Assembly (NCBI GenBank): GCA_963785725.1
Contig: CAWAWS010000006.1
Span: 1 to 64,000 of the forward strand
Direction of reading: 5' to 3'
Source of the DNA: an uncultured delta proteobacterium
Lineage (GTDB): Bacteria; Myxococcota_A; Polyangia; Palsa-1104
Length of the DNA: 64,000 nucleotides
In this document: piece after piece, positions 1-64,000 of the stretch
How the letters are laid out: every line of letters starts with the position of its first letter
Numbering within the stretch: position 1 is the stretch's first letter
Program-made: the position numbers and the translations under genes
The notes under the pieces: model-generated
What the model saw: the letters and a program-made list of their open reading frames with translations, nothing else
Told to the model about the DNA's origin: nothing
Database searches by the model: none

Positions 1-301
1 GGTGGTCGGGCTCGGCAAGTCGCTGTCGCTGGAGCTGGCCGACAAAGGCGTGCTCGTCAACGTCGTGGCGCCGGGCATCGTCGACACCGATCGCGTGCGC
101 GAGCTCGACGAGGCCAACGCCGAGATGCAGCGGCGGCCCGTCGGCGAAATCGCCACCGAGGGCGCGCGCACGATTCCGCTGGGCCGCATGGGCACGCCCG
201 AGGAGGTCGGCGACGTCGTGGCCTTCTTGTGCTCGGCGCGCGCCGGCTACGTGACGGGCACGACGCTGGCCGTCGACGGCGGGCTCGTTCGCGGCGTCTG
301 A
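1..301 (+). CDS. SDR family oxidoreductase (3' part, truncated by window edge)
   Basis: C-terminal SDR motifs 'GVLVNVVAPGIVDT', 'IPLGRMGTPEEVGDVVAFLCS..AGYVTGTTLAVDGG'. Confidence 0.9.
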   Translation, partial: VVGLGKSLSLELADKGVLVNVVAPGIVDTDRVRELDEANAEMQRRPVGEIATEGARTIPLGRMGTPEEVGDVVAFLCSARAGYVTGTTLAVDGGLVRGV

Positions 302-323
302 CGCGCGCTTTGCGCCGCTCGGA

Positions 324-914
324 ATGCGCGCCGCGCTCCACCCTTGTCGCTGCCAGCCGCGCCATCGCGGGCAGCTCGTCGACGCGGCCGCGCTCAACGC
401 CGGCTGGCACGGCGCGGCGCCGTTCCTCATCGTGCCCGGCTTTACACCCGCTGTTCAGCTAGCGCGCCGGGCTGCATCCCGCGCGCGGCCCGGCGGCTGG
501 CGCGCGCGGCCGAGCTGCTGGCGCGCGGCCGCGCGGCGACGGTGATCGTGTCCGGCGGCGCCGTGCATTCGCCCGACAACGAGGCGCTCTTGATGCGGCA
601 GTGGCTGCTCGATCAGGGCGTGAAGGAGACGGCGGTCCTCGTCGATCCGTGCGCGCGCCACACGACGACGAACCTGCGCAACGCCGGGCGAATCGTGCTC
701 GCGGCGGGCGCGACCGAGGCGCACGTCGTGACCTCGGGCGACCAGCTGTACTATCTGGCGCATCCTGGCGGTCGACGTTTCATCTGCGCTGCCTCGTGCA
801 GCTCGGCTATCGCGTGGGCGAGCTCGATTGGGCCGAGGATCGCGGCGTCCGTTTCGGCCGTCGGCGGAGGTGTTCCGCGCGTCGCGTCGCGAGAGCCGCG
901 CCGGCGATCCCTGA
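324..914 (+). CDS. YdcF/DUF218 family protein (frameshifted; start uncertain)
   Basis: 'VIVSGGAVHSPDNEALLMRQWLLDQGV...VLVDPCARHTTTNLRNAGRI...AHVVTS' matches DUF218; reading continues in other frames to TGA 912-914. Confidence 0.7.
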
Positions 915-919
915 CTGCG

Positions 920-1521
920 TCAGTATTCGCCGTCGACGGGGATGCGGCGGCTGAAGTCGCGCCAGATGCGACGGTCTTCGCGGCAGTCGTAGGTGCGGCA
1001 GAGGCCGGGCGGTGCGCGTAGATGGTGCAGCGGAACGTGTCCGGCTCCGAGTGGGCGCGATAGCCGTCGTCGCGTTGCGCAGCTGATAGGGCCGCGAGTA
1101 CTCCCAATGGACGACGCGCTCGTCGAATCGTCACCGAGCAAAGACCGTCAGCTTGCAACAGCGCGCCTTGCACATCGGCATGAGCGCCCGCATCGATGTC
1201 GGGCAGCGGGCCGAGGGCGTATTTGTCGACGGGGTCGGCCAGCTTCACGATCGGCTGCTCGGGCGGACCGTCGCCGCGCTGTCGAGGAGGCGCTGCCGTC
1301 GGCGCTCGAACTCGCCCGGCGGCAACGCGCCGACGGAGACCAGCGTTCCACGAGCGCCCGCAGCGTCGCATCGCGGTCGGCCTGGCCGGCGCGGCTGTCG
1401 ACCAGCTGGCCGTTGACGAAGCGCAGGCGGCGTCCATCTCGGTCCGCGACGGCGCCCCGGCGGCCGGCTCGGCCGCGCACGAGTCGGGGCCCTGTCCGTC
1501 CGATCCGTCTCCCTCGTCCAT
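920..1521 (-). CDS. YkgJ-like cysteine-cluster protein (frameshifted)
   Basis: Pieces across frames: 'FRCTIYAHRP' + 'GLCRTYDCREDRRIWRDF', and upstream 'CKARCCKL'. Confidence 0.65.
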
Positions 1522-1609
1522 GTGCGAGTATACCTCGATAACGTGGCCACCGCATCTTCGCCGCCGATCCCTAGGGTTGAAGCGCCCCGGAAGCGACTAT
1601 GATCGACCC

Positions 1610-2028
1610 GTGACCAACAACATCCTTATCGTCGAGGATGATCCCGATATCCTCAGCTCGTTGGCCGAGGTCATTCGCGAAGAAGGCTACGAGGTGGAGA
1701 CCGCCGCCAACGGCTACCAGGCGCTGGCGAAGTTGGAAGCGGGGATGCCGGACCTCATCTTTCTCGACCTCATGATGCCGCTCATGGACGGCTGGAAGTT
1801 CATGGAGACGGCCGAGCAGCGCTTTCCCGAGATGGTGGCGCGGGTCGTGTTGTCTCGGCGGTGAACGGGCTGTCGGACGAGGCGGTCAAGCTCGGCGTGT
1901 GCGAGTTCCTGGCGAAGCCGTTCGACCTCGAGGACGTCACGCGCGTGACGCATCGCCTGTGTCCCAAGGGCAACGAGCGGCACTCGGGCTGTAGCCGCGC
2001 CGCTTGTCGGCGGCGATTGTCGCGTTAG
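1610..2028 (+). CDS. Single-domain response regulator (receiver), one frameshift near 1855
   Basis: 'ILIVEDDPD...PDLIFLDLMMPLMDGWKF', then in a shifted frame 'KLGVCEFLAKPFDLEDV'. Confidence 0.85.
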
Positions 2029-2029
2029 C

Positions 2030-2058
2030 TTGACACGCGGCGTGGGGTCATCTAGATT
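2030..2058 (+). promoter_or_regulatory. sigma70-type promoter for tRNA-Leu(CAG)
   Basis: TTGACA (2030-2035), 17 bp spacer, TAGATT (2053-2058), 11 bp before the tRNA. Confidence 0.65.
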
Positions 2059-2069
2059 TCTGCCGCCTC

Positions 2070-2150
<81 letters not shown>

Positions 2151-2180
2151 CAACAGCACGCTCTCCGACGGTAACTCCTG

Positions 2181-3085
2181 CTACTTCCTCTTCGGCTTCT
2201 TGTTGCTCCGGTTCGCCGTCGTGTCCCGACGGCGGCCAGTATGTGGCCACAAATGCCGTCCGGCAGCCTTCAGCACGTTCTCGTCGGCGCGCTCCGTAGG
2301 CCGGATGTAGCGGTTCGTCGTGGTGACGTTTTTGTGGCCGGCGAGGTAGGCGATGCCGGCGAGGTTCGTGCTGTGCTCCGCCAGGAAGTGGCCCGTGAGT
2401 GCCGGAAGTCGTACGGCGACAGGTGCGCGGCCTTTTCCTCCGGCAGCTCCGCAGCACGTCCAGCGGCGCGTAGGACCGACCGATAATCGTGGCGGCCGAA
2501 GAGCAGGCCGATGTCAGGACGAGTTCGAGTCGAGAGCGCAGCGCGCGGCCTTGCTCAGCGGTCGGCGGCGACCAAATCGCGCCTTGTCGATCTCGTCGCG
2601 GATGACGAGGTAGCTGCGGCCGCGCTTGTAGTCGTCAGGCGCGCGCAGCAGATCGAGCGTCTGAGGCCTCAGCGCGGTCTGCCACGCAACTTCGAAGCGC
2701 GCCTGCACCGGATAGCCGCGCGGCGCACGCGGAGCCTTCACGATGGCCGGCAGGTTCGCGATCACCGCGCGAACCTCCTTCTCGGTCAGGACGAGAAACT
2801 GTGCCTTGTGCGGTCGCCTCGCGTCAGGCGTGCCTACGGCCTTCGGAGGCGGTGTCGAAACGAGCGGCGCGGCCGGAAGATGGCCATTGGAGGGCGCACC
2901 AGGAGAGGAAGCCACGTAGAGCCGAAGCTACTTGAGCACCGTCTTTCGGCGCACGTGGCGAAGCCGATGGCGCCAATACTCCTCGGCAGATTCTGGCGTG
3001 ATGCGATCGAGGCTCCAAAAGACGGAACGAAGTGCGCGGTCACGGACCCGCAGTTGCGGCAAAAGGTCGCAGGGTATTGCCTCAA
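2181..3085 (-). pseudogene. Tyrosine recombinase/integrase, fragmented
   Basis: 'AWQTALRPQTL' (catalytic R), 'LSPYDFRHSRAT', 'IAYLAGHKNVTTTNRY'; N-terminal 'SALRGFLSWC'. Several frameshifts and an apparent in-frame TAG ('VLK*L'); stop TAG at 2181-2183. Confidence 0.8.
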
Positions 3086-3106
3086 GCCTTCGCTAGTATA
3101 GCGGAC

Positions 3107-3600
3107 ATGACAACCTCACCTCCACCTTCAGCGGATGAAGTAGCGGCACTTCTACAGCTCGCGTGGACTGATCTTCTACAGGAGATCCCGCCACTTCGGA
3201 TTACGAGGAAAAGAACGAAATCCCTGGCGGCGTTGGTAGCGAAGAAGACGAAAAGCGCATTATATCGTTTGAGCGAGCCATCTGTTTTCGGTTTGGCATT
3301 AGTCTGGATCGACTGATTAGCGTCTGTCGCCGGCGTTGGGGAGCGCCTTGGAATACCGTGTGGGTCGATGCCGAGCTTCACCGCGCTAAAGGTGGATACA
3401 AAATAGACGGCAAAATCCCCGATCTTCATAATCCATCATCGTGGCGACGATAAAGCGAACCTTTTGGTGATGGAATTCAAGCATAGCCGAGACAACAATA
3501 ACGCCGACTATAAGAAGCTCGAGGCCCTGTGCACGGCGATCGGCAATACCAGTATGGCTGGGCTGCTAGTATGGATCTCAGCAAGGAACCGCTGAACATC
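3107..3600 (+). CDS. PD-(D/E)XK-like hypothetical protein (frameshifted)
   Basis: Joined frames give 'LSEPSV...WVDAELHR...IPD[F]IIHHRGDDKANLLVMEFK...DYKKL', resembling the 'PDIIxHxRG..NLLVIExK' family; low GC. Confidence 0.6.
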
Positions 3601-3958
3601 GAAAGAGCCTATAAGCGGGGCTGACCTTGGTATCCTGAGATGGCGTCGGCCGATCAGGATCTCAGATTCCGTGGCTACGAAGTCTATCGTTTCGGGCCGT
3701 GGAGTTGGACTCGGGAGCGCGCTGGCGACAAGTCGAATCGTTCTTTCCACGGCTATTCCAGTGACACGGACTCGCCGTGTCGTACCGATAGCCGCCCTAT
3801 GTCGCCGGCCCGGAATGATCAAAAAGCTGTGGGAACTTTGGAATACACCGGGAAGGTACCCCCCCGCAAAAGGGGTCCCATTTCAATCAGTGCTAGCGAA
3901 GTGCCTCTGTTCCGAAAGCTGACTTTACGTCGCTGCATCTATCGTCGGAGGTTCGACG

Positions 3959-4260
3959 ATGGAAGCGACGGGCCCCGGCCATCACGAGGGCGATCGGAGA
4001 CCGATAGCACCCAACAACCATCATGGCGAGTCGTCGCAGGGGCAGCACGATCGGACGGTGTCGCCGTATCTGACCACTCGCGAAGCTGCGATCTATCTCA
4101 GGTATCGCGGAGCATCTGCCGTCAGGAACCTGATTGCCGCCGGGAAAGCTACAGCCTGCCGGCCGACGTGGGCGGACATGGCTCTTTCGAGTAGCAGACC
4201 TGGACGCTATGCTCAGTGGCCGTGGCGTTCCCGAGGGCTCCTATGGAGATGTTCACCATG
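3959..4260 (+). CDS. Excisionase-like HTH DNA-binding protein (frameshift near 4145; second frame stays open to 4535, overlapping int)
   Basis: 'SPYLTTREAAIYLRYRGASAVRNLIAAGK' + 'LQPAGRRGRTWLFRVADLDAML', directly upstream of the integrase. Confidence 0.75.
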
Positions 4261-5440
4261 CGGAAGTATCCAGGGATCGAGAAGCTTCCCGACGGGCGCA
4301 AGCGCATCCGGGTGCGCGGAGTAGACCCAAAGACGGGCCGGATGAAGGAGGTAGACCGAAGAGTAAAGGTCTCGATGTCGGAGGCGGTGAAGCTGCGCGA
4401 GGAGCTACGCGACCGCCTCCGCGGCGGGGCAGACTACCGGCAAGTGGCCGTCCCGAGGCTGGCAGAATTCGCCGAGTCGTGGATGAAGTCCAGGGCGCTC
4501 GCACTCAAGGCGTCGACCGGGAGGACGTACGCTGACCTTCTCGATCACCACGTCGTGCCATCGCTCGGCGACTTCTTCGTCGATAAGGTTACGGACGCCG
4601 ATGTGCGCGGCTGGCGCGAAGCAATCGTGAAGACGAGGTCGGCGGCGACGGCGAACAATGCGCTGCGCGTTCTCAAGATGGTCTACAGGGACGCGGTCGA
4701 AGAGTATGACCTCGACCGGAATCCGACCGCTCGGGTCCGCGTCCTTCCGGTGCAGGGCTACACCGAGGCAGATCCGAACGTGCTAGCTCCGGCGCAGCTC
4801 GCGGCGCTTCTGACCGCGTACAAGGAGATCGCGGCTCGGCAGTATCCGCTGGCGCTCACGCTGGCGCTCACGGGACTGAGGTACGGAGAAGCGACTGCGC
4901 TCAAGTGGACAGATGTCGACGAGGAGGCGGCATGCATCAGGTCCGGCGCGCTCAGTGGCACGGCAAGGTCTCAACGACCAAGACAGGCGTGATCCGGTCA
5001 GTGCCGCTCGTTCCTGGTCTGGCAAAGGTGTTGCGCGAGCATCGCGTCGAGCAGTCGCACGTCAGGTGCCGGGCCTGGCTGAGGGCTGGATCTTCACGAC
5101 GCTTGATGGGCGGTTGCTCAAGAAAAACGGGCTGCGTGAGGCGCACGAGCGGGCGCTGAAGAGGGCGGGGATCACCCATAGGTTCACCGTGCACGGTTTG
5201 CGGCGCACGTTCAACAACCTCGCGCGCCAGGTAGCGGGCGAGATCGTCACGCGCTCGATCACTGGCCACGTCACCGCGCAGATGACGGAGCACTACAGCT
5301 TCGTCAATCGTCCGGAGAAGTTGGCAGCGGCCGGCAAGGTGGTTCAGATGGTGTTCGGCAACCTAGTGGGGGATCCGGTGGGGGATCGCCGGGACGCGAC
5401 GCCTGCAACGGAAGGGCAAGAGGAGAGCAAGTCAGCGTAA
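4258..5440 (+). CDS. Phage-type tyrosine integrase (frameshifts near 4940 and 5060)
   Basis: 'LALTGLRYGEATALKWTDVD', 'KVSTTKTG..RSVPL', 'FTVHGLRRTF', 'ITGHVTAQMTEHY'; GGAG RBS before ATG 4258. Confidence 0.9.
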
Positions 5441-5447
5441 TATTTGG

Positions 5448-5532
5448 TGGTGCGAGGAAGGGGGGTCGAACCCCTACACCTTTCGGTACCAGATCCTAAG
5501 TCTGGCGCGTCTGCCAATTCCGCCATCCTCGC
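5448..5532 (-). tRNA. tRNA-Leu(TAG)
   Basis: Reverse complement GCGAGGATGGCGGAATTGGCAGACGCGCCAGACTTAGGATCTGG...GGTTCGACCCCCCTTCCTCGCACCA; anticodon TAG; CCA encoded. Confidence 0.96.
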
Positions 5533-5853
5533 AGTCAATCAATCGAGCTCTCAGCGTCCCAACCACCCTCGCCAAACGACAGTCTTGTTCCGTTTACCAA
5601 AATACCGTCCACTTCGCACGTCCTTCGCGAACATGCTCAGCCAACGTCCAGCTCGGTCTCCATCCGCACGCGGCTCGCGGGTCTGCTCATTTGCGTGCGT
5701 CGCCTCGCACTGCGTAGCCGCGTCGTCCACAACCGCGACCGCGCCGCCGCGCCCGCCTGCCGTCTTCCGCCGCCGCGCGCACCCGCCGCGTCGGCATGTG
5801 ACTTGCTGCATCCCACGTCGCCGCCACGCCTACGCGGCCGACGAAAGGCCCTC

Positions 5854-7338
5854 ATGCTGCTCGCGACGCGCCCGCACCGCCATTGGCTCCTCGTCATCGT
5901 CGTCGCGCTCGCCGGCGGCTGCGGCCCGGGCGGCAACCCCGGCGAAAACCACGCGGGCGTCGACGCCGGCTGCGACGGCGCGCCCTGCGTCGATCCTTGC
6001 ACCGCCGATCCGCACGGCCCGGGATGCGCCTATCGCGCCATCGCCGGCGCCTTCCACGTCTTCGGCGTCACCAGCGACAACTACGCGCTCATCGCCGACG
6101 GCAACGGCACGACCTCCATGCTCGACCTGGCCCACGGCACGCTGACCCAGATCGCCACCGATTACACGCAGGGCTTCATCAGCGGCAATGTCGCGTTCGT
6201 CTTTCACGGCGGCGCCCTCGGCTCGACGCACCTGCCGCTGGTCATCTGGACCGCCGCCAACGGCGCGCGCGAGCTCGACCCGTCGGGCATGGCCTTCAAC
6301 AACCCGCCGAGCAGCGACGGCACCCACGTCCTCTGGATCGGCAACGTCACCAGCGACGGCGCCAGCGGCGACGTGCTCCTCGGCGCGGTCGACGGGGCGA
6401 CGCCGCCGCGCACGCTGCTCGCGGGCGTCGACTTGACCGGCAGCTGCGCCCTGCCGCTCGGCGCCAACATCACCGAGAGCCGCGCCATCTTCGCCAGCTG
6501 CCAATCGGGACAGTCGGCCACGACGCTCGCATCGTACGACGTCGACAGCGGCGCGCTCCTCGGCAGCACGGCTTCGCAGGTCATCTTCACCCAGGTCGAC
6601 GGTCACAACGGCCACATCCTCTTTCCGACCGCCACCGGCGCGTCCGTCTCCGATCTCGACATCACCCACGTCACGCCCATTGCCACCGACTATCAGAACG
6701 GCAGCCTCACCCACGACGGCAAGAGCGTCCTCTACACCGACACCGAGGGCCGGCTCCAGCTCGTCTCCGTCGACGGCGGCACGCCGGTGCTCGTGCAGCC
6801 GGGGCCGGCGCTCTTCATCCAAGCGATCGCGCCCGACAGCAGCGTCGCCCTCTACTCGACGATGCAGGACGGCACCACCGCCAACGCCGATCTGTACCTG
6901 ACGGCGCTCGTGCCCAACGCGCCGCCGCCGCTGCAGCTGCGCGCGACCACCGACGTGCAGATCCTCGGCGACGCCTTCACCACCGACTCCCAGTTCGCGC
7001 TCTATGCCGCCAACGTCGACACCGCTTACAACGGCGCGTTATGGGCGCAGCCGACGACGGGCGGCGCCGGTCGCATGCTGACGAAGCTCGACTTCTATTG
7101 GCGGACGCTCGCCGGCTCGCGAATCGTCTACAGCGACGTGCCGGTGGAGACGACGACCCCGAACGGCCTCGCCGACGGCGTCGTCGACCTCGACCTCGTC
7201 GACCTGGCCAGCGGCGCGCCGCCGACGACGCTGGTCAAGAGCGTCAACGCCTACTTCTTCGCCGACGATACGACGCTCGTCTATGCCGTCTACGACGACC
7301 CGACGCGTGCCGGTGTGTACACGATGACGCTGCCGTAG
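5854..7338 (+). CDS. Secreted lipoprotein, probable beta-propeller
   Basis: Lipobox 'VVALAGGC'; repeated 'xxDG/xDS..VLY' blade-like motifs; strong GC3 bias. Confidence 0.7.
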   Translation: MLLATRPHRHWLLVIVVALAGGCGPGGNPGENHAGVDAGCDGAPCVDPCTADPHGPGCAYRAIAGAFHVFGVTSDNYALIADGNGTTSMLDLAHGTLTQIATDYTQGFISGNVAFVFHGGALGSTHLPLVIWTAANGARELDPSGMAFNNPPSSDGTHVLWIGNVTSDGASGDVLLGAVDGATPPRTLLAGVDLTGSCALPLGANITESRAIFASCQSGQSATTLASYDVDSGALLGSTASQVIFTQVDGHNGHILFPTATGASVSDLDITHVTPIATDYQNGSLTHDGKSVLYTDTEGRLQLVSVDGGTPVLVQPGPALFIQAIAPDSSVALYSTMQDGTTANADLYLTALVPNAPPPLQLRATTDVQILGDAFTTDSQFALYAANVDTAYNGALWAQPTTGGAGRMLTKLDFYWRTLAGSRIVYSDVPVETTTPNGLADGVVDLDLVDLASGAPPTTLVKSVNAYFFADDTTLVYAVYDDPTRAGVYTMTLP

Positions 7339-7406
7339 CTGCGCCAATCCCGATGCTTGCCTCGTCGGTTAATAGTTAACAGAAATCTGAATCATTAACG
7401 CGGCCG

Positions 7407-8231
7407 TTAGGCAGTTGCGATGGCCAGCTCGCGCGGATCGTGCGCGGAGATGATGCGCACTTGCCGACCGTGCGCGTGCGCCAGCGCGTTCAGGCGGTCG
7501 CGGTTGGCGAGGCGGGCGCGACCATCCATGGCCATGATGCGCTGGAAGGCTTCGAGGCCGACGGGGCAGCGCGACGGCTGGGCGTGGACTTCGTCGTGCG
7601 CGAAGTAGGCGTCGCCGGCGTGCAGGATCCAGCCGTCGCCGGTGCGGACGGCGATGCCGCAGTGGCCGCGCGTGTGGCCGGTGAGCGGCACGAGCAGCAC
7701 CTCGTCGTCGCTGCCGCCGATCGCGCGCACGCTGTCGAAGCCGAACCAGCGCTCGCCGTCGAGGCGATGGAGCTGCCACTTCGGCTGGTGCGCCCACTGC
7801 ATCGGCAGATAGCGGCGCTGCTCGAGCGGCGACGAGCGCTGCATCGCGGCCGCGTGCTCGTCGGCGAAGACGTGCACCTGCGCGTCGGGAAAGTCGGGCA
7901 GGCCGCCGGCGTGATCGAGATCGAGGTGCGTCGTCAGGATATGGCGGACGTCGGCCGGCTGAAAGCCCAACGCGCGAATCTGCGCCAGCGCCGTCTCTTC
8001 GTGGCGTCGCTGCGGCGCCGTCACCAGCACGAAGCCGGCCGGCAGGCGCGCGCGATCGGTGACGTCGGCGGTGCCGAAGCCGGTGTCGACGAGGATGAGG
8101 CCGTCCGCGGATTCGACGAGCAGGCAATGGCAGACGAGGTGGCCGCGCTCGAGCCAGCCGCCGGCGCCGCCGTTGACGAGCGACGCCGGCCAAGGACACA
8201 TCGTGCCGCAGTTGAGGTGATGGACGCGCAT
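7407..8231 (-). CDS. MBL-fold metallo-hydrolase
   Basis: 'ILVDTGFG', 'THLDLDHAGG', 'GHTRGH', 'AGDAYF', 'AHD'. Confidence 0.92.
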   Translation of the reverse strand: MRVHHLNCGTMCPWPASLVNGGAGGWLERGHLVCHCLLVESADGLILVDTGFGTADVTDRARLPAGFVLVTAPQRRHEETALAQIRALGFQPADVRHILTTHLDLDHAGGLPDFPDAQVHVFADEHAAAMQRSSPLEQRRYLPMQWAHQPKWQLHRLDGERWFGFDSVRAIGGSDDEVLLVPLTGHTRGHCGIAVRTGDGWILHAGDAYFAHDEVHAQPSRCPVGLEAFQRIMAMDGRARLANRDRLNALAHAHGRQVRIISAHDPRELAIATA

Positions 8232-8279
8232 GGCGCCGACGATTGTACGTCAGCTACGACTGCGAGCGCGTGACGTGAA

Positions 8280-10623
8280 TCAGGAGATGGGCGAAATGGT
8301 GCACAAGTTGTCGATGCAGCTGAGGCCGGTGCCGCAGCAGTCGGCGCTGGTGCTGCACTTCGAGTATTCGGGGACGCAGCCGGGCGGTTTGTCGCCGCAC
8401 ACGAGCGAGCCCGCGCCGTTGGCGCTGCAGTAGCCGGTGCAGCATTCGTCGCCGGTCATGCACGACGTGCCCGACGCGTGGCAGGGCTCGTTGACCCAGT
8501 AAGCCTTCATGTTGCCCGACATGATCTCTTGGCCCGGCAAGTAGAACGCGGGATGGCTCGGATCGCCGCTCGCCTTCGGGTTGGGATCGATGGCCGCCAT
8601 CCACAGCTTCTTCGTCTGCGGCGCGGTCGGCGCTGCGCCGTTTTGCACGGGGAAATAGGGATCGGTGGTGGCGACGTTGCCGTACAAGCGGCGGCTGGTG
8701 AACACGACCCAGTAGTAGCCGCCCGAGGCGATGGGCGTGACGTTGGGCTCGAAGTTGAGCTGCTCGTCGTCGGCGTGGTTGTTGGCGTTCGTCGGCAACA
8801 GCTTGGTCGTGCAGTCGGGGCCGTAGCCGTTGATGGCGCACAGCGACTGCGGCGCGAAGCGCTCCATGCCGCCGACGGCGGGCGCGTCGGCGAGCCAGAA
8901 TCTCGGCCTGCGCGCCCGAGCGCGTGTTCAGCTGCGAGCCGCCGTCGGTGCACGGGGTGACGGTGTGCTGGAAGACGACCATCTTGGAGTCGGGCGTGAA
9001 CGAGGGCCAGCCGACATAGTGATTGGCCGGCGCCGCGAAGAGCTCACGCAAGCCGCTGAACGTGTACGGCGACGCCGTGTTGCAGGTGACGCTGCCGGCG
9101 GGCGCGCCGCAGGCGAAGTCCATGATCGCGAGCTCGCCGATGCCGGGCGCGACGCCGGCGACGCCGGTGCCGGTGCGGAAGTTGAACGCCGCGTGCGCGC
9201 CGTCGGGCGAGAACGTCGGCGTGACCGCGCGCGTGACGACCGTGCTGAAGCCGGTCGTGGGCACGGCGGCTTCGTTGGCGGCCGCGTACAGGTTCGAGTT
9301 GCCGCCGTACGCGTGGTAGTCCTCTTGCGACGACACGAGGCCCATCGTGCCGTCGGGGTAGATGCCGCCGTAAGTGAACATGCCGCCGGTGGTGCCGCCG
9401 CTGTACGTCGACACCTGCGCCGGCGGGCTCTGCTTGAGATCGAAGACGGCGCCGTCGTTGGTGTTGGCGTCGGTGGTGGCGGTGAACAGCGTCGAGCCGT
9501 CGGCCGAGACCTCGTGGCAGGCGTAGCACTTGCCAAGCTGCGACGGGATGGCCAATTGCGGCTGGAAACCGCCCGGCTGAATCGCCAGCACCGCGCCGTT
9601 GCCGTCGGAGCCGTTGGTGGTGCCGGTGTTCAAGTGCGAATCGTAGGTGTTGTAGTAGACGGTGCCGCGCAGTCGGCTGGGCGCGATCGTCCAGCTCTGC
9701 GTCAGCGGGCCGAGCACGTTGGTGCCGTCGGTGATCTTGAGCTCGACGACGAGCGGGTCGCCGCTGTTGGAGTTGGTGGCGGCGGTCCAGGCGGCGGCGT
9801 CGATGGGCGCGTTGACGAGGTTGTTGCCCGCGTAATAGCCCTGGAAATCGTAGTTCGCCTGCTTCAAGTGCACCCAAATCGCCGTCGCGTTGAAGGTCGT
9901 GGGCGTGGTCGGCACCGACCATTGCAACAGCGGCGGCAAGATGCCACGCGGGAACACGGTGCCGTCGTAAGGATAGAGGAACTTGAAGGTGGCGTCGGAG
10001 CCGGTGCCGTTCTGCAGCACCGTCACCGTCGTCGCGGGCGGGGCGCCGCCGAGCGGAACGCCGCCGACGCCGTTGTAGCCGCCAGGCGGAGCGCCGCCGT
10101 CGACGGGCGTCTGCGGACCGGTGCCCGAGCCGCTGTTGGCGCCGGTGTTGATCGTCGCGATGGCGATGGTGAGCATCGCCGTCGCCTGCACGTTGCCGGC
10201 GGTGGCGGTGACGGTGGCGGTGCCGGCGTTCAAGCCGTTGGCGGTAAAGACGCCGCCGCCGGCCGTGAGCGCGCCGAACTCGCCCTTGTCGATCTGCCAG
10301 CTGGCCGTGATCGGGTTGCCGTTCTCGTCGCTGGCGGTGAAGGTCAGCGGCATCGTGGCGACGGTGCCGTCGGTGACGGTGACGTTGACGAGCGCCGGGT
10401 TGGGCGTGATGGTGATCGACGTCGGCGCGGGCGTGCCGGTGCTCATATCGGTGCTGATGCTGCCGCCACCGCCGCCGCCACCGCCGGCGCTGCCGAGGTC
10501 GCCGCTGCCGCTGATGCCGCCGCCGCCGTGCTCGCCGCTGTGCGAAGGGCCACAGCCGACGAGACAGCCAGCGAGAACGAGCACGCCGAGAGAGCACGTC
10601 GAGTAAAAGATACGCAAGCTCAT
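8280..10623 (-). CDS. TolB-like lipoprotein with Cys-rich C-terminus (frameshift near 8900)
   Basis: Lipobox 'CLVGC', 'YPYDGTVFPRG', PD40-like 'PTFSPDG' and 'WPSFTPDS'; C-terminal frame 8280-8867 has 'YYWVVFTSRR' and two C-x6-C-x5-CC modules. Confidence 0.75.
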
Positions 10624-10808
10624 GGATAGGATCCTCGCGCTCGAATCTAGAGCGGCGGATTACGATCTTATCAGCTGTATCCAACGGGCGACAACGACGA
10701 CGGCGCATCGCAACCACGAAATTCGCGCGACGCCCACCGACGTTGGCGACGCGACACCACATCCGCGCACACTTGAATCCGCGGGATGAGCGCGGCAAGC
10801 TCGCGCGC

Positions 10809-11204
10809 ATGAGCTACCGCGCGCAAGGTCCGTTCGACGTGCAGGCCACGCCGTTTCCGCCGTACGACACGTCGGACGGCGTGACGCTCGGGCGCATGAC
10901 GTTCGTCAAGCAGTTCCGCGGCGACCTCGAGGCCTCGAGCAGCGTCGAGATGCTGGCGGCGCGCACACCGGTCGCCAATTCGGCCGGCTACGTCGCCATC
11001 GAGCGCATCGTCGGCAGCTTGCACGGCAAGCGCGGCAGCTTCGTGGTGCAGCACACCGCCACCATGACGCGCGGGACGCCGTCGCTCGTCATCACCGTCG
11101 TTCCCGACTCCGGCACGGGCGAACTCAGCGGCCTCGCCGGCGCCATGAAGATCGACAACAGCGACGGCAAGCACAGCTACGACTTCGAGTACACGATCGG
11201 CTGA
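10809..11204 (+). CDS. DUF3224 family protein
   Basis: 'KQFRGDLEASS...SAGYVAIERIVGSLHGKRGSFVVQH...VVPDSGTGELSGLAG..H.YDFEY'. Confidence 0.88.
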   Translation: MSYRAQGPFDVQATPFPPYDTSDGVTLGRMTFVKQFRGDLEASSSVEMLAARTPVANSAGYVAIERIVGSLHGKRGSFVVQHTATMTRGTPSLVITVVPDSGTGELSGLAGAMKIDNSDGKHSYDFEYTIG

Positions 11205-11229
11205 GGCCGGATCGCGCGGGCGCGGGCGA

Positions 11230-11271
11230 TTGACAGCTTACAGTGTAAGGCGATAAGACTTACAGCGTAAG
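11230..11271 (+). promoter_or_regulatory. -35 box plus two palindromic operators (TetR-like) upstream of the P450
   Basis: TTGACA 11230-11235; CTTACAGTGTAAG 11237-11249; CTTACAGCGTAAG 11259-11271; ATG at 11273. Confidence 0.75.
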
Positions 11272-11272
11272 C

Positions 11273-12742
11273 ATGCGCCTGTCATCCTTGCCTTGGCCCG
11301 CTCTGCCGTTTCCGTTCGCCCGCGACTCCGACGACGACTTGCCGCCGGGGCCACGCGCGCCGGCGTTCGCGCAGTTGGCGCAGCTGGCGCGCGATCCGCA
11401 CGGCTACCTGACGCGGCTTTCGGCCGAATACGGCGAGCTCTTCACGCTGCGCTTGCCGGGGCAGCCGCCGATGGTCATCGTCAGCGCGCCCGACGACGTG
11501 CGCAAGCTGACGACGGCCGGCTACGGCGAGCTGACGCGCGCCGCCGACGGCATCCGCTTCATCCTCGGCGATCACGCGGTCATTTTGCAGCAGAACACGC
11601 TGCACAAAGAGACGCGCAAGCTGCTGGTGCCGCCGTTCTTGGGCGAGCGCATGCGCGCATACGGCGCCGATATGACCCGCAGCGCCGATGCCACGCTCGC
11701 GTCCTGGCGCGACGGTGACGTGAAGCTGCTGCATCACGAGGCGCAGGACATCGCGCTCAACGTCATCTTGCGCTGCGTGTTCGGGCTCACCGAGGCGGCG
11801 CAGATCGACCGGCTCGGGCGCTACATCGTCGAATACTTGAACGCGATGATGACGCCGTGGATGTACGGCGCGACGCTGCTCGTGTCGGGCGCGCGCGTGC
11901 GCGATTTTCTGCGCGCGCGCGGCCGCCACATGCGCGCCGGCGACACGCCGTCGTCGTGGCCGATTCAGTCGATCGCCGATCGCTTGGGCGCCATCGACGC
12001 CATCTTGTTCGACGAGATCGCCGCCTGTCGCCGCTTGCCGGCCGCTGCACTGGCCGCGCGCACCGACATCCTGGCCATGCTCGTCGCCGCCCGCTACGAC
12101 GACGGCCAGGCGCTGCCCGACGACGTCCTGCGCGATCATCTGATGACGCTGCTCGTCGGTGGTCACGAGACGACGGCGACGTCGCTGAGCTGGGCCGTCG
12201 ACTGCGCGCTGCGCCATCCGGGCACGATCGAGCGCATGCGCGCCGAAGCCGCCGACGTGCTCGGCGACGGCGCGGCCCTCGACGCCGGCCGCGTCAAGCA
12301 GCTCGCCTATATCGGCGCCGTCATCAACGAGTCGATGCGCCTCTATCCCATCGCCTGGACGGTGCCGCGCGCGCTCGTCGTCGACACCGAGCTCGTCGGC
12401 CGCCGCTTCCGCGCGGGCACGATGGTCGCGCCGTCGATCTTCCACACGCAGCGCGACTCGCGCCATTGGCCGCAGCCGAGCGCGTTCCGGCCGGAGCGCT
12501 TCCTCGACGGCAAACCGTCGGTCTATCAGTTCTTCCCCTTCGGCGCCGGCGTGTGGCGCTGCTTGGGCGCGCAGTTCGCCGAGTACGAGATGCGCGTCGT
12601 GTTGGCGCGGATCGTCTCGACGGTCGACCTCACGCTGGCCGGCGACGCGCCGACGCGCGCGGTCATGCGCGGCCTCACCATCGCGCCCGACAACGGCCTG
12701 CCGGTGCGCGTCCGCCGTCGCGCGCCGAGGGCGTCGTCATGA
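11273..12742 (+). CDS. Cytochrome P450
   Basis: I-helix 'GGHETTA', ExxR 'ESMR', 'FRPERF', heme loop 'FPFGAGVWRCLG'. Confidence 0.96.
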   Translation: MRLSSLPWPALPFPFARDSDDDLPPGPRAPAFAQLAQLARDPHGYLTRLSAEYGELFTLRLPGQPPMVIVSAPDDVRKLTTAGYGELTRAADGIRFILGDHAVILQQNTLHKETRKLLVPPFLGERMRAYGADMTRSADATLASWRDGDVKLLHHEAQDIALNVILRCVFGLTEAAQIDRLGRYIVEYLNAMMTPWMYGATLLVSGARVRDFLRARGRHMRAGDTPSSWPIQSIADRLGAIDAILFDEIAACRRLPAAALAARTDILAMLVAARYDDGQALPDDVLRDHLMTLLVGGHETTATSLSWAVDCALRHPGTIERMRAEAADVLGDGAALDAGRVKQLAYIGAVINESMRLYPIAWTVPRALVVDTELVGRRFRAGTMVAPSIFHTQRDSRHWPQPSAFRPERFLDGKPSVYQFFPFGAGVWRCLGAQFAEYEMRVVLARIVSTVDLTLAGDAPTRAVMRGLTIAPDNGLPVRVRRRAPRASS

Positions 12743-13344
12743 CCCCGAGCGCCGCTGACGACTCCGCGAGCGGACCGGCGTGGAGCCGACCGCTGCCGCT
12801 GCCGACGCCGAGCCCGTTCGCCGCCCATCATCTGCGTTATCTGGCGCGCCAGATGGCCGCGCACGCCGATCCGCGCAACCGCGTCGTGCATCTGGTGGCG
12901 ACCCTCGTCGGCTTCCAATGCCTCGTGAGCATGTTGGCGCGCGTCTCACTCGGTCCGACGAACCTCGGCGCGATCCTGGCGCTGTCGACGTTCGTCTACT
13001 TCCTGCCGTTCGAGCCGCTGGCCGCCTGCATCGTCGGCGCGATCACGCTCGCGACGCGCCTCCTGCTCGGCCCGCAATGGGGGCAAGCGCACGTCGGGCC
13101 GGTGGCCGGCATCGGCGTCGCGCTGGCCGTGTTCCTCGCCTTCAACTTGACCGGCGTCTACACGCATCGGCTGTTCGACGATCCCATCATCGACGTGGGC
13201 TCGCGCGAGCCGACGTGGATTCGGCTCGCGAAGACGCTGCACACCATCCTCTTCTCGTCGGTGCATTTCGTGACGTTCGGGCTCGTCGCGCTCGGCCATC
13301 GTCCGCTGTTGCGCCGGCAAATCGAGGCGCAGATCCCGCGTTGA
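12739..13344 (+). CDS. Mpo1/DUF962-like membrane protein
   Basis: 'HADPRNRVVHLV' (H..P.N...H) and later 'GVYTHRLFD'; several TM segments; ATGA overlap with the P450 stop. Confidence 0.6.
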   Translation: MTPSAADDSASGPAWSRPLPLPTPSPFAAHHLRYLARQMAAHADPRNRVVHLVATLVGFQCLVSMLARVSLGPTNLGAILALSTFVYFLPFEPLAACIVGAITLATRLLLGPQWGQAHVGPVAGIGVALAVFLAFNLTGVYTHRLFDDPIIDVGSREPTWIRLAKTLHTILFSSVHFVTFGLVALGHRPLLRRQIEAQIPR

Positions 13345-13375
13345 GCGCGCTTTATTGCGCCGCCGTCCAGGCTCC

Positions 13376-13390
13376 GTAAAGAAATGTAAA
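13376..13390 (+). promoter_or_regulatory. GTAAA-N5-GTAAA direct repeat (CpxR-box-like)
   Basis: GTAAAGAAATGTAAA upstream of the GtrA gene. Confidence 0.5.
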
Positions 13391-13438
13391 AGCGCTCCCG
13401 TTGGCGGAACCCGTGCGCGCATCGTGCGTCCCACCGAC

Positions 13439-13870
13439 ATGACGCGCACTTCGCACGCGAGCCGAGGCGCCATTCGAACGTCCCTCTTCGGGCTGTTCGG
13501 CTGCGCGCTCGGCGGCTTGGCGGCGACGCTCGTCGACAACGCCATCATGCTCGTCGCCGTCGGCATCGCCGCGCTGCGTCCACCGGCGGCGACGGCGCTG
13601 GGCGCGGCGGCCGGCGCCGCCGTCGGCTTCTTGTGCGGCCGGCTCTTCATCTTCGACGGTCGTCGCCAGCCGGCGGCGCCGCAAGCGCTGCGTTATGCGG
13701 CGGTGGCCGCGGTCACGATCGTCGGCAACGTCGCCGGCGAGGCGCTGCTGGTGCGGCTGGGCTGCGAGTTCTACGTGGCGCGCGTGCTCGTGGCCGTCGT
13801 CGTGGGCGTCACCTGGAGCTACCCGTTACAGCGCAACTACGTGTTCCGCGGCTACGTAAAGGGAATGTAA
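13439..13870 (+). CDS. GtrA family membrane protein
   Basis: Four TM segments with 'RLFIF', 'QALRYAAV', 'WSYPLQRNYVF'. Confidence 0.8.
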   Translation: MTRTSHASRGAIRTSLFGLFGCALGGLAATLVDNAIMLVAVGIAALRPPAATALGAAAGAAVGFLCGRLFIFDGRRQPAAPQALRYAAVAAVTIVGNVAGEALLVRLGCEFYVARVLVAVVVGVTWSYPLQRNYVFRGYVKGM

Positions 13871-13871
13871 A
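13856..13871 (+). promoter_or_regulatory. GTAAA-N6-GTAAA direct repeat (CpxR-box-like)
   Basis: GTAAAGGGAATGTAAA about 60 bp upstream of the Spy/CpxP-like ATG. Confidence 0.45.
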
Positions 13872-13932
13872 CGCTTTAACTATTCGCGCCCCGGCTTCGT
13901 CCTATCAGCGAAACCCGAAAGGAGAACGGAAC

Positions 13933-14433
13933 ATGAAAAAGATCGCGCTTCCCATCCTCATGTTGTTGGCGGGCGCGCCGGCCTTCGCGCAGACGCAGGC
14001 GACGACGGCGGCGGGCTCGAGTGACGCGAGCGACTCGCGTGCGCAGCAGCGGCAGCAGTTCGTCGACCAGGAGATCGCGCAGCTGACGACGAAGCTCGGC
14101 CTGAGCGCCGACGGTGCCAACCAGCTGAAGCAGACGTTCGCCAAGTATCGCGCGCAGCTGCAGCCGCTCAGGCAGAGCCAGTGGCAGACCGGCAAGGCGC
14201 TGCGCACGGAGCTGGCGGCGGCGCGGCCCGACTCGTCGAAGCTGTCGCAGCTCAATGATCAGCTGATCGCCAATCGGCAGCAGATGCAGTCGATCGAGCA
14301 GCAGCGGACGAGCGAGCTCAAGACGCAGCTGACGCCGGAGCAGTTCTCGCAGCTCTTGTTGAGCCATCATCAGATGGGTCGCGAGATGCACCGGCACATG
14401 CGCGGCCAGCACAAGCAAGCGCCGCAGCAGTAA
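13933..14433 (+). CDS. Spy/CpxP/ZraP-like periplasmic helical protein
   Basis: Signal peptide 'MKKIALPILMLLAGAPAFA', 'KLGLS', C-terminal 'LTPEQ'; AAAGGAG RBS. Confidence 0.8.
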   Translation: MKKIALPILMLLAGAPAFAQTQATTAAGSSDASDSRAQQRQQFVDQEIAQLTTKLGLSADGANQLKQTFAKYRAQLQPLRQSQWQTGKALRTELAAARPDSSKLSQLNDQLIANRQQMQSIEQQRTSELKTQLTPEQFSQLLLSHHQMGREMHRHMRGQHKQAPQQ

Positions 14434-14466
14434 CGCGTTCGCGACGACGCGACGCGAGGTTCTCGG

Positions 14467-14507
14467 GCCGAGCGACGTTTGCAGACGTCGCTCGGCTTTC
14501 TTATTTT
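14467..14507 (+). terminator. Intrinsic terminator
   Basis: GCCGAGCGACGT-ttgcag-ACGTCGCTCGGC followed by TTTCTTATTTT. Confidence 0.85.
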
Positions 14508-14511
14508 CGCG

Positions 14512-15081
14512 CTACGGCTTCCAGCGCAGCGTGAACGTGACGCGCGCGCCTTCGTTGACGATGTCGAGCTTGGGGTCGCTGGCGCGCAGGAAATCGAGCG
14601 TCGCCAGGTAGCTCGCGCCCAACGACGGCGCCCACGCTTTGGTCGCGCGCATGGGCTGCGGCACGTCGTCGTGCACGATCTGCGACGTCGTCGCATCGAC
14701 CGACACGACCGAGACGGTGCCGGTGTTGCGATAGAGCAGCCGATTCAGCTTCGGCATGAGCGGCAGCGCCGTCGACGGCGACGGGTGAAACAGGCTGATC
14801 GCGCCCGACGCGAAGGGCTTGACGAGCGGCGTCTCGAACACCCGCATCGTGCCGCGTCGCCAATGGGCGCAGGCGGCGTCGAGGCCGAGCGTGAGGCGCG
14901 TGCCTTCGAGCAGCTTCAGCATGAGATCGACGGGCAGCCAGTCGACGCGGCTCGATCGCTCGATGGCGGCGATGATGTCGCTGCCGGTGACGGCGCGAAT
15001 GGACGGCCCGGGCGCGCCCAATTCGTCGACGGCGCGCAGCGCTTCCTTCATGAGGCTCGAGCGCATCTCCGGTTGCAACAT
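14512..15081 (-). CDS. Hypothetical protein
   Basis: Protein-like ORF with 'VDWLPVDL' and C-terminal 'VTFTLRW'; start chosen at MLQPEMRSS. Confidence 0.6.
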   Translation of the reverse strand: MLQPEMRSSLMKEALRAVDELGAPGPSIRAVTGSDIIAAIERSSRVDWLPVDLMLKLLEGTRLTLGLDAACAHWRRGTMRVFETPLVKPFASGAISLFHPSPSTALPLMPKLNRLLYRNTGTVSVVSVDATTSQIVHDDVPQPMRATKAWAPSLGASYLATLDFLRASDPKLDIVNEGARVTFTLRWKP

Positions 15082-15437
15082 CTCGTCTAAAAATACCACG
15101 TTCGCGGTCCCGCATTCGGTAACGCCGGGAACGCCGCAGTCGTATTCGCTAGCGTCATGTCGCAGTCCCGCGCGGCCTACCTCCGCTTCAGTCGCCGGCA
15201 GCGACGACAACGCCGGGCCGCGATGTCGGGTCTGCCCCGTCCATTTCCGTTGACACCTCTACGGCGCACGCGCGAAAATGAAGCCTCCAAAGGGAATATT
15301 CATGAGCAACCAGGCACGGATGGGTAAAGCGGTCGGCCGCGCGACATCGGGCTCGCGTCGCCTCGCGCTGCCGGCGGCCCACGCCGTCCACTAAGCCGGA
15401 GGCCACGCTGTCGACGCGGGCGTCGCTGTCGACAGTC

Positions 15438-18400
15438 GTGCGTTTCGACTTCGGCGGACGTGGCCGCTTGCGGATGGAGCCGCTGCTCGCGTTCGGCTGG
15501 CTGCGAATGGAGAGTCTACAACTGGAGATTTCCGACATCAGCGAGCAGCCGCCCGAGCCGAGCCCCGCGATCGCGTCGCCGACGCGTGCGGACTCGTCGC
15601 CGCGCGCGCCCGCCGAGTCGGCCGAGCTCGGGCCGCTGCAGCGTCAGCGGCTGCCGCTCGTCGACGCCACGCTGCGGCTCGATCGCGCCGGCGTCGACGC
15701 GCTGCTCGTGCAGCTGGCGCCGGTGCTGGCGATCGCCGGCTTCGAGAACGTGCAGCTGGCGTTCGCCGCTGGTGTCGTCGAGCTGACGGCGCGGGTGCGG
15801 CTGCGCGAGTGGACGGCCGAGCTGATGGCGCGCGTCGCCGTCGAGCCGGCGGCCGAAGGGCGGCTCGGCCTGCGCGTCATCGACGCCGTGACGTTCGGCT
15901 ACGTGCGGCGGCCGGCGCTGTTGTTGGCGCACGACCTCTTGCTGGCGCTGACGGGCGTGTCCGCCGACGAGCCGGTGAGCGTGCTCGGCTTGGGGCGCGT
16001 CGAGCTGGCGCCGCTGGAACGGCTGCGCGCCACGCTGCTCGAGCCGTCGGGCTGGTCGCTGGTGTCGCTCGACGGCCTGGGCGTGGCCGGCGCGTCAATC
16101 GGCGCCGGCGCCGCCGAGCTGCGCTGGGCGCGCAAGACCGCCGCGACGACGCCCGACACACCGGCGCTCGCCGCCGACGAGCCCGGCCTGCACGCCATCG
16201 ACGACGCCATCGAGCGCAACGATCTGGCGCAGGCCGCCATCGCTTGTCGGCAAGAGGCCGCCCGTCATCCCGAGCGCGAGCCGGCGTTGACCGAGCGCCT
16301 GTTGTCTATCTTGTGCGCGCGTGACGGCACGCTCGCCGACGCCGCCGAGCTGGCGCAGTCGGCGCAGACGCGCTGGCCCGAGCGAGTGATGCCGTCGCTG
16401 GCGCTGGCGGCGGTGGCGACCTTCCGCGGCGGCGGGCAGGCCGCGGCCGCACACTTCGCCGACGCCGCCCGCCGCGCGCAAACGCTCGGCGACGCGCTCC
16501 TGGCGGCGCGCGCGGCGGTGGCGGCGGCGACGCAATGGCGCGCCCTCGATCCCGCGCAAGCGTTGCCGCTCTATCAGCTGGCGCTGGCGCTGCGTCCCGA
16601 CGATCGCGAGTCGTCCGACGCCTTGGCCGAGCTGTACGCCACCGCCGGCCGCTGGCTCGAGCTGCGCGCCCACATTCAGGCGCGCCTGCCGACGCTGCGC
16701 GATCCGGCCGAGCGGCTCAACGGCCACCTGCGCGCGGCCGAGCTGTCCTATTCGCGCTTGCGCGATCCGGCGGCGGCGCGGGTCGACTTGCAAGCGGCGG
16801 CGGAGCTGGCGCCCGACGATCGCCGCGTCTGGGAGCGCCTGGCGCAGCTGTGCGAAGCGGCCGGTGACGCGCCGGCGAGCATCGCGGCGCTGGAGCGGCT
16901 GGTCGCCATCTTGGCGACGACCGACGACCGCTTGGCCGAGGCGCGGGCGCTCGTGCGCATGGCCAGTCGCTACGAAGATCTGGGCGACGACAAAGCGGCC
17001 ATGACGCACTATCGGCGGGCGTTGGCGCTCGGTCCCGACGATCCGGGCGCGCAAGAGCGCTTCGCCGGCGTGGCCGCGCGTCAAGGCGACGTCGCGGCCG
17101 CGATCGACGCCTACCGCCAGCTCTACGAGCGCGGCGGCGGCACGAGCGATCGGCGACGGCGCGCGGCGCAGCGCCTGCTGCAGCTCTTGGTGACGACGGG
17201 CGAGCTGGCGAGCGCGCGTCAGCTGCTGCCGGCGCTCATCGACGAGCCGCCGCCCGACGTGCTCATCGGCTTGGGCCGCCTCGAAGAGTCGAGCGACGAG
17301 CTGACCGCCGCCGCCGACTTGTGGGCGCGCGCGGCGGCGCAGCTGCAAGGCGCCGAGGCCGCGGCCGCCGAGCTCGAGCGCGGTCGGCTGTGTCGCTTGA
17401 CGGCCGCGTTCGACGACGAGCGCGTAGCGTTGGCGCGCGCGTTCGTCCTCGCGCCGCAGCTGCCCGAAGGCATCGCGGCGCTGGCGCGGCTCGTCGTCTT
17501 GAGCCGCGTCGCCGGCGACGTCGCGGCCGAGGCCGATTGGATCGATCGCCTGCTCGCGGCCGCGCCGGCGCTGACCGATCCCGAGCACGTGACGCTGGCC
17601 TTGCGCCGGGCGCGGCTGTTCGTGGCCGCCGCCGATGCCGGCGGCGCCGCGCGCGTGTTGGCGCGGCTCGTCGACGCCGGCCACGACGGACCGGCGGTGC
17701 AGCGGCTCGACGCCGACGTGCGCGGCCTCGCCGGTGACTTCGCCGGGCGCGCCGCGGCGCTCGAGGCGTTGGCCGCCAACGCCGGTGAAGACGCGGTGTC
17801 GCTGTGGATCTTGGCCGCGTCGAGCCGCTTGGATGCCGGTGACGTGGCCGCCGCCGATGCCGACTGTGTCGCCGCCGCCGCGCGAGCGCCCGACGATGCC
17901 GGCGTGCGCGCGTTCGCGGCCGAGCTGGCCTGGCAGCGGCAAGATTGGGACGCCGTCGCGGCGCTGTATGGCGCGCTGGCCGAGTCGACGGCGGGCGAGA
18001 CCCGCGTCGCCTTCGCCGTCCGGCAAGCGGCGGCGCACGAGGCGCGCGGTCACGACGAAGCGGCGCTGGCCGCCCTCGATCGCGCCGTGTCCGCCGCCGA
18101 TGCCGGCGGCGCGCCGCTCGCCGATGCGTGGCGCGCCTGCGCCGAGCTGTACCAAGCGCGCGCCGAGGAGGCCACGGCCGCCGCCGTCTACGCGCGCGGC
18201 GGCGGCGACGAGCGCGTGCCGACGAGAGAGCGCGTCGGCTTGTGGAACCGCGCCGCCGCGCTCTTCGAATTGCGCCTCGGCCGCACCGACGACGCGGCGG
18301 CGGCGCTGCACGAGGCGCTGGCGCTCGACGGCAACGACGTGACGACGCTGGACGCGCTCGACACGCTGCAAGCCCACGCCGGCGACGAAGCGGCGCTGAT

Positions 18401-20668
18401 GACGACGCTCGAGCGCAAGCTCACGACGACGTTGACACCGGAGGCGCGCATCGACACGTTGCGCCGCTTGGGCGCGCTGGCGGCGACGCGCGGCCGCGCC
18501 GACGTCGCGCGCGCGGCGCTGACCGAGCTGGCCGCGCACGAGCCGGCGCCGCTCGACGCCCTGCGCTGGCTCGCGGAGGACGCCAACGCGCTCGCCGATG
18601 ACGCCGCCGCCGACCTGTGGGACGCGCGGCTGGCGCAGCTCGACGCGCTGTCCGACGACGAGCGGCGCGCGGCCAACGTGCGCCTGGCGACGCGCGCCGA
18701 GCGTCACCAGCGGCTCGACGACGCCGAGGCGCGCTTGTGGGCTGCCGTCGAGCTGACGCCGAGCGCCGCGCAGCCTCCGCTGTTGACGCGGCTGCAGGAC
18801 GTCTACACCCGCGCCGGTCGCTGGGCCGATTGCTGTTGGTCCTGCATCATCATACGGCGCTGGCGGAAGAGGGCGAGACGCAGCTGCAGCTCGAGCTTTT
18901 GCGCATCGACGTGCTCGCCAATCGGCTCGATACCCCGCGCGTGGCCTTGGAAGCGGCGCAGGCGGCGATCGCGCGCCATGGCCATGAGCCGCGCCTAATC
19001 GCCGCGTGGACCGATGCCGCGCGCGCGGTCGGTGGCGCCGACGCGCTGGCGGCGCTCGTCGCCGGCGTCGCGCCGGCCGAGCGGCTGGCGTTGGCCGAGC
19101 GGCTCGACGACGCGCAGCTGGCCATCGCGCTCGGCAGCGCCGCCGCCGCCGAGCTGCCCGACGGTCCGGCGCGCCGCGACGCCTGGCGCCGCTTGGCCGA
19201 ACGCGCGCGCGCCGCCGGCAATCCCGAGGCCGAGCGCGTGGCCTTGAGCGCGCTGTGGTCCGACGGCGACGAGGGCGATCGCGAGCGCCTCGTGGCGCTG
19301 CTCGCCGCCGCCGCCGAGCACGAAGACGCCGCGCGCCGGCTGTCCGCGCAGCTCGACGAAGCCTTGGCCGGGCGTCGCGATCCGGCGCCGCTGCTGGCGC
19401 GACTGCGCGCGCTCGGCCGCGTGCCCGTCATTCAGCGCGCGTTCGCCGCCGGCCTCATGCGCGCCGCCGACACCAGCGCCGACGACGAAGCCGCCGCCGC
19501 CTGGCTGCGCGAAGCCTCGTCAGTGTGGAGCGGGCTCGACGACTTCGCGCGCGCCGCCGACGCCTTGACCTCGGCGCAGGCGCGCCGTCCCGCCGATCCC
19601 GCGCTCTTGGCCGAGCTCGACGTGCTGCTCACCGATTTGGGCGATTATGCGCGGCTGCGCGAAGCGGTCGAGCGCCACTTGTCGACGCAGGAGGGTGAAG
19701 CGCGCCTGCCGCCGCTGCGTCAGCTGGCGCAGCTGGCCGAGCAGCTCAACGATCCGGCGGCGCTGCAGCGCTATTTGGCGGAAGCGCGGCGCCTCGAGCC
19801 GCAAGCGGCGGCGCGCGTCAACGTGCAGGCGCTCGTGCGCACCATCGCCTTCGGCGACGACGGTGGCGCCGGCGAAGCGCGCCTCAGGCGCGAGACGACG
19901 GAAGCGGAGCAGCGGCTCAACGCGCTGCCGGCCGATGACGTCGTGCGCGTGCGGGCGACGCGGCGGCGGCTCGGCGAGCTCTATCGCGACAGCGGGCGCT
20001 TCGCCGAGGCCTTCGATCAGCTGTCGGCCGTGCTCGCCGACGAGCCGTCGAACGGCGGCGTCTTGCGCGCGCTCGTCGAGGTCGCCGAAGCCGACGGCCG
20101 CTGGCTCGACGCCGCCAAGCTGCTCGGCCGGCTGTCGCACGTCGTGGCGGCGCCGGCCGATCGCGCGCGGCTGCTCCATCGCGCCGGCGAGCTGCAGCTG
20201 GCGCGCCTCGGCAACAAAGCGGCGGCCAGCGACTGCTTCTTGGAGGCGATCGATCTCGACCCGACGCACTCGCCGACGCTGCGCCGCCTCGTCGACTACT
20301 TTTGGAGCCGCGGCGACGTCGCGAGCGCGTCGGAGATGGCGCTGGCGCTCGACGACGAAGGCGCGTTCGTCGCCGTCGACACGTCGTTCGGCACGCGCGC
20401 CCGCGGCGCCTTGTCGTTGGCGGCGTCGGGCGATGTCGCGCGCGCGGCGCTGCTGGGCGCGACGTTGGGCACGGCCGGCGGCCCGGCGGCGCTGGCGACG
20501 GCGGCGCTGGAGCTGGCCGCGCGCGCCGGCGACGACGAAGCGGCCGTGCGCCTGCGCGACGTGGCCAACGACGCCACGCTCGTCGCCGTGCGCCGCCGCC
20601 TCGACGCGCGCGCCGCCACCGATCCGCGCGCCGCCAACTTGGGCAGCGCGCTCGATCGCACGCCGTAG
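15438..20668 (+). CDS. Large Ala-rich TPR-repeat protein (~1700 aa; frameshift near 18830)
   Basis: Repeated TPR-like helices ('ALPLYQLALALRPDD', 'YRRALALGPDDP', 'FLEAIDLDPTHSP'); ORFs 15438-18998 and 18617-20668 join. Confidence 0.8.
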
Positions 20669-20799
20669 ACCGCTTTCGCCGGCGCCGCGTCAACCCAGCC
20701 GCGCACTGCCGCATCGTTGGGCGCAAACAGCATCATTATTGTCGCTGGGCTGTGCGACGCATCATTCTCGCCCGTCCGACAATCGCGTAATCAACAGAT

Positions 20800-21723
20800 A
20801 TGCGTACTGTTTTCTTGGCTTCGATGTTCATTGCAGTCGGCTGCGGCGGCAGCCACAAAGACACGGAAGACGACATGTCCGTCGCCGACATGGCCGCGAT
20901 CGACGACCTGGCCGTCACCCGGCTCAGCGACTTGCCGATCACCATCACCGACGGCGGCTCTTACGTCACCGATGGTGGCTCGACCTGCCTCGAACCGAAG
21001 TCCGGCTATTACCCGTACGCCAGCATCGGCATCTACACCGGCAACAGCAGCAACAGCACCGGCAGTCCGCGGACGCTCGTCAACATCGGGTTCGGCAGCG
21101 CCGATCAGCCGAGCGTGCTCACGTCGACGGTGCTCGGCTGCGGTAGCTTTGCGAGCCCGGTGAAGCAGCCGGTCGGCGCCGTCCCGCCGACGGGCGCCAA
21201 GACGCTGGCCGACAGCGGCGGCACCGTCACCATCAGCGGCGGCTCGCAGACGGTCTACGTCTCGCCCGACAGCAGCGACCGCTACGCCTATTCGAGCGAT
21301 GGCTTGCTCTTTCCGTCGGGCGCGCAGCTCGGCGTCGACGTCGGCGGCGCCTGCGACATCGCGCCCGTGCACTTCGACGTCGCCGTCCCCAACGACAAGA
21401 TGAGCGCGCCGCTCGACAGCGATACCGTCTCGCGCGCCAGCGACTACACCGTCAAGTGGACGCCGTCGAACGGCACGTTCTACTTCCAATTCCAGGCGCC
21501 GAACAACACCGGCGTCAGCTGCGCCTTCGACGCCACGACGGGCTCGGGCACGATCTCGGCCGCGCTCATGGGGCAGCTCGCCGCCGGCACCACCAACGTC
21601 GCCGCCTGGACCTACGCCTATTACGACACCGTCGATCACGGCCGGCCGTATCAGGTGTTCGTCAGCGCCGACGTCATGCGGCCCGACGGCACGCGCGTGC
21701 CCGTCGCGGTCACGCTGCAGTAG
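20800..21723 (+). CDS. Lipoprotein, unknown function
   Basis: Lipobox 'IAVGC'; Ser/Thr/Gly-rich beta-type sequence. Confidence 0.75.
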   Translation: MRTVFLASMFIAVGCGGSHKDTEDDMSVADMAAIDDLAVTRLSDLPITITDGGSYVTDGGSTCLEPKSGYYPYASIGIYTGNSSNSTGSPRTLVNIGFGSADQPSVLTSTVLGCGSFASPVKQPVGAVPPTGAKTLADSGGTVTISGGSQTVYVSPDSSDRYAYSSDGLLFPSGAQLGVDVGGACDIAPVHFDVAVPNDKMSAPLDSDTVSRASDYTVKWTPSNGTFYFQFQAPNNTGVSCAFDATTGSGTISAALMGQLAAGTTNVAAWTYAYYDTVDHGRPYQVFVSADVMRPDGTRVPVAVTLQ

Positions 21724-21727
21724 CGCG

Positions 21728-22870
21728 TCAGCGCGCCGCTTCGTCGGTGCGGCGGGCGTGCTCGAGCAGGAGCGCCATGACCGTCGTGTGCAGCTCGTCG
21801 GCGATCGTCACCGCTTGCGTCGCGAATTCGAACTGACCCGTCGGCCAGCCGAGCAGCGCGAACAGCGCCGCGTCATCCGCGCTCGTCACCGCCACGCCGT
21901 CGATCTCGACGCGCAGCGGCTGCCCGCCGCGCAGGTACACGCGCGCCTCGGACGCGCCGACGAGCAAGAGCACGCCCGTCTTTTGCTCCATCGCCAAGAA
22001 CGACAGCAGCGACGGCAGCGACACATGCTCGAGATCGCCGCGCAGGCCCTGCCGCTCGCTCGCCGGCGCCGCGGTCGCGGTCTCCAGCCGTGGCTGCGCG
22101 CGCGCCAGCAGTCGATCGGCGCGCACGAGAAATTCATCCTCGCGCACCGGCTTGGCGATGTAGTCGTCGACGCCGAGCCGATAGCCGCGCAGCCGCGCGT
22201 CGTCGTCGGACAGCGTCGTCAGGAGCACGACCGGCACGTGGATGAGCGACGGTCGCGCCCGCAGCATGCGCACCAGCTGCCAGCCGTCCATGCGCGGCAT
22301 CTGCACGTCGGACACGATGAGATCGGGCGTCTGCTTCAGGCACAGCGCCAGCGCGTCGAGCCCGTCGGCGGCTTCGCGCACCTCGTCGCCGCGCGCGCGC
22401 AGCGCCTGGGCGATGGGCGCGCGAAAGCTGGGATCGTCGTCGACGATGACGACGTCGAGCCGCCGCCTCGCCGGCGCCGCCGGCAGCTGGCCGGCGTGCG
22501 CCGTCAAGAGCTCGGTCAGCTGCGCCAGCCGATCGGCGTCGAGGTCGAGGAACTCGAGGCCCATTCCGGGCGGCTTTTGCTGCGCTTGCGCCTCTTCCGC
22601 CTCGCGCACGAACGCGACCCGACAGGTCAACGGCACGTCGCCGCCGCCGTCGGGCAGCTCCAGGTTCACGCGCACCACGGCGTTGACGGACAAGAAGCGG
22701 CGCGTGCGAATGAAGGTGCCGCCGCGCGACAAATCCTGCGTCAGCGCGTCGACGAGGTCACCGACGGTGCGATAGCGAACGCGAAAGGCGGCCTGAATGC
22801 GCCGCGTGCGTCGCGAGTCGGCTCTGCCGTCGTGCGGGGGATTCCATCCGGCGCCGCCAGCGTAGCACAT
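21728..22870 (-). CDS. PilZ (TIGR02266-like) + receiver + DUF4388 response regulator
   Basis: 'RRTRR...DLSRGGTFI...GMGLEF'; 'VIVDDD...DLIVSDVQMPRMDG...DDYIAKP'; 'LRGDLEHVSLPSLLSFLAMEQKTG...GQFEF...LLLEHARRTDE'. Confidence 0.88.
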   Translation of the reverse strand: MCYAGGAGWNPPHDGRADSRRTRRIQAAFRVRYRTVGDLVDALTQDLSRGGTFIRTRRFLSVNAVVRVNLELPDGGGDVPLTCRVAFVREAEEAQAQQKPPGMGLEFLDLDADRLAQLTELLTAHAGQLPAAPARRRLDVVIVDDDPSFRAPIAQALRARGDEVREAADGLDALALCLKQTPDLIVSDVQMPRMDGWQLVRMLRARPSLIHVPVVLLTTLSDDDARLRGYRLGVDDYIAKPVREDEFLVRADRLLARAQPRLETATAAPASERQGLRGDLEHVSLPSLLSFLAMEQKTGVLLLVGASEARVYLRGGQPLRVEIDGVAVTSADDAALFALLGWPTGQFEFATQAVTIADELHTTVMALLLEHARRTDEAAR

Positions 22871-22956
22871 CCGAATCGGCGGTCACGGCAAACCCCGGCG
22901 CGGCCGTGATTACGGAGCGACCGATTCAATGGTAGAAGCGTCGCGCGAAAGGACCG

Positions 22957-24513
22957 ATGAAACCTCCCGGAAAATTGGCGGCGCTGAGCTCGGCCAAGAG
23001 CCAACGACGCTTCGGCGTGCTCCTCGTCGTCAGCGCCATCTTGCGCGCGCCCAGCTTCTTCCGCCCGCTCATGGACATCGACGAGGGCTGTTACGCCGCC
23101 ATCGCCGCCCGCATGGTCGACGGCGGCTTGCCCTATCGCGACGGCGTCGAGAACAAAGTCCCCGGCGTTTATTACGCCTATTACTGGGTCTTTCGGCTGT
23201 TCGGCCGCTACGACATGCTGGCGCTGCACGTCACCGTCGCGCTCGTCGCGCTCGCCACCGCGCTCGTCTGCGGCCGCCTCGCGCGCCGGCTCTACCGCGG
23301 CCAAGACGCGGCCGCGCGCGACCGCGTCGGCTTCTACGCCGCGCTCCTCTACGTCGTCTATTCCACGTTCTTCTATCCGAAGATGCTGGCGGCGAACACC
23401 GAGATGTTCCTCGTCTTGCCGGCGGCGCTGGCGCTGTGGGCCTATCTCGGCGCGCGTCGTCATCCGGCGCTCTATCTCGCCGCCGGCGCGTGCATGGCCG
23501 TCGCGTTCCTCTTCAAGCAGGTCGCGTTCCTGCTCTTCGCCGGCCTGTGCGCCGACAGCCTCGTCGCCCTCGTGCAGAAGCGGGCGACGATCGGCCGCGC
23601 GCTGGCCACGACGGTGCTGCTCCTCTTCGGCTTCGTCGCCGTCGTCGGTGGCGCCGCGGCCTTTCTGGCGTCGCGCGGCATCCTGCGCGACGCCATCTTC
23701 TGGAGCTTCACCTATATTTTTCGCTACTACTTGCCGGCCGGCTCCAATCAGCACGCCTTCTGGTTCAACTTCCTGACCGCGTTCCTGCCCTTCTTGCTCG
23801 TGGTGTCGCCGCTGATCTTGCCGGCGCTGCCGTCGCTGCTGGCGTGGCGCCGGCTCGACGGCGACGCGACGCCGGTGTGGCTGTGGCTCGCCGCCAGCGC
23901 CGCCTCGTCGCTCATCGGCGGCCGCATGTACGGCCACTACTTCGTGCCCATGATTCCCCCGCTGTGTGTGCTCGCCGGCGCGCACGCGGAGGCCTGGCTT
24001 GCCGGCGCGCAGGCAGTGTGGCGCCGCCGCTTTCTCGTCGGCGCGACGACGTTCATGGCCGTCGGCTTTCTCGCGTGGGCCGCGCTCTACGAGACCACGA
24101 CCGCGTCCTTCTGGTCGCCGAAGCCCGACTATCGTCTCGTCACCGACTACGTCAAGCAGACGACGCAGCCCGACGAGCGGATCTTCGTGTGGGGCTGGTT
24201 TCCCGCGCTCTACGTCGAATCCGATCGCAGCCCGTCGACGCGCTTCGTCACCGCGCACATCCTCGCCGGCGGCGGCGGCCACTCGGGCGGCGGCGCGCGC
24301 GGCCATCGCGTCGAAGAGGGCTGGTCGCTGCTCATGGACGACCTTATGCGCGAGCCGCCGCCCGTCATTCTCGACACGTCGGCGGGCGACTACGGCTTCG
24401 AATACGCCACCCTCGCCAACTATCCGCCGCTCGACGAGTTCGTGCGCGCCCGCTATCGCGAAGACCGCACCATCGCCGGCGTCCGCATCTTCCAGCGCAT
24501 CACGAGCCGATAG
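22957..24513 (+). CDS. ArnT/PMT-like (GT-C) membrane glycosyltransferase
   Basis: 'DIDEGCY...LPYRDGVENKVPG', 'NTEMF', 'LFKQ', 'YGHYF'; many TM helices. Confidence 0.85.
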   Translation: MKPPGKLAALSSAKSQRRFGVLLVVSAILRAPSFFRPLMDIDEGCYAAIAARMVDGGLPYRDGVENKVPGVYYAYYWVFRLFGRYDMLALHVTVALVALATALVCGRLARRLYRGQDAAARDRVGFYAALLYVVYSTFFYPKMLAANTEMFLVLPAALALWAYLGARRHPALYLAAGACMAVAFLFKQVAFLLFAGLCADSLVALVQKRATIGRALATTVLLLFGFVAVVGGAAAFLASRGILRDAIFWSFTYIFRYYLPAGSNQHAFWFNFLTAFLPFLLVVSPLILPALPSLLAWRRLDGDATPVWLWLAASAASSLIGGRMYGHYFVPMIPPLCVLAGAHAEAWLAGAQAVWRRRFLVGATTFMAVGFLAWAALYETTTASFWSPKPDYRLVTDYVKQTTQPDERIFVWGWFPALYVESDRSPSTRFVTAHILAGGGGHSGGGARGHRVEEGWSLLMDDLMREPPPVILDTSAGDYGFEYATLANYPPLDEFVRARYREDRTIAGVRIFQRITSR

Positions 24514-24701
24514 TCGTCACGACAGGGCTGGCGCGGCAGTCGTCACGGCTTTACACACGACACGAAACAGTCCTTAACACGCTACGACATATCAATGTTT
24601 TGACACGAAAAGGCCCGACCAATTTGCCGGTTCGGAACCTATTTGCGCACTGTTGAAAATATGACACGTGTTGGAAATTGCTACAGATTTAACCGCTGAA
24701 T

Positions 24702-24716
24702 GTAAAGTTTAGTAAA
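24702..24716 (+). promoter_or_regulatory. GTAAA-N5-GTAAA direct repeat (CpxR-box-like)
   Basis: GTAAAGTTTAGTAAA in an AT-rich spacer, 43 bp before the PAP2 ATG. Confidence 0.5.
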
Positions 24717-24759
24717 AGAGTGCGTAGTCGGATCCAGATCGCGTACTTTCTCGTCAACC

Positions 24760-25827
24760 ATGCGTGAACGACCACTGGACGAAGCCCTCGATCTAACGCC
24801 TGCCGCTGCGCTGGCGAGCCCGCCCGCGCAGTCGACCTTCAGGCAAGCGCTGGCGTGGCTCGGTCCCGACTTCACGCTCTTCATCATGTTCGCGGCGGTG
24901 TTGACCACGGTCGGTCGCCTCTTCGGCGCCCACTACGAGCTCAAGCTGTCGACGATGCTGCTGCCGGGCATCGTGGCGCCCTGCATCATCTTCGTTCGCT
25001 CGTTCTCGCGCTTGTCCGGCATCATCGAAAACAGGCCGGGCGCGCGCGCGGAGTGGGTGCGCATGTCGATCACGATGCTGCGCTCGTGGGTGCCGCTGGT
25101 GCTCGTCGCCATCGTCTTCGACAACCTCGAGAACTACACCGGCCTCGTGCGCAAGCTCACCATCGACACGTCGCTCTACAACATCGACGTGAAGCTCTTC
25201 GGCGTCGAGCCGACCGTGTGGATTCAGCAGTATTACCGCCCGCTGCTCACCGACTGGATGGCGACCTGCTACGGCAGCTTCCTCATCATCCCGATGATCC
25301 TCGGCATCATCCTCTGCTTGCGCGATCGCTCCGACGATTTCCGCGAGATCGCGCTCGCCGTCATGCTGCAGATGTGGCTCGCGTTCTTCATCTTCATCTG
25401 CTTTCCGGCCGGTCCGCCGCGCTACTACGAGCCGCTGCGCTCGACGGTGTTCGCGCATCCGATTCCGTCGCTGCTCGGCTTCAACAGCGCGCTGCAGGCC
25501 AAATGGGACACCTACAGCCCGCTGCTCGTGCGCGCGTCGTTCCCGTCGCTGCATTGCGCGTATGGCCTCATGACGCTCATCTATTCGTGGCGCTTCGGCG
25601 ATGTCGTGTTCCCGAAGTCGCCCAAGCTGAAGCACCTGTGGTTCGTCATGGTCCTGCCGTTCGAGCTCACGCTCTTCGTCTCGGTCGTCTATCTGCGCCA
25701 CCACTGGATTCCCGACATGGTGTGCGGCCTGGCGGTCGCGCTCATCGTCTCGCGGACGACGCCGTATCTGCGCCGCGTGTGGCCGAAGATCGTGCGCCGC
25801 CGCCCGCAGCTCGTCGCCGTCCAATAA
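24760..25827 (+). CDS. PAP2 superfamily protein (PAP2_3 / AUR1-like)
   Basis: 'ID..LFG..PT', 'FPAGPPRY', 'SFPSLHCA', 'YLRHHWIPD'. Confidence 0.85.
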   Translation: MRERPLDEALDLTPAAALASPPAQSTFRQALAWLGPDFTLFIMFAAVLTTVGRLFGAHYELKLSTMLLPGIVAPCIIFVRSFSRLSGIIENRPGARAEWVRMSITMLRSWVPLVLVAIVFDNLENYTGLVRKLTIDTSLYNIDVKLFGVEPTVWIQQYYRPLLTDWMATCYGSFLIIPMILGIILCLRDRSDDFREIALAVMLQMWLAFFIFICFPAGPPRYYEPLRSTVFAHPIPSLLGFNSALQAKWDTYSPLLVRASFPSLHCAYGLMTLIYSWRFGDVVFPKSPKLKHLWFVMVLPFELTLFVSVVYLRHHWIPDMVCGLAVALIVSRTTPYLRRVWPKIVRRRPQLVAVQ

Positions 25828-25899
25828 TCCATTACGTTCGCTGGCGCAGCAGCCGCTCGTCGCGTTCGCTTGACGACGAGCGGCTATGTAAACGCGTGT

Positions 25900-27732
25900 T
25901 TACTTCGCGGGCGTGCCGAGGACGAGCAGGTGGCCGTTGTTGAGGGCGAAGATGTGGCCCTTGCCGTCGAGCGCGACCGGCGTATAGGCGGCCGCGACGG
26001 CCTGGTCGAGGAAGTAGACCGCCTTCTGCTGGCCGTGCTTGTCGACGATGTAGAGGTTGCCGTCCTCGCTGTTGCCGTAGACGTTGCCGTCCTTGTCGAT
26101 GGCGGGCGCGTTGATGCACCACTCGAAGCCGTTCGGATGATCGCTGACGCAGCTGACTTGGCCGGTGGTGGCGTCGCGCGTGCACGTGTTGGTGTTGGTC
26201 GACTGGAACTTCCACTCGGGCTGTAAGTACTGGTTGAGCGACGTGATGTAGTAGGTGCCGTTGTCGGCGTAGCCGATGCCGTAGTGGTTGTCCTTGGTGA
26301 TGATCGAATACGTGCCGTCGTGGCTGTAGACGGCGGGCGTCACGTCCCAGCCGAAGTCGAAGCTGGTGAGGAACTTGCCGGTCGGCGAGAGCTTGACCAG
26401 GTGGCCGCGCTCCCCGTTGTAGTAGGTGAGGCCGCCGTAGAGGATGTTGCCGTCGGGGAGGACGACCGGCGTGGCCGAGGAGTCGTCGTCGGCGGCGATG
26501 GCGGGCGCTTTGCCGGTCCACGGATCGACGCCGAGCGGCGCGCCGAGGCGGCAGTCGCCGTTGGTGGCGTCGCCGTCGTCGGGCGTCAGCACGCCGCAGC
26601 CGTCGTGGACGAGGTCGCGCAACGAGCTGTTCCACTTGGGCTTCAAATCGTTGGTGACGGCGATGACGTACGAGTAGAACTCGTCGAAGTGCGCGTGGCT
26701 GACGGTGTAGACGGTGCCGTCGGGGCCGATGGCGGGCGCGACGTTGAGGCTCGGGCGCTGCGAGCCGCAATAGTACTGCAGCGGCTGCGGCACGGTGCCG
26801 TCGGCGTTCGGCGGCGGCGGCCACGGCAGCGGGTAGACGCTCGAGTCGAACGTGTAGTCGCACAAGTCGGTGCCGGCGGGCGCGCCCGGGGTCAGCGTCT
26901 TGTAGTCGACCGAGGTGACGTGATCGTCGGGCGTAATCTTGGTCAGCGTGCCGACGGCGTCGTAGCTCCACTCGTTGCCGGTGACCATCGTCAGCTGGTT
27001 GAAGAAGATGTTGCCGTGGCTGTCGGCGACGAGCGGGCCGGCGACGTAGGTGTCGGAGCCGGGGTACGCGATGACGTTGGGCTGCGTCGCGTTGGTCTTC
27101 GTGATCATGGGCGTCGGCGGCGTCGTCGGCGGGACGGCCTTGGCCAGCTGCGCCAACAGCTGACCGCTATGGCGATCGAGCTTGTAGACCGAGCCTTGCG
27201 CGCCCGGCACGTAGATGAACGGGCCGGAGACGACGGCGTGGAAGACCGGCTCGAAGCCGACGGAAGGCTCCGGCTTCCAGTCGCTGGTGAAGGTCCAGTC
27301 CTTCGTCAGCTTGCCGTCGCTGCCGAGCGTGTAGTGGACCTCGTTCCAGATCTGCTGGTCCTGCGAGGCGAGGCCGCAGCCGGCCGGCGTGCCCGAGCCC
27401 GGCGGGTCGCAGGCAATGTAGTTGCCGGTCTTGATCTCCATATAGACGTCGTCGCCGACGACGAGCGGGACTTGGTAGTGCACGATGATGCCGAAGCTGT
27501 CGGCGGCGATGGCGTCGGCGAACGGATCGTACGTGATGTCGTCGAACGTCTTGGTCGGCACGACCGGGCTGCCGCAGCTGTCGCCGGTGTGGGTCGAGTT
27601 TTGTCCCCATTGCGGCCAGCCGCAGGCTGGCTCGCCGCCGGTGCTGCCGTTGCCGCCGCCGTTACCGCCACAACCGATGAAGGCCGTGACCAACCCGATT
27701 ACGCCGAACGCCCGAGCGTAGGAGTGTCTCAT
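25900..27732 (-). CDS. PQQ/BamB-like beta-propeller lipoprotein, paralogue 1
   Basis: Lipobox 'AFIGC', 'WPQWGQN..H.G', 'PAIGPDGTVY', 'PAIDKDGNVY..SEDG.LY'. Confidence 0.8.
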   Translation of the reverse strand: MRHSYARAFGVIGLVTAFIGCGGNGGGNGSTGGEPACGWPQWGQNSTHTGDSCGSPVVPTKTFDDITYDPFADAIAADSFGIIVHYQVPLVVGDDVYMEIKTGNYIACDPPGSGTPAGCGLASQDQQIWNEVHYTLGSDGKLTKDWTFTSDWKPEPSVGFEPVFHAVVSGPFIYVPGAQGSVYKLDRHSGQLLAQLAKAVPPTTPPTPMITKTNATQPNVIAYPGSDTYVAGPLVADSHGNIFFNQLTMVTGNEWSYDAVGTLTKITPDDHVTSVDYKTLTPGAPAGTDLCDYTFDSSVYPLPWPPPPNADGTVPQPLQYYCGSQRPSLNVAPAIGPDGTVYTVSHAHFDEFYSYVIAVTNDLKPKWNSSLRDLVHDGCGVLTPDDGDATNGDCRLGAPLGVDPWTGKAPAIAADDDSSATPVVLPDGNILYGGLTYYNGERGHLVKLSPTGKFLTSFDFGWDVTPAVYSHDGTYSIITKDNHYGIGYADNGTYYITSLNQYLQPEWKFQSTNTNTCTRDATTGQVSCVSDHPNGFEWCINAPAIDKDGNVYGNSEDGNLYIVDKHGQQKAVYFLDQAVAAAYTPVALDGKGHIFALNNGHLLVLGTPAK

Positions 27733-27887
27733 GCTTCGGAGTTAACACGCTCGATTGACGAAACGACGCGGTGTGAGTCACACGAAATGCATTTTCGACA
27801 GCGCAAAATCAGCAGTGGCGACGCTTGAATATTCGTCACCGTCATCCGTAACAGCGACGGGAGATTTGGATCACAACGCGAACGACG

Positions 27888-27969
27888 TTAAGGATTGCCA
27901 AGTGTAAGACCAAGCATTGCTTGGCTGGCGCTTTAAGGATTGCTTGGGGCGACTTTAAGGATTGCTTGG
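27888..27969. repeat. Four direct repeats, core (CTTT)AAGGATTGCTTGG, 22-23 bp period
   Basis: AAGGATT/AAGCATT cores at 27890, 27912, 27935, 27957; copies 3 and 4 share an identical 17-mer. Confidence 0.8.
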
Positions 27970-27987
27970 CTCGAGCCTTAAGAGGCT

Positions 27988-29727
27988 CTAATCGCCGCCG
28001 AGCACCATCAAGTGGCCGCTGTTGAGCGCGAAGATGCGGCCTTTGCCGTCGAGCGCGACCGGCGTGTAGGCGGCGGCGATCGCTTGATTGAGGAAGTACG
28101 ACGTCTTCAAGTTTCCCGCCTTGTCGAGCACGTACATGTTGCCGTCTTCGCTGTTGCCGTAGATGTTGCCGTCGGCGTCGACGGCGGGCGCGTTGATGCA
28201 CCACTCGAAGCCGTTGGGGTGATCGTCGACGCAGCTGAGCGTGCCCGCGGCGTCGCGCGTGCAGTCTTTGGTGTTCGTCGATTGATACGTCCACTCCGAC
28301 TGCAAGAAAGAATTGAGCGAACGAATGTAATAGGTGCCCTGATCGTTGTAATCCTGCCCATAAAGATTGTCTTTGGTGATGATCGAATACGTATTGTCGT
28401 GTACTTGAATCGCCGGCGTCACGTCCCAGCCAAACGGATAATTGGCGAGATATTTGCCATTGGGATCGAGCTTTAAGAGGTGACCGCCGTAGTCGTTATA
28501 AAAGGTCAGGCCGCCGTAAAGGATGTTGCCGTCGGGCAAGACCACCGGCGTCGACGAGGAGCTGTCGTCGACGGCGATGGCCGGCGGCTGGCCGGTCGCG
28601 GGATCGACGCCCATGGGCGCGCCGAGGCTGCAGTGCGTGCCCAGCATTTGGCCGTCGCTCGGTGACAAAACGCCGCAGCCGTCATTGACGAGGTTGCGCA
28701 GCGACGTGGCCCATTTGGGCGTCATTTGCGGCGTCACGGCGATGACGTAGCTGTACTGCGTGTTGAAGTGCGCGTGGCTGGCCGTGTAAATCGTGCCGTC
28801 GGGGCCGATGGCGGGCGCGATGTTGATGCCCGGCCGCTGCGTGCCGCACGCACTTTGCACCGGCTGCGGAATCGAGCCGTCGGCGTTCGCCGGCGGCGGC
28901 CACGGCAGCGGATAGAGCGTGCTGTCGTAGCCGACGGTGCATAAATCGGACGCCAGCGGCGCGTCGGGCACGAGCAAGCGATAGTCGATCGTAAGCGTGG
29001 TGTCATCGGGCCGCAGCTGCACGAGCATGCCCGAGCCGTCCTGGTTCCACGGATCGGCGGCGTTCAAGGTGAGCACGTTGTAGTAGACGTTGCCTTTGGC
29101 GTCGGCGACGACCGGGCCGGCGACGAAGTCGACGTCTCCGGCGCCCGGCGTGGTCGCGGAACAGCGCTGCACCAGCTTGCCGCTCTTGCGATCGACTTTA
29201 TCGACGGCGCCGTTGGCGGCCGGAATGTAAATGAACTTGCCGAAGACGGCGGCGTGGAAGACGGGCTCGAAGATGTTGGGCGACTGCTCGGGCTTCCAGT
29301 CGCTCGCATACGTCCAGTCGCGCGTGAGCTTGCCGTCGTCGCCGATCTTGAAGTGCACTTCGTTCCAGATCTCCTGGTTCCACGAGGCCCAGCCGCAGCC
29401 GGCCGGCATGTCGTTCGTGCCCGGCATACACGCCGTATAGCTGCCCGTCTTCAGCTCGACATAGACGTCATCGCCGACGATGAGCGGGACTTGGTAGTGC
29501 GTCGTCAGCCCGAAGCTGCCCGCCACTTCCGGCTGCACGAACGGATCGTAAGTGAAGTCGTCGAGCGTCTGGGTCGGCAATTGACCGACGACGCAGCTCG
29601 AGTCGTTGTGAATGGCGCTCTGTCCCCACTGCGGCCAATCGCCGCACGTCGATGCCGGCAGCCCGCTCGAGTTACAGCCGAGCGCACTCGCGACGGCACA
29701 GAATGCGAGAGCATGAGAAGATCGCAT
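27988..29727 (-). CDS. PQQ/BamB-like beta-propeller lipoprotein, paralogue 2
   Basis: Lipobox 'ALGC'; long blocks near-identical to 25900-27732 (e.g. 'DHPNGFEWCINAPA', 'AAAYTPVALDGKG'). Confidence 0.8.
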   Translation of the reverse strand: MRSSHALAFCAVASALGCNSSGLPASTCGDWPQWGQSAIHNDSSCVVGQLPTQTLDDFTYDPFVQPEVAGSFGLTTHYQVPLIVGDDVYVELKTGSYTACMPGTNDMPAGCGWASWNQEIWNEVHFKIGDDGKLTRDWTYASDWKPEQSPNIFEPVFHAAVFGKFIYIPAANGAVDKVDRKSGKLVQRCSATTPGAGDVDFVAGPVVADAKGNVYYNVLTLNAADPWNQDGSGMLVQLRPDDTTLTIDYRLLVPDAPLASDLCTVGYDSTLYPLPWPPPANADGSIPQPVQSACGTQRPGINIAPAIGPDGTIYTASHAHFNTQYSYVIAVTPQMTPKWATSLRNLVNDGCGVLSPSDGQMLGTHCSLGAPMGVDPATGQPPAIAVDDSSSSTPVVLPDGNILYGGLTFYNDYGGHLLKLDPNGKYLANYPFGWDVTPAIQVHDNTYSIITKDNLYGQDYNDQGTYYIRSLNSFLQSEWTYQSTNTKDCTRDAAGTLSCVDDHPNGFEWCINAPAVDADGNIYGNSEDGNMYVLDKAGNLKTSYFLNQAIAAAYTPVALDGKGRIFALNSGHLMVLGGD

Positions 29728-29831
29728 CTACATCGTTTAACACGGGCGCCGGCGCATTCGGAATGACCGCCGGCACCTCGGTGGCCGCGGCGCCGACGGT
29801 TGAGGTACGATGTCGCGGAGAGGGTGAGACG

Positions 29832-30263
29832 ATGAATCGGATCTTGGTCGGGCTCGATGGCTCGGAGAGTGAGCGTCACGTGCTGGAGACGGCGGTGTCG
29901 CTGGCGTCGCGGATGGGCGGACGACTGGTGCTGTTCCGCGCGGTGTCGCTGCCGATCGGCTTGCCGGCGCAAGCGCTGGCGCTGTCGCCGGACAACGTCG
30001 GCACTCTATTGGCCGACGGCGCGCTGCAGCACTTGGAGGCGCTGGCCAAGACGCTGCCGGTCGACCTCGTCGAGCGCGTGCAGGTGGAGATGGGTGTCGC
30101 CTGGCGCGCCGTGTGCGACGCGGCCGAAGCCGACAACGCCGACCTCATCATCATCGGCTCGCACGGCTATGGCGGCATCGATCGCCTCATCGGCACGACC
30201 GCCGGCAAGATCGTCAATCACGCCACCTGCTCCGTCTTGGTCGCGCGCAAATCCGCTTCATGA
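29832..30263 (+). CDS. Universal stress protein
   Basis: 'RILVGLDGSE', 'ADLIIIGSHGYGGIDRLIGTTA.KIVNHATCSVLV'. Confidence 0.93.
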   Translation: MNRILVGLDGSESERHVLETAVSLASRMGGRLVLFRAVSLPIGLPAQALALSPDNVGTLLADGALQHLEALAKTLPVDLVERVQVEMGVAWRAVCDAAEADNADLIIIGSHGYGGIDRLIGTTAGKIVNHATCSVLVARKSAS

Positions 30264-30348
30264 AACTCCCGTAACAGAATCGATAACTATTAACGGGATT
30301 GTTAACCAACGCGATGGCTTGGTCGCGCGCGCGGCTCCGTCCGCGCGG

Positions 30349-32298
30349 CTAGAGGTCGATCTGCATGCCGAGCTCGACGACTTGCTCGGGCGGCAGGTTG
30401 AAGTAGGCGGTGGCGCTGGCGGCGTTCTTGTAGAGGAACGAGAAGATCGACTCGGGAATCCGGCTCATCTCGCCCTTCGCCGTCGCCAAGAACGTCTCGT
30501 GGCCGAGGAAGAAGGCCATGTCGGACACGTCGAGGTCCATTCCGGCGGCGGCGGCGGCGCGGCACAAGCGATCGGGAATGTGCGGCTTCTCCATGAAGCC
30601 CGAGTGCACGATGATGCGATGGAAGCCGGCGTCGAGCTTCTCGACCGAGCCGGTGTCCTCGACGGGAACCCGCGGCTTGCGATCGGTGATGACGGTGAGC
30701 AGGATGACGCGCTCGTGCAGCGATCGCGCGGCGCGCACGTAATGCTCGAGCACGGCCGGGATGCCGGTGAGCTGCGCCGTGAAGAAGACGGCCGTGCCGG
30801 GCACGCGCGCGCCGCAGCGGTGGCTCAGCTCGCGCACGAACTTGTCGACGGGCGGCGCGCTGGCGTTCAGGCGGCGGATGAGGACGGTGCGGCCGCGGCG
30901 CCAGACCATCATGACGGTGAAGATGATGCTGGCGACCAAGATCGGCACATAGCCGCCGTCGACGAACTTGAGCAGGTTGGCGCCGAAGAACGGCAGATCC
31001 CAGCAGAAGAAGAGGATGAGCAGCGGCAGCGCCTTCCAGAGCGGCCACTTCCAGTCTCGGCGCATGACGACGAAGTAGACGACGCTGGTGATGCCCATCG
31101 TGCCGGTGACGGCGATGCCGTACGCGGACGCGAGCCGGCTCGACTCGCGGAAGCCGAGCACCAGCGCCATGCAGCCGATCGCGAGGGCCCAGTTGATCCG
31201 AGGACGTAGATCTGCCCCTCGGTGTGGCTCGACGTGTGCTTGATGGTGACGCGCGGGAAGTAGCCGAGCTGCACCGCCTGGTGCGTGAGCGAGAAGGCGC
31301 CGGAGATGAGCGCCTGCGACGCGATGACCGTCGCCACCGTCGACGAGCGCCGACGAGCGCGTAGGTCGAGCGCGCCCGCGGGCACCATGGCGAAGAACGG
31401 GTTCGCCGCCGGCGTCCGGCGTCGCGCAAGAGCAGCGCGCCCTGGCCGAAGTAGCTGAGCACCAGCGCCGGCATCGACGAGCGCGAGCCAGGCGAGGCGG
31501 ATCGGGGCGCGCGCCGAAGTGGCCCATGTCGGCGTAGAGCGCCTCGCCGCCGGTGACGGCGAGGACGACCGAGCCGAGGACGATGAACGCCGCGCATGCC
31601 GTGGCGCAGCGAAGAAGTGCGACGCGCGTGCAGCGGCGACGAGCGCGCCAGGACGCGCGGGATCGCGCGCGATGTGCCAGGCGCCGAGGGCGCCGATGGA
31701 GACGAACCACAGCGACCATGATGGGGCCGAAGAACTTGCCGATGCCGCCCGTGCCGCGGCTCTGGATGGCGAAGAGCCCGACGAGGATGACGCAGGTGAT
31801 GGGCACGACGTACGGCTTGCAGCTCGGGCGCGGCGACCTCGAGGCCCTCGATGGCGCTGAGCACGGAGATGGCGGGCGTGATGATGCCGTCGCCGTAGAG
31901 CAGCGCGGCGCCGAACGAGGACGATGGCGGCCAAGAAGGTCGTGCCGCTCTTGCTCGTTGCGCAGCGTTCGGGCACGAGCGCGAGGAGCGCGAGGATGCC
32001 GCCTTCGCCGTGGTTGTCGGCGCGCATGATGAACGTGAGGTACTTGACGGTGACGACCATCGTCAGCGCCCAGAAGATGAGCGACAGGACGCCGTAGACG
32101 TTCTCGGGCGACGCGCGGCACGCCGTGCTCGCTCGAGACGCACTCCTTGAGCGTGTAGAGCGGGCTCGTGCCGATGTCGCCGAAGACGACGCCGAGCGCG
32201 CCCAGCGCCAACATGCGCAGTTGGCTGCCGTGCACCGTATGCGGATGCGAATGCGCTGCTGAGGAATCGGCCGTCGCGGGCGGGGCGGACGTGGACAT
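30349..32298 (-). CDS. kup: KUP/HAK/KT potassium uptake protein (many frameshifts in 31200-32120)
   Basis: '[18 protein letters not shown]', '[13 protein letters not shown]', '[14 protein letters not shown]', '[10 protein letters not shown]', '[10 protein letters not shown]', '[10 protein letters not shown]'. Confidence 0.9.
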
Positions 32299-32311
32299 GG
32301 GTGGCGGCAGC

Positions 32312-34021
32312 TTACTTGTTCGTGGCCTTCGGTGCGAGTGACGGCGGCCGCGGTAACAGGAAGTTCACAGCCAGCGCCGCGACGACGACGACGACACAGC
32401 CGACGACGTTGTACCAAAGGTAGGTCCAGCTCGTGAGCCAGAACGTCGCGAAGACGCAGACTTGCCCGATGAGCGTGGCGATGAACACCGGCGTGGCGCG
32501 GATGAATTTGGCGAAGAAGGCGATGAGGAAGACGCCCAACATCGGGCCGTAAAAGAGCGAGCCCAAGATGTTGACGGCCTGGATGAGGTTGTCGAGCTGC
32601 GCGGCGAAAGCGGCGAAGGCGACGGCGAGCAGGCCCCAAAAGACGGTGAACCATTTGGCGGCGTTCAGGTAGGTGCGATCTTCGCGGTTGGGCTGCCACA
32701 AGCGGTAGAAGTCGACGACGCTGGTGGAGCCGAGCGAGTTGAGCGCGCTGGCCGTCGCCGACATGGCCGCGCAGACGATGACGGCGAGCAAGAGGCCGAT
32801 GAGGCCGCTCGGAAATTGGCTCATGACGAAGCCGATGAAGATGTAATCCTGATCCTTGATGTCGCTGCCGCGCGTCTCCGCGAGCAGCTTCTTGGCGCGC
32901 GTGCGCACGGCGTCGGTGGCCGCGCCGCCGGCGCGCAATTCGTCGGCGGCGCTGGCTTTGCGCGCGTCGTCGGCGGTGGCGAGCGCGCTCGCGTAATGGT
33001 CGACCGCGAGCCGGCGCTGCGCGAAGGCCGCATCCCAGTCGGCGTCGAGCCGGCGCGCGTCGGCGGCGCGCGGCCCCGTGTGCGCGCGCTGCCATTCGCC
33101 TTGGTTGAAGAAGAGCGGCGGCTGGTGAAAGAGATAGAACACGAAGAGCAAGACGCCGACGAACAGGATCATGAACTGCATCGGCAGCTTCAAGATGCCG
33201 TTGAACACGAGGCCCAGGCGCGACTCCGTCAGCGACGCGCCGCCGAGATAGCGCTGCACCTGCGACTGATCGGTGCCGAAGTAGGCGAGCGCGACGAAGA
33301 GGCCGCCGGTCATGCCCGACCAGAACGTGTAGCGCCGGTCGAAGCGCCAGGCGTAGTCGACGATCTTCATCTTCCCGAGCGCGCCCGCCAAGTGCACGGC
33401 GTGGTCGAGCGAGAGATCCGCCGGCAATTGCCGGCGAATGAAGAAGAACGCCAGCGCCATGCCGGCGAGCATCACGATCATCTGGAACGTCTGCGTGCGG
33501 CTGACGACGCGCGTGCCGCCGGACACGGTGTACACGATCGTCACCGAGCCGATGACGAGGTTCGTCCACTGCAGCGGCCAGCCGAGCACGGTCGACAGCA
33601 CGATCGCCGGCGCGTAGATCGACACGCCCGCCGCCAAGCTGCGCGAGACGAGGAACAGGATCGCCGTCAATTGCCGCGTCTTGCGATCGAAGCGCTGCTC
33701 CAAGAATTCGTAGGCGGTGTAGACCTTCAAGCGATAGTAGAGCGGCAAGAAGAACGCCGACAGGATCACCATCGCGACCGGCAGGCCGAAGTAGAACTGC
33801 AGAAAGCCCATGCCGTCTTCGAACGCTTGGCCGGGCATCGATAGGAAGGTGATGGCGCTCGCTTGCGTGGCCATGATCGAGAGGCCGATCGTCCACCAGC
33901 GCAGATCGCGGCCGCCGCGCAGGTAGACGTCGCTCGTCTTGGCGCCGCGATCGCGCCAGCTGCCGTAGCCGACGATGGCGGCGATGGTGCCGACGAGCAC
34001 GATCCAGTCGAGTAACTTCAT
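32312..34021 (-). CDS. Sodium:solute symporter (SSS) family protein
   Basis: '[24 protein letters not shown]', '[11 protein letters not shown]', '[13 protein letters not shown]'. Confidence 0.93.
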
Positions 34022-34200
34022 CGAGTCTCCTGCGGAGCTCGATGAGGAGGATGGTCGATCCGCTGGCCCTACGGGCCGGACGCTCACATTCGCTCGCTGG
34101 CGCTCGCTCATCGAGTCTCCTGCGGAGCTCGATGAGGGGATGGTCGATCCGCTGGCCCTACGGGCCGGACGCTCACATTCGCTCGCTGGCGCTCGCTCAT
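34021..34200 (-). repeat. Two tandem 89/90-bp MIRU-like intercistronic units
   Basis: 34021-34110 and 34111-34199 are identical except one base; each starts ATGAGCGAGCGCCAGCGAGCGAA and ends GGAGACTCG-ATGA on the minus strand. Confidence 0.9.
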
Positions 34201-34331
34201 CGATAGAGCCAGGTGACGGCCGACAAGATCGCGATCAGGACGGCGAGCGTGCCCAAGACGAACGCGTACATGCCGCGCCAGCTGCGAAAGAACGGCGGCT
34301 TGTCGTTCTCGGCCAGTGGCTCAGTGGCCAT
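34197..34331 (-). CDS. Small single-TM protein (44 aa) upstream of the SSS gene
   Basis: MATEPLAENDKPPFFRSWRGMYAFVLGTLAVLIAILSAVTWLYR*; start overlaps the PIG-L 3' end; below the ORF-track cutoff. Confidence 0.7.
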   Translation of the reverse strand: MATEPLAENDKPPFFRSWRGMYAFVLGTLAVLIAILSAVTWLYR

Positions 34332-36855
34332 AGGAAATCAGGTTCGAAAAGAGCCGGTAGGCGCCGGGAATTCCCGCCGGCAGCTGCCGGAAGAAGCCGA
34401 GACCGGTGTAGATGAACGCGCCTTTGCCGTGCTTGGCGATGATGAGCGAGCCCAGCGCCGGCTTCTCGTCCTTGTCGTGCATGCTCAGCGGCGCCACGAA
34501 ATGCGCCGCGTCCCAGCCTTCGGCGAAGTAGAGGCCGCGCTCCTGCACCCAGCCGACCCAGTCGCGCGCGCCGAGCGGATTGGGCGTGTGCAGCACCGGA
34601 TGGTCCTTGGCGACGTCGACGCTCGCGTTCTCGTCGGTGACGCGGGTCTGCGAGATCGTGAACGCATACGGCCCGATGACCGGCACGTCGGACAGCCAAT
34701 TCTTCGTGTTGTACTGCACGAGCAAGGTCCCGCCCGCGGCCACGTAATCCATGAGCCGCTTGTGCACGACCTCCAGGCGCGGATTGACGTTGAACGCGCG
34801 CACGCCGACGACGATGGTCTCGAAGCGCGCCAACGAATCGTGCGCCAGCGCTTCGTCGTCGAGCAGCGTCACGTCGTAGCCGACTTGCCGCAGCGCCGCC
34901 GGCACGTCGTCGCCGGCGCCGGGAATGTAGCCGAGATGCGTGCGCGTCCGATGCAGCTCGAGGCGCACGACCTTGACCTCCGTCGCCGGCAAGATCGTCT
35001 GAATCGGAATGTGCGGATACTCGATGCGCGTCAAGGCATGCAGCGGCTGCGGCGACTGCCCATCGAGCGCGACCGTAAAATGAATGAGCGCGCTCGCGTC
35101 GGTCGTCTTGGCCGGCGGCTTGACGTGAAAGGCCAGCTCGGTCTCGACGCCGCGGCTCGCCAGCTCGACGCGCGCCGAGCCCGGCTCGACGGTCCAGCCC
35201 GCGGGCACGACCGGCGTAATCGTCGCTTTGATCGCGCCCGCCGTCTGCGCGCGCACCGTCAGCTTGAGCGCCTTGCCCTGCGCGTCGGGAAACATGAGCA
35301 GCGGCGCGCGCGGATTGGCCGTCAGCGGCGGCAAGATCTCGAGCGGCCGCACGCGCTCGCCCGCCACCGGATCGGTCCATTTGTAAGCGACCGGCCGCGT
35401 CACCGTAAACGGCACATTGCCGACGGTAAACTGAAACTCGGCCGCGATCGGCGCCGGCTCTTCCGGCCGTCCGATGAGCGTCTGCTCGCTGACCGTCCAA
35501 TGGCCCGGCGACGGCGGCTCGGCCAGCCAATAGGGCGTCGTCAGCCGCTCCGGCGTCTTCGCCGTCGCCGGCTGCGTCCACGGCTGATTCGTCGGCAGCG
35601 GCTTGTCGACGCCGATCGTCCGCTCGCCCAGCCGCACGCTGCGCAACGTCAACGCCGCGTGCGAACGATTGAGCGCGGTCAACGTCAGCTTCACGTCGCC
35701 GCTCGCCGGCGCCGACGACTCGCCCGCGCTGGCGTCGACGTAGAGCCCGGCGCAGGCCGCGATGACGTCGCCGATTTCGGCGCGCTTGGCCGCCTTCCAC
35801 GGCGAATCCGCGAGCGCGTCGAGCGCCGCCGCCGCCTGCGCCAACAGCGGCACGCTCGCCGCCGGATCGCTCGACTTCCACTCGGCGCGCGCCTGCGCCA
35901 GCAGCTTCTGCAGCTTGTCACTGCCGGCGACGCGCGCCCACGTCAGGTTCACGCCGTCGAAGATCGAGCCCGACGTCATCGGCGCGCCGGCCAGCAGCTT
36001 GAAATATTCGTTGGCCGGTCCGCGCTGCGGCGCCGCGCCGAAGCCTTGGCTCTTGTGCATGCTGCGGCTCGTCGCCGCCATCTCGCCGTACGACACGCCC
36101 AGCGACGGGTTGTAGCCGCCGACATCGAGCTTGGCGTAGCTCGATAGATCTTCGCCCGCCGGCACGCCGCCGAAGAAGCCGCGATTCCACACGATGCGCT
36201 TGGCCTGCCACGGCGATACGCCCAGCTTTTGCCACTCGGGGTGATAGCTCTCGTCCGCCGCCAGCTTGAACGCCGCCAGCGCCAGCTGCGCCGACGCGGT
36301 GTGATGGCCGTGCGTGTCGCGACCGTCGGGCGCGAAGCGCGTCACGATGACGTCCGGCTGAAAACGCCGCACCGCCCACACGACGTCGGCCAAGATCGTG
36401 TCGCGATCCCAGATGCTCAGCGTCTCTTCCGGCGTCTTCGAGTAGCCGAAGTCGCGGGCGCGCGAGAACAGCTGCTCGCCGCCGTCGACGCCGCGCGCCG
36501 CCAACAGCTCCTGCGTGCGAATGACGCCGAGCAGCGGCTGCAGCTCACCGCCGATCAAATTCTGCCCGCCTTCACCGCGCGTCAGCGACAAATAGGCCGT
36601 GCGCACCAGCTTGCCGTTGCGCAGCCAGCTCAGCATGCGCGTGTTCTCGTCGTCGGGATGGGCCGCGACGTAGAGCACGTTGCCGACGACGCCGAGCCGC
36701 TCGACGGCGCGCTCGAGCTCGCCCGCGTTCGGCTGCCGGAAGGGCGCGGCCTCGGCGCTCATGCCGATCCCCAAGACCACGACGCAGCAACCGACGAGCG
36801 CGCAGCCCAACGCGCTCCCTCTCGCAAGCAGGGTGGTACCTGACGGAGCGCGCAT
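34321..36855 (-). CDS. Long-form PIG-L/LmbE family deacetylase with probable signal peptide
   Basis: 'LYVAAHPDDEN', 'LTRGEGGQN', 'IRTQELLAAR', 'DFGYSK', 'HGHH'; C-terminal 'GYIPGAGD...LVQYN...WVQERGLYF'; hydrophobic N-terminus ending AEA. Confidence 0.9.
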   Translation of the reverse strand: MRAPSGTTLLARGSALGCALVGCCVVVLGIGMSAEAAPFRQPNAGELERAVERLGVVGNVLYVAAHPDDENTRMLSWLRNGKLVRTAYLSLTRGEGGQNLIGGELQPLLGVIRTQELLAARGVDGGEQLFSRARDFGYSKTPEETLSIWDRDTILADVVWAVRRFQPDVIVTRFAPDGRDTHGHHTASAQLALAAFKLAADESYHPEWQKLGVSPWQAKRIVWNRGFFGGVPAGEDLSSYAKLDVGGYNPSLGVSYGEMAATSRSMHKSQGFGAAPQRGPANEYFKLLAGAPMTSGSIFDGVNLTWARVAGSDKLQKLLAQARAEWKSSDPAASVPLLAQAAAALDALADSPWKAAKRAEIGDVIAACAGLYVDASAGESSAPASGDVKLTLTALNRSHAALTLRSVRLGERTIGVDKPLPTNQPWTQPATAKTPERLTTPYWLAEPPSPGHWTVSEQTLIGRPEEPAPIAAEFQFTVGNVPFTVTRPVAYKWTDPVAGERVRPLEILPPLTANPRAPLLMFPDAQGKALKLTVRAQTAGAIKATITPVVPAGWTVEPGSARVELASRGVETELAFHVKPPAKTTDASALIHFTVALDGQSPQPLHALTRIEYPHIPIQTILPATEVKVVRLELHRTRTHLGYIPGAGDDVPAALRQVGYDVTLLDDEALAHDSLARFETIVVGVRAFNVNPRLEVVHKRLMDYVAAGGTLLVQYNTKNWLSDVPVIGPYAFTISQTRVTDENASVDVAKDHPVLHTPNPLGARDWVGWVQERGLYFAEGWDAAHFVAPLSMHDKDEKPALGSLIIAKHGKGAFIYTGLGFFRQLPAGIPGAYRLFSNLISYGH

Positions 36856-37142
36856 TCTGGCGTACCTTTCTTAGGCAGTGGCTTAGCGGGTGGCAAAGCG
36901 GAGATGGCCGACACTGATACCCGTCGTATCGCGATGGTCGCTTCAACGCCAGTCGATCTCGCGTTCGATCGAATGGCGCCGAGCGCGCGGTGAGCGCGTC
37001 GACGTGAAACACCGCAGCCGCGTAAAGGGTTGCCACAAAATGATCGTCGCGCGGGCGGAATATCGGATCGGCGGACGCAGTTTGTCGTTCGTGATCAACT
37101 GCGCCATTGGCAAGCGGCAAAGCCGTATTAAATAGACGAGCC

Positions 37143-38742
37143 GTGGCTGCCACCTTTTACGCGTCTTATCTCGCCGCCGGCATGAACGGCGGCGCGCTCT
37201 ATCCCGTCGGCTTCGGCGCGCGCGACGAACGCGTGACGCGCACGCGCGCCGCGGCGCAGCGTCCGCTCGCGCCCGGCATCCTCGCGCGGCTGCGCGCCGA
37301 CAACGAGCCGCTCGGCCCGAGCGACGCGGCGCGCCGCAACCTGGACGCGCTGGCGCAGCCGAACGTCGCGGTCGTCGTCACCGGCCAGCAAGTCGGCCTC
37401 TGTCTCGGCCCGCTCTACAGCATCTTCAAGGCGGCGACGGCGATCCGCGTCGCGCGCCAGCTGGAGGCGGAGTCGGGGGTCCGCTGCGTGCCGCTGTTTT
37501 GGCTGCAGACCGAAGATCAAGACTTCGACGAGATCGCCGCCTGTACGGTGCCGCGCCCCGACGGCGAGCTCATGACCTTGCGGCTCGACGACGATCCGCA
37601 ATTGGCGCGCGTTCCCGTGGCCGAGCGGCGCATCGGCCCGGGCCTGTCGCCGCAGCTCGACGCGCTCGCCGACGCGCTCGAGGCGCTGCCGTTCGCCGGC
37701 GAAACCATGGCTCTCTTGCGCGATCACTATCGACCGGGCCATTCGCCGGCGCGCGCGTTCGCCGGCGTCTTGACCGCGATCTTCGCCGACGACGGCCTGG
37801 TCGTGCTCGACCCGCGCAACGAAGTCGTGGCCGGCTTGGCCGCGCCCTTCATGCGCGCCGCCATCGTCGATCACGCGGCCATCGACGCGCTCTTGAGCCG
37901 AACGCGCCGCCGCGCTCGACGCCGCCGGCTTCGCCGAGCAGGTGCGCACGCGGCCGGGCTCGCCCTTGTGCTTCTTCCATCCCGCCGGCGCGCGCGGTCC
38001 GCGCCAGCGGCTGACCCACTGTAGCGGCGGCTTCGCCGTCGACGGCAGCGGCGAAGTCGTGACGGAGGCCGAGCTGCTGGCGACGCTGGCGCGCGATCCC
38101 TTGCGCTTCAGCTCGTCGGCGCTCTTGCGTCCGCTCGTGCAAGACACGATCTTGCCGACGGCGGCCTATGTCGGCGGTCCGGCCGAGGTCAGCTACTTCG
38201 CGCAGCTGGCGCCGCTCTACGCGCACTTCGGCATGACGCCGCCGATGCAAGCGCCGCGCGCGCGCTTTCGCTTACTCCCGCCGCATGTTCGCACGCTGTT
38301 GCAGACGCTCGGCCTGGCGGCGGCCGAGGTCGAAGGCGAGCGCGAGCCGCTGCTCGCGCGCCTGGCGCAACCGGCAGGCGAGCGCGCGCAGGCGCCGTCG
38401 CCGGCGTGGCTGACCGAGCTCGAGGCGCGCCTCGACGACTTCGCCGCGTCGCCCGACTTCACGCCCGCCCTGCGCAAGCCGCTCGAACGCACGCGCGCCG
38501 CCATCCACAAGAACTTCGGCCACCTCGTGCGCGCGCATCGCCATCAGCTGGCGACGCGCGACGCGACCTTGGCCGCGCGCGTCGATCGCCTGCGCCGCTG
38601 GATCTTTCCCGGCGGCGTGCCGCAGGAGCGCGTGCACGCGGCGCCGTATTACCTCGCGCTCGTCGGGCCGGCGGCGCTCGGTCGCGCGCTCGTCGCCGCC
38701 GTCGATCCGGCGCAGCCGCAAACCCGAGATTTGGCGCTATGA
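37143..38742 (+). CDS. bshC: Bacillithiol biosynthesis cysteine-adding enzyme (frameshift near 37900)
   Basis: 'VVTGQQVGL..GPLYSIFKA', 'VPLFWLQTEDQDFDEI', 'FSSSALLRPLVQDTILPT.AYVGGPAEVSYFAQL', 'P.GVPQERV'. Confidence 0.9.
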
Positions 38743-39851
38743 CGTCGATGAAGATCGGCATCACCTGCTTTCCCACCTTCGGCGGCAGCGGCATCATCGC
38801 CACCGAGATCGGCTTGCAGCTGGCGCGCCGCGGTCACGAGGTGCACTTCGTCTGCACGGCCATGCCCTGGCGCTTCGACGACGTGGCGCCCAACGTCCAC
38901 TTTCACGCCGTCGAGCAGCTGCAATATCCGCTCTTCGATCACAGCCCGTATACGCTGGCGCTGACCTCGAAGCTGGTGGCGGTGAGCGACGCCGTCGGGC
39001 TCGACCTCTTGCACGTGCACTACGCGATCCCGCACGCGGCGAGCGCCTACTTGGCGCGACAGATCTTGGGCCCGCGCGCGCCGAAGATCATCACGACGCT
39101 GCACGGCACCGACATCACCGTCGTCGGCAGCGATCCGTCGTTCCTGCCGATCACGCGCTTCGCCATCGAGCAGTCGGACGGCGTGACCGTGCCGTCGGAG
39201 GATCTCAAGCGCTCGACCCATTCGTTGCTCGGCGTCGACGCCAACAAGGCCATCGAGGTCATCCCCAACTTCGTCGACACCGAGATGTATCGGCCGGCGC
39301 CGCGCGATCGGCAGCGCCCGCCGACGGTGGTGCACAACTCCAACTTCCGGCCGCTCAAGCGCGTCGACGACGTGGTGCGCGTGTTCGCGCAGGTGCGGCG
39401 CGCCTGCGACTGCCGGCTCGTCCTCATCGGCGACGGCCCCGAGCGCGACCGCGTCGAGCGGCTGGTGCACGAGCTCGGCCTCGGCGGCGACGTGCGCTTC
39501 TTGGGCGAGCAGCTGCACGTGGCGCCGATCCTGCGCGAGTGCGACGTGTTCCTCTTGCCCAGCGTCACCGAGAGCTTCGGACTGGCGGCGCTGGAGGCGC
39601 TGGCGAGCGGCGTTCCCGTCGTGGCCACGCGTGCCGGCGGTCTGCCCGAGGTCGTGCACGAAGGCGAGAACGGCCTGCTCGCCGCCGTCGGCGACGTCGA
39701 CGCGATGGCCGCCGCCGTCTTGCGCCTCTTGACCGACGCGCCGCTGCACGCGCGCATGGCGGCCGCGGCCCGCGCCGGCGCCGAAGCGCACTATCGCCGC
39801 GACCCGCTGGTCCAGCGCTACGAAGACTATTACCGCCGCGTTCTCGGCTGA
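38739..39851 (+). CDS. bshA: N-acetyl-alpha-D-glucosaminyl L-malate synthase
   Basis: 'KIGITCFPTFGGSGIIATEIG', 'LHVHYAIPHA', 'ITTLHGTDIT', 'HNSNFRPLKR', 'ESFGLAALEA'; ATGA-coupled to bshC. Confidence 0.95.
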   Translation: MTSMKIGITCFPTFGGSGIIATEIGLQLARRGHEVHFVCTAMPWRFDDVAPNVHFHAVEQLQYPLFDHSPYTLALTSKLVAVSDAVGLDLLHVHYAIPHAASAYLARQILGPRAPKIITTLHGTDITVVGSDPSFLPITRFAIEQSDGVTVPSEDLKRSTHSLLGVDANKAIEVIPNFVDTEMYRPAPRDRQRPPTVVHNSNFRPLKRVDDVVRVFAQVRRACDCRLVLIGDGPERDRVERLVHELGLGGDVRFLGEQLHVAPILRECDVFLLPSVTESFGLAALEALASGVPVVATRAGGLPEVVHEGENGLLAAVGDVDAMAAAVLRLLTDAPLHARMAAAARAGAEAHYRRDPLVQRYEDYYRRVLG

Positions 39852-39924
39852 TCGACGAACGGAAGCGCGCGGCCGCTCGCAGCGCGCGCGTGAGGGGCGA
39901 CGCCGCCGCTAAGTCAACGCCTGT

Positions 39925-40785
39925 TTACTTGGACTTCCAGTCGTTCAGCGCCTTCTTGACGTCGTCCTTGCCGCCGTATTTGTCGGCCGGCAGCGCCGAG
40001 CCCAGCTGATCGGCCTTCTGCGCCAGCGGCAGCGCCTGCTTGTAGTTGCCCTTGGCCGCCAACAGCTGCGCCTTGGTCCAATCGTTGTTCCACACTTCAC
40101 CGATGGCGATCGAGCGATCGACGAGCTCGAGGCCGGCGTCGTAATCCTTCTTCTGCTCGAGCATGTAGCGCGCCGCCTGGTTGAACGGCGACCACGCCGT
40201 GTCCTCGGCCGTCTTGACGATCGCCGCCACCTGCGCGTCCGTGCCCAGCTTCACCGGCAACGCGATGCGCACCCGCTCCCATTCGAGCACCAGCGCGACC
40301 GCGTTCTGCACCGCGAAGTCGTCGAACGAGTAGGCGAGCCGCTCCTTGTGCGCGATCGGGATCGGCTTGACGTCGACGCGAACCAGATCCTGGTCCGCCT
40401 TGTAGGCGAACGCGCCCGGCTGCACCGGATCCTTGTTGACGATGAAGGTCCAATTGCCCTGCTTTTGCGGGATGACGAAGATCGAGTAGCTGCCGGCCGG
40501 CACCTTCGTCGTGCCGATGGTGACCTCGCGGCTCACCGTCAGCTTCGTCGACAAGTTGGCGCCGGCGCGCCAGACCTGCCCGTATTGCACGACGTTGCCC
40601 CAGATCTTGCGGCCGTTGACGCGCGGGCTCGAGTAATCGACCGTCAGCTCGGTCAGCCCGACCGTCTGCGACACTTTGGCGAACGGGCTCGCGCGCGGCA
40701 GATCGATCTGCTGCGCCTGCGCCACGCCGTTCATACAGATCGCGCTCAGCGCGACCGCGAATACCGACGACAACAGAGTCTTCAT
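39925..40785 (-). CDS. DUF2911 domain protein with C-terminal TPR-like helices
   Basis: Signal peptide; 'PRASP...QTVGLT...VDYSSP...GRKIWG..V.YG.VWRAGAN'. Confidence 0.88.
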   Translation of the reverse strand: MKTLLSSVFAVALSAICMNGVAQAQQIDLPRASPFAKVSQTVGLTELTVDYSSPRVNGRKIWGNVVQYGQVWRAGANLSTKLTVSREVTIGTTKVPAGSYSIFVIPQKQGNWTFIVNKDPVQPGAFAYKADQDLVRVDVKPIPIAHKERLAYSFDDFAVQNAVALVLEWERVRIALPVKLGTDAQVAAIVKTAEDTAWSPFNQAARYMLEQKKDYDAGLELVDRSIAIGEVWNNDWTKAQLLAAKGNYKQALPLAQKADQLGSALPADKYGGKDDVKKALNDWKSK

Positions 40786-40985
40786 GGGCAAATTCCTCCT
40801 CGGGAAAGCCAAACGACACAAGTCAGGCGTGAACAGAAAACCGGAGCGCGGCGGCGAGTTCGCGCCATTCGTGCACGCGCCGGTCGGCTCTGCGTTTACC
40901 GCCGCCGGCGCGTCGCCGCAAGGGCCGCCGAAGGCCGTTGTCGCGGCGACGAAAGTATGAAATCCTCGTGTGCGGACAGCTCCGC

Positions 40986-43900
40986 GTGGCACACGACAAC
41001 ATCGCCGAGGCGCCGTTTCTCGGCTCCAGTCGCTTCGCCATCCAGCGCCGGCTCGGCATGGGCGGCATGGGCGTCGTCTATCAAGCGTTCGACCGCGAGC
41101 GCAACCAAGTGGTCGCGCTCAAGACCTTGCGCGACATGGACGCGGCGACGGTGGTGCGCTTCAAGCGCGAGTTCCGCGCGCTCGCCGACGTCAGCCATCC
41201 CAACCTCGTGTCGCTGTACGAGCTGGTGGCGATCGAGACGCACATCTTCTTCACGATGGAGCTGGTGCCGGGCGTGTCGTTCTTACGCTGGGCGCGCGGC
41301 GGCGGCGAGGACGATCCCGATCCGCTCGACGGCGACACGGTCGAATTGTCGGAGATCGTCGTCGACGCGCCCGAGACCGACTCGACCGAGCCCGGCAAGC
41401 GCGGCCACTTGACGCCGCGACCGCGGCCGGCGCGCCCGAGAGCGGCGCCGGTCTCGTCGGCGCCGCCGGCGCAGCTCGATCTGGCGCGCCTGCGTCCGTC
41501 GCTGATGCAGCTGGCCGAGGGCGTGGCCGCGCTGCACGCGTTCGGCATGCTGCACCGCGATCTCAAGCCGTCGAACGTCATCGTGACCCGCGACGGGCGC
41601 GTCAAGATCCTCGACTTCGGCTTGGTGACCGACCTGACGGGCGAGGCCGGCGTCGAGGACGCGCTCGTCGGCACGGCCGCGTACATGTCGCCCGAGCAGG
41701 GCGCGCGCCTGGCGCTGACGCCGGCCAGCGACTGGTACGCCGTCGGCGTCATGTTGTACGAGGCGCTGACCGGCCGCTTGCCCTTCGTCGGCTCGTCGAC
41801 GGACGTGCTCATGGACAAGCAGCAGTTCGAGCCGCCGTCGCCGCGCGAGCTCGTGTCCGACGCGCCGCAAGATTCTGACGGCGCTGTGCGTCGAGCTCTT
41901 GCGCCGCGATCCGTCGCTGCGTCCGCTCGGTCGCGAGGTCTTGCGCCGGCTCGGCTCGGGCACGGCGGCGATTCGCACGGCGACCGGGCGCTCGTCGTCC
42001 CGCTCGAGCGTGTTCGTCGGCCGCGAGGCGCACTCGGACGCGCTGGAAGCGGCGCTCGCCGAAGTCCGCCGCGGCAAAGCCGTGGTCGAGTTCGTGCACG
42101 GCACGTCGGGCATGGGCAAGAGCGCGCTCGTGCGCCGCTTCTTGGACGCGCTCGAGGAGGACAAAGCCGCCGTCGTCTTGACCGGCCGCTGCTACGAGCG
42201 CGAGTCGGTGCCGTACAAAGCGGTCGACAGCCTCGTCGACGGGCTGAGCCAATATTTGTCGCGTCTGCCGCGGCTCGACTGCGAAGGGCTGATGCCGCGT
42301 GACGTGCGCGCGCTGGCCCGTGTTTTCCCGGTCTTGCGCCAAGTGGAAGCGGTGACGGCGGCGCCGCGGCGCGCCGCCGATCCGACCGACAAACAGGAGC
42401 TGCGCCGGCGCGCCTTCGAGGCCTTGCGCGAGCTGTTGGCGCGGCTGGCCGATCGCAGCCCGCTCGTCCTCTCCATCGACGACGTGCAGTGGGGCGACGT
42501 CGACTCGGCCGTACTCTTGGCGGCGCTCTTGCGTCCACCGGATGCGCCGGCGCTGCTCTTGGTCGCCACGCATCGCAGCGAGGACACGACCGAGTCGACG
42601 TTCTTGCGCGCCTTCAAGGCCGAGCTGGCCCGCCAAGGCAACGACGTGCGCGACCTGCCCGTGGGACCGCTTGCGCCCGACGACGCGCGGCAATTGGCGC
42701 TCATGCTGCTGCACGCCAACGGCGCGCAGGCCGAGGCGCAGGCCGAACGCATCGCCGAGGAGGCCGCGGGCAGCCCCTTCTTCATCGACGAGCTGGCGCG
42801 TCACGTCCGCGAAGGCGAGCCGGCGACGCCGGAGATGATTCTCGCTCGACGAGGTGCTGCGCGCGCGCCTGCGCCGCCTGCCCGACGACGCGCGCCGCCT
42901 GCTCGCCGCCGTCGCCGTCGCCGGCCGACCGCTGCCGCTGGCCGTCGCCGAGCGCGCCGCCGAGCTCAACGATCAGTCGGCGCTGGCGCTGCTCAAGGCC
43001 GGCAGCCTGGTGCGGGCGCGCGGCGCGTCGGAGGCGCCGCTCGTCGAGTGCTGGCACGATCGCATCCGCGAGACGGCGCTGGCGCTGCTCGATGCCGGGC
43101 AGCTGCGCTGGTTCCACCTGCGCTTGGCCATCGCGCTGGCGTCGACGCCGCAGCCGGACGCCGAGGCGCTCGCCAACCACTTCTTGGGCGCGGGCGAGAT
43201 CGAGCGCGCCGCCGAGTTCGCCGCCGACGCCGCCGCGCGCGCCGAGGAGACGCTGGCGTTCGAGCGCGCCGCGCAGCTCTATCGCTTCGCGCTCGAGCTG
43301 AGGCCCCCCAAGACGATCGATCGCGCCGTCGAGCGCGCGCTGCAGGTTCGCCTCGGCGACGCGCTGTCCAACGCCGGGCGCGGCGCGGAGGCGGCGTCGT
43401 CGTACATCGATGCCGCCGCCGGCGCGACCGCGGCCGAGACGCTCGATCTGCATCGCCGCTCGGCGCAGGAGCTCTTGCGCGCCGGCCACATCCGCGAAGG
43501 CGTGCTGGCGCTGCAAGACGTGCTCGCTCACGTCGGCATGAAGCTGGCCAAGACGCCGGCGGCGGCCGTGGCTTCGCTGCTCTTTAGGCGCGCGCGGATT
43601 CGACTGCGTGGCCTCAACTGGCGCGAGCGCGACGTCACCCAAGTGCCCGCCGATCAGCTGACCCGCGTCGACGTCGCCTACACGCTGACGTCGGGCTTGG
43701 GGATGGTCGACATGGTGCGCGCCGCCGACTTTCAGGCGCGGCAGCTGCAATTGGCGCTCGACGCCGGCGAGCCGCACCGCATCGTGCGTGCGCTCGCCGC
43801 CGAGGCCGCGTTCTTGTCGACGGGCGGCGTCGCCGCCGCCGGGCGCAGCGCCGCCGTGCTCGTGCGCGTGCACGCGCTGGCCAAGCGGCTGGCGACGGCC

Positions 43901-44809
43901 GAAGCCGAAGCCTACGCCGTCGGCGCCTCCGGCATCGTCGCCTTTCAGGAGGGCCGCTTCGGCGAGGCGCGCATCCACTGCGCCAAATCCGAGGAGATCT
44001 TGCGCGATCGCTGCACCGGCCACGTCTGGGAGCGCACGACGGCGCTCATCTTCACGCTGTTCGCCTCGGCGCTGCTCGGGCGCGTGCGCGAGCTGTGCGT
44101 GCGGCTGCCGTCGGTGCAAAAGGAGGCGCTCGAACGCGGCGATCTGTACTCGTTCACGAGCTTGCAGGCGGCGATCGGCTATTACCCGGGCTTGTGCGCG
44201 GGCGAGCCGGAGCGGGCGCGGCAAGAGCTGCACGACGGCATGCGTCGCTGGAACGTCAACGACCAGGTGCAGCTGCAGCACTTCAATGCGCTCATGTCCG
44301 AGAACATCATCGACTTGTACGCCGGCGACCCGGTCAAGGCCTGGCAGCGCATCGACGAGGGCTGGCGCCGCTTCGATCGCGCGCTGCTCTTGCGCGGCGA
44401 GACGCTGCTCGTGAGCTCGTTGATGGCGCGCGGCACCGCGGCGCTGGCGTCGAGCGCCGTCGCCGGCCGGCACGAGCTGTTGCCGCAGGCCGAGCGCGAC
44501 ATCAAGCGGCTCGGGCGCATCCCGGCGCCCTATACGCAGGCGCTGTCGCGGCAGCTCGCGGCGTCGTTGACGCTGTGCCGCGGCGACTTGGCGCGCGCCG
44601 TCGTCGATCTCGTCGACGCCGAAGCGGCCGTGCGCGGCATCGGCATGGAGCTGCACGGCGCGGCGTTGCGCTGGCGGCGCGGCCAGGTCGTCGGCGGTGA
44701 CGAAGGGGCAACCTTGCAGTCCGAGGCCGAGGCCTGGTTCTCGAGCCAAGGCTTCGTCAGCCCGGCGCGCATGGCCGACACGCTGGTGCCTGCGCCCGCG
44801 CCCAGGTGA
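40986..44809 (+). CDS. Ser/Thr kinase-AAA ATPase-TPR-like protein (frameshifts near 41880 and 42850)
   Basis: 'LGMGGMGVVY', 'VALK', 'HRDLKPSN', 'DFG', 'YMSPEQ'; Walker A 'GTSGMGKS', Walker B 'LSIDDVQWGD', 'GSPFFIDEL'. Confidence 0.9.
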
Positions 44810-44916
44810 GGCAGTCCCACCCACCTAATGGCTCATTCGCCGTCGCGGTTTAGTGAAATGGAGTAGTTACGCGGCAAATGTGAGCGGCACGTGGCGTGCT
44901 TTGGCGACTATCGTCT

Positions 44917-46129
44917 ATGTCGCGCCGCAAGAGTCTCTGGCGACGGGTCATCATGGTCGGGGCCGCGCTGCTCGCGGCTTCGGTCGGCGCCGGCGCGCTG
45001 GCGATTCGGCCGGTCGACCCGATCGATTGGCGGCCGCAGCTGTGGGAGCTGGCGCCGCACGTCGAAGCCGGCCACGTCGTGCAGCCGCTCGTCGACGGCG
45101 GGCGCGCGCAGCTGACCCTCGACGCCGCGCTGCAGGCCGACGCCGAGCGCCTCCTGTCCGACGCCGACGCGGTGCATGGCGCGGCGGTCGTCGTCGACGT
45201 GGCCGACGGGCGCGTGTTGGCGCTGGCCGGCCGCTCGCGCGCGACGCCCGGTCGCAACGACTTGCGCCTGCCGCTCGGCGCGTGGGCGCCGGCGGCGTCG
45301 GTGTTCAAGCTGGTGACGACGGCGGCGCTGCTCGATGCCGGCGTCAAGCCCGACACCAAAGTCTGCTATCACGCGGGCACGCACAGCATCGAAGCCGACA
45401 ACTTGGAAGAGCAGCCGGGTCTCGACGATCGCTGCCGCAATCTCGCCTACGGCCTGGCCAAGTCGCAGAATGCGATCATCGGCCGACTGGCGCACGACTT
45501 CCTCGATCCGCAGACGCTCGACGAGCACGCCCGGGCGCTCGGCTTCGGCGCGGCGCCGGCGTTCGCGCTGCCGGCGGCGCCGTCGGCGCTGGCGATTCCC
45601 ACGGAGCCGCTGGCGTTCGCACGCACCGCCGCCGGCTTTTGGCACACGACGCTGTCGCCGCTGCATGGCGCGCTCTTGGCGGCGACGATCGCGCGCGGCG
45701 GCGAGATGCCGGCGTTGCGTTGGGTCGAGCGCGTCACCGACGGCGGTGGTCGCGAGCAGCCGCTGCCGGCGCTGGCGCCGCCGCACCGCGCGATGAACGC
45801 CGAGACCGCGGCCACGCTCGGGCGCATGATGATCAACACGACCGAGTGGGGCTCGGCCACGCGCGCGTTCCACGACGGCAAGCGGCGCATCCTCGGTCAC
45901 GTTCGCGTCGCCGGCAAGACGGGCACGCTCAATGGCGACGATCCGGCGCTGGCCTATTCGTGGTTCGTCGGCTTCGCGCCTGCCGATGCGCCGCGCGTCG
46001 CGTTCGCCGTCTTGCTCGCGCGCGGCGACGAGAGCGAGGTCAAGGCAGCGGCCGTCGCGCGCGCTCTCGTCGGATCTCTGGCTCGGTCAGTCGGCGACGC
46101 CGGCCGCGTCGCGGCTCGCTTCGCGTTAG
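44917..46129 (+). CDS. Penicillin-binding protein (transpeptidase domain); ORF track runs to 46269, true end probably 46129 via a late frameshift
   Basis: SxxK 'ASVFK', SxN 'SQN', 'AGKTGT', 'YSWFVGFAPADAPRVAFAV'; N-terminal TM. Confidence 0.88.
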
Positions 46130-47248
46130 TTAGCTCGGGCGGCGCAGCGCGCGAGAGAGGTCGCGCAGCGCGAACGGGAAGCGGACGAGCCCGACGGACA
46201 GGAGCGGCACCCACAAGCTGCCCCAATACGTATCGAACGGCTTGCCGACGATGCAGAAGGCGAGCATGAAGCCGAGGAGCGTCCAGCCCATGCGCGTGGC
46301 GCCGGGATTGCGCCAGCCGGCGTAGCCCAAAAGCGCGCACGGGATGACGAAGGCGGCGACGACGCGCGGCAAGAGCAGGCCGTAGGCGTCGAAGCTCAGC
46401 ATCGACACGAGGAAACGCGGGCCGCCGAACACGAGCCAGCTGCGCGAGGGCGCCGTGAAGTCGGCCGGTCCGAGGTGCTGCGCGACGACGTGAAAATGCA
46501 GCGCCATGAGGCCCGTCCAGGCGGCGACGGCGACGATCCAGGCGAGCGCTTCGGCCGAGCGGCGCGCGTGCAGCGCCAGCAGAAACGCGACGCCGCAAGG
46601 CAGGAGCGCGTGCTCGCGAAACGCCAGCGCCACCAGCAGCGCCAGGAATCCGAGCGGCCAACGATCGCGCGCGTACAGCGTCGCCGACAAGATGATGAAG
46701 CTGCCGGCCCACACTTCCTGAAAGACGACGGCGTCGGCGCCGAAGGGCAGGGCGCCCGCGTGCAAGGCCACGACCGCCAACGCCGCCCGCTCGCTGAAGG
46801 CGCCGCGCAGCCACACGAACGAGAGCACGATCGTCGTCAGCGCCAGCGCGACCAGCCACGCGCTCGGCCACGGCAGCCGCGCCAGCACGAACGCGTAGGT
46901 CGGCTCGCGCCAGTTGAAGACCGGCCGCGTCGGATAGTCGCGCGCGCGCAGCTCGGCGCCGGTCGCGTCGTAGTAATTCTGCCCGCCACGGACGCGCGCG
47001 ATGATCGCTTCGTAGAGCGCGCTGTCGGAGTGGCCGGGCGTCGCTAGGGCCGTGTGATTCTGCAGCCGCGCCGGCGTCGGACCGGCCACGCAGTAGACGA
47101 ACCAGCCGCAGACGACGACGAACGCGGTCGCGATGGCCAGCGCGCGCCGCTGCGACAGCGCCAGGAAGCGCGAGCCGTTCGCCGTCGCCAGCTCGTCATT
47201 CGATCGCGCGTTGGGCGGCGGGCTTTGCAGTTGATCGACGCGTTCCAA
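46130..47248 (-). CDS. Polytopic membrane protein, possibly GT-C-like
   Basis: About 10 hydrophobic segments; 'YPTRPVFNWREPT', 'LALAFREHAL', 'YWG'. Confidence 0.6.
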   Translation of the reverse strand: MERVDQLQSPPPNARSNDELATANGSRFLALSQRRALAIATAFVVVCGWFVYCVAGPTPARLQNHTALATPGHSDSALYEAIIARVRGGQNYYDATGAELRARDYPTRPVFNWREPTYAFVLARLPWPSAWLVALALTTIVLSFVWLRGAFSERAALAVVALHAGALPFGADAVVFQEVWAGSFIILSATLYARDRWPLGFLALLVALAFREHALLPCGVAFLLALHARRSAEALAWIVAVAAWTGLMALHFHVVAQHLGPADFTAPSRSWLVFGGPRFLVSMLSFDAYGLLLPRVVAAFVIPCALLGYAGWRNPGATRMGWTLLGFMLAFCIVGKPFDTYWGSLWVPLLSVGLVRFPFALRDLSRALRRPS

Positions 47249-47322
47249 TATGTTGCACTTTAACCCGCAGCGACGCGCCAGCGGCCGATCATCGAGCGTT
47301 CGTCGCGGGCGACGTCGCGCTC

Positions 47323-48603
47323 TTGATGGAGAACCCCACGCCACCCGATCCGCGATCCGCGACCGCCGGCGCCGTCGACTCGCCGGCGCGGCAGCTGACG
47401 AAGAAGATCCTGTTGACGCTCTCGTTCGCGCTCGTGCTCGGCCTCGGCCGCGCCATCTTCGATCCGCGCGCGCGGGCGGCCGGCGTCTTCTTCGACTTCG
47501 GGCTCCTGGCGACCTTCGTCTTGAACGCGCTCATCGCGCAGTCGCCGCGGCAGGTTCGGCAGACGGCGGGCTTGGCGATCGTCCTCCTCGTCGTGCAGCT
47601 CGCCGTCTATCGCGCGCCGCCGCACGATTCCATGCAGGCGCTGGCCGTCGCGGCGCGCCTGTTCGGGCTGACCAGCCTGTTCATGATGCTGCTGGCCGGC
47701 CTGCGCGCCCGCGACGCCGCGCTCGAGCCGGCGATGCGCCGCCTCTTGCTCGGTCTTTTGCCGACGTTTTTCATCGTGCTGGCGAGCTTCGGCGCCACGC
47801 TGTCGGTGCTGCTGCATCCGGTTGTCTGGGACGGGCTGCTGTACGCGTGGGAAGCCACGCTCGGCACGCCGCCCAGCTTCGTCGCCGGTCAGCTGTTCGC
47901 GCGCGTGCCCGTGCTGTCCGCGGTGTGCCAGCTGGTCTATCTGTTGGCGCCGGTCGGCCTGGCGCTGGTGTTCGGCGCGCAGCGACGGAGCGGGCGGCCG
48001 CCGGTGATCGACGTCGGCGCCGCGCTGATCGTGACGACCATCGTCGGCTTCTGCATCTACCAGCTGTTTCCGGCGAGCGGTCCCGCGTACGTGTTCGGCG
48101 CCGCCTACCCGTGGCATCCGCCGGCGGCGGCGATGGTGGCGCTGAAACAGGCGCTGCCACAGCCGGCGCCGCGCAACTGCGTGCCGTCGCTGCATACGGC
48201 GTGGGCGCTCCTGCTCGTGTGGCACAGCCGCGGTCGCGCGCCGTGGCTGCGCGTGGCGACGGGCGCGTTTCTCGCGTTGACGCTGCTGGCGACGATGGGC
48301 CTCGGCGAGCACTACCTGCCCGATCTCGTCATCGCCGTGCCGTTCACGGCGGCGACGCAGGCGCTGGTGGCGCCGCCGTCGCCGGCGCGCTGGCCGGTGC
48401 TGCTCGTCGGCGCGGGCGTCACGCTCGTGTGGCTCGTGCTCTTGGCGACGGGCGCGCTGCTCGTGCATCCGTCGGCGGTCGTCTCGGGCGCGCTGGCGTT
48501 GGCGACGATCGCGCTCGGCGTGACGCTGTCGCGGCGCTTGTGGCGCGCCAGCGCTGCCGTCGCTGAGGCGGCTTTCGCGACAGCCGCGCCGGAGCCATGC
48601 TAG
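47323..48603 (+). CDS. PAP2 superfamily (PAP2_3-like) membrane protein
   Basis: 'YQLFPASGP', '[11 protein letters not shown]', '[10 protein letters not shown]'. Confidence 0.82.
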
Positions 48604-48614
48604 CTTCCAAAATC

Positions 48615-49568
48615 ATGTCGCAGAAGAAGATCGAAGACGTCGTCATCATTGGCTCCGGTCCCGCCGGACACACGGCCGCCATCTACGCGGCGCGCGCCAA
48701 CCTGAACCCTGTCATGTTCGAAGGCTTCATGGCCGGAGGCGTCGCCGCCGGCGGCCAGCTGACCACGACCACCGACGTGGAAAACTACCCCGGCTTCCCC
48801 GAAGGCATCGACGGGACGAAGCTCACCGAGCACTTCCGCGCGCAGTCGGCGCGCTTCGGCACGCGCATCATTACCGAGACCGTCGATCGCCTCGACCTGT
48901 CGGAGCGGCCGTTCAAGCTGCGCACGGTCTCGCACGAGATGGAGGCCAAGACGCTCATCATCGCCACCGGCGCCACCGCGCGCCGCCTCGCCATCCCCGG
49001 CGAAGAGAAGCTGTGGCAGCTCGGCATCAGCGCCTGCGCCGTGTGCGACGGCGCGCTGCCGATCTATCGCCAGAAGGTGCTGATGGTCATCGGCGGCGGC
49101 GACACGGCCGTCGAAGAGGCGTCGCACCTGACGAAGTTCGGCTCCAAGGTCATCGTCGTCCATCGTCGCGACAAGCTGCGCGCCTCGCACATCATGCAAA
49201 AGCGGCTGCTCGAGAACCCCAAAGTGGAGATGATTTGGGATTCGGTGGCCGAAGAGGCGCTCGGCGACAAAGTGCTGACCAGCGTGCGAATCCGCAATTT
49301 GAAGACGGACAAGACGCACATCGTGCACGCGGGCGGGCTCTTTTACGCGATCGGGCACGAGCCCAACACGTCGTTCCTCGAGCGGCAGGTCAAGCTCGAC
49401 GAGCAGGGCTATATCGTCACGCACCCGGGCACGACGCAGACGTCGGTCAAGGGCGTGTTCGCCGCCGGCGACGTGCAGGACAAGCACTGGCGGCAGGCGA
49501 TTACGGCCGCCGGCACCGGCTGCATGGCCGCGCTCGAGGCCGAGCGCTTCTTGGTCGAGCACGGCTGA
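48615..49568 (+). CDS. trxB: Thioredoxin-disulfide reductase
   Basis: '[18 protein letters not shown]', '[16 protein letters not shown]', 'SACAVCDG', '[10 protein letters not shown]', '[14 protein letters not shown]'. Confidence 0.97.
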
Positions 49569-49643
49569 GTAGCGGGATTACGCCGCATCGCGGCGTAAGA
49601 AGTGCCTCTCGACGTGTGGCGCGCATCAGCTAAGATGCGCGCC

Positions 49644-51607
49644 ATGCGTAGCTCTATATTTTCTTTGCTTGCCGGCCTTCTCATTTTCGCGTCCGGTTGC
49701 AGCAACAAAGCCCATAGCGTCACCGACGGCGGCGCGCCGCCCGAAGCGGCGCCCGGCTGCAACCCCGTCATCGGCGACGACTGCCTGACGCCGTTCCCGT
49801 CGAGCTTCTACGAAGTGGCGGACACGACGACGAAGACCGGCCTACGCGTCAAGATCGGCCCCACCACGCTGCCGCAGCAGTCCGACGGCAACCAGATCCT
49901 GCCCGATCGCATGAACCAGAAGGACGGCTTTTCGCCGTCGATGCCGTTCATCGTCTACTTCAAGGCAGAGCGTCGACCCGATCGAACCTGCCCACCAACG
50001 ACACGCTGGCCGCGTCGGTGACGGCGACGTCGACCGTGCAGGTCATCAAGGCCGACGACGGCGACGCGCGTCCCGGTCATGGCCGAGCTCGACGCCAACG
50101 CGGGCCCGGTCGGCTCGGGCGATCGTCAGGGGCTGCATCGTGCGGCCGATGACGCGGCTTCTGCCGAACACGCGCTACATCATCGCCATCCTCGGGCTCA
50201 AGGACACCACGGGCGCCGCGATCATTCCCGCGCCCTTCAAGGCGCTGCGCGACGGCACGACGCTGTCGCAGTCGCTCATGCCGGTGAAGGCGAATTATGA
50301 CGACATCTTCGCCAAGCTGACCGCGGCCGGCGTCGATCGCACCAACCTGACGGTCGCGTGGGACGTCACGACGGCCAGCGACGAGACGGCGACCTCGCAT
50401 TTGACCGGCATGGTGGCCAACGCCTTCGCGCTCGAGGCCGCCGGCTCGCTCGGCTACACCATCACGACGCCGGGCACGCCGACGACGACGGGCGACCTCT
50501 ACCAGGAGATCCTCGCCACGGTAAAGACGCCGCAATACCTGCTCGACAACACCGGCAAGTCGAACCTCGGCTTCGGCGCCGACGGTCAGCCGGTGCAGAA
50601 CGGCACCGTCGACACGCCGATCGTCATCCACATTCCGCAGTGCGTGACCGATCCCAACACGAAGTTCCCGATTCCGACGGTCGTCTTCGGTCACGGCCTC
50701 TTCGGCAGCGCGCTGGAGACGCTGCAGTCGCCCGTCTTCGAGGCCATGTCGAACACGCGCTGCGCCATCTACATCGGCACCGACTGGATCGGCTTGTCGT
50801 CGAGCGACATCACCAACGTCATCAACATCGTCTCCGGCGATCTCAACAACGTCTACGTCATCACCGATCGCCTGCAGCAGGCGCACGTCAACATCAACAC
50901 CATGACGCGCGTCTTCGCCAACGAGATCGTCAAAGACCCGATCATGCAGGTCAACGGCGTCCCGATCACCGACGGCAAGGAGATCTACTACTTCGGCGTC
51001 TCGATGGGCGGCATCGAGGGCGTCACCTTCATGGGCATCAACCCCGACATCACGCGCGGCGTGCTCAACGTGCCCGGCGCCGAGTGGTCGCTGCTCATGT
51101 ATCGCTCGACCGACTTCGCGATGTTGAAGGTGCTGTTGAGCGCGACGTTCTCCGATTCGCTCGACGCGCAGGTGGCCATCGCCGCGACGCAGCCGGAGTG
51201 GGATTACACCGATCCGGCGACCTTCGCGCCGCACGTCATCGCCGCGCCGCTGCCGGGCGTGCCGGCCAAGCAGTCTGCTCCTGCAGATGTCGATCGGCGA
51301 CGCCGAGGTGACCAACCTGTCGACGGAGCTGCTGGCGCGCACCATCGGCGTCTCCGGCTTCGACCTCGAGTTCCCGGTCTACGGCGTGCCGGTGGCGGCG
51401 GCGCCGCTCGATTCGGCGTACACGCAGTGGGATTCGCATCCGTCGACGCTGCCGCCGACGACCGACACGGCGCTGGAGAAGGACAACGGCGCGCACGAGG
51501 CCGTCTTCAACGCGCCGCTCGCGCAGCAGCAGATCAACGCCTTCATCACGCCCACGGGCCAGGCGACGTCGGTCTGCACCGGCGGCATCTGCAACATCTC
51601 GCAATGA
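49644..51607 (+). CDS. Lipoprotein with alpha/beta-hydrolase-like C-terminal domain (several frameshifts)
   Basis: Lipobox 'FASGC'; 'CLTPFPSSFY', 'DGFSP', 'VVFGHGLFG', nucleophile-elbow-like 'YFGVSMGGI', 'GDAEV.N', 'H'. Confidence 0.7.
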
Positions 51608-51651
51608 GCGAGCGTGAGCGAGCGAACGTGAGCGGAGCATCGCCCCAATGA
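51604..51651 (+). repeat. Short MIRU-like unit encoding MSERERANVSGASPQ*
   Basis: ATGAGCGAGCGTGAGCGAGCGAACGTGAGCG matches the head of the 34021-34200 units; ATGA overlaps at both ends. Confidence 0.8.
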
Positions 51652-52070
51652 GTGACGACGTTGCGCTGCTGGCCACGATCAATCAGCTGGACGGCTGGGC
51701 CCGCGAGATGGGCGTCGTCGTCACCGTGGCCAGCGCCGACGAGGTCGTGGCCTACTTCGACGTCGCGCCCAAGCATCTGCAGGCCTACGGCATCGTTCAC
51801 GGCGGCGTGCACTGCGGCGTCGTCGAGACGGTGACGTCGATCGGCGCGGCGATGGTGGCGATGGCGCGCGGGCAAAAAGTCGTCGGCCTCGAGAACAGCA
51901 CGTCGTTCATTCGCGGCGTGCGGTCGGGGCGGCTGACGGCGACGTCGAAGCCGGTGACGCGCGGCCGCAAGACGCAAGTGTGGGAAGCGTGGATTCGCGA
52001 CGAGGCCGGGCAGCTCGTCGCCGAAGGCAAAGTGCGCCTGCTCTGCCTCGACGAGCAGCAGGTCTTGTAG
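51648..52070 (+). CDS. PaaI family hotdog thioesterase
   Basis: 'HLQAYGIVHGGVHCGVVETVTS', 'VGLENSTSFIR', 'RGRKTQVW'. Confidence 0.92.
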   Translation: MSDDVALLATINQLDGWAREMGVVVTVASADEVVAYFDVAPKHLQAYGIVHGGVHCGVVETVTSIGAAMVAMARGQKVVGLENSTSFIRGVRSGRLTATSKPVTRGRKTQVWEAWIRDEAGQLVAEGKVRLLCLDEQQVL

Positions 52071-52077
52071 CCGCGAC

Positions 52078-53862
52078 ATGCGTTTCGCCCCCGCTGCCGT
52101 CGACGTTTTCACGCGCGCCGACGGCTGCGTCATCGCGCGCTCGCCGGTGCCGCTGGCCGAGCCGCCGCGCCATCTCTCCCTGAAGTTGCAAGAGTGGGCC
52201 GCGCGCACGCCGGAGCGGCCGTTTGTCGCCGAGCGCGCCGACCGCGAGACGCCGGGCGCGCGTGGCTGGCGCGTCGTGTCGTGGGCGGCCGCGCTGGCGA
52301 CGGTCGAGCGGCTGGGCCAGGCGCTGCTCGATCGCGGTCTCTCGGCGGAGCGGCCGCTGGTCATTCTGTCCGACAACGGCGTCGATCACGCGCTGCTGGC
52401 GCTGGCGGCGATGCACGTCGGCGTGCCCGTGGCGCCGCTGTCGCCGGCGTATGCGCTGCAGTCGCGCGACTTCGCCAAGCTGCGCGCCATCGTCGAGCTG
52501 CTGACGCCGGGGCTCGTCTTCGCCGAGGATGGCGCGGCTTTTTCGCCGGCGTTCGCGGCGCTGGGGCTGCCGGCGGACGCGTTCGTCGTCGCTCGCCACG
52601 CGCCGCCGGGCGCGACCGAGCTCGGCGCGCTCTCGACGACGACGCCGGGCGCGACGATGCGCGCCGCGCGCGATGCCGTCGGACCGGAGACGATCGCGAA
52701 GGTGCTGTTCACCTCGGGCTCGACGGGGCAGCCCAAAGGCGTCATCAACACGCAGCGCATGCTGACGGCGAACCAGGAGATGCTCGTCGCCGGCTGGCCG
52801 TTCTTGCGTGCGCGGCCGCCGATCGTCGTCGATTGGCTGCCGTGGAGCCACACCTTCGGCGGCAATCACAACTTCAACCTCGTGCTCTTTGCACGGCGGC
52901 ACGCTCTACGTCGACGACGGCAAGCCGGCGCCGGCGCGCATCGAGCGCACGCTGCAGGCGCTGGCCGACGTCGCGCCGACGCTCTACTTCAACGTGCCGC
53001 GCGGCTTCGACGTGCTGCTGCCGCAGCTCGAGCGCGATCACGCGCTCTGTGCGCGCGTTTCTTCGCAGCTCGACCTCCTGTTCTACGCGGCGGCGGCGCT
53101 GCCCGAGCCCTTGTGGCAGCGACTGACGGCGCTCGTGCGCGCGCATGGCCGCGACGATGCCGTTCGTGTCGGCGTGGGGCTCGACCGAGACGTCGCCGCT
53201 GGCGACGCAGGTGCATTTCGCGTCGGCGGGCGCCGGCAACATCGGGCTGCCGCCGCCCGGCGTCGAGCTGAAGCTGGTGCCGACGGGCGACAAGCTGGAG
53301 ATGCGCGTGCGCGGCCCGCAACGTCACGCCCGGCTATCTGGCGCGCGCCCGAGCTCGACGCGCGCCGCCTTCGACGACGAGGGCTACTACAAGACCGGCG
53401 ACGCCATGCGCTGGCACGACGCCGCCGATCCGCGCCGCGGCCTCGTCTTCGACGGTCGCGCTCGCCGAGGACTTCAAGCTCACGTCGGGCTCGTGGGTGC
53501 GCGTCGGCGCGCTCAGGCTGGGCCTGCTCGCGGCCGCGGCGCCGCTGCTGCAAGACGCCGTCATCGCCGGCCACGATCGCGAATTCGTCGCCGTGCTGCT
53601 CTTCCTCGACGGCGCCGCCTGCGTCGGCGACTGGCGTGCCACGCTCGTCGACAAGCTGCGCGCCTACAACCGCGCCGTCGGTCAGCCGAGCTTGTGCGTG
53701 CGGCGCGCGATCGTCGCCGACGCGCCGCCGTCGATCGACGCCGGCGAGATCACCGATAAGGGCTACTTGAACCAGCGCGCCATCCTCAGCCGCCGCGCCG
53801 ACGTCATCGCCCGCTTATACGGCAGCGACGACGCCGACGTGCTCGTCATCGATCTGCCGTAA
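52078..53862 (+). CDS. Feruloyl-CoA synthase-like acyl-CoA ligase (several frameshifts)
   Basis: '[20 protein letters not shown]', '[15 protein letters not shown]', 'YFNVPRG', 'WGSTET', '[11 protein letters not shown]', '[13 protein letters not shown]'. Confidence 0.85.
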
Positions 53863-55608
53863 TCACGTCCCCGCGCGGTGCGCGCCGTTGCCGCGCACCA
53901 TCGGCAGGTAGCGCGGCTTCCAGAAGTGCGCGCGCACGTACTTCTCGGCCGTCTCCGCCGTCAGCTTCGTCGCCTGCGCCACGCCGTCCGCGAACGCCTG
54001 CCGGATGACCTCGACCGCCACGCGCACCGACACCTCGTTCAATTCGTCGACGGGCGGATAGATCTTGCCCGTCGCCAAATGCAGCTCCTGCGCGTACTTC
54101 GCCAGCGCGTAAGCCGCCGCCAACACCATGTTGTCGGTGATGACGCGCGCCTCGGAGCAGATCGCGCCGAAGCCGAGCCCGGGGAAGATGAAGGCGTTGT
54201 TGCCCTGGCCGATGACGTGCGTCTTGCCCTTGTGCACGACGTCGCTGAACGGGCTGCCGGTGGCGACGATCGCCTTGCCGTCGGTCCACTCGATCAGCTC
54301 CTCGGGCAGCGCCTCGCAGCTCGACGTCGGATTCGACAACGGGAAGATGATCGGCCGCTCTGAGATCGCCGCCATCGCCCGCGCCACCGGCTCGGTGAAC
54401 GCGCGCGCCTGCCCCGACAAGCCGAGCAGCGCCGTCGCCTTGGCGTTCGTCACCGTCTCCAAGAGCGACGGAATCTTGTCGCCGAGCTGCCAGCCCTCGA
54501 GCAGCGCCGCATCCTGCGCGTAGTCCTTCTTGTAATCCTCCATCGGCCGATCGCTCGTGAGCAGCCCCTTGGAATCGAGCACGAGCACGCGCGTCTTGGC
54601 TTCGGCTTGCGACAGGCCGTCGCGCACCATGCCCTGCCGAATCGCCCAGGCCACGCCGATGCCGCCGGCGCCGGCGCCGTGGATGACGACGCGCTGGTCG
54701 CGCAAGCGCTCGCCGCGCATGCGACAGGCGTTGACGAGCCCGGCCAGCGCCACCGCGCCCGTGCCTTGGATGTCGTCGTTGAACGACGGCTGCTGCTCGC
54801 GATAACGCGCCAACACCGCGAACGCCGCGTCCTTCGCCAAGTCTTCCCACTGGATGACCGCGCGCGGATAGCGATCCTTGACGGCGGCCACGAACTTGTC
54901 GAGGAAGTCGAAGTAGGCGTTGCCGCGCAAGCGACGCTGGCGCACGCCGAGATAGAACGGGTCGGCGATGAGGTCCGTGCGATCCGTGCCCACGTCGAGC
55001 GCCACCGGCATCGTGTGGAACGGGCTGACGCCGCCGCCGACGGTGTAGAGCGCCAATTTGCCGATGGGAATGGCCAAGCCGCCCCAGCCTTGATCGCCGA
55101 TGCCCAAGATGGCGCTCGAGTCGGTGGCGACGATCATGCGCACGTCGTTCCAGGTGTAATTCTGGAGGGCCTGCCGCGCGCGATCGATGTTCAGCATCGA
55201 CAACGACATCCCACGCGCGCTCTGGTACAAGAAGTTGAACTGCTGCACCGCCTCACCGACGGTCGGCGTGTAGACGATGGGCAGCATCTCCGTCAGATAC
55301 TTCTCGAGCAGCGCGTAGAACAGCACTTCGTTGCGCTCTTGCAGCTGGCGCAAGAACTGATATTTCGCGATCGGCGACGGCTCGCGGCGAAAGCCACCGA
55401 ACACGCGCTCGAGCTGCTGCTCCATCGTGTTCACTTGCGGCGGCAAGAGCCCGTCGACGCCGAGCGCGACGCGCTCCTCGGGCGAGAACGCCGTGCCCTT
55501 GTTCGTCAGCACCAAGCGCAGGAGCGCGATGCCTTCGAGATAAACTTCCATGTATTCGCGGCCGAGGTCGTCGCGCTTGATGTCGAAGTAGTCGCAGAGC
55601 TGCGCCAT
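53863..55608 (-). CDS. maeA: NAD-dependent malic enzyme
   Basis: 'NKGTAF', 'PIVYTPTVG', 'ILGIGDQG', 'FNDDIQGTGAV', 'GAGAGGIG', 'FPLSNPT', 'QGNNAFIFPG'. Confidence 0.93.
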   Translation of the reverse strand: MAQLCDYFDIKRDDLGREYMEVYLEGIALLRLVLTNKGTAFSPEERVALGVDGLLPPQVNTMEQQLERVFGGFRREPSPIAKYQFLRQLQERNEVLFYALLEKYLTEMLPIVYTPTVGEAVQQFNFLYQSARGMSLSMLNIDRARQALQNYTWNDVRMIVATDSSAILGIGDQGWGGLAIPIGKLALYTVGGGVSPFHTMPVALDVGTDRTDLIADPFYLGVRQRRLRGNAYFDFLDKFVAAVKDRYPRAVIQWEDLAKDAAFAVLARYREQQPSFNDDIQGTGAVALAGLVNACRMRGERLRDQRVVIHGAGAGGIGVAWAIRQGMVRDGLSQAEAKTRVLVLDSKGLLTSDRPMEDYKKDYAQDAALLEGWQLGDKIPSLLETVTNAKATALLGLSGQARAFTEPVARAMAAISERPIIFPLSNPTSSCEALPEELIEWTDGKAIVATGSPFSDVVHKGKTHVIGQGNNAFIFPGLGFGAICSEARVITDNMVLAAAYALAKYAQELHLATGKIYPPVDELNEVSVRVAVEVIRQAFADGVAQATKLTAETAEKYVRAHFWKPRYLPMVRGNGAHRAGT

Positions 55609-55670
55609 GCGCGCATCATAAGGTCAGTGACGCATGGCGCCAACAGTTACGGGCTTGAATTTGCGCGTGC

Positions 55671-56960
55671 CTACTTCGTGCAGCCGATGGTCGCGGAGTC
55701 GATGATCAGCTCGTCGAGCCAGAAGTCGCGCGCCGAGTGCGAAAGCCCGTCGCCGCCGATGTCGACGAAGACGCCGGCCTTGGCCACGCCGCTGAACGAC
55801 TGCGTCGCGCTCGTGAAGCTGGTGGCGGCATTGTTGGCGACGGTGACGACGCTCTTGGTGTTGTTGACGTCGACTTCCCACTCGACGCAGTTCCAGGCGT
55901 TGAGCGTCAAGGGCGGCGTCAGTGAATCGGTGTATTCGGTGCCGGCGATGAGGTTGTGAATCGAGAAGCCGAGGTTGAGCGTCTCGAGGCGGACGCTGTT
56001 GAAGGCGCCGCTGTTCTGTCCCGCGAACAAGAACTCGGTGCGATCGGTCGTCGGGAAGCCGGTGGGCAGAAAGACGAAGGCGCGGATGAAGAAGTGCGTC
56101 GCCGCTGCGCCGCTGAAGGTCGCGGTCTCGTCGAGCGCGATGGTGGTCTCGGTCGTGCCGCCGTTGGCGTGGATGTGCAGCGCGTTGCTGCCGCGGAAAA
56201 CGTGCGTGTTGTCGACGCTGACGGTGGCGTTGGTCGCCGTCGCCGGCTCGAGCAGCAGGTTCTGATAGGTGTTCGCCAGCGACGCCGAGGCGCTCTCGAA
56301 GCCGTTGCAGAAGAGCACACCGGCTTGCGACGCGTTGGGGCAGTTCGACGCGGCGATGCCCATGTCCGGCGGCAGCGGCGTCATGTCGCGCGGCACGCCC
56401 GACAGATCCGAGTTTGGCGGAATCGTCATGTCGGTCACGCTGTTGCCGCCGCCGCCGCCGCCACCACCGCCGCCGCCGGCCGCGCCGTCGGTTTGGCAGA
56501 CGTCGCCGACGCCGTCGCCGAGCGTGCTCGTCTGCAGCGGATTGGGCGTCGTCGGGCAGTTGTCGAGGTCGTCGGGCACGTCGTCGTTGTCGCTGTCGGT
56601 GTAGCTGCTCGAGATGACGATCTTGGCCGTGACCGCCTGCTTGGGCACGAGGATGATGGCGACGCCGCCAAGCTCATGACCGCTGGCGGCGCCGTCGCCG
56701 ACGGCCACGATGTGCAGCGTCTCCGCCGTATCGGGCAGGCCGTTGACCGTCAAACGGCCGGGCAGCTTGACGTTGGTGATCGTCGTGGTGGCGATCTCGC
56801 CGTGTGGATCGAAGACGTTGATGACGACGTGATCGGGCGCCGTCTTCGAGGTGCTGCTGACGTCGACGAGGACGGTCGTGGTGCCGCTACTGCCGCCGCC
56901 GCAGCCAGCTCCGAAGCGACAGAGCGCGGCCGCGAGGAGAATGACGGACGCCCGTGTCAT
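55671..56960 (-). CDS. Lipoprotein with thrombospondin type-3 repeat and C-terminal beta-sandwich
   Basis: Lipobox 'FGAGC'; 'DSDNDDVPDDLDNCPTTPNPLQ...DGVGDVC'; 'FCNGFE...WNCVEW...WLDELII...IGC'. Confidence 0.75.
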   Translation of the reverse strand: MTRASVILLAAALCRFGAGCGGGSSGTTTVLVDVSSTSKTAPDHVVINVFDPHGEIATTTITNVKLPGRLTVNGLPDTAETLHIVAVGDGAASGHELGGVAIILVPKQAVTAKIVISSSYTDSDNDDVPDDLDNCPTTPNPLQTSTLGDGVGDVCQTDGAAGGGGGGGGGGGNSVTDMTIPPNSDLSGVPRDMTPLPPDMGIAASNCPNASQAGVLFCNGFESASASLANTYQNLLLEPATATNATVSVDNTHVFRGSNALHIHANGGTTETTIALDETATFSGAAATHFFIRAFVFLPTGFPTTDRTEFLFAGQNSGAFNSVRLETLNLGFSIHNLIAGTEYTDSLTPPLTLNAWNCVEWEVDVNNTKSVVTVANNAATSFTSATQSFSGVAKAGVFVDIGGDGLSHSARDFWLDELIIDSATIGCTK

Positions 56961-58651
56961 GGCGTCGAGAACGGATCCTTGACGACGCTCGACAGCGAAT
57001 GGCGCGCGTGCGGCGTATCGGCGTGCAGCTTGAGCAGCGACACCTTCAGCGCCAGGTCGACGTCACCGGCGACGACGCGGCTCCACGGCTTCGTCCCCGG
57101 CGCGCGCACGACGAGGTGGCGCGTCCCCGAGGCGCGCGGCACGGCGACGTCGAGCGGCAGCGTGCCCACGAGCTTGCCGTCGAGCAGCGCTTCGGCGCCG
57201 GGCGTGCCCGAGATCGACAGCTGCACGCGCTCGATGGCCGCCGGCGCGGCCGGCGTGGACGGCATCGGCGAGGCCGCGGCCTGCAGCTCGCGCTGGGCCG
57301 ACGGCGCCACTTGCAGCGTCGGCGGCGACGCCAAGCCGCGCATGGCGTTGTCGCGCGCGATCTGCGCCGCGCTGGGCGCGCTCGCCGCGGCGGCGACTTC
57401 TTGCGCCGGCAAGGGCGGCGGCGCGTCGTGCGGCCGCAGCATCAGCAACAGCCCGACCATGGCGAAGCCGACCGCTGCGCCCGCGGCGACGATGCCGAGC
57501 TGCCGGCGCGAGCGCACCTTCCACCACGAGCGCGACTCCACGTGGCGCGTCAAGCGCAGCGGCACCTGCGTCGCCGCCTGCTGCGCGCCCGGCGCCGTCA
57601 GCGTCGGCACGATCATGCGCGCCGGCACCGGACCCAGCCGCTCCAAGAACGCGCGCAGCTCGGCGCCGTCGCCGTTGACCGCGCGCGAAATCGGCGTCAG
57701 ATCGGCGAGCAGCTCGTCGCAGCTGGCGTAGCGATCGTTGGGATCGCGCGCCAGCATCTTCAAGACCACGCCGTCGAGCTCGGGCGGAATCTCGGGCACG
57801 ACCAGCGACGGCGGCGCCACGCGCGCTTCGCGAATGAGCCGCATCGTCTCGAAGTCGGACTGCCCGCGAAACAGCCGCTGCATCGTCAAGCACTCGTGAA
57901 ACACGATGCCGAGCGCGAACAGATCCGAGCGGCGATCGACCGGCAGACCATCGGCCTGCTCGGGCGAGAGGTAACTGATCTTGCCTTTGAGCGTGCCCGT
58001 CGTCGTGTGCTCGTCGCGGACGTGCGCCGCGGCCTTGGCGATGCCGAAGTCGAGCAGCTTCACCTCGCCGAGCGGCGTCACCATGATGTTCGACGGGCTG
58101 ATGTCGCGATGCACGATCTCGAGCGGCCGGCCATCGGCGTCGGTGAGCGCGTGCGCGTAGGCGAGGGCGCGCGCCACTTCGGTCACGAGATGGCAGGCGG
58201 CGCCGACGGGCAGCTTGAGCTTGCGGCCGGCGATCGTCTTCATCAGCTGCAGCAGGTCGGTCCCGTCGACGTGCTCCATCGCCAGGAAGTATTCGCCGTC
58301 GACCTCGCCGAACTCGTGCACCTGCACGATGGCCGGATGGCGCAGCATGGCCACGAGGCGCGCTTCCGTCGCCAGCATGTTCACGAAGCTCGCCTGCTGC
58401 GCGTACTCGGCCAGGATGCGCTTGATGACGACGGTGCGCGAGAAGCCGCGCGGTCCGGCGATGACGGCGCGCGAGACGACGGCCATGCCGCCGCGACCGA
58501 GATCGTCGAGCAGCACGTAGCGCCCGAACGGCCGGCCGCCCGTCGCCGCCAGCTCGCCCATCGCCTGCTCGATGGCGGCGGCTTCGCGGCCGCTCTGCGA
58601 CACCGACGTGGTGCCGACCATGCTCACTTGCGACTCGCGCAGGCGCGCCAT
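56957..58651 (-). CDS. Membrane Ser/Thr protein kinase with C-terminal PEGA-like domain
   Basis: 'LGRGGMAVV', 'HRDISPSN', 'DFGIAK', 'GKISYLSPEQ', TM segment, 'TPGAEALLDGKLVGTLPL'. Confidence 0.92.
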   Translation of the reverse strand: MARLRESQVSMVGTTSVSQSGREAAAIEQAMGELAATGGRPFGRYVLLDDLGRGGMAVVSRAVIAGPRGFSRTVVIKRILAEYAQQASFVNMLATEARLVAMLRHPAIVQVHEFGEVDGEYFLAMEHVDGTDLLQLMKTIAGRKLKLPVGAACHLVTEVARALAYAHALTDADGRPLEIVHRDISPSNIMVTPLGEVKLLDFGIAKAAAHVRDEHTTTGTLKGKISYLSPEQADGLPVDRRSDLFALGIVFHECLTMQRLFRGQSDFETMRLIREARVAPPSLVVPEIPPELDGVVLKMLARDPNDRYASCDELLADLTPISRAVNGDGAELRAFLERLGPVPARMIVPTLTAPGAQQAATQVPLRLTRHVESRSWWKVRSRRQLGIVAAGAAVGFAMVGLLLMLRPHDAPPPLPAQEVAAAASAPSAAQIARDNAMRGLASPPTLQVAPSAQRELQAAASPMPSTPAAPAAIERVQLSISGTPGAEALLDGKLVGTLPLDVAVPRASGTRHLVVRAPGTKPWSRVVAGDVDLALKVSLLKLHADTPHARHSLSSVVKDPFSTP

Positions 58652-58652
58652 C

Positions 58653-59303
58653 TCAGTTGGTCCCGTGCACGGTCAGCGTGCCCCAATTGCTCGGGCCCGA
58701 GTCGCGCGTCAACAAGACTCCGAGCACGATGGCGCCGCCCACGACTACGATGCCGCCGACCACGCCGAGCGCGATGGCCGCCTTGTGCGACTTCTTCTCG
58801 GGCGCTGGCGCCTCGGCCGTGAGCGCGGTCGTCGCGGCCGGCATCGCCTCGGCCGGCACGGGCTGCGGCGCCGGCGCGGTCTCGGCTTGCTCGGCCGGCT
58901 TCTCCGGCACCGGCGCCGGCGTTTCCACGGGCAGCTTCTCGGGCTTGGCGGCCAGCGAATGCTGCAGGTCGCGGATGCGCTGCAGCACTTCGGCGCGCTC
59001 GGGCGCGTTCGGCTTCTCGGTCAGGTATTTCTGGTAATACTCGACGGCCATCGTGCGGTGATCGGCCAATGCGGCTACACGACCGATATTGTACAAGAAT
59101 AGCGGGACTGGCTTGTATTCGTAACCAGTTTGAAATTCGCGAATGGCGTCGTCGTACTCTTTCATGTCGAGATGGACGGTGCCCAGCTTGTAGTGCGCGC
59201 GCGAGCGTTGCTCGAGCTCGGCGGGAGTCCCTGCCGTCGGTGGTTGTCCGAACGCCGCGCCCTCCAAAAGCAGGCACAAGACGCCGGCGACTAGCCGTCG
59301 CAT
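58653..59303 (-). CDS. TPR protein with signal peptide and C-terminal TM
   Basis: 'HYKLGTVHLDMKEYDDAIREFQTGY...PLFLYNIGR...AVEYYQKYL...PNAPER'. Confidence 0.82.
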   Translation of the reverse strand: MRRLVAGVLCLLLEGAAFGQPPTAGTPAELEQRSRAHYKLGTVHLDMKEYDDAIREFQTGYEYKPVPLFLYNIGRVAALADHRTMAVEYYQKYLTEKPNAPERAEVLQRIRDLQHSLAAKPEKLPVETPAPVPEKPAEQAETAPAPQPVPAEAMPAATTALTAEAPAPEKKSHKAAIALGVVGGIVVVGGAIVLGVLLTRDSGPSNWGTLTVHGTN

Positions 59304-59872
59304 CGTCAACATTTTTGCACGCATGCCCGAGAGCCACAAGTCAAAATGCCTTCCAATCCATTCTTTAAATAATCGATTTCCTACGCTTCAATACACCGCC
59401 GTACGTCTGCCAATGTTGCGAAAGTATGACCAATTACAGGCGTTTCGCGTTCGCCGTCGAGGCTGTATTCGGTGTGAGACGATATCCGACTGTAAGTGCC
59501 GCGCATGATTCCGGCGAGGCCAGGGCGTGCGTCCGGCGGCGTCAGCGTCTGCATCGTGCCCGGCTGTAGAGCAACAAGCGTTCCACGCCCGCGGCGGGCG
59601 GGCGGACGGGTGGCAGCGGGCGGAAGCCCACGCCGGACGCGGAGATCGAGCGCCGGACGGAGCGGCAGCTCAGGCGAAGCCATCGCAAGTGGCGCACCAA
59701 CGCCCACCCGGCCTGGGGCTGCGGGTCTCGGGGCATTTGCTCGATGAGTCGAGGCTCCGGGTGTCCACCTGCAGTTGACAGCTCGGCCTGTGTAAGCGCG
59801 ATTGCGTTCGGCTGCGCAGCTGCTGGGACTACGCGGCGCCGAATGTTCGCGAACGAACGTCAGCGTCGGTCG

Positions 59873-61027
59873 TCAGGGCGTCTGATTGCGCAGGATGAAG
59901 ATTTGCTGGCCGCTGGCGACGACGACGTCGGGGCGGCCGTCGCTGTCGACGTCGCCGAGCGCGAACGCCTGCGGCAGGATGCGCGGCGCCGTCTCGACCG
60001 CGAAGATGACGGGCACGTCGAACGTGCCGTCGCCGCGGCCGACGAGGACGGTCAAGAGCTTGCCGTTGGCGTCGAGGATGAAGGCGTCGAGGCGGCCATC
60101 GCGATCGACGTCGCCGAGCACGATCGCGCCGGCGCCGCCTTGCGTGCCGGTCGGGTAGGTCTGCGCGTAGCGGAAGGTGCCGCCGCCGGTGTTGATGAGC
60201 ACCTGCAGGCCGTTGGCGGCGCCGGGCACGACGAGGTCGGGCTTGCCGTCGCTGTCGAGGTCGCCGGCGGCGATGACGCTCTGTGCGGCGACGGGATATT
60301 GCGTCGGATTGACGACGAAGCTGCCATTGCCGTTGCCCTGCAAGATGGCGACGGAGGGCTGACCTTGGCTGGCGTTCAAGACGGCCAAGTCGCGCTTGCC
60401 GTCGCCGTCGAAGTCGGCGGCGGAGATGACCGACGCCGCCGCCAGCGCGGTCTTTTGCACGAGGCCGCTGCCGGTGATGAGGACGATGATGTCGGGGCTG
60501 GCGCTGATGATGGCGTCGGGCCGGCCGTCGCCGTCGACGTCGCTGGCGAGCACGCCCGTCGACGGCACCGTCGAGACGGCGGTGTGCACGTCCTGGAACT
60601 CCGAGCCGGTGCCGTTGTTGGTGAGGATGTCGATGCCGGTGGCGCTCAGGAAAATGTCGGGTTTGCCGTCGCCGCTGAAGTCGGCCATGACGGGACCGAA
60701 GCCGATGAAGCTGCCGACGGCGCTGGTGGGCGTGAAGACGCTGTTGCCGTTGCCGATCAGGACTTCGTAGCCGGTGCAGCCTTGCGTGCAGGTGATGATG
60801 GCGTCGAGCTTGCCGTCGCCGTTGACGTCGGCGAGCGCGATCTCGTCGACGGCGTTGCCGCCCGCGGGCACGGCCGGCAAGTTGACGGCGGTGGGCGGCC
60901 CGAAGGCGACGCCGCCACCGCCGACGCGGCCGCCGTCGTTGCCGCCGGGAATGTCGAACGGCCCGCTCGTGCAGCCGACGCTCAGCGCCAACAAGCCGCC
61001 CCCGATCCACAGTCCGCGTCGCCGCAT
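59873..61027 (-). CDS. FG-GAP/VCBS repeat lipoprotein
   Basis: Lipobox 'LSVGC'; seven DxxxDGxxD-type repeats such as 'ADVNGDGKLD'. Confidence 0.9.
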   Translation of the reverse strand: MRRRGLWIGGGLLALSVGCTSGPFDIPGGNDGGRVGGGGVAFGPPTAVNLPAVPAGGNAVDEIALADVNGDGKLDAIITCTQGCTGYEVLIGNGNSVFTPTSAVGSFIGFGPVMADFSGDGKPDIFLSATGIDILTNNGTGSEFQDVHTAVSTVPSTGVLASDVDGDGRPDAIISASPDIIVLITGSGLVQKTALAAASVISAADFDGDGKRDLAVLNASQGQPSVAILQGNGNGSFVVNPTQYPVAAQSVIAAGDLDSDGKPDLVVPGAANGLQVLINTGGGTFRYAQTYPTGTQGGAGAIVLGDVDRDGRLDAFILDANGKLLTVLVGRGDGTFDVPVIFAVETAPRILPQAFALGDVDSDGRPDVVVASGQQIFILRNQTP

Positions 61028-61064
61028 GGCTCTCCGAGTGTAGTCGATGATGGTGCGGCGCGCG

Positions 61065-64000
61065 TCAGCCGTTGAGCGGCACGGCCGCCGGCGGCACGTG
61101 CTGCTTCTTGGAGCGGAAGCGATCGAGGAACAGATACGTCACCGGCGTCGTGAACAGCGTCAGCATCTGCGACAGCATGAGGCCGCCGACGATGGCCACG
61201 CCGAGCGGTTGGCGCATCTCGGCGCCCGTGCCCGTGCCGAGCGCGAGCGGCAGGCCGCCGAGTAGCGCGGCCATCGTCGTCATCAGAATCGGCCGGAAAC
61301 GCAAGAGGCAGGCCTGATAGATCGACTCCTCGGGCGCCGCGCCTTCTCGTTCCGCCTCGAGCGCGAAGTCAATCATCATGATCGCGTTCTTCTTGACGAT
61401 GCCGATGAGCAAAATGATTCCGACGATGCCGATGATCGACAGATCCATGTTGAACAGGAGCAAGGCCAAGAGCGCGCCGACGCCGGCCGAGGGCAACGTC
61501 GACAGAATCGTGATCGGGTGAATGTAGCTCTCGTAGAGCATGCCGAGCACGATGTAGACGGTGATGAGCGCGGCGATGATCAGCCACTTCTCCGACGACA
61601 GCGAGTCTTTGTAGGCCTGGGCCGTGCCGGTGAAGTCGCCGCGCACGCTCGCCGGCAAGCCCATCTGGCTCTCGGCCTCGTGAATCGCCGCCACCGCTTG
61701 TGACAGCGAGACGCCCGGCGCGGCGTTGAACGACAACGTCACGCCCGGAAACTGCCCTTGGTGGTTGATCGACAGCGGCGTCACCGACGGCGTGATCGAC
61801 GCGATCGCGCTCAGCGGCACCTGCGTTCCCGCCGGCGTCTTCACGTACAGCGCCGCCAGCGCCTCCGGTCCGCGCGCCAGCTCCGGCTTCATCTCGAGCA
61901 CGACGCGATACTGATTGACGGCCGTGAACGACGTCGCCACTTGGCGCTGCCCGAAGGCGTCGTAGATCGTGTTGTCGACGTCGCGCATGCTGATGCCGAG
62001 CCGCGCGGCGCTGTCGCGGTCGACGTTGACGTCGAGCTCGAGCCCGGCGGTCTGCTGATCGGTGTTCACGTCCTGCAGCAGCTTGATCTTGCGCATCGAC
62101 GCCAGCATCTTCGGCGCCCACTTCAAGAGCTCGTCCAGGTCGGCGTCTTGCAGCGTGTACTGATACTGCGAGCGCGCCAGACGACCGCCCAAGCGCACGT
62201 CCTGCACCGACTGCAGGAACAGCTGGATGCCTTGCACCTTGGCCAGCTTGGGACGCAGCCGGTTGATGATCTCGTCGGCGGTCGCTTTACGCTGCGGCTT
62301 CTGCTTGAGCGCGATGAACATCGTGCCCGTGTTGCCGGTGCCGCCGCCGCCCGAGCCGATGAACGACACGACGTTCTCGACGTCGGGATCCTGCTCGACG
62401 ATGTGCTCGACCGCTTGCTGTCGCGCCTTCATCGCCGGGAACGAAATGTCCTGCGGCGCGTCGGTAAAGCCGGTCAGCATGCCCGTGTCCTGCTGCGGAA
62501 ACAGGCCGAAGTTCATGAAGAACTTGAGCAGGATGACGACCAGCGCCACCGTCGCCACGGTCACGAAGCCGATGAGCACGCGATGGCGCAGCACGAAGCG
62601 CAGCATGCGACCGTAGCCGTTCTGCAGCGCCACGAAGCCGGACTCGAGCGTGCGATCCATCCAGCCGCGCGGGCCGTGATGTTGGTGCGCGAGCATCTTG
62701 GCGCACATCGTCGGCGTCAACGTCAGCGACACGAGCGCGGACACGCCGATGGCGATCGACAAGGTGACGGCGAACTCGCGGAACAGTCGACCGATGATGC
62801 CGCCCATCAGCAAGATCGGGATGAAGACGGCGAGCAGCGAGATCGTGATGCTGACGATGGTGAAGCCGATCTGCTTGGCGCCCAAGATCGCCGCTTCGAG
62901 CGGCTTCTTGCCCTCTTCGATGAAGCGCTGCACGTTCTCGGTCACGACGATGGCGTCATCGACGACGAAGCCGGTCGAGATCGTCAGCGCCATCAGCGAC
63001 AAGTTGTCGAGCGAATAGCCGAGCAGATACATGACGGCGAAGGTGGCGACCAGCGACAGCGGCACCGCCACCGACGGAATCACCGTCGCCCACACGCTGC
63101 GCAAGAAGAGGAAGACGACGAGCACGACCAGCGCCACCGAGATGACCAGCGACATCTCGACGTCGACGACCGAGGCGCGAATCGTCTGCGAGCGATCGAG
63201 CGCCACCGAGACGTCGATGGCCGGCGAGATCTCGTGCGCCAGCTCGGGCACGATCTTTTTGACGCGCTCGATGACGTCGATGATGTTGGCGCCCGGCTGC
63301 CGGCGAATGATGAGCATGACCGTGCGATCGCCGTTTTCCCAGCCGGCGACGCGCTCGTTCTCGACCGAGTCGACGACGCGCGACACGTCCGACAGCTTCA
63401 CGGCCGCGCCGTTCTGATAGCTGACGACGACGTCCTTCCAATCGTTGGCGTTGAGCAGCTGATCGTTGGCGGTGATCGGCTGCGCTTTGTCGGCGCCGCC
63501 GAAGCCGCCTTTGGGCGAGTTGGACGTCAAGACGCCGAGCGCGGTGCGAATGTCCTCGAGGCTCGATGTTGGAGCCGGCGAGCGCCGCCGGATCGGCCTG
63601 CACGCGCACCGCCGGCTGCTGTCCGCCGCCGACGAACACCTGACCGACGCCGGTGACCTGCGAGATCTTCTGCGCGAAGATGGTGTTGCCGATGTCGAAG
63701 ATCTGCGACAGCGGCACCGTCTTCGACTTCATGGCGTAGATCAAGATCGGCGAGTCGGCCGGGTTGACCTTGCGATAGTTCGGGCGCGTCGGCAGGTTCG
63801 GCGGCAAGTCGCCGCCGGCGGCGTTGATGGCCGCCTGCACGTCGCGCGCGGCCGAGTCGACGTCGCGGTCGAGATCGAACTGCAGCGTGATCGACGTGTT
63901 GCCGAGCGTCGACGCCGACGTCATCTCGACGAGGCCGGCGATGCGGCCGAAGCGCCGCTCGAGCGGCGTCGCCACCGATGACGCCATCGTCTGCGGCGAG
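61065..64000 (-). CDS. RND efflux permease, MdtB/MdtC-like (5' truncated; frameshift near 63560)
   Basis: 'VATPLERRFG.IAG', 'YRKVNPADSPI', 'GFVVDDAIVV.EN', 'GIVKKNAIMMIDFA', 'LLRFRPILMTT'. Confidence 0.93.

Follow-up and report, generated by a model that had tools for sequence, protein, structure and literature searches.

Gram-negative bacteria salvage glutathione (GSH) by means of a periplasmic gamma-glutamyltranspeptidase, and small single-TM partners of SSS carriers are known in MAP17, with SGLT2, and in YjcH, with ActP. The SSS-fold carriers SiaT, SMVT, and SMCT1 take carboxylated sugars or organic anions as substrates. The enzymes BshB1, BshB2/Bca, and MshB/Mca are single-domain, cytoplasmic proteins of about 220–300 aa that stand alone, unaccompanied by a symporter. 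According to a review (PMC5790435), their functions point to the same expected type of bond, the one that attaches the 2-N-acyl group in glucosamine glycosides, the Zn ligands of BshB being His/Asp/His; the same source reports the export of GSH to the E. coli periplasm, and describes the import or export of bacillithiol (BSH), or of its disulfide, as not established. Among the low-molecular-weight thiols of bacteria, bacillithiol and its derivatives may be the most widespread (PMC6282198). We found no published description in the literature of the module reported here.

The window analysed consists of 64,000 nucleotides from an uncultured delta proteobacterium. A sequence-only reading had located six genes in it (kup, SSS, a 44-aa protein, PIG-L, bshC, and bshA), and all of them were confirmed (Table 1), whereas a fourth conserved member of the module, a DUF2911-TPR protein, was absent from that reading. 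The tight packing claimed for the minus-strand genes held at two junctions, as the SSS gene and kup are separated by 13 bp on the same strand and the last 11 nt of the PIG-L gene lie within the 44-aa ORF. In contrast, the micropeptide/SSS junction is not tightly packed here, because a tandem duplication of 90 bp intervenes, made up of two exact 66-nt copies and two exact 30-nt copies at a spacing of 89–90 nt; a related contig skips positions 34,024–34,176 within this duplicated stretch. Contigs nearly identical to this one are present in soil metagenomes. The divergent spacer would be 251 bp long if the TTG at 37,107 is the start of bshC, and searches within it returned no Rfam match, no sigma-70-like site, and no motif conserved across an alignment of nine loci.

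Table 1. Features of the bsh-linked locus, in positions of the 64,000-nucleotide window.
Feature	Positions	Strand	Evidence or remark
kup	30349–32298	-	PF02705 in 3 stretches + PF22776; frame-broken
SSS symporter, 569 aa	ORF 32312–34111; likely start 34021 (MKLLDW)	-	PF00474, TIGR00813
Tandem duplication, ~90-bp unit	34018–34203		Between micropeptide stop and SSS start
44-aa single-TM micropeptide ORF	34197–34331	-	Predicted symporter partner
Long PIG-L/LmbE protein, 844 aa	34321–36855	-	PF02585
Divergent spacer, PIG-L gene/bshC	36856–37106	none
bshC (cysteine-adding enzyme)	37107–38742	+	TIGR03998; one frameshift near 37899
bshA (GlcNAc-malate synthase)	38739–39851	+	TIGR03999
DUF2911 beta-domain + 3-TPR protein, exported	39925–40785	-	PF11138

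The bshA product is a clear TIGR03999 equivalog (490.6 bits; cut-off 273.7), and its ATG overlaps the TGA of bshC (ATGA). The latter gene is split into two ORFs matching TIGR03998 with 194.1 bits (positions 5–262) and 162.6 bits (271–516) of the 529 positions of the model, each piece by itself under the cut-off of 265.8, with a single frameshift between them. The base at 37,899 is absent from the contigs of relatives, in which bshC is in frame.

The long PIG-L protein belongs to the PF02585 superfamily (50.1 bits against 28.2, residues 61–195). Its structure model (pLDDT 90.4) comprises four regions, with a signal peptide followed by an LmbE domain (44–300), a helical linker, two to three beta-sandwiches (371–631), and a GATase1-like domain (637–844). 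The LmbE domain has the Rossmann-like fold of its family (Foldseek E-value of 1e-9), its structural matches including MshB (1q7t; Z 21.2, rmsd 3.8, 242 residues aligned), the BshB1 homologue BC1534 (2ixd; Z 18.8), and STM3548 (Z 16.8). This fold and the AHPDD(E) and H-x-x-H metal/catalytic motifs are shared with BshB1, BshB2/Bca, and MshB/Mca, and in 45 aligned sequences the motifs AHPDDE and HGHH are invariant (A65, H66, P67, D68, D69, E70, H182, G183, and H185), in agreement with the Zn ligands of BshB (PMC5790435). As with BshB1 and Bca, the gene stands in a bshA/bshC pathway context, adjoining those genes. However, the protein is not of the small, cytoplasmic, single-domain BshB1 type, given its 844 aa, its signal peptide, and its extra domains. 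It scores 17.5 bits with the BshB1 model TIGR04001 (cut-off 182.5) and 41 bits with the Mca/Bca model TIGR03446 (cut-off 277.15), so it falls outside both equivalogs. Its proposed export is supported by the presence of an N-terminal signal-type hydrophobic segment in 45/45 aligned homologues. The family is very large, with 2115 clusters at 50% identity and E-values below 1e-30.

The symporter is a member of the SSS family (PF00474, 131.5 bits against 22.8; TIGR00813, 216.9 against 184), and its likely start agrees with those of its homologues in the alignment, the frame being open back to 34,111. SiaT (5nv9, 139.9 bits), SMVT, SMCT1, and NIS are its nearest solved relatives, whereas SGLTs score lower (86–112 bits). 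Judged by these scores, the carrier is closest to the carboxylate/acid-sugar carriers SiaT, SMVT, and SMCT1 (138–140 bits, the top matches among solved structures) and not to the neutral-sugar SGLTs; GlcN-malate would be an anion of the kind that they transport. It differs from them in that the match does not exceed about 140 bits and in having a conserved partner peptide of ~40 aa. In 49/80 loci the SSS gene follows the PIG-L gene on the same strand at a distance of under 700 nt, and in 47 of these 49 a small TM ORF ends at the start of the SSS gene, although adjacency is not general, being absent in 15 of the 69 loci with 2 kb or more of sequence downstream. In a 32-row alignment of the micropeptide, W18 and Y22 are invariant. 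The modelled peptide–symporter complex scored 0.76, a value reached by 116/157 solved complexes and by 2/215 mismatched pairs, while the best control gave 0.00; at least 94% of the contacts agreed among runs, the pLDDT of the partner was at least 73, and the interface involved carrier residues 74–89, 209–221, and 265–283. The micropeptide is thus a predicted partner of the symporter. It resembles MAP17 and YjcH as a tiny membrane protein encoded with, or binding, an SSS carrier, but a Pfam search gave it no consistent family match.

The DUF2911-TPR protein matches PF11138 with 155.2 bits (cut-off 27), and its model (pLDDT 85.2) yields TPR matches at Z values of about 14–15. It is encoded near the PIG-L gene in 43/80 loci. 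Of the loci examined, all the Verrucomicrobial ones and most of the Myxococcota-type ones contain it, and signal-type N-termini are found along its 18-row alignment.

Genomes of Myxococcota-like bacteria, Verrucomicrobiota, Acidobacteriota, and Bacteroidota contain the module formed by the long PIG-L protein, the ~40-aa peptide, the SSS carrier, and the DUF2911-TPR protein. Among 301 sampled genomes from the phylum of the window, 35 had the long PIG-L protein, 33 had BshC, and 33 had both. The two exceptions carrying PIG-L without BshC were one genome with BshA at a contig edge (G269) and another with only a 32%-identical paralogue (G111). Among 141 Verrucomicrobiota, 6 had PIG-L and 7 had BshA; the latter occurred in 6/6 of the PIG-L-positive genomes against 1/135 of the others. 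A PIG-L-like protein was present in 61 of 116 Acidobacteriota, 56 of which had BshA and 3 more BshC (59/61), compared with BshA in 22/55 of those without it. Few of the sampled genomes that carry the module are devoid of bsh genes (2/35, 0/6, and 2/61). The Fisher p-values for this co-occurrence overstate the association, because related genomes are not independent samples, and clustered genes can be gained or lost jointly regardless of their function, which counts against the argument from co-occurrence. In Bacteroidota, co-occurrence carries little information because BshC is nearly universal (193/201 genomes). The module is an accessory one, as many bsh-positive genomes lack it (22/78 BshA-positive Acidobacteriota and about 115/193 BshC-positive Bacteroidota).

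Of the 33 genomes, 29 have the PIG-L gene within 7 kb of bshC, and in 20 the two are no more than 400 bp apart. Module and bsh genes are intermingled in at least four different gene orders: SSS<peptide<PIG-L<>bshC>(bshB1)>bshA<DUF2911; DUF2911>bshC>bshB1>bshA>PIG-L>SSS (loci L095 and L098); DUF2911>PIG-L>bshC>bshB1>bshA>SSS (L076); and DUF2911>PIG-L>SSS>mini-BshC-like>short PIG-L>bshA (L022 and L087–L091). Both gene order and presence/absence across phyla thus show that the linkage to bsh genes is conserved and not confined to this genome, and the module very probably belongs to bacillithiol-pathway metabolism. Two outcomes that would have refuted the sequence-only reading by its own terms, a module common in genomes lacking bshA/bshC and a linkage peculiar to this genome, did not materialise, and both comparisons favour it.

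What it does there is a more tentative matter, and the interpretation offered by the sequence-only reading, namely the cleavage of exported bacillithiol-related compounds with re-import of the product, is supported in part. Our preferred reading, at somewhat less than even chances, is that the module carries out extracytoplasmic hydrolysis of bacillithiol-type compounds and returns the glucosamine-malate core for re-use. The substrate reaching the periplasm would be bacillithiol disulfide, S-conjugates, free BSH, or GlcNAc-malate; the exported PIG-L protein would cut the 2-N-acyl bond of glucosamine, as Bca/Mca or BshB do; the symporter and its peptide subunit would import the anionic sugar product; the DUF2911-TPR protein may assist in some way; and BshC could re-use the imported GlcN-malate core. 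The neighbourhoods checked contained no conserved exporter accompanying the module, which counts against this scheme, since a bacillithiol species would need a route to the periplasm. Such a scheme would resemble gamma-glutamyltranspeptidase salvage in its proposed logic alone, with a thiol reaching the periplasm, an exported hydrolase, and the re-import of fragments, but there is no homology between the two, their chemistry and carrier differ, and the bacillithiol steps are only proposed ones. With a little more reserve, it may be suggested that double-membraned bacillithiol users run an extracytoplasmic cycle, in which bacillithiol would exit as such, as its disulfide, or in conjugated form, the exported LmbE amidase would cleave these species in concert with the DUF2911-TPR protein, and the core would return through the two-subunit SSS carrier.

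Three other explanations of the module seem improbable to us, and to a similar degree. According to the first, the long PIG-L protein would be the GlcNAc-malate deacetylase of the pathway, an alternative BshB at least in BshB1-less lineages such as this one; GlcNAc-malate would be deacetylated outside the cytoplasm, and the product, GlcN-malate, would re-enter the cell through the symporter and be used by BshC. As the sequence-only reading had indicated, no short BshB is encoded in the window, the contig having a single PIG-L match. A separate bshB was sought genome-wide, and three other short PIG-L paralogues were detected, but no BshB1 equivalog (best match of 68.8 bits against 182.5) in this 88%-complete genome (G000). 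Nine other BshC-positive genomes of the phylum also lack a BshB1 equivalog; all ten keep the long PIG-L protein, whose LmbE active-site motifs are intact, and in BshB1-less genomes the operon reads bshC>bshA with no intervening bshB. Salvage and biosynthesis are equally compatible with this absence. However, BshB1 scores above the cut-off in 23/33 BshC-positive genomes, mostly encoded directly after bshC, and shares one operon with the long protein in L076, L095, and L098. This coexistence, together with the signal peptides of 45/45 homologues, indicates that the long enzyme is more than just a BshB, all the more as BshA and BshC are cytoplasmic and a biosynthetic intermediate would have to make a costly detour of export and import. 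In addition, the three short paralogues of this genome could act instead; in Bacillus and S. aureus, other LmbE paralogues are known to step in (PMC5790435).

A second explanation, also unlikely, is that the module serves to acquire some other GlcNAc-containing or acidic sugar nutrient, unrelated to bacillithiol, such as chito-oligosaccharides or cell-wall fragments, and that its proximity to bsh genes results from a shared glucosamine/UDP-GlcNAc pool or from hitch-hiking in a cluster. It would account for the Bacteroidota loci seen, where the module and the bsh genes are not neighbours, and for the two Acidobacteriota (G731 and G743) that have a PIG-L-like protein and in which BshA and BshC were sought and neither was found. 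It also agrees with the match of the LmbE fold to diacetylchitobiose deacetylases (Z 18.8), with the resemblance of the beta-sandwiches and the GATase1-like domain to domains accessory to glycoside hydrolases and to the carbohydrate deacetylase Agd3, and with the occurrence of PF10633 in part of the homologues. Against it stand the co-occurrence with bsh genes, near-exclusive in three phyla that have these genes only patchily, the interleaving of the two gene sets within single operons in at least four independent gene orders, and the neighbourhoods checked, which contained no recurrent glycoside hydrolase or sugar kinase.

The third, to which we likewise give a low probability, is piracy: the module would import bacillithiol or precursors of it that other organisms have released, instead of recycling the thiol of the cell itself. 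All the evidence for salvage applies equally to it, the absence of a conserved exporter in the neighbourhoods also speaks for it, and the organisms live in soil and water together with BSH producers, near-identical contigs coming from soil metagenomes. However, uptake alone predicts modules without bshC/bshA, and these are the rare cases counted above.

Finally, kup has no part in the module. Its TIGR00794 match is broken into six pieces in three frames, implying at least five frame switches, and the ORF reaches 252.9 bits against the full-length cut-off of 539.6. Related soil-metagenome contigs show 1-nt indels at the frame switches, and two better-preserved copies exist elsewhere in the genome (contigs C27 and C22). 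No kup was found beside the module in 80 related loci or in 14 further loci examined. This gene is a frame-broken bystander outside the conserved module; the suggestion that Kup would restore K+ is not supported, and functional coupling of the thiol module to K+ uptake is hardly credible in spite of the short same-strand gap after the SSS stop and of the gating of the KhtSTU K+/H+ antiporter by BSH adducts in Bacillus (PMC5790435).

In conclusion, returning to extracytoplasmic salvage as the preferred reading, the module offers concrete candidates for the question of BSH transport, that is, an exported hydrolase, a carrier with its partner peptide, and a DUF2911 protein. If the reading is true, the SSS carrier would be the first transporter assigned to the bacillithiol pathway, and a role would be assigned to a very large uncharacterised family of PIG-L proteins.

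The sequence-only reading had joined the bacillithiol genes of the window and the divergent PIG-L operon into a candidate thiol salvage system, and phylogenetic profiling upheld the association between them. In the window's phylum, sampled with 301 genomes, 35 were positive for the long PIG-L protein and 33 for BshC, and all 33 BshC-positive genomes carry the long PIG-L protein, whose nearest public homologues are named Polyangia or Myxococcales. Two PIG-L-positive genomes were without BshC: in G269, a contig begins with BshA, and in G111, the PIG-L match is no more than a paralogue of 32% identity and no BshA exceeds the cut-off. Nor is the linkage unique to the genome of the window (G000): the PIG-L gene and bshC lie on one contig, at most 7 kb apart, in 29 of the 33 genomes, and they are divergent and less than 400 bp apart in 20. 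The distance is 21 kb in G052, and the two genes are on separate short contigs in G124, G259, and G261.

The long PIG-L family is a large one, with 2115 clusters when grouped at 50% identity (E below 1e-30), and a pattern scan that used a single genome for each species confirmed 597 relatives. The best 80 of these, whose loci were examined, belong mostly to Bacteroidota, with some in Myxococcota, Verrucomicrobiota, and Acidobacteriota and one in Eisenbacteria. All six long PIG-L genomes found among 141 Verrucomicrobiota have BshA, which was present in seven genomes overall; the seventh (G575) alone has a canonical BshC. The 116 Acidobacteriota included 61 genomes with a long PIG-L or PIG-L-like protein, 78 with BshA, and 56 with both (60, 77, and 55 of 115 without the unpublished genome G673, positive for both). 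Three of the five PIG-L-like-positive genomes without a BshA match have BshC over the cut-off, and neither BshA nor BshC was found in 2 of the 61; BshA was present in 22 of the 55 genomes without a PIG-L-like protein. Co-occurrence of PIG-L and bsh genes is repeated in three phyla where the bsh genes are patchy, with Fisher values that overstate its significance because related genomes are not independent. The 201 Bacteroidota were uninformative, as BshC is nearly universal there (193 genomes); long PIG-L or PIG-L-like proteins were detected in 78, and in none of the eight BshC-negative genomes. About 55 of these 78 matches are near full length, and the remainder match at both ends only. This second form, also seen in Acidobacteriota, matches the profile at the N-terminal LmbE and C-terminal GATase1-like ends, within open frames of about 630–1080 aa, and looks from its sequence like a family of paralogues whose middle part differs.

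Among the best 80 of the 597 relatives, a symporter of the SSS family was found in 56 loci (54 of the 69 in which 2 kb or more follow the PIG-L gene); in 49 loci it comes after the PIG-L gene on the same strand with a distance under 700 nt, and in 43 a DUF2911 gene was near the PIG-L gene. In contrast, kup was present in none of the 80, and the potassium arm of the salvage idea, which coupled Kup to the system, had to be dropped. All-against-all clustering of the ORFs from 94 loci yielded only PIG-L, SSS, DUF2911, BshA, BshC, BshB1, and antisense shadow ORFs, with no further recurring neighbour or exporter. The Myxococcota type of locus, which includes the window, has the order SSS<peptide<PIG-L divergent from bshC>(bshB1)>bshA, then <DUF2911. 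The genes are found on one strand as DUF2911>bshC>bshB1>bshA>PIG-L>SSS in loci L095 and L098, and as DUF2911>PIG-L>bshC>bshB1>bshA>SSS in an Aminicenantes locus (L076; BshB1 253.3 bits, BshC 495.8 bits), whereas in Acidobacteriota G650, G687, G693, G759, and G761, bshA directly abuts the PIG-L gene. Given the gene order and the co-occurrence, we rejected the reading that the module and the bsh genes adjoin by chance, and on this comparative evidence the module very probably belongs with the bacillithiol pathway.

Six Verrucomicrobial loci are arranged as DUF2911>PIG-L>SSS>256-aa protein>short PIG-L>bshA, although in L022 the 256-aa gene and bshA were seen with no short PIG-L gene between them. 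The conserved protein of about 256 aa, which occupies the operon slot held elsewhere by BshC, has no Pfam or NCBIfam match and presents BshC-like GQQ, DHD, and GxGE motifs. Its alignment to BshC was colinear but weak in BLASTP (E 0.06), and over 66 columns hhalign gave a probability of 44.8% (E 2.2e-4). The protein may be a relative of BshC at half its size, which would explain the presence of BshA without BshC in these six genomes.

Features of the window and of compared loci (window coordinates unless a locus, genome, or contig is named)
Feature	Location	Strand	Match or remark
kup	30349–32298	-	six-piece match to its model, in three frames
SSS symporter ORF	32312–34111	-	likely start 34021
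44-aa ORF	34197–34331	-	
Long PIG-L, 844 aa	34321–36855	-	PF02585 50.1 bits, residues 61–195
bshC	37107–38742	+	two ORFs in assembly; TIGR03998 194.1 and 162.6 bits
bshA	38739–39851	+	TIGR03999 490.6 bits
Exported DUF2911 protein	39925–40785	-	PF11138 155.2 bits
Upstream paralogues, ~580–610 aa	25900–27732; 27988–29727	-	PQQ_2/BamB-like, 16.4 bits, under cut-off
Ser/Thr protein kinase	40938–42302	+	
Ser/Thr protein kinase, Aminicenantes operon	L076:18031–20544	+	carries TPRs
Tandem duplication, ~90-bp unit	34018–34203		near-exact
1-nt indels in related contigs	31201, 31817, 31916, 31956/31964, 32115, 37899		
Short PIG-L paralogues of G000	C14:52252–52635; C18:174041–174382; C39:136133–136501		
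~256-aa protein	L022:6419–7186; L087:8486–9235; L090:8876–9640	+	
~256-aa protein	L088:5883–6653; L089:6530–7276; L091:6475–7239	-	
Second small ORF	L012:12507–12683; L035:12418–12573; L038:12435–12599; L041:11476–11658; others	+	
Two-end-matching PIG-L form	G345:C41:5231–7309; G433:C1:2517557–2519680; G736:C3		examples

In the window itself, the minus strand is transcribed in the order long PIG-L, 44-aa ORF, SSS, and kup, with a divergent spacer of 251 bp between the PIG-L gene and bshC; the ATG of bshA overlaps the TGA of bshC, and the DUF2911 gene, absent from the sequence-only reading, follows bshA directly on the opposite strand. In this assembly, the bshC gene shows one frameshift between its two ORFs, and the broken kup match contains no stop codons, with two better-preserved kup copies on contigs C27 and C22 of the same genome; the breaks may be assembly errors or real mutations. 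Contigs of related strains (90–99% alike) from four soil-metagenome runs show single-base indels relative to the window, outside homopolymers, at the frame switches of both genes, so kup and bshC are in frame in related populations. The tandem duplication lies between the stop of the micropeptide and the likely start of the symporter, duplicates codons 1–21 of the long SSS ORF, and holds a short hairpin-like palindrome; it is missing from one related metagenome contig. No RNA motif was detected around the divergent spacer (Rfam scan of 36700–37300), no conserved motif in the aligned spacers of nine loci, and no promoter-like sites in 29800–41200, where the three terminator-like sites were below the number in shuffled sequence. 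No RNA data set was listed as containing this stretch. Upstream of the cluster are two paralogous proteins with signal or lipoprotein-like N-termini, whose sole match is weak. A kinase gene follows the cluster both here and in the Aminicenantes operon, which may be a coincidence.

A separate bshB was sought in G000 (8.9 Mb, 88% complete), and no PIG-L match over the BshB1 cut-off was found there (best 68.8 versus 182.5 bits); its four PIG-L matches are the long protein and three short ones on other contigs. Of these short paralogues, one carries a hydrophobic segment at the N-terminus, and two adjoin glycosyltransferase or WbqC-like genes. In the phylum sample, ten BshC-positive genomes, including G000, are without BshB1, and in such lineages a biosynthetic role of the long PIG-L protein is one of the main rival explanations. 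However, the sample has 23 genomes with BshB1 over the cut-off, each of them among the 33 BshC-positive ones and usually with bshB1 directly after bshC, and the 45 aligned long PIG-L homologues all show a signal-type N-terminus (a basic stretch, a hydrophobic run, and an AxA/AQ-type site, all before the AHPDDE motif), as called by a hydropathy script and by eye. As the sequence-only reading had argued, the long PIG-L protein is not simply the BshB.

The structural model of the long PIG-L protein (pLDDT 90.4, pTM 0.89) comprises an LmbE domain (residues 44–300), a helical linker, beta-sandwiches (371–631), and a GATase1-like domain (637–844). The top matches of the LmbE domain comprised MshB (Z 21.2, rmsd 3.8, 242 residues), BC1534, a homologue of BshB1 (Z 18.8), LnmX, and diacetylchitobiose deacetylase. 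Those of the GATase1-like domain, which has many invariant polar residues and no conserved Cys, comprised STM3548 (Z 16.8), ThuA-like proteins, the oligomerisation domain of GH42, and one domain from the Agd3 deacetylase. The DUF2911 protein (pLDDT 85.2) was modelled as a beta domain and three TPRs; no match was found by PDB sequence search or by Foldseek at E below 0.001, and that from VIA-align was confined to the C-terminal TPR part.

Among solved structures, the symporter is closest to SiaT, which carries sialic acid, and to three anion carriers, SMVT, SMCT1, and NIS (132–140 bits, versus 86–112 bits for SGLT-type glucose carriers), which weakly hints at an acidic substrate. A hydrophobic one-helix small ORF ends at the symporter start in 47 of 49 PIG-L>SSS junctions; its Pro, Trp, and Tyr are invariant in a 32-row alignment from four phyla, and no fitting Pfam family was found. 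In Chitinophagales-type loci, a second small ORF of about 50–70 aa with two hydrophobic stretches lies between the PIG-L gene and this micropeptide. Modelling of the symporter with the peptide gave a score of 0.76 (best control 0.00), at least 94% contact agreement between runs, and a partner pLDDT of at least 73. Of 157 solved complexes, 116 reached this score mark, as did 2 of 215 mismatched pairs, a calibration that is only rough because our own alignments were used. The model supports a putative binding of the peptide to the symporter, with some memory effect possible, since SSS carriers with small partners, such as SGLT2 with MAP17, are known.

No link of the long exported PIG-L protein, the SSS symporter, or DUF2911 to bacillithiol was found in the open-access and bioRxiv literature. 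The consulted part of a study that searched genomes for bshA-C and nmbA does not mention the module (PMC6282198), and bacillithiol transport is called an open issue in a review (PMC5790435). Besides the biosynthetic role, the main rivals are the uptake of bacillithiol from other organisms and an unrelated nutrient system for GlcNAc or acid sugars. Our own reading, extracytoplasmic salvage without its potassium arm, is tentative as to function. With two module members exported and one an importer, the exported amidase would free GlcN-malate, the sugar-malate core of bacillithiol, from bacillithiol, its disulfide, or its conjugates. A periplasmic GlcNAc-malate deacetylase would be largely redundant because a cytoplasmic BshB is usually already present, whereas an amidase releasing GlcN-malate would not. 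As GlcN-malate would be usable only by cells with BshC, the salvage reading fits the phyletic pattern of the module.
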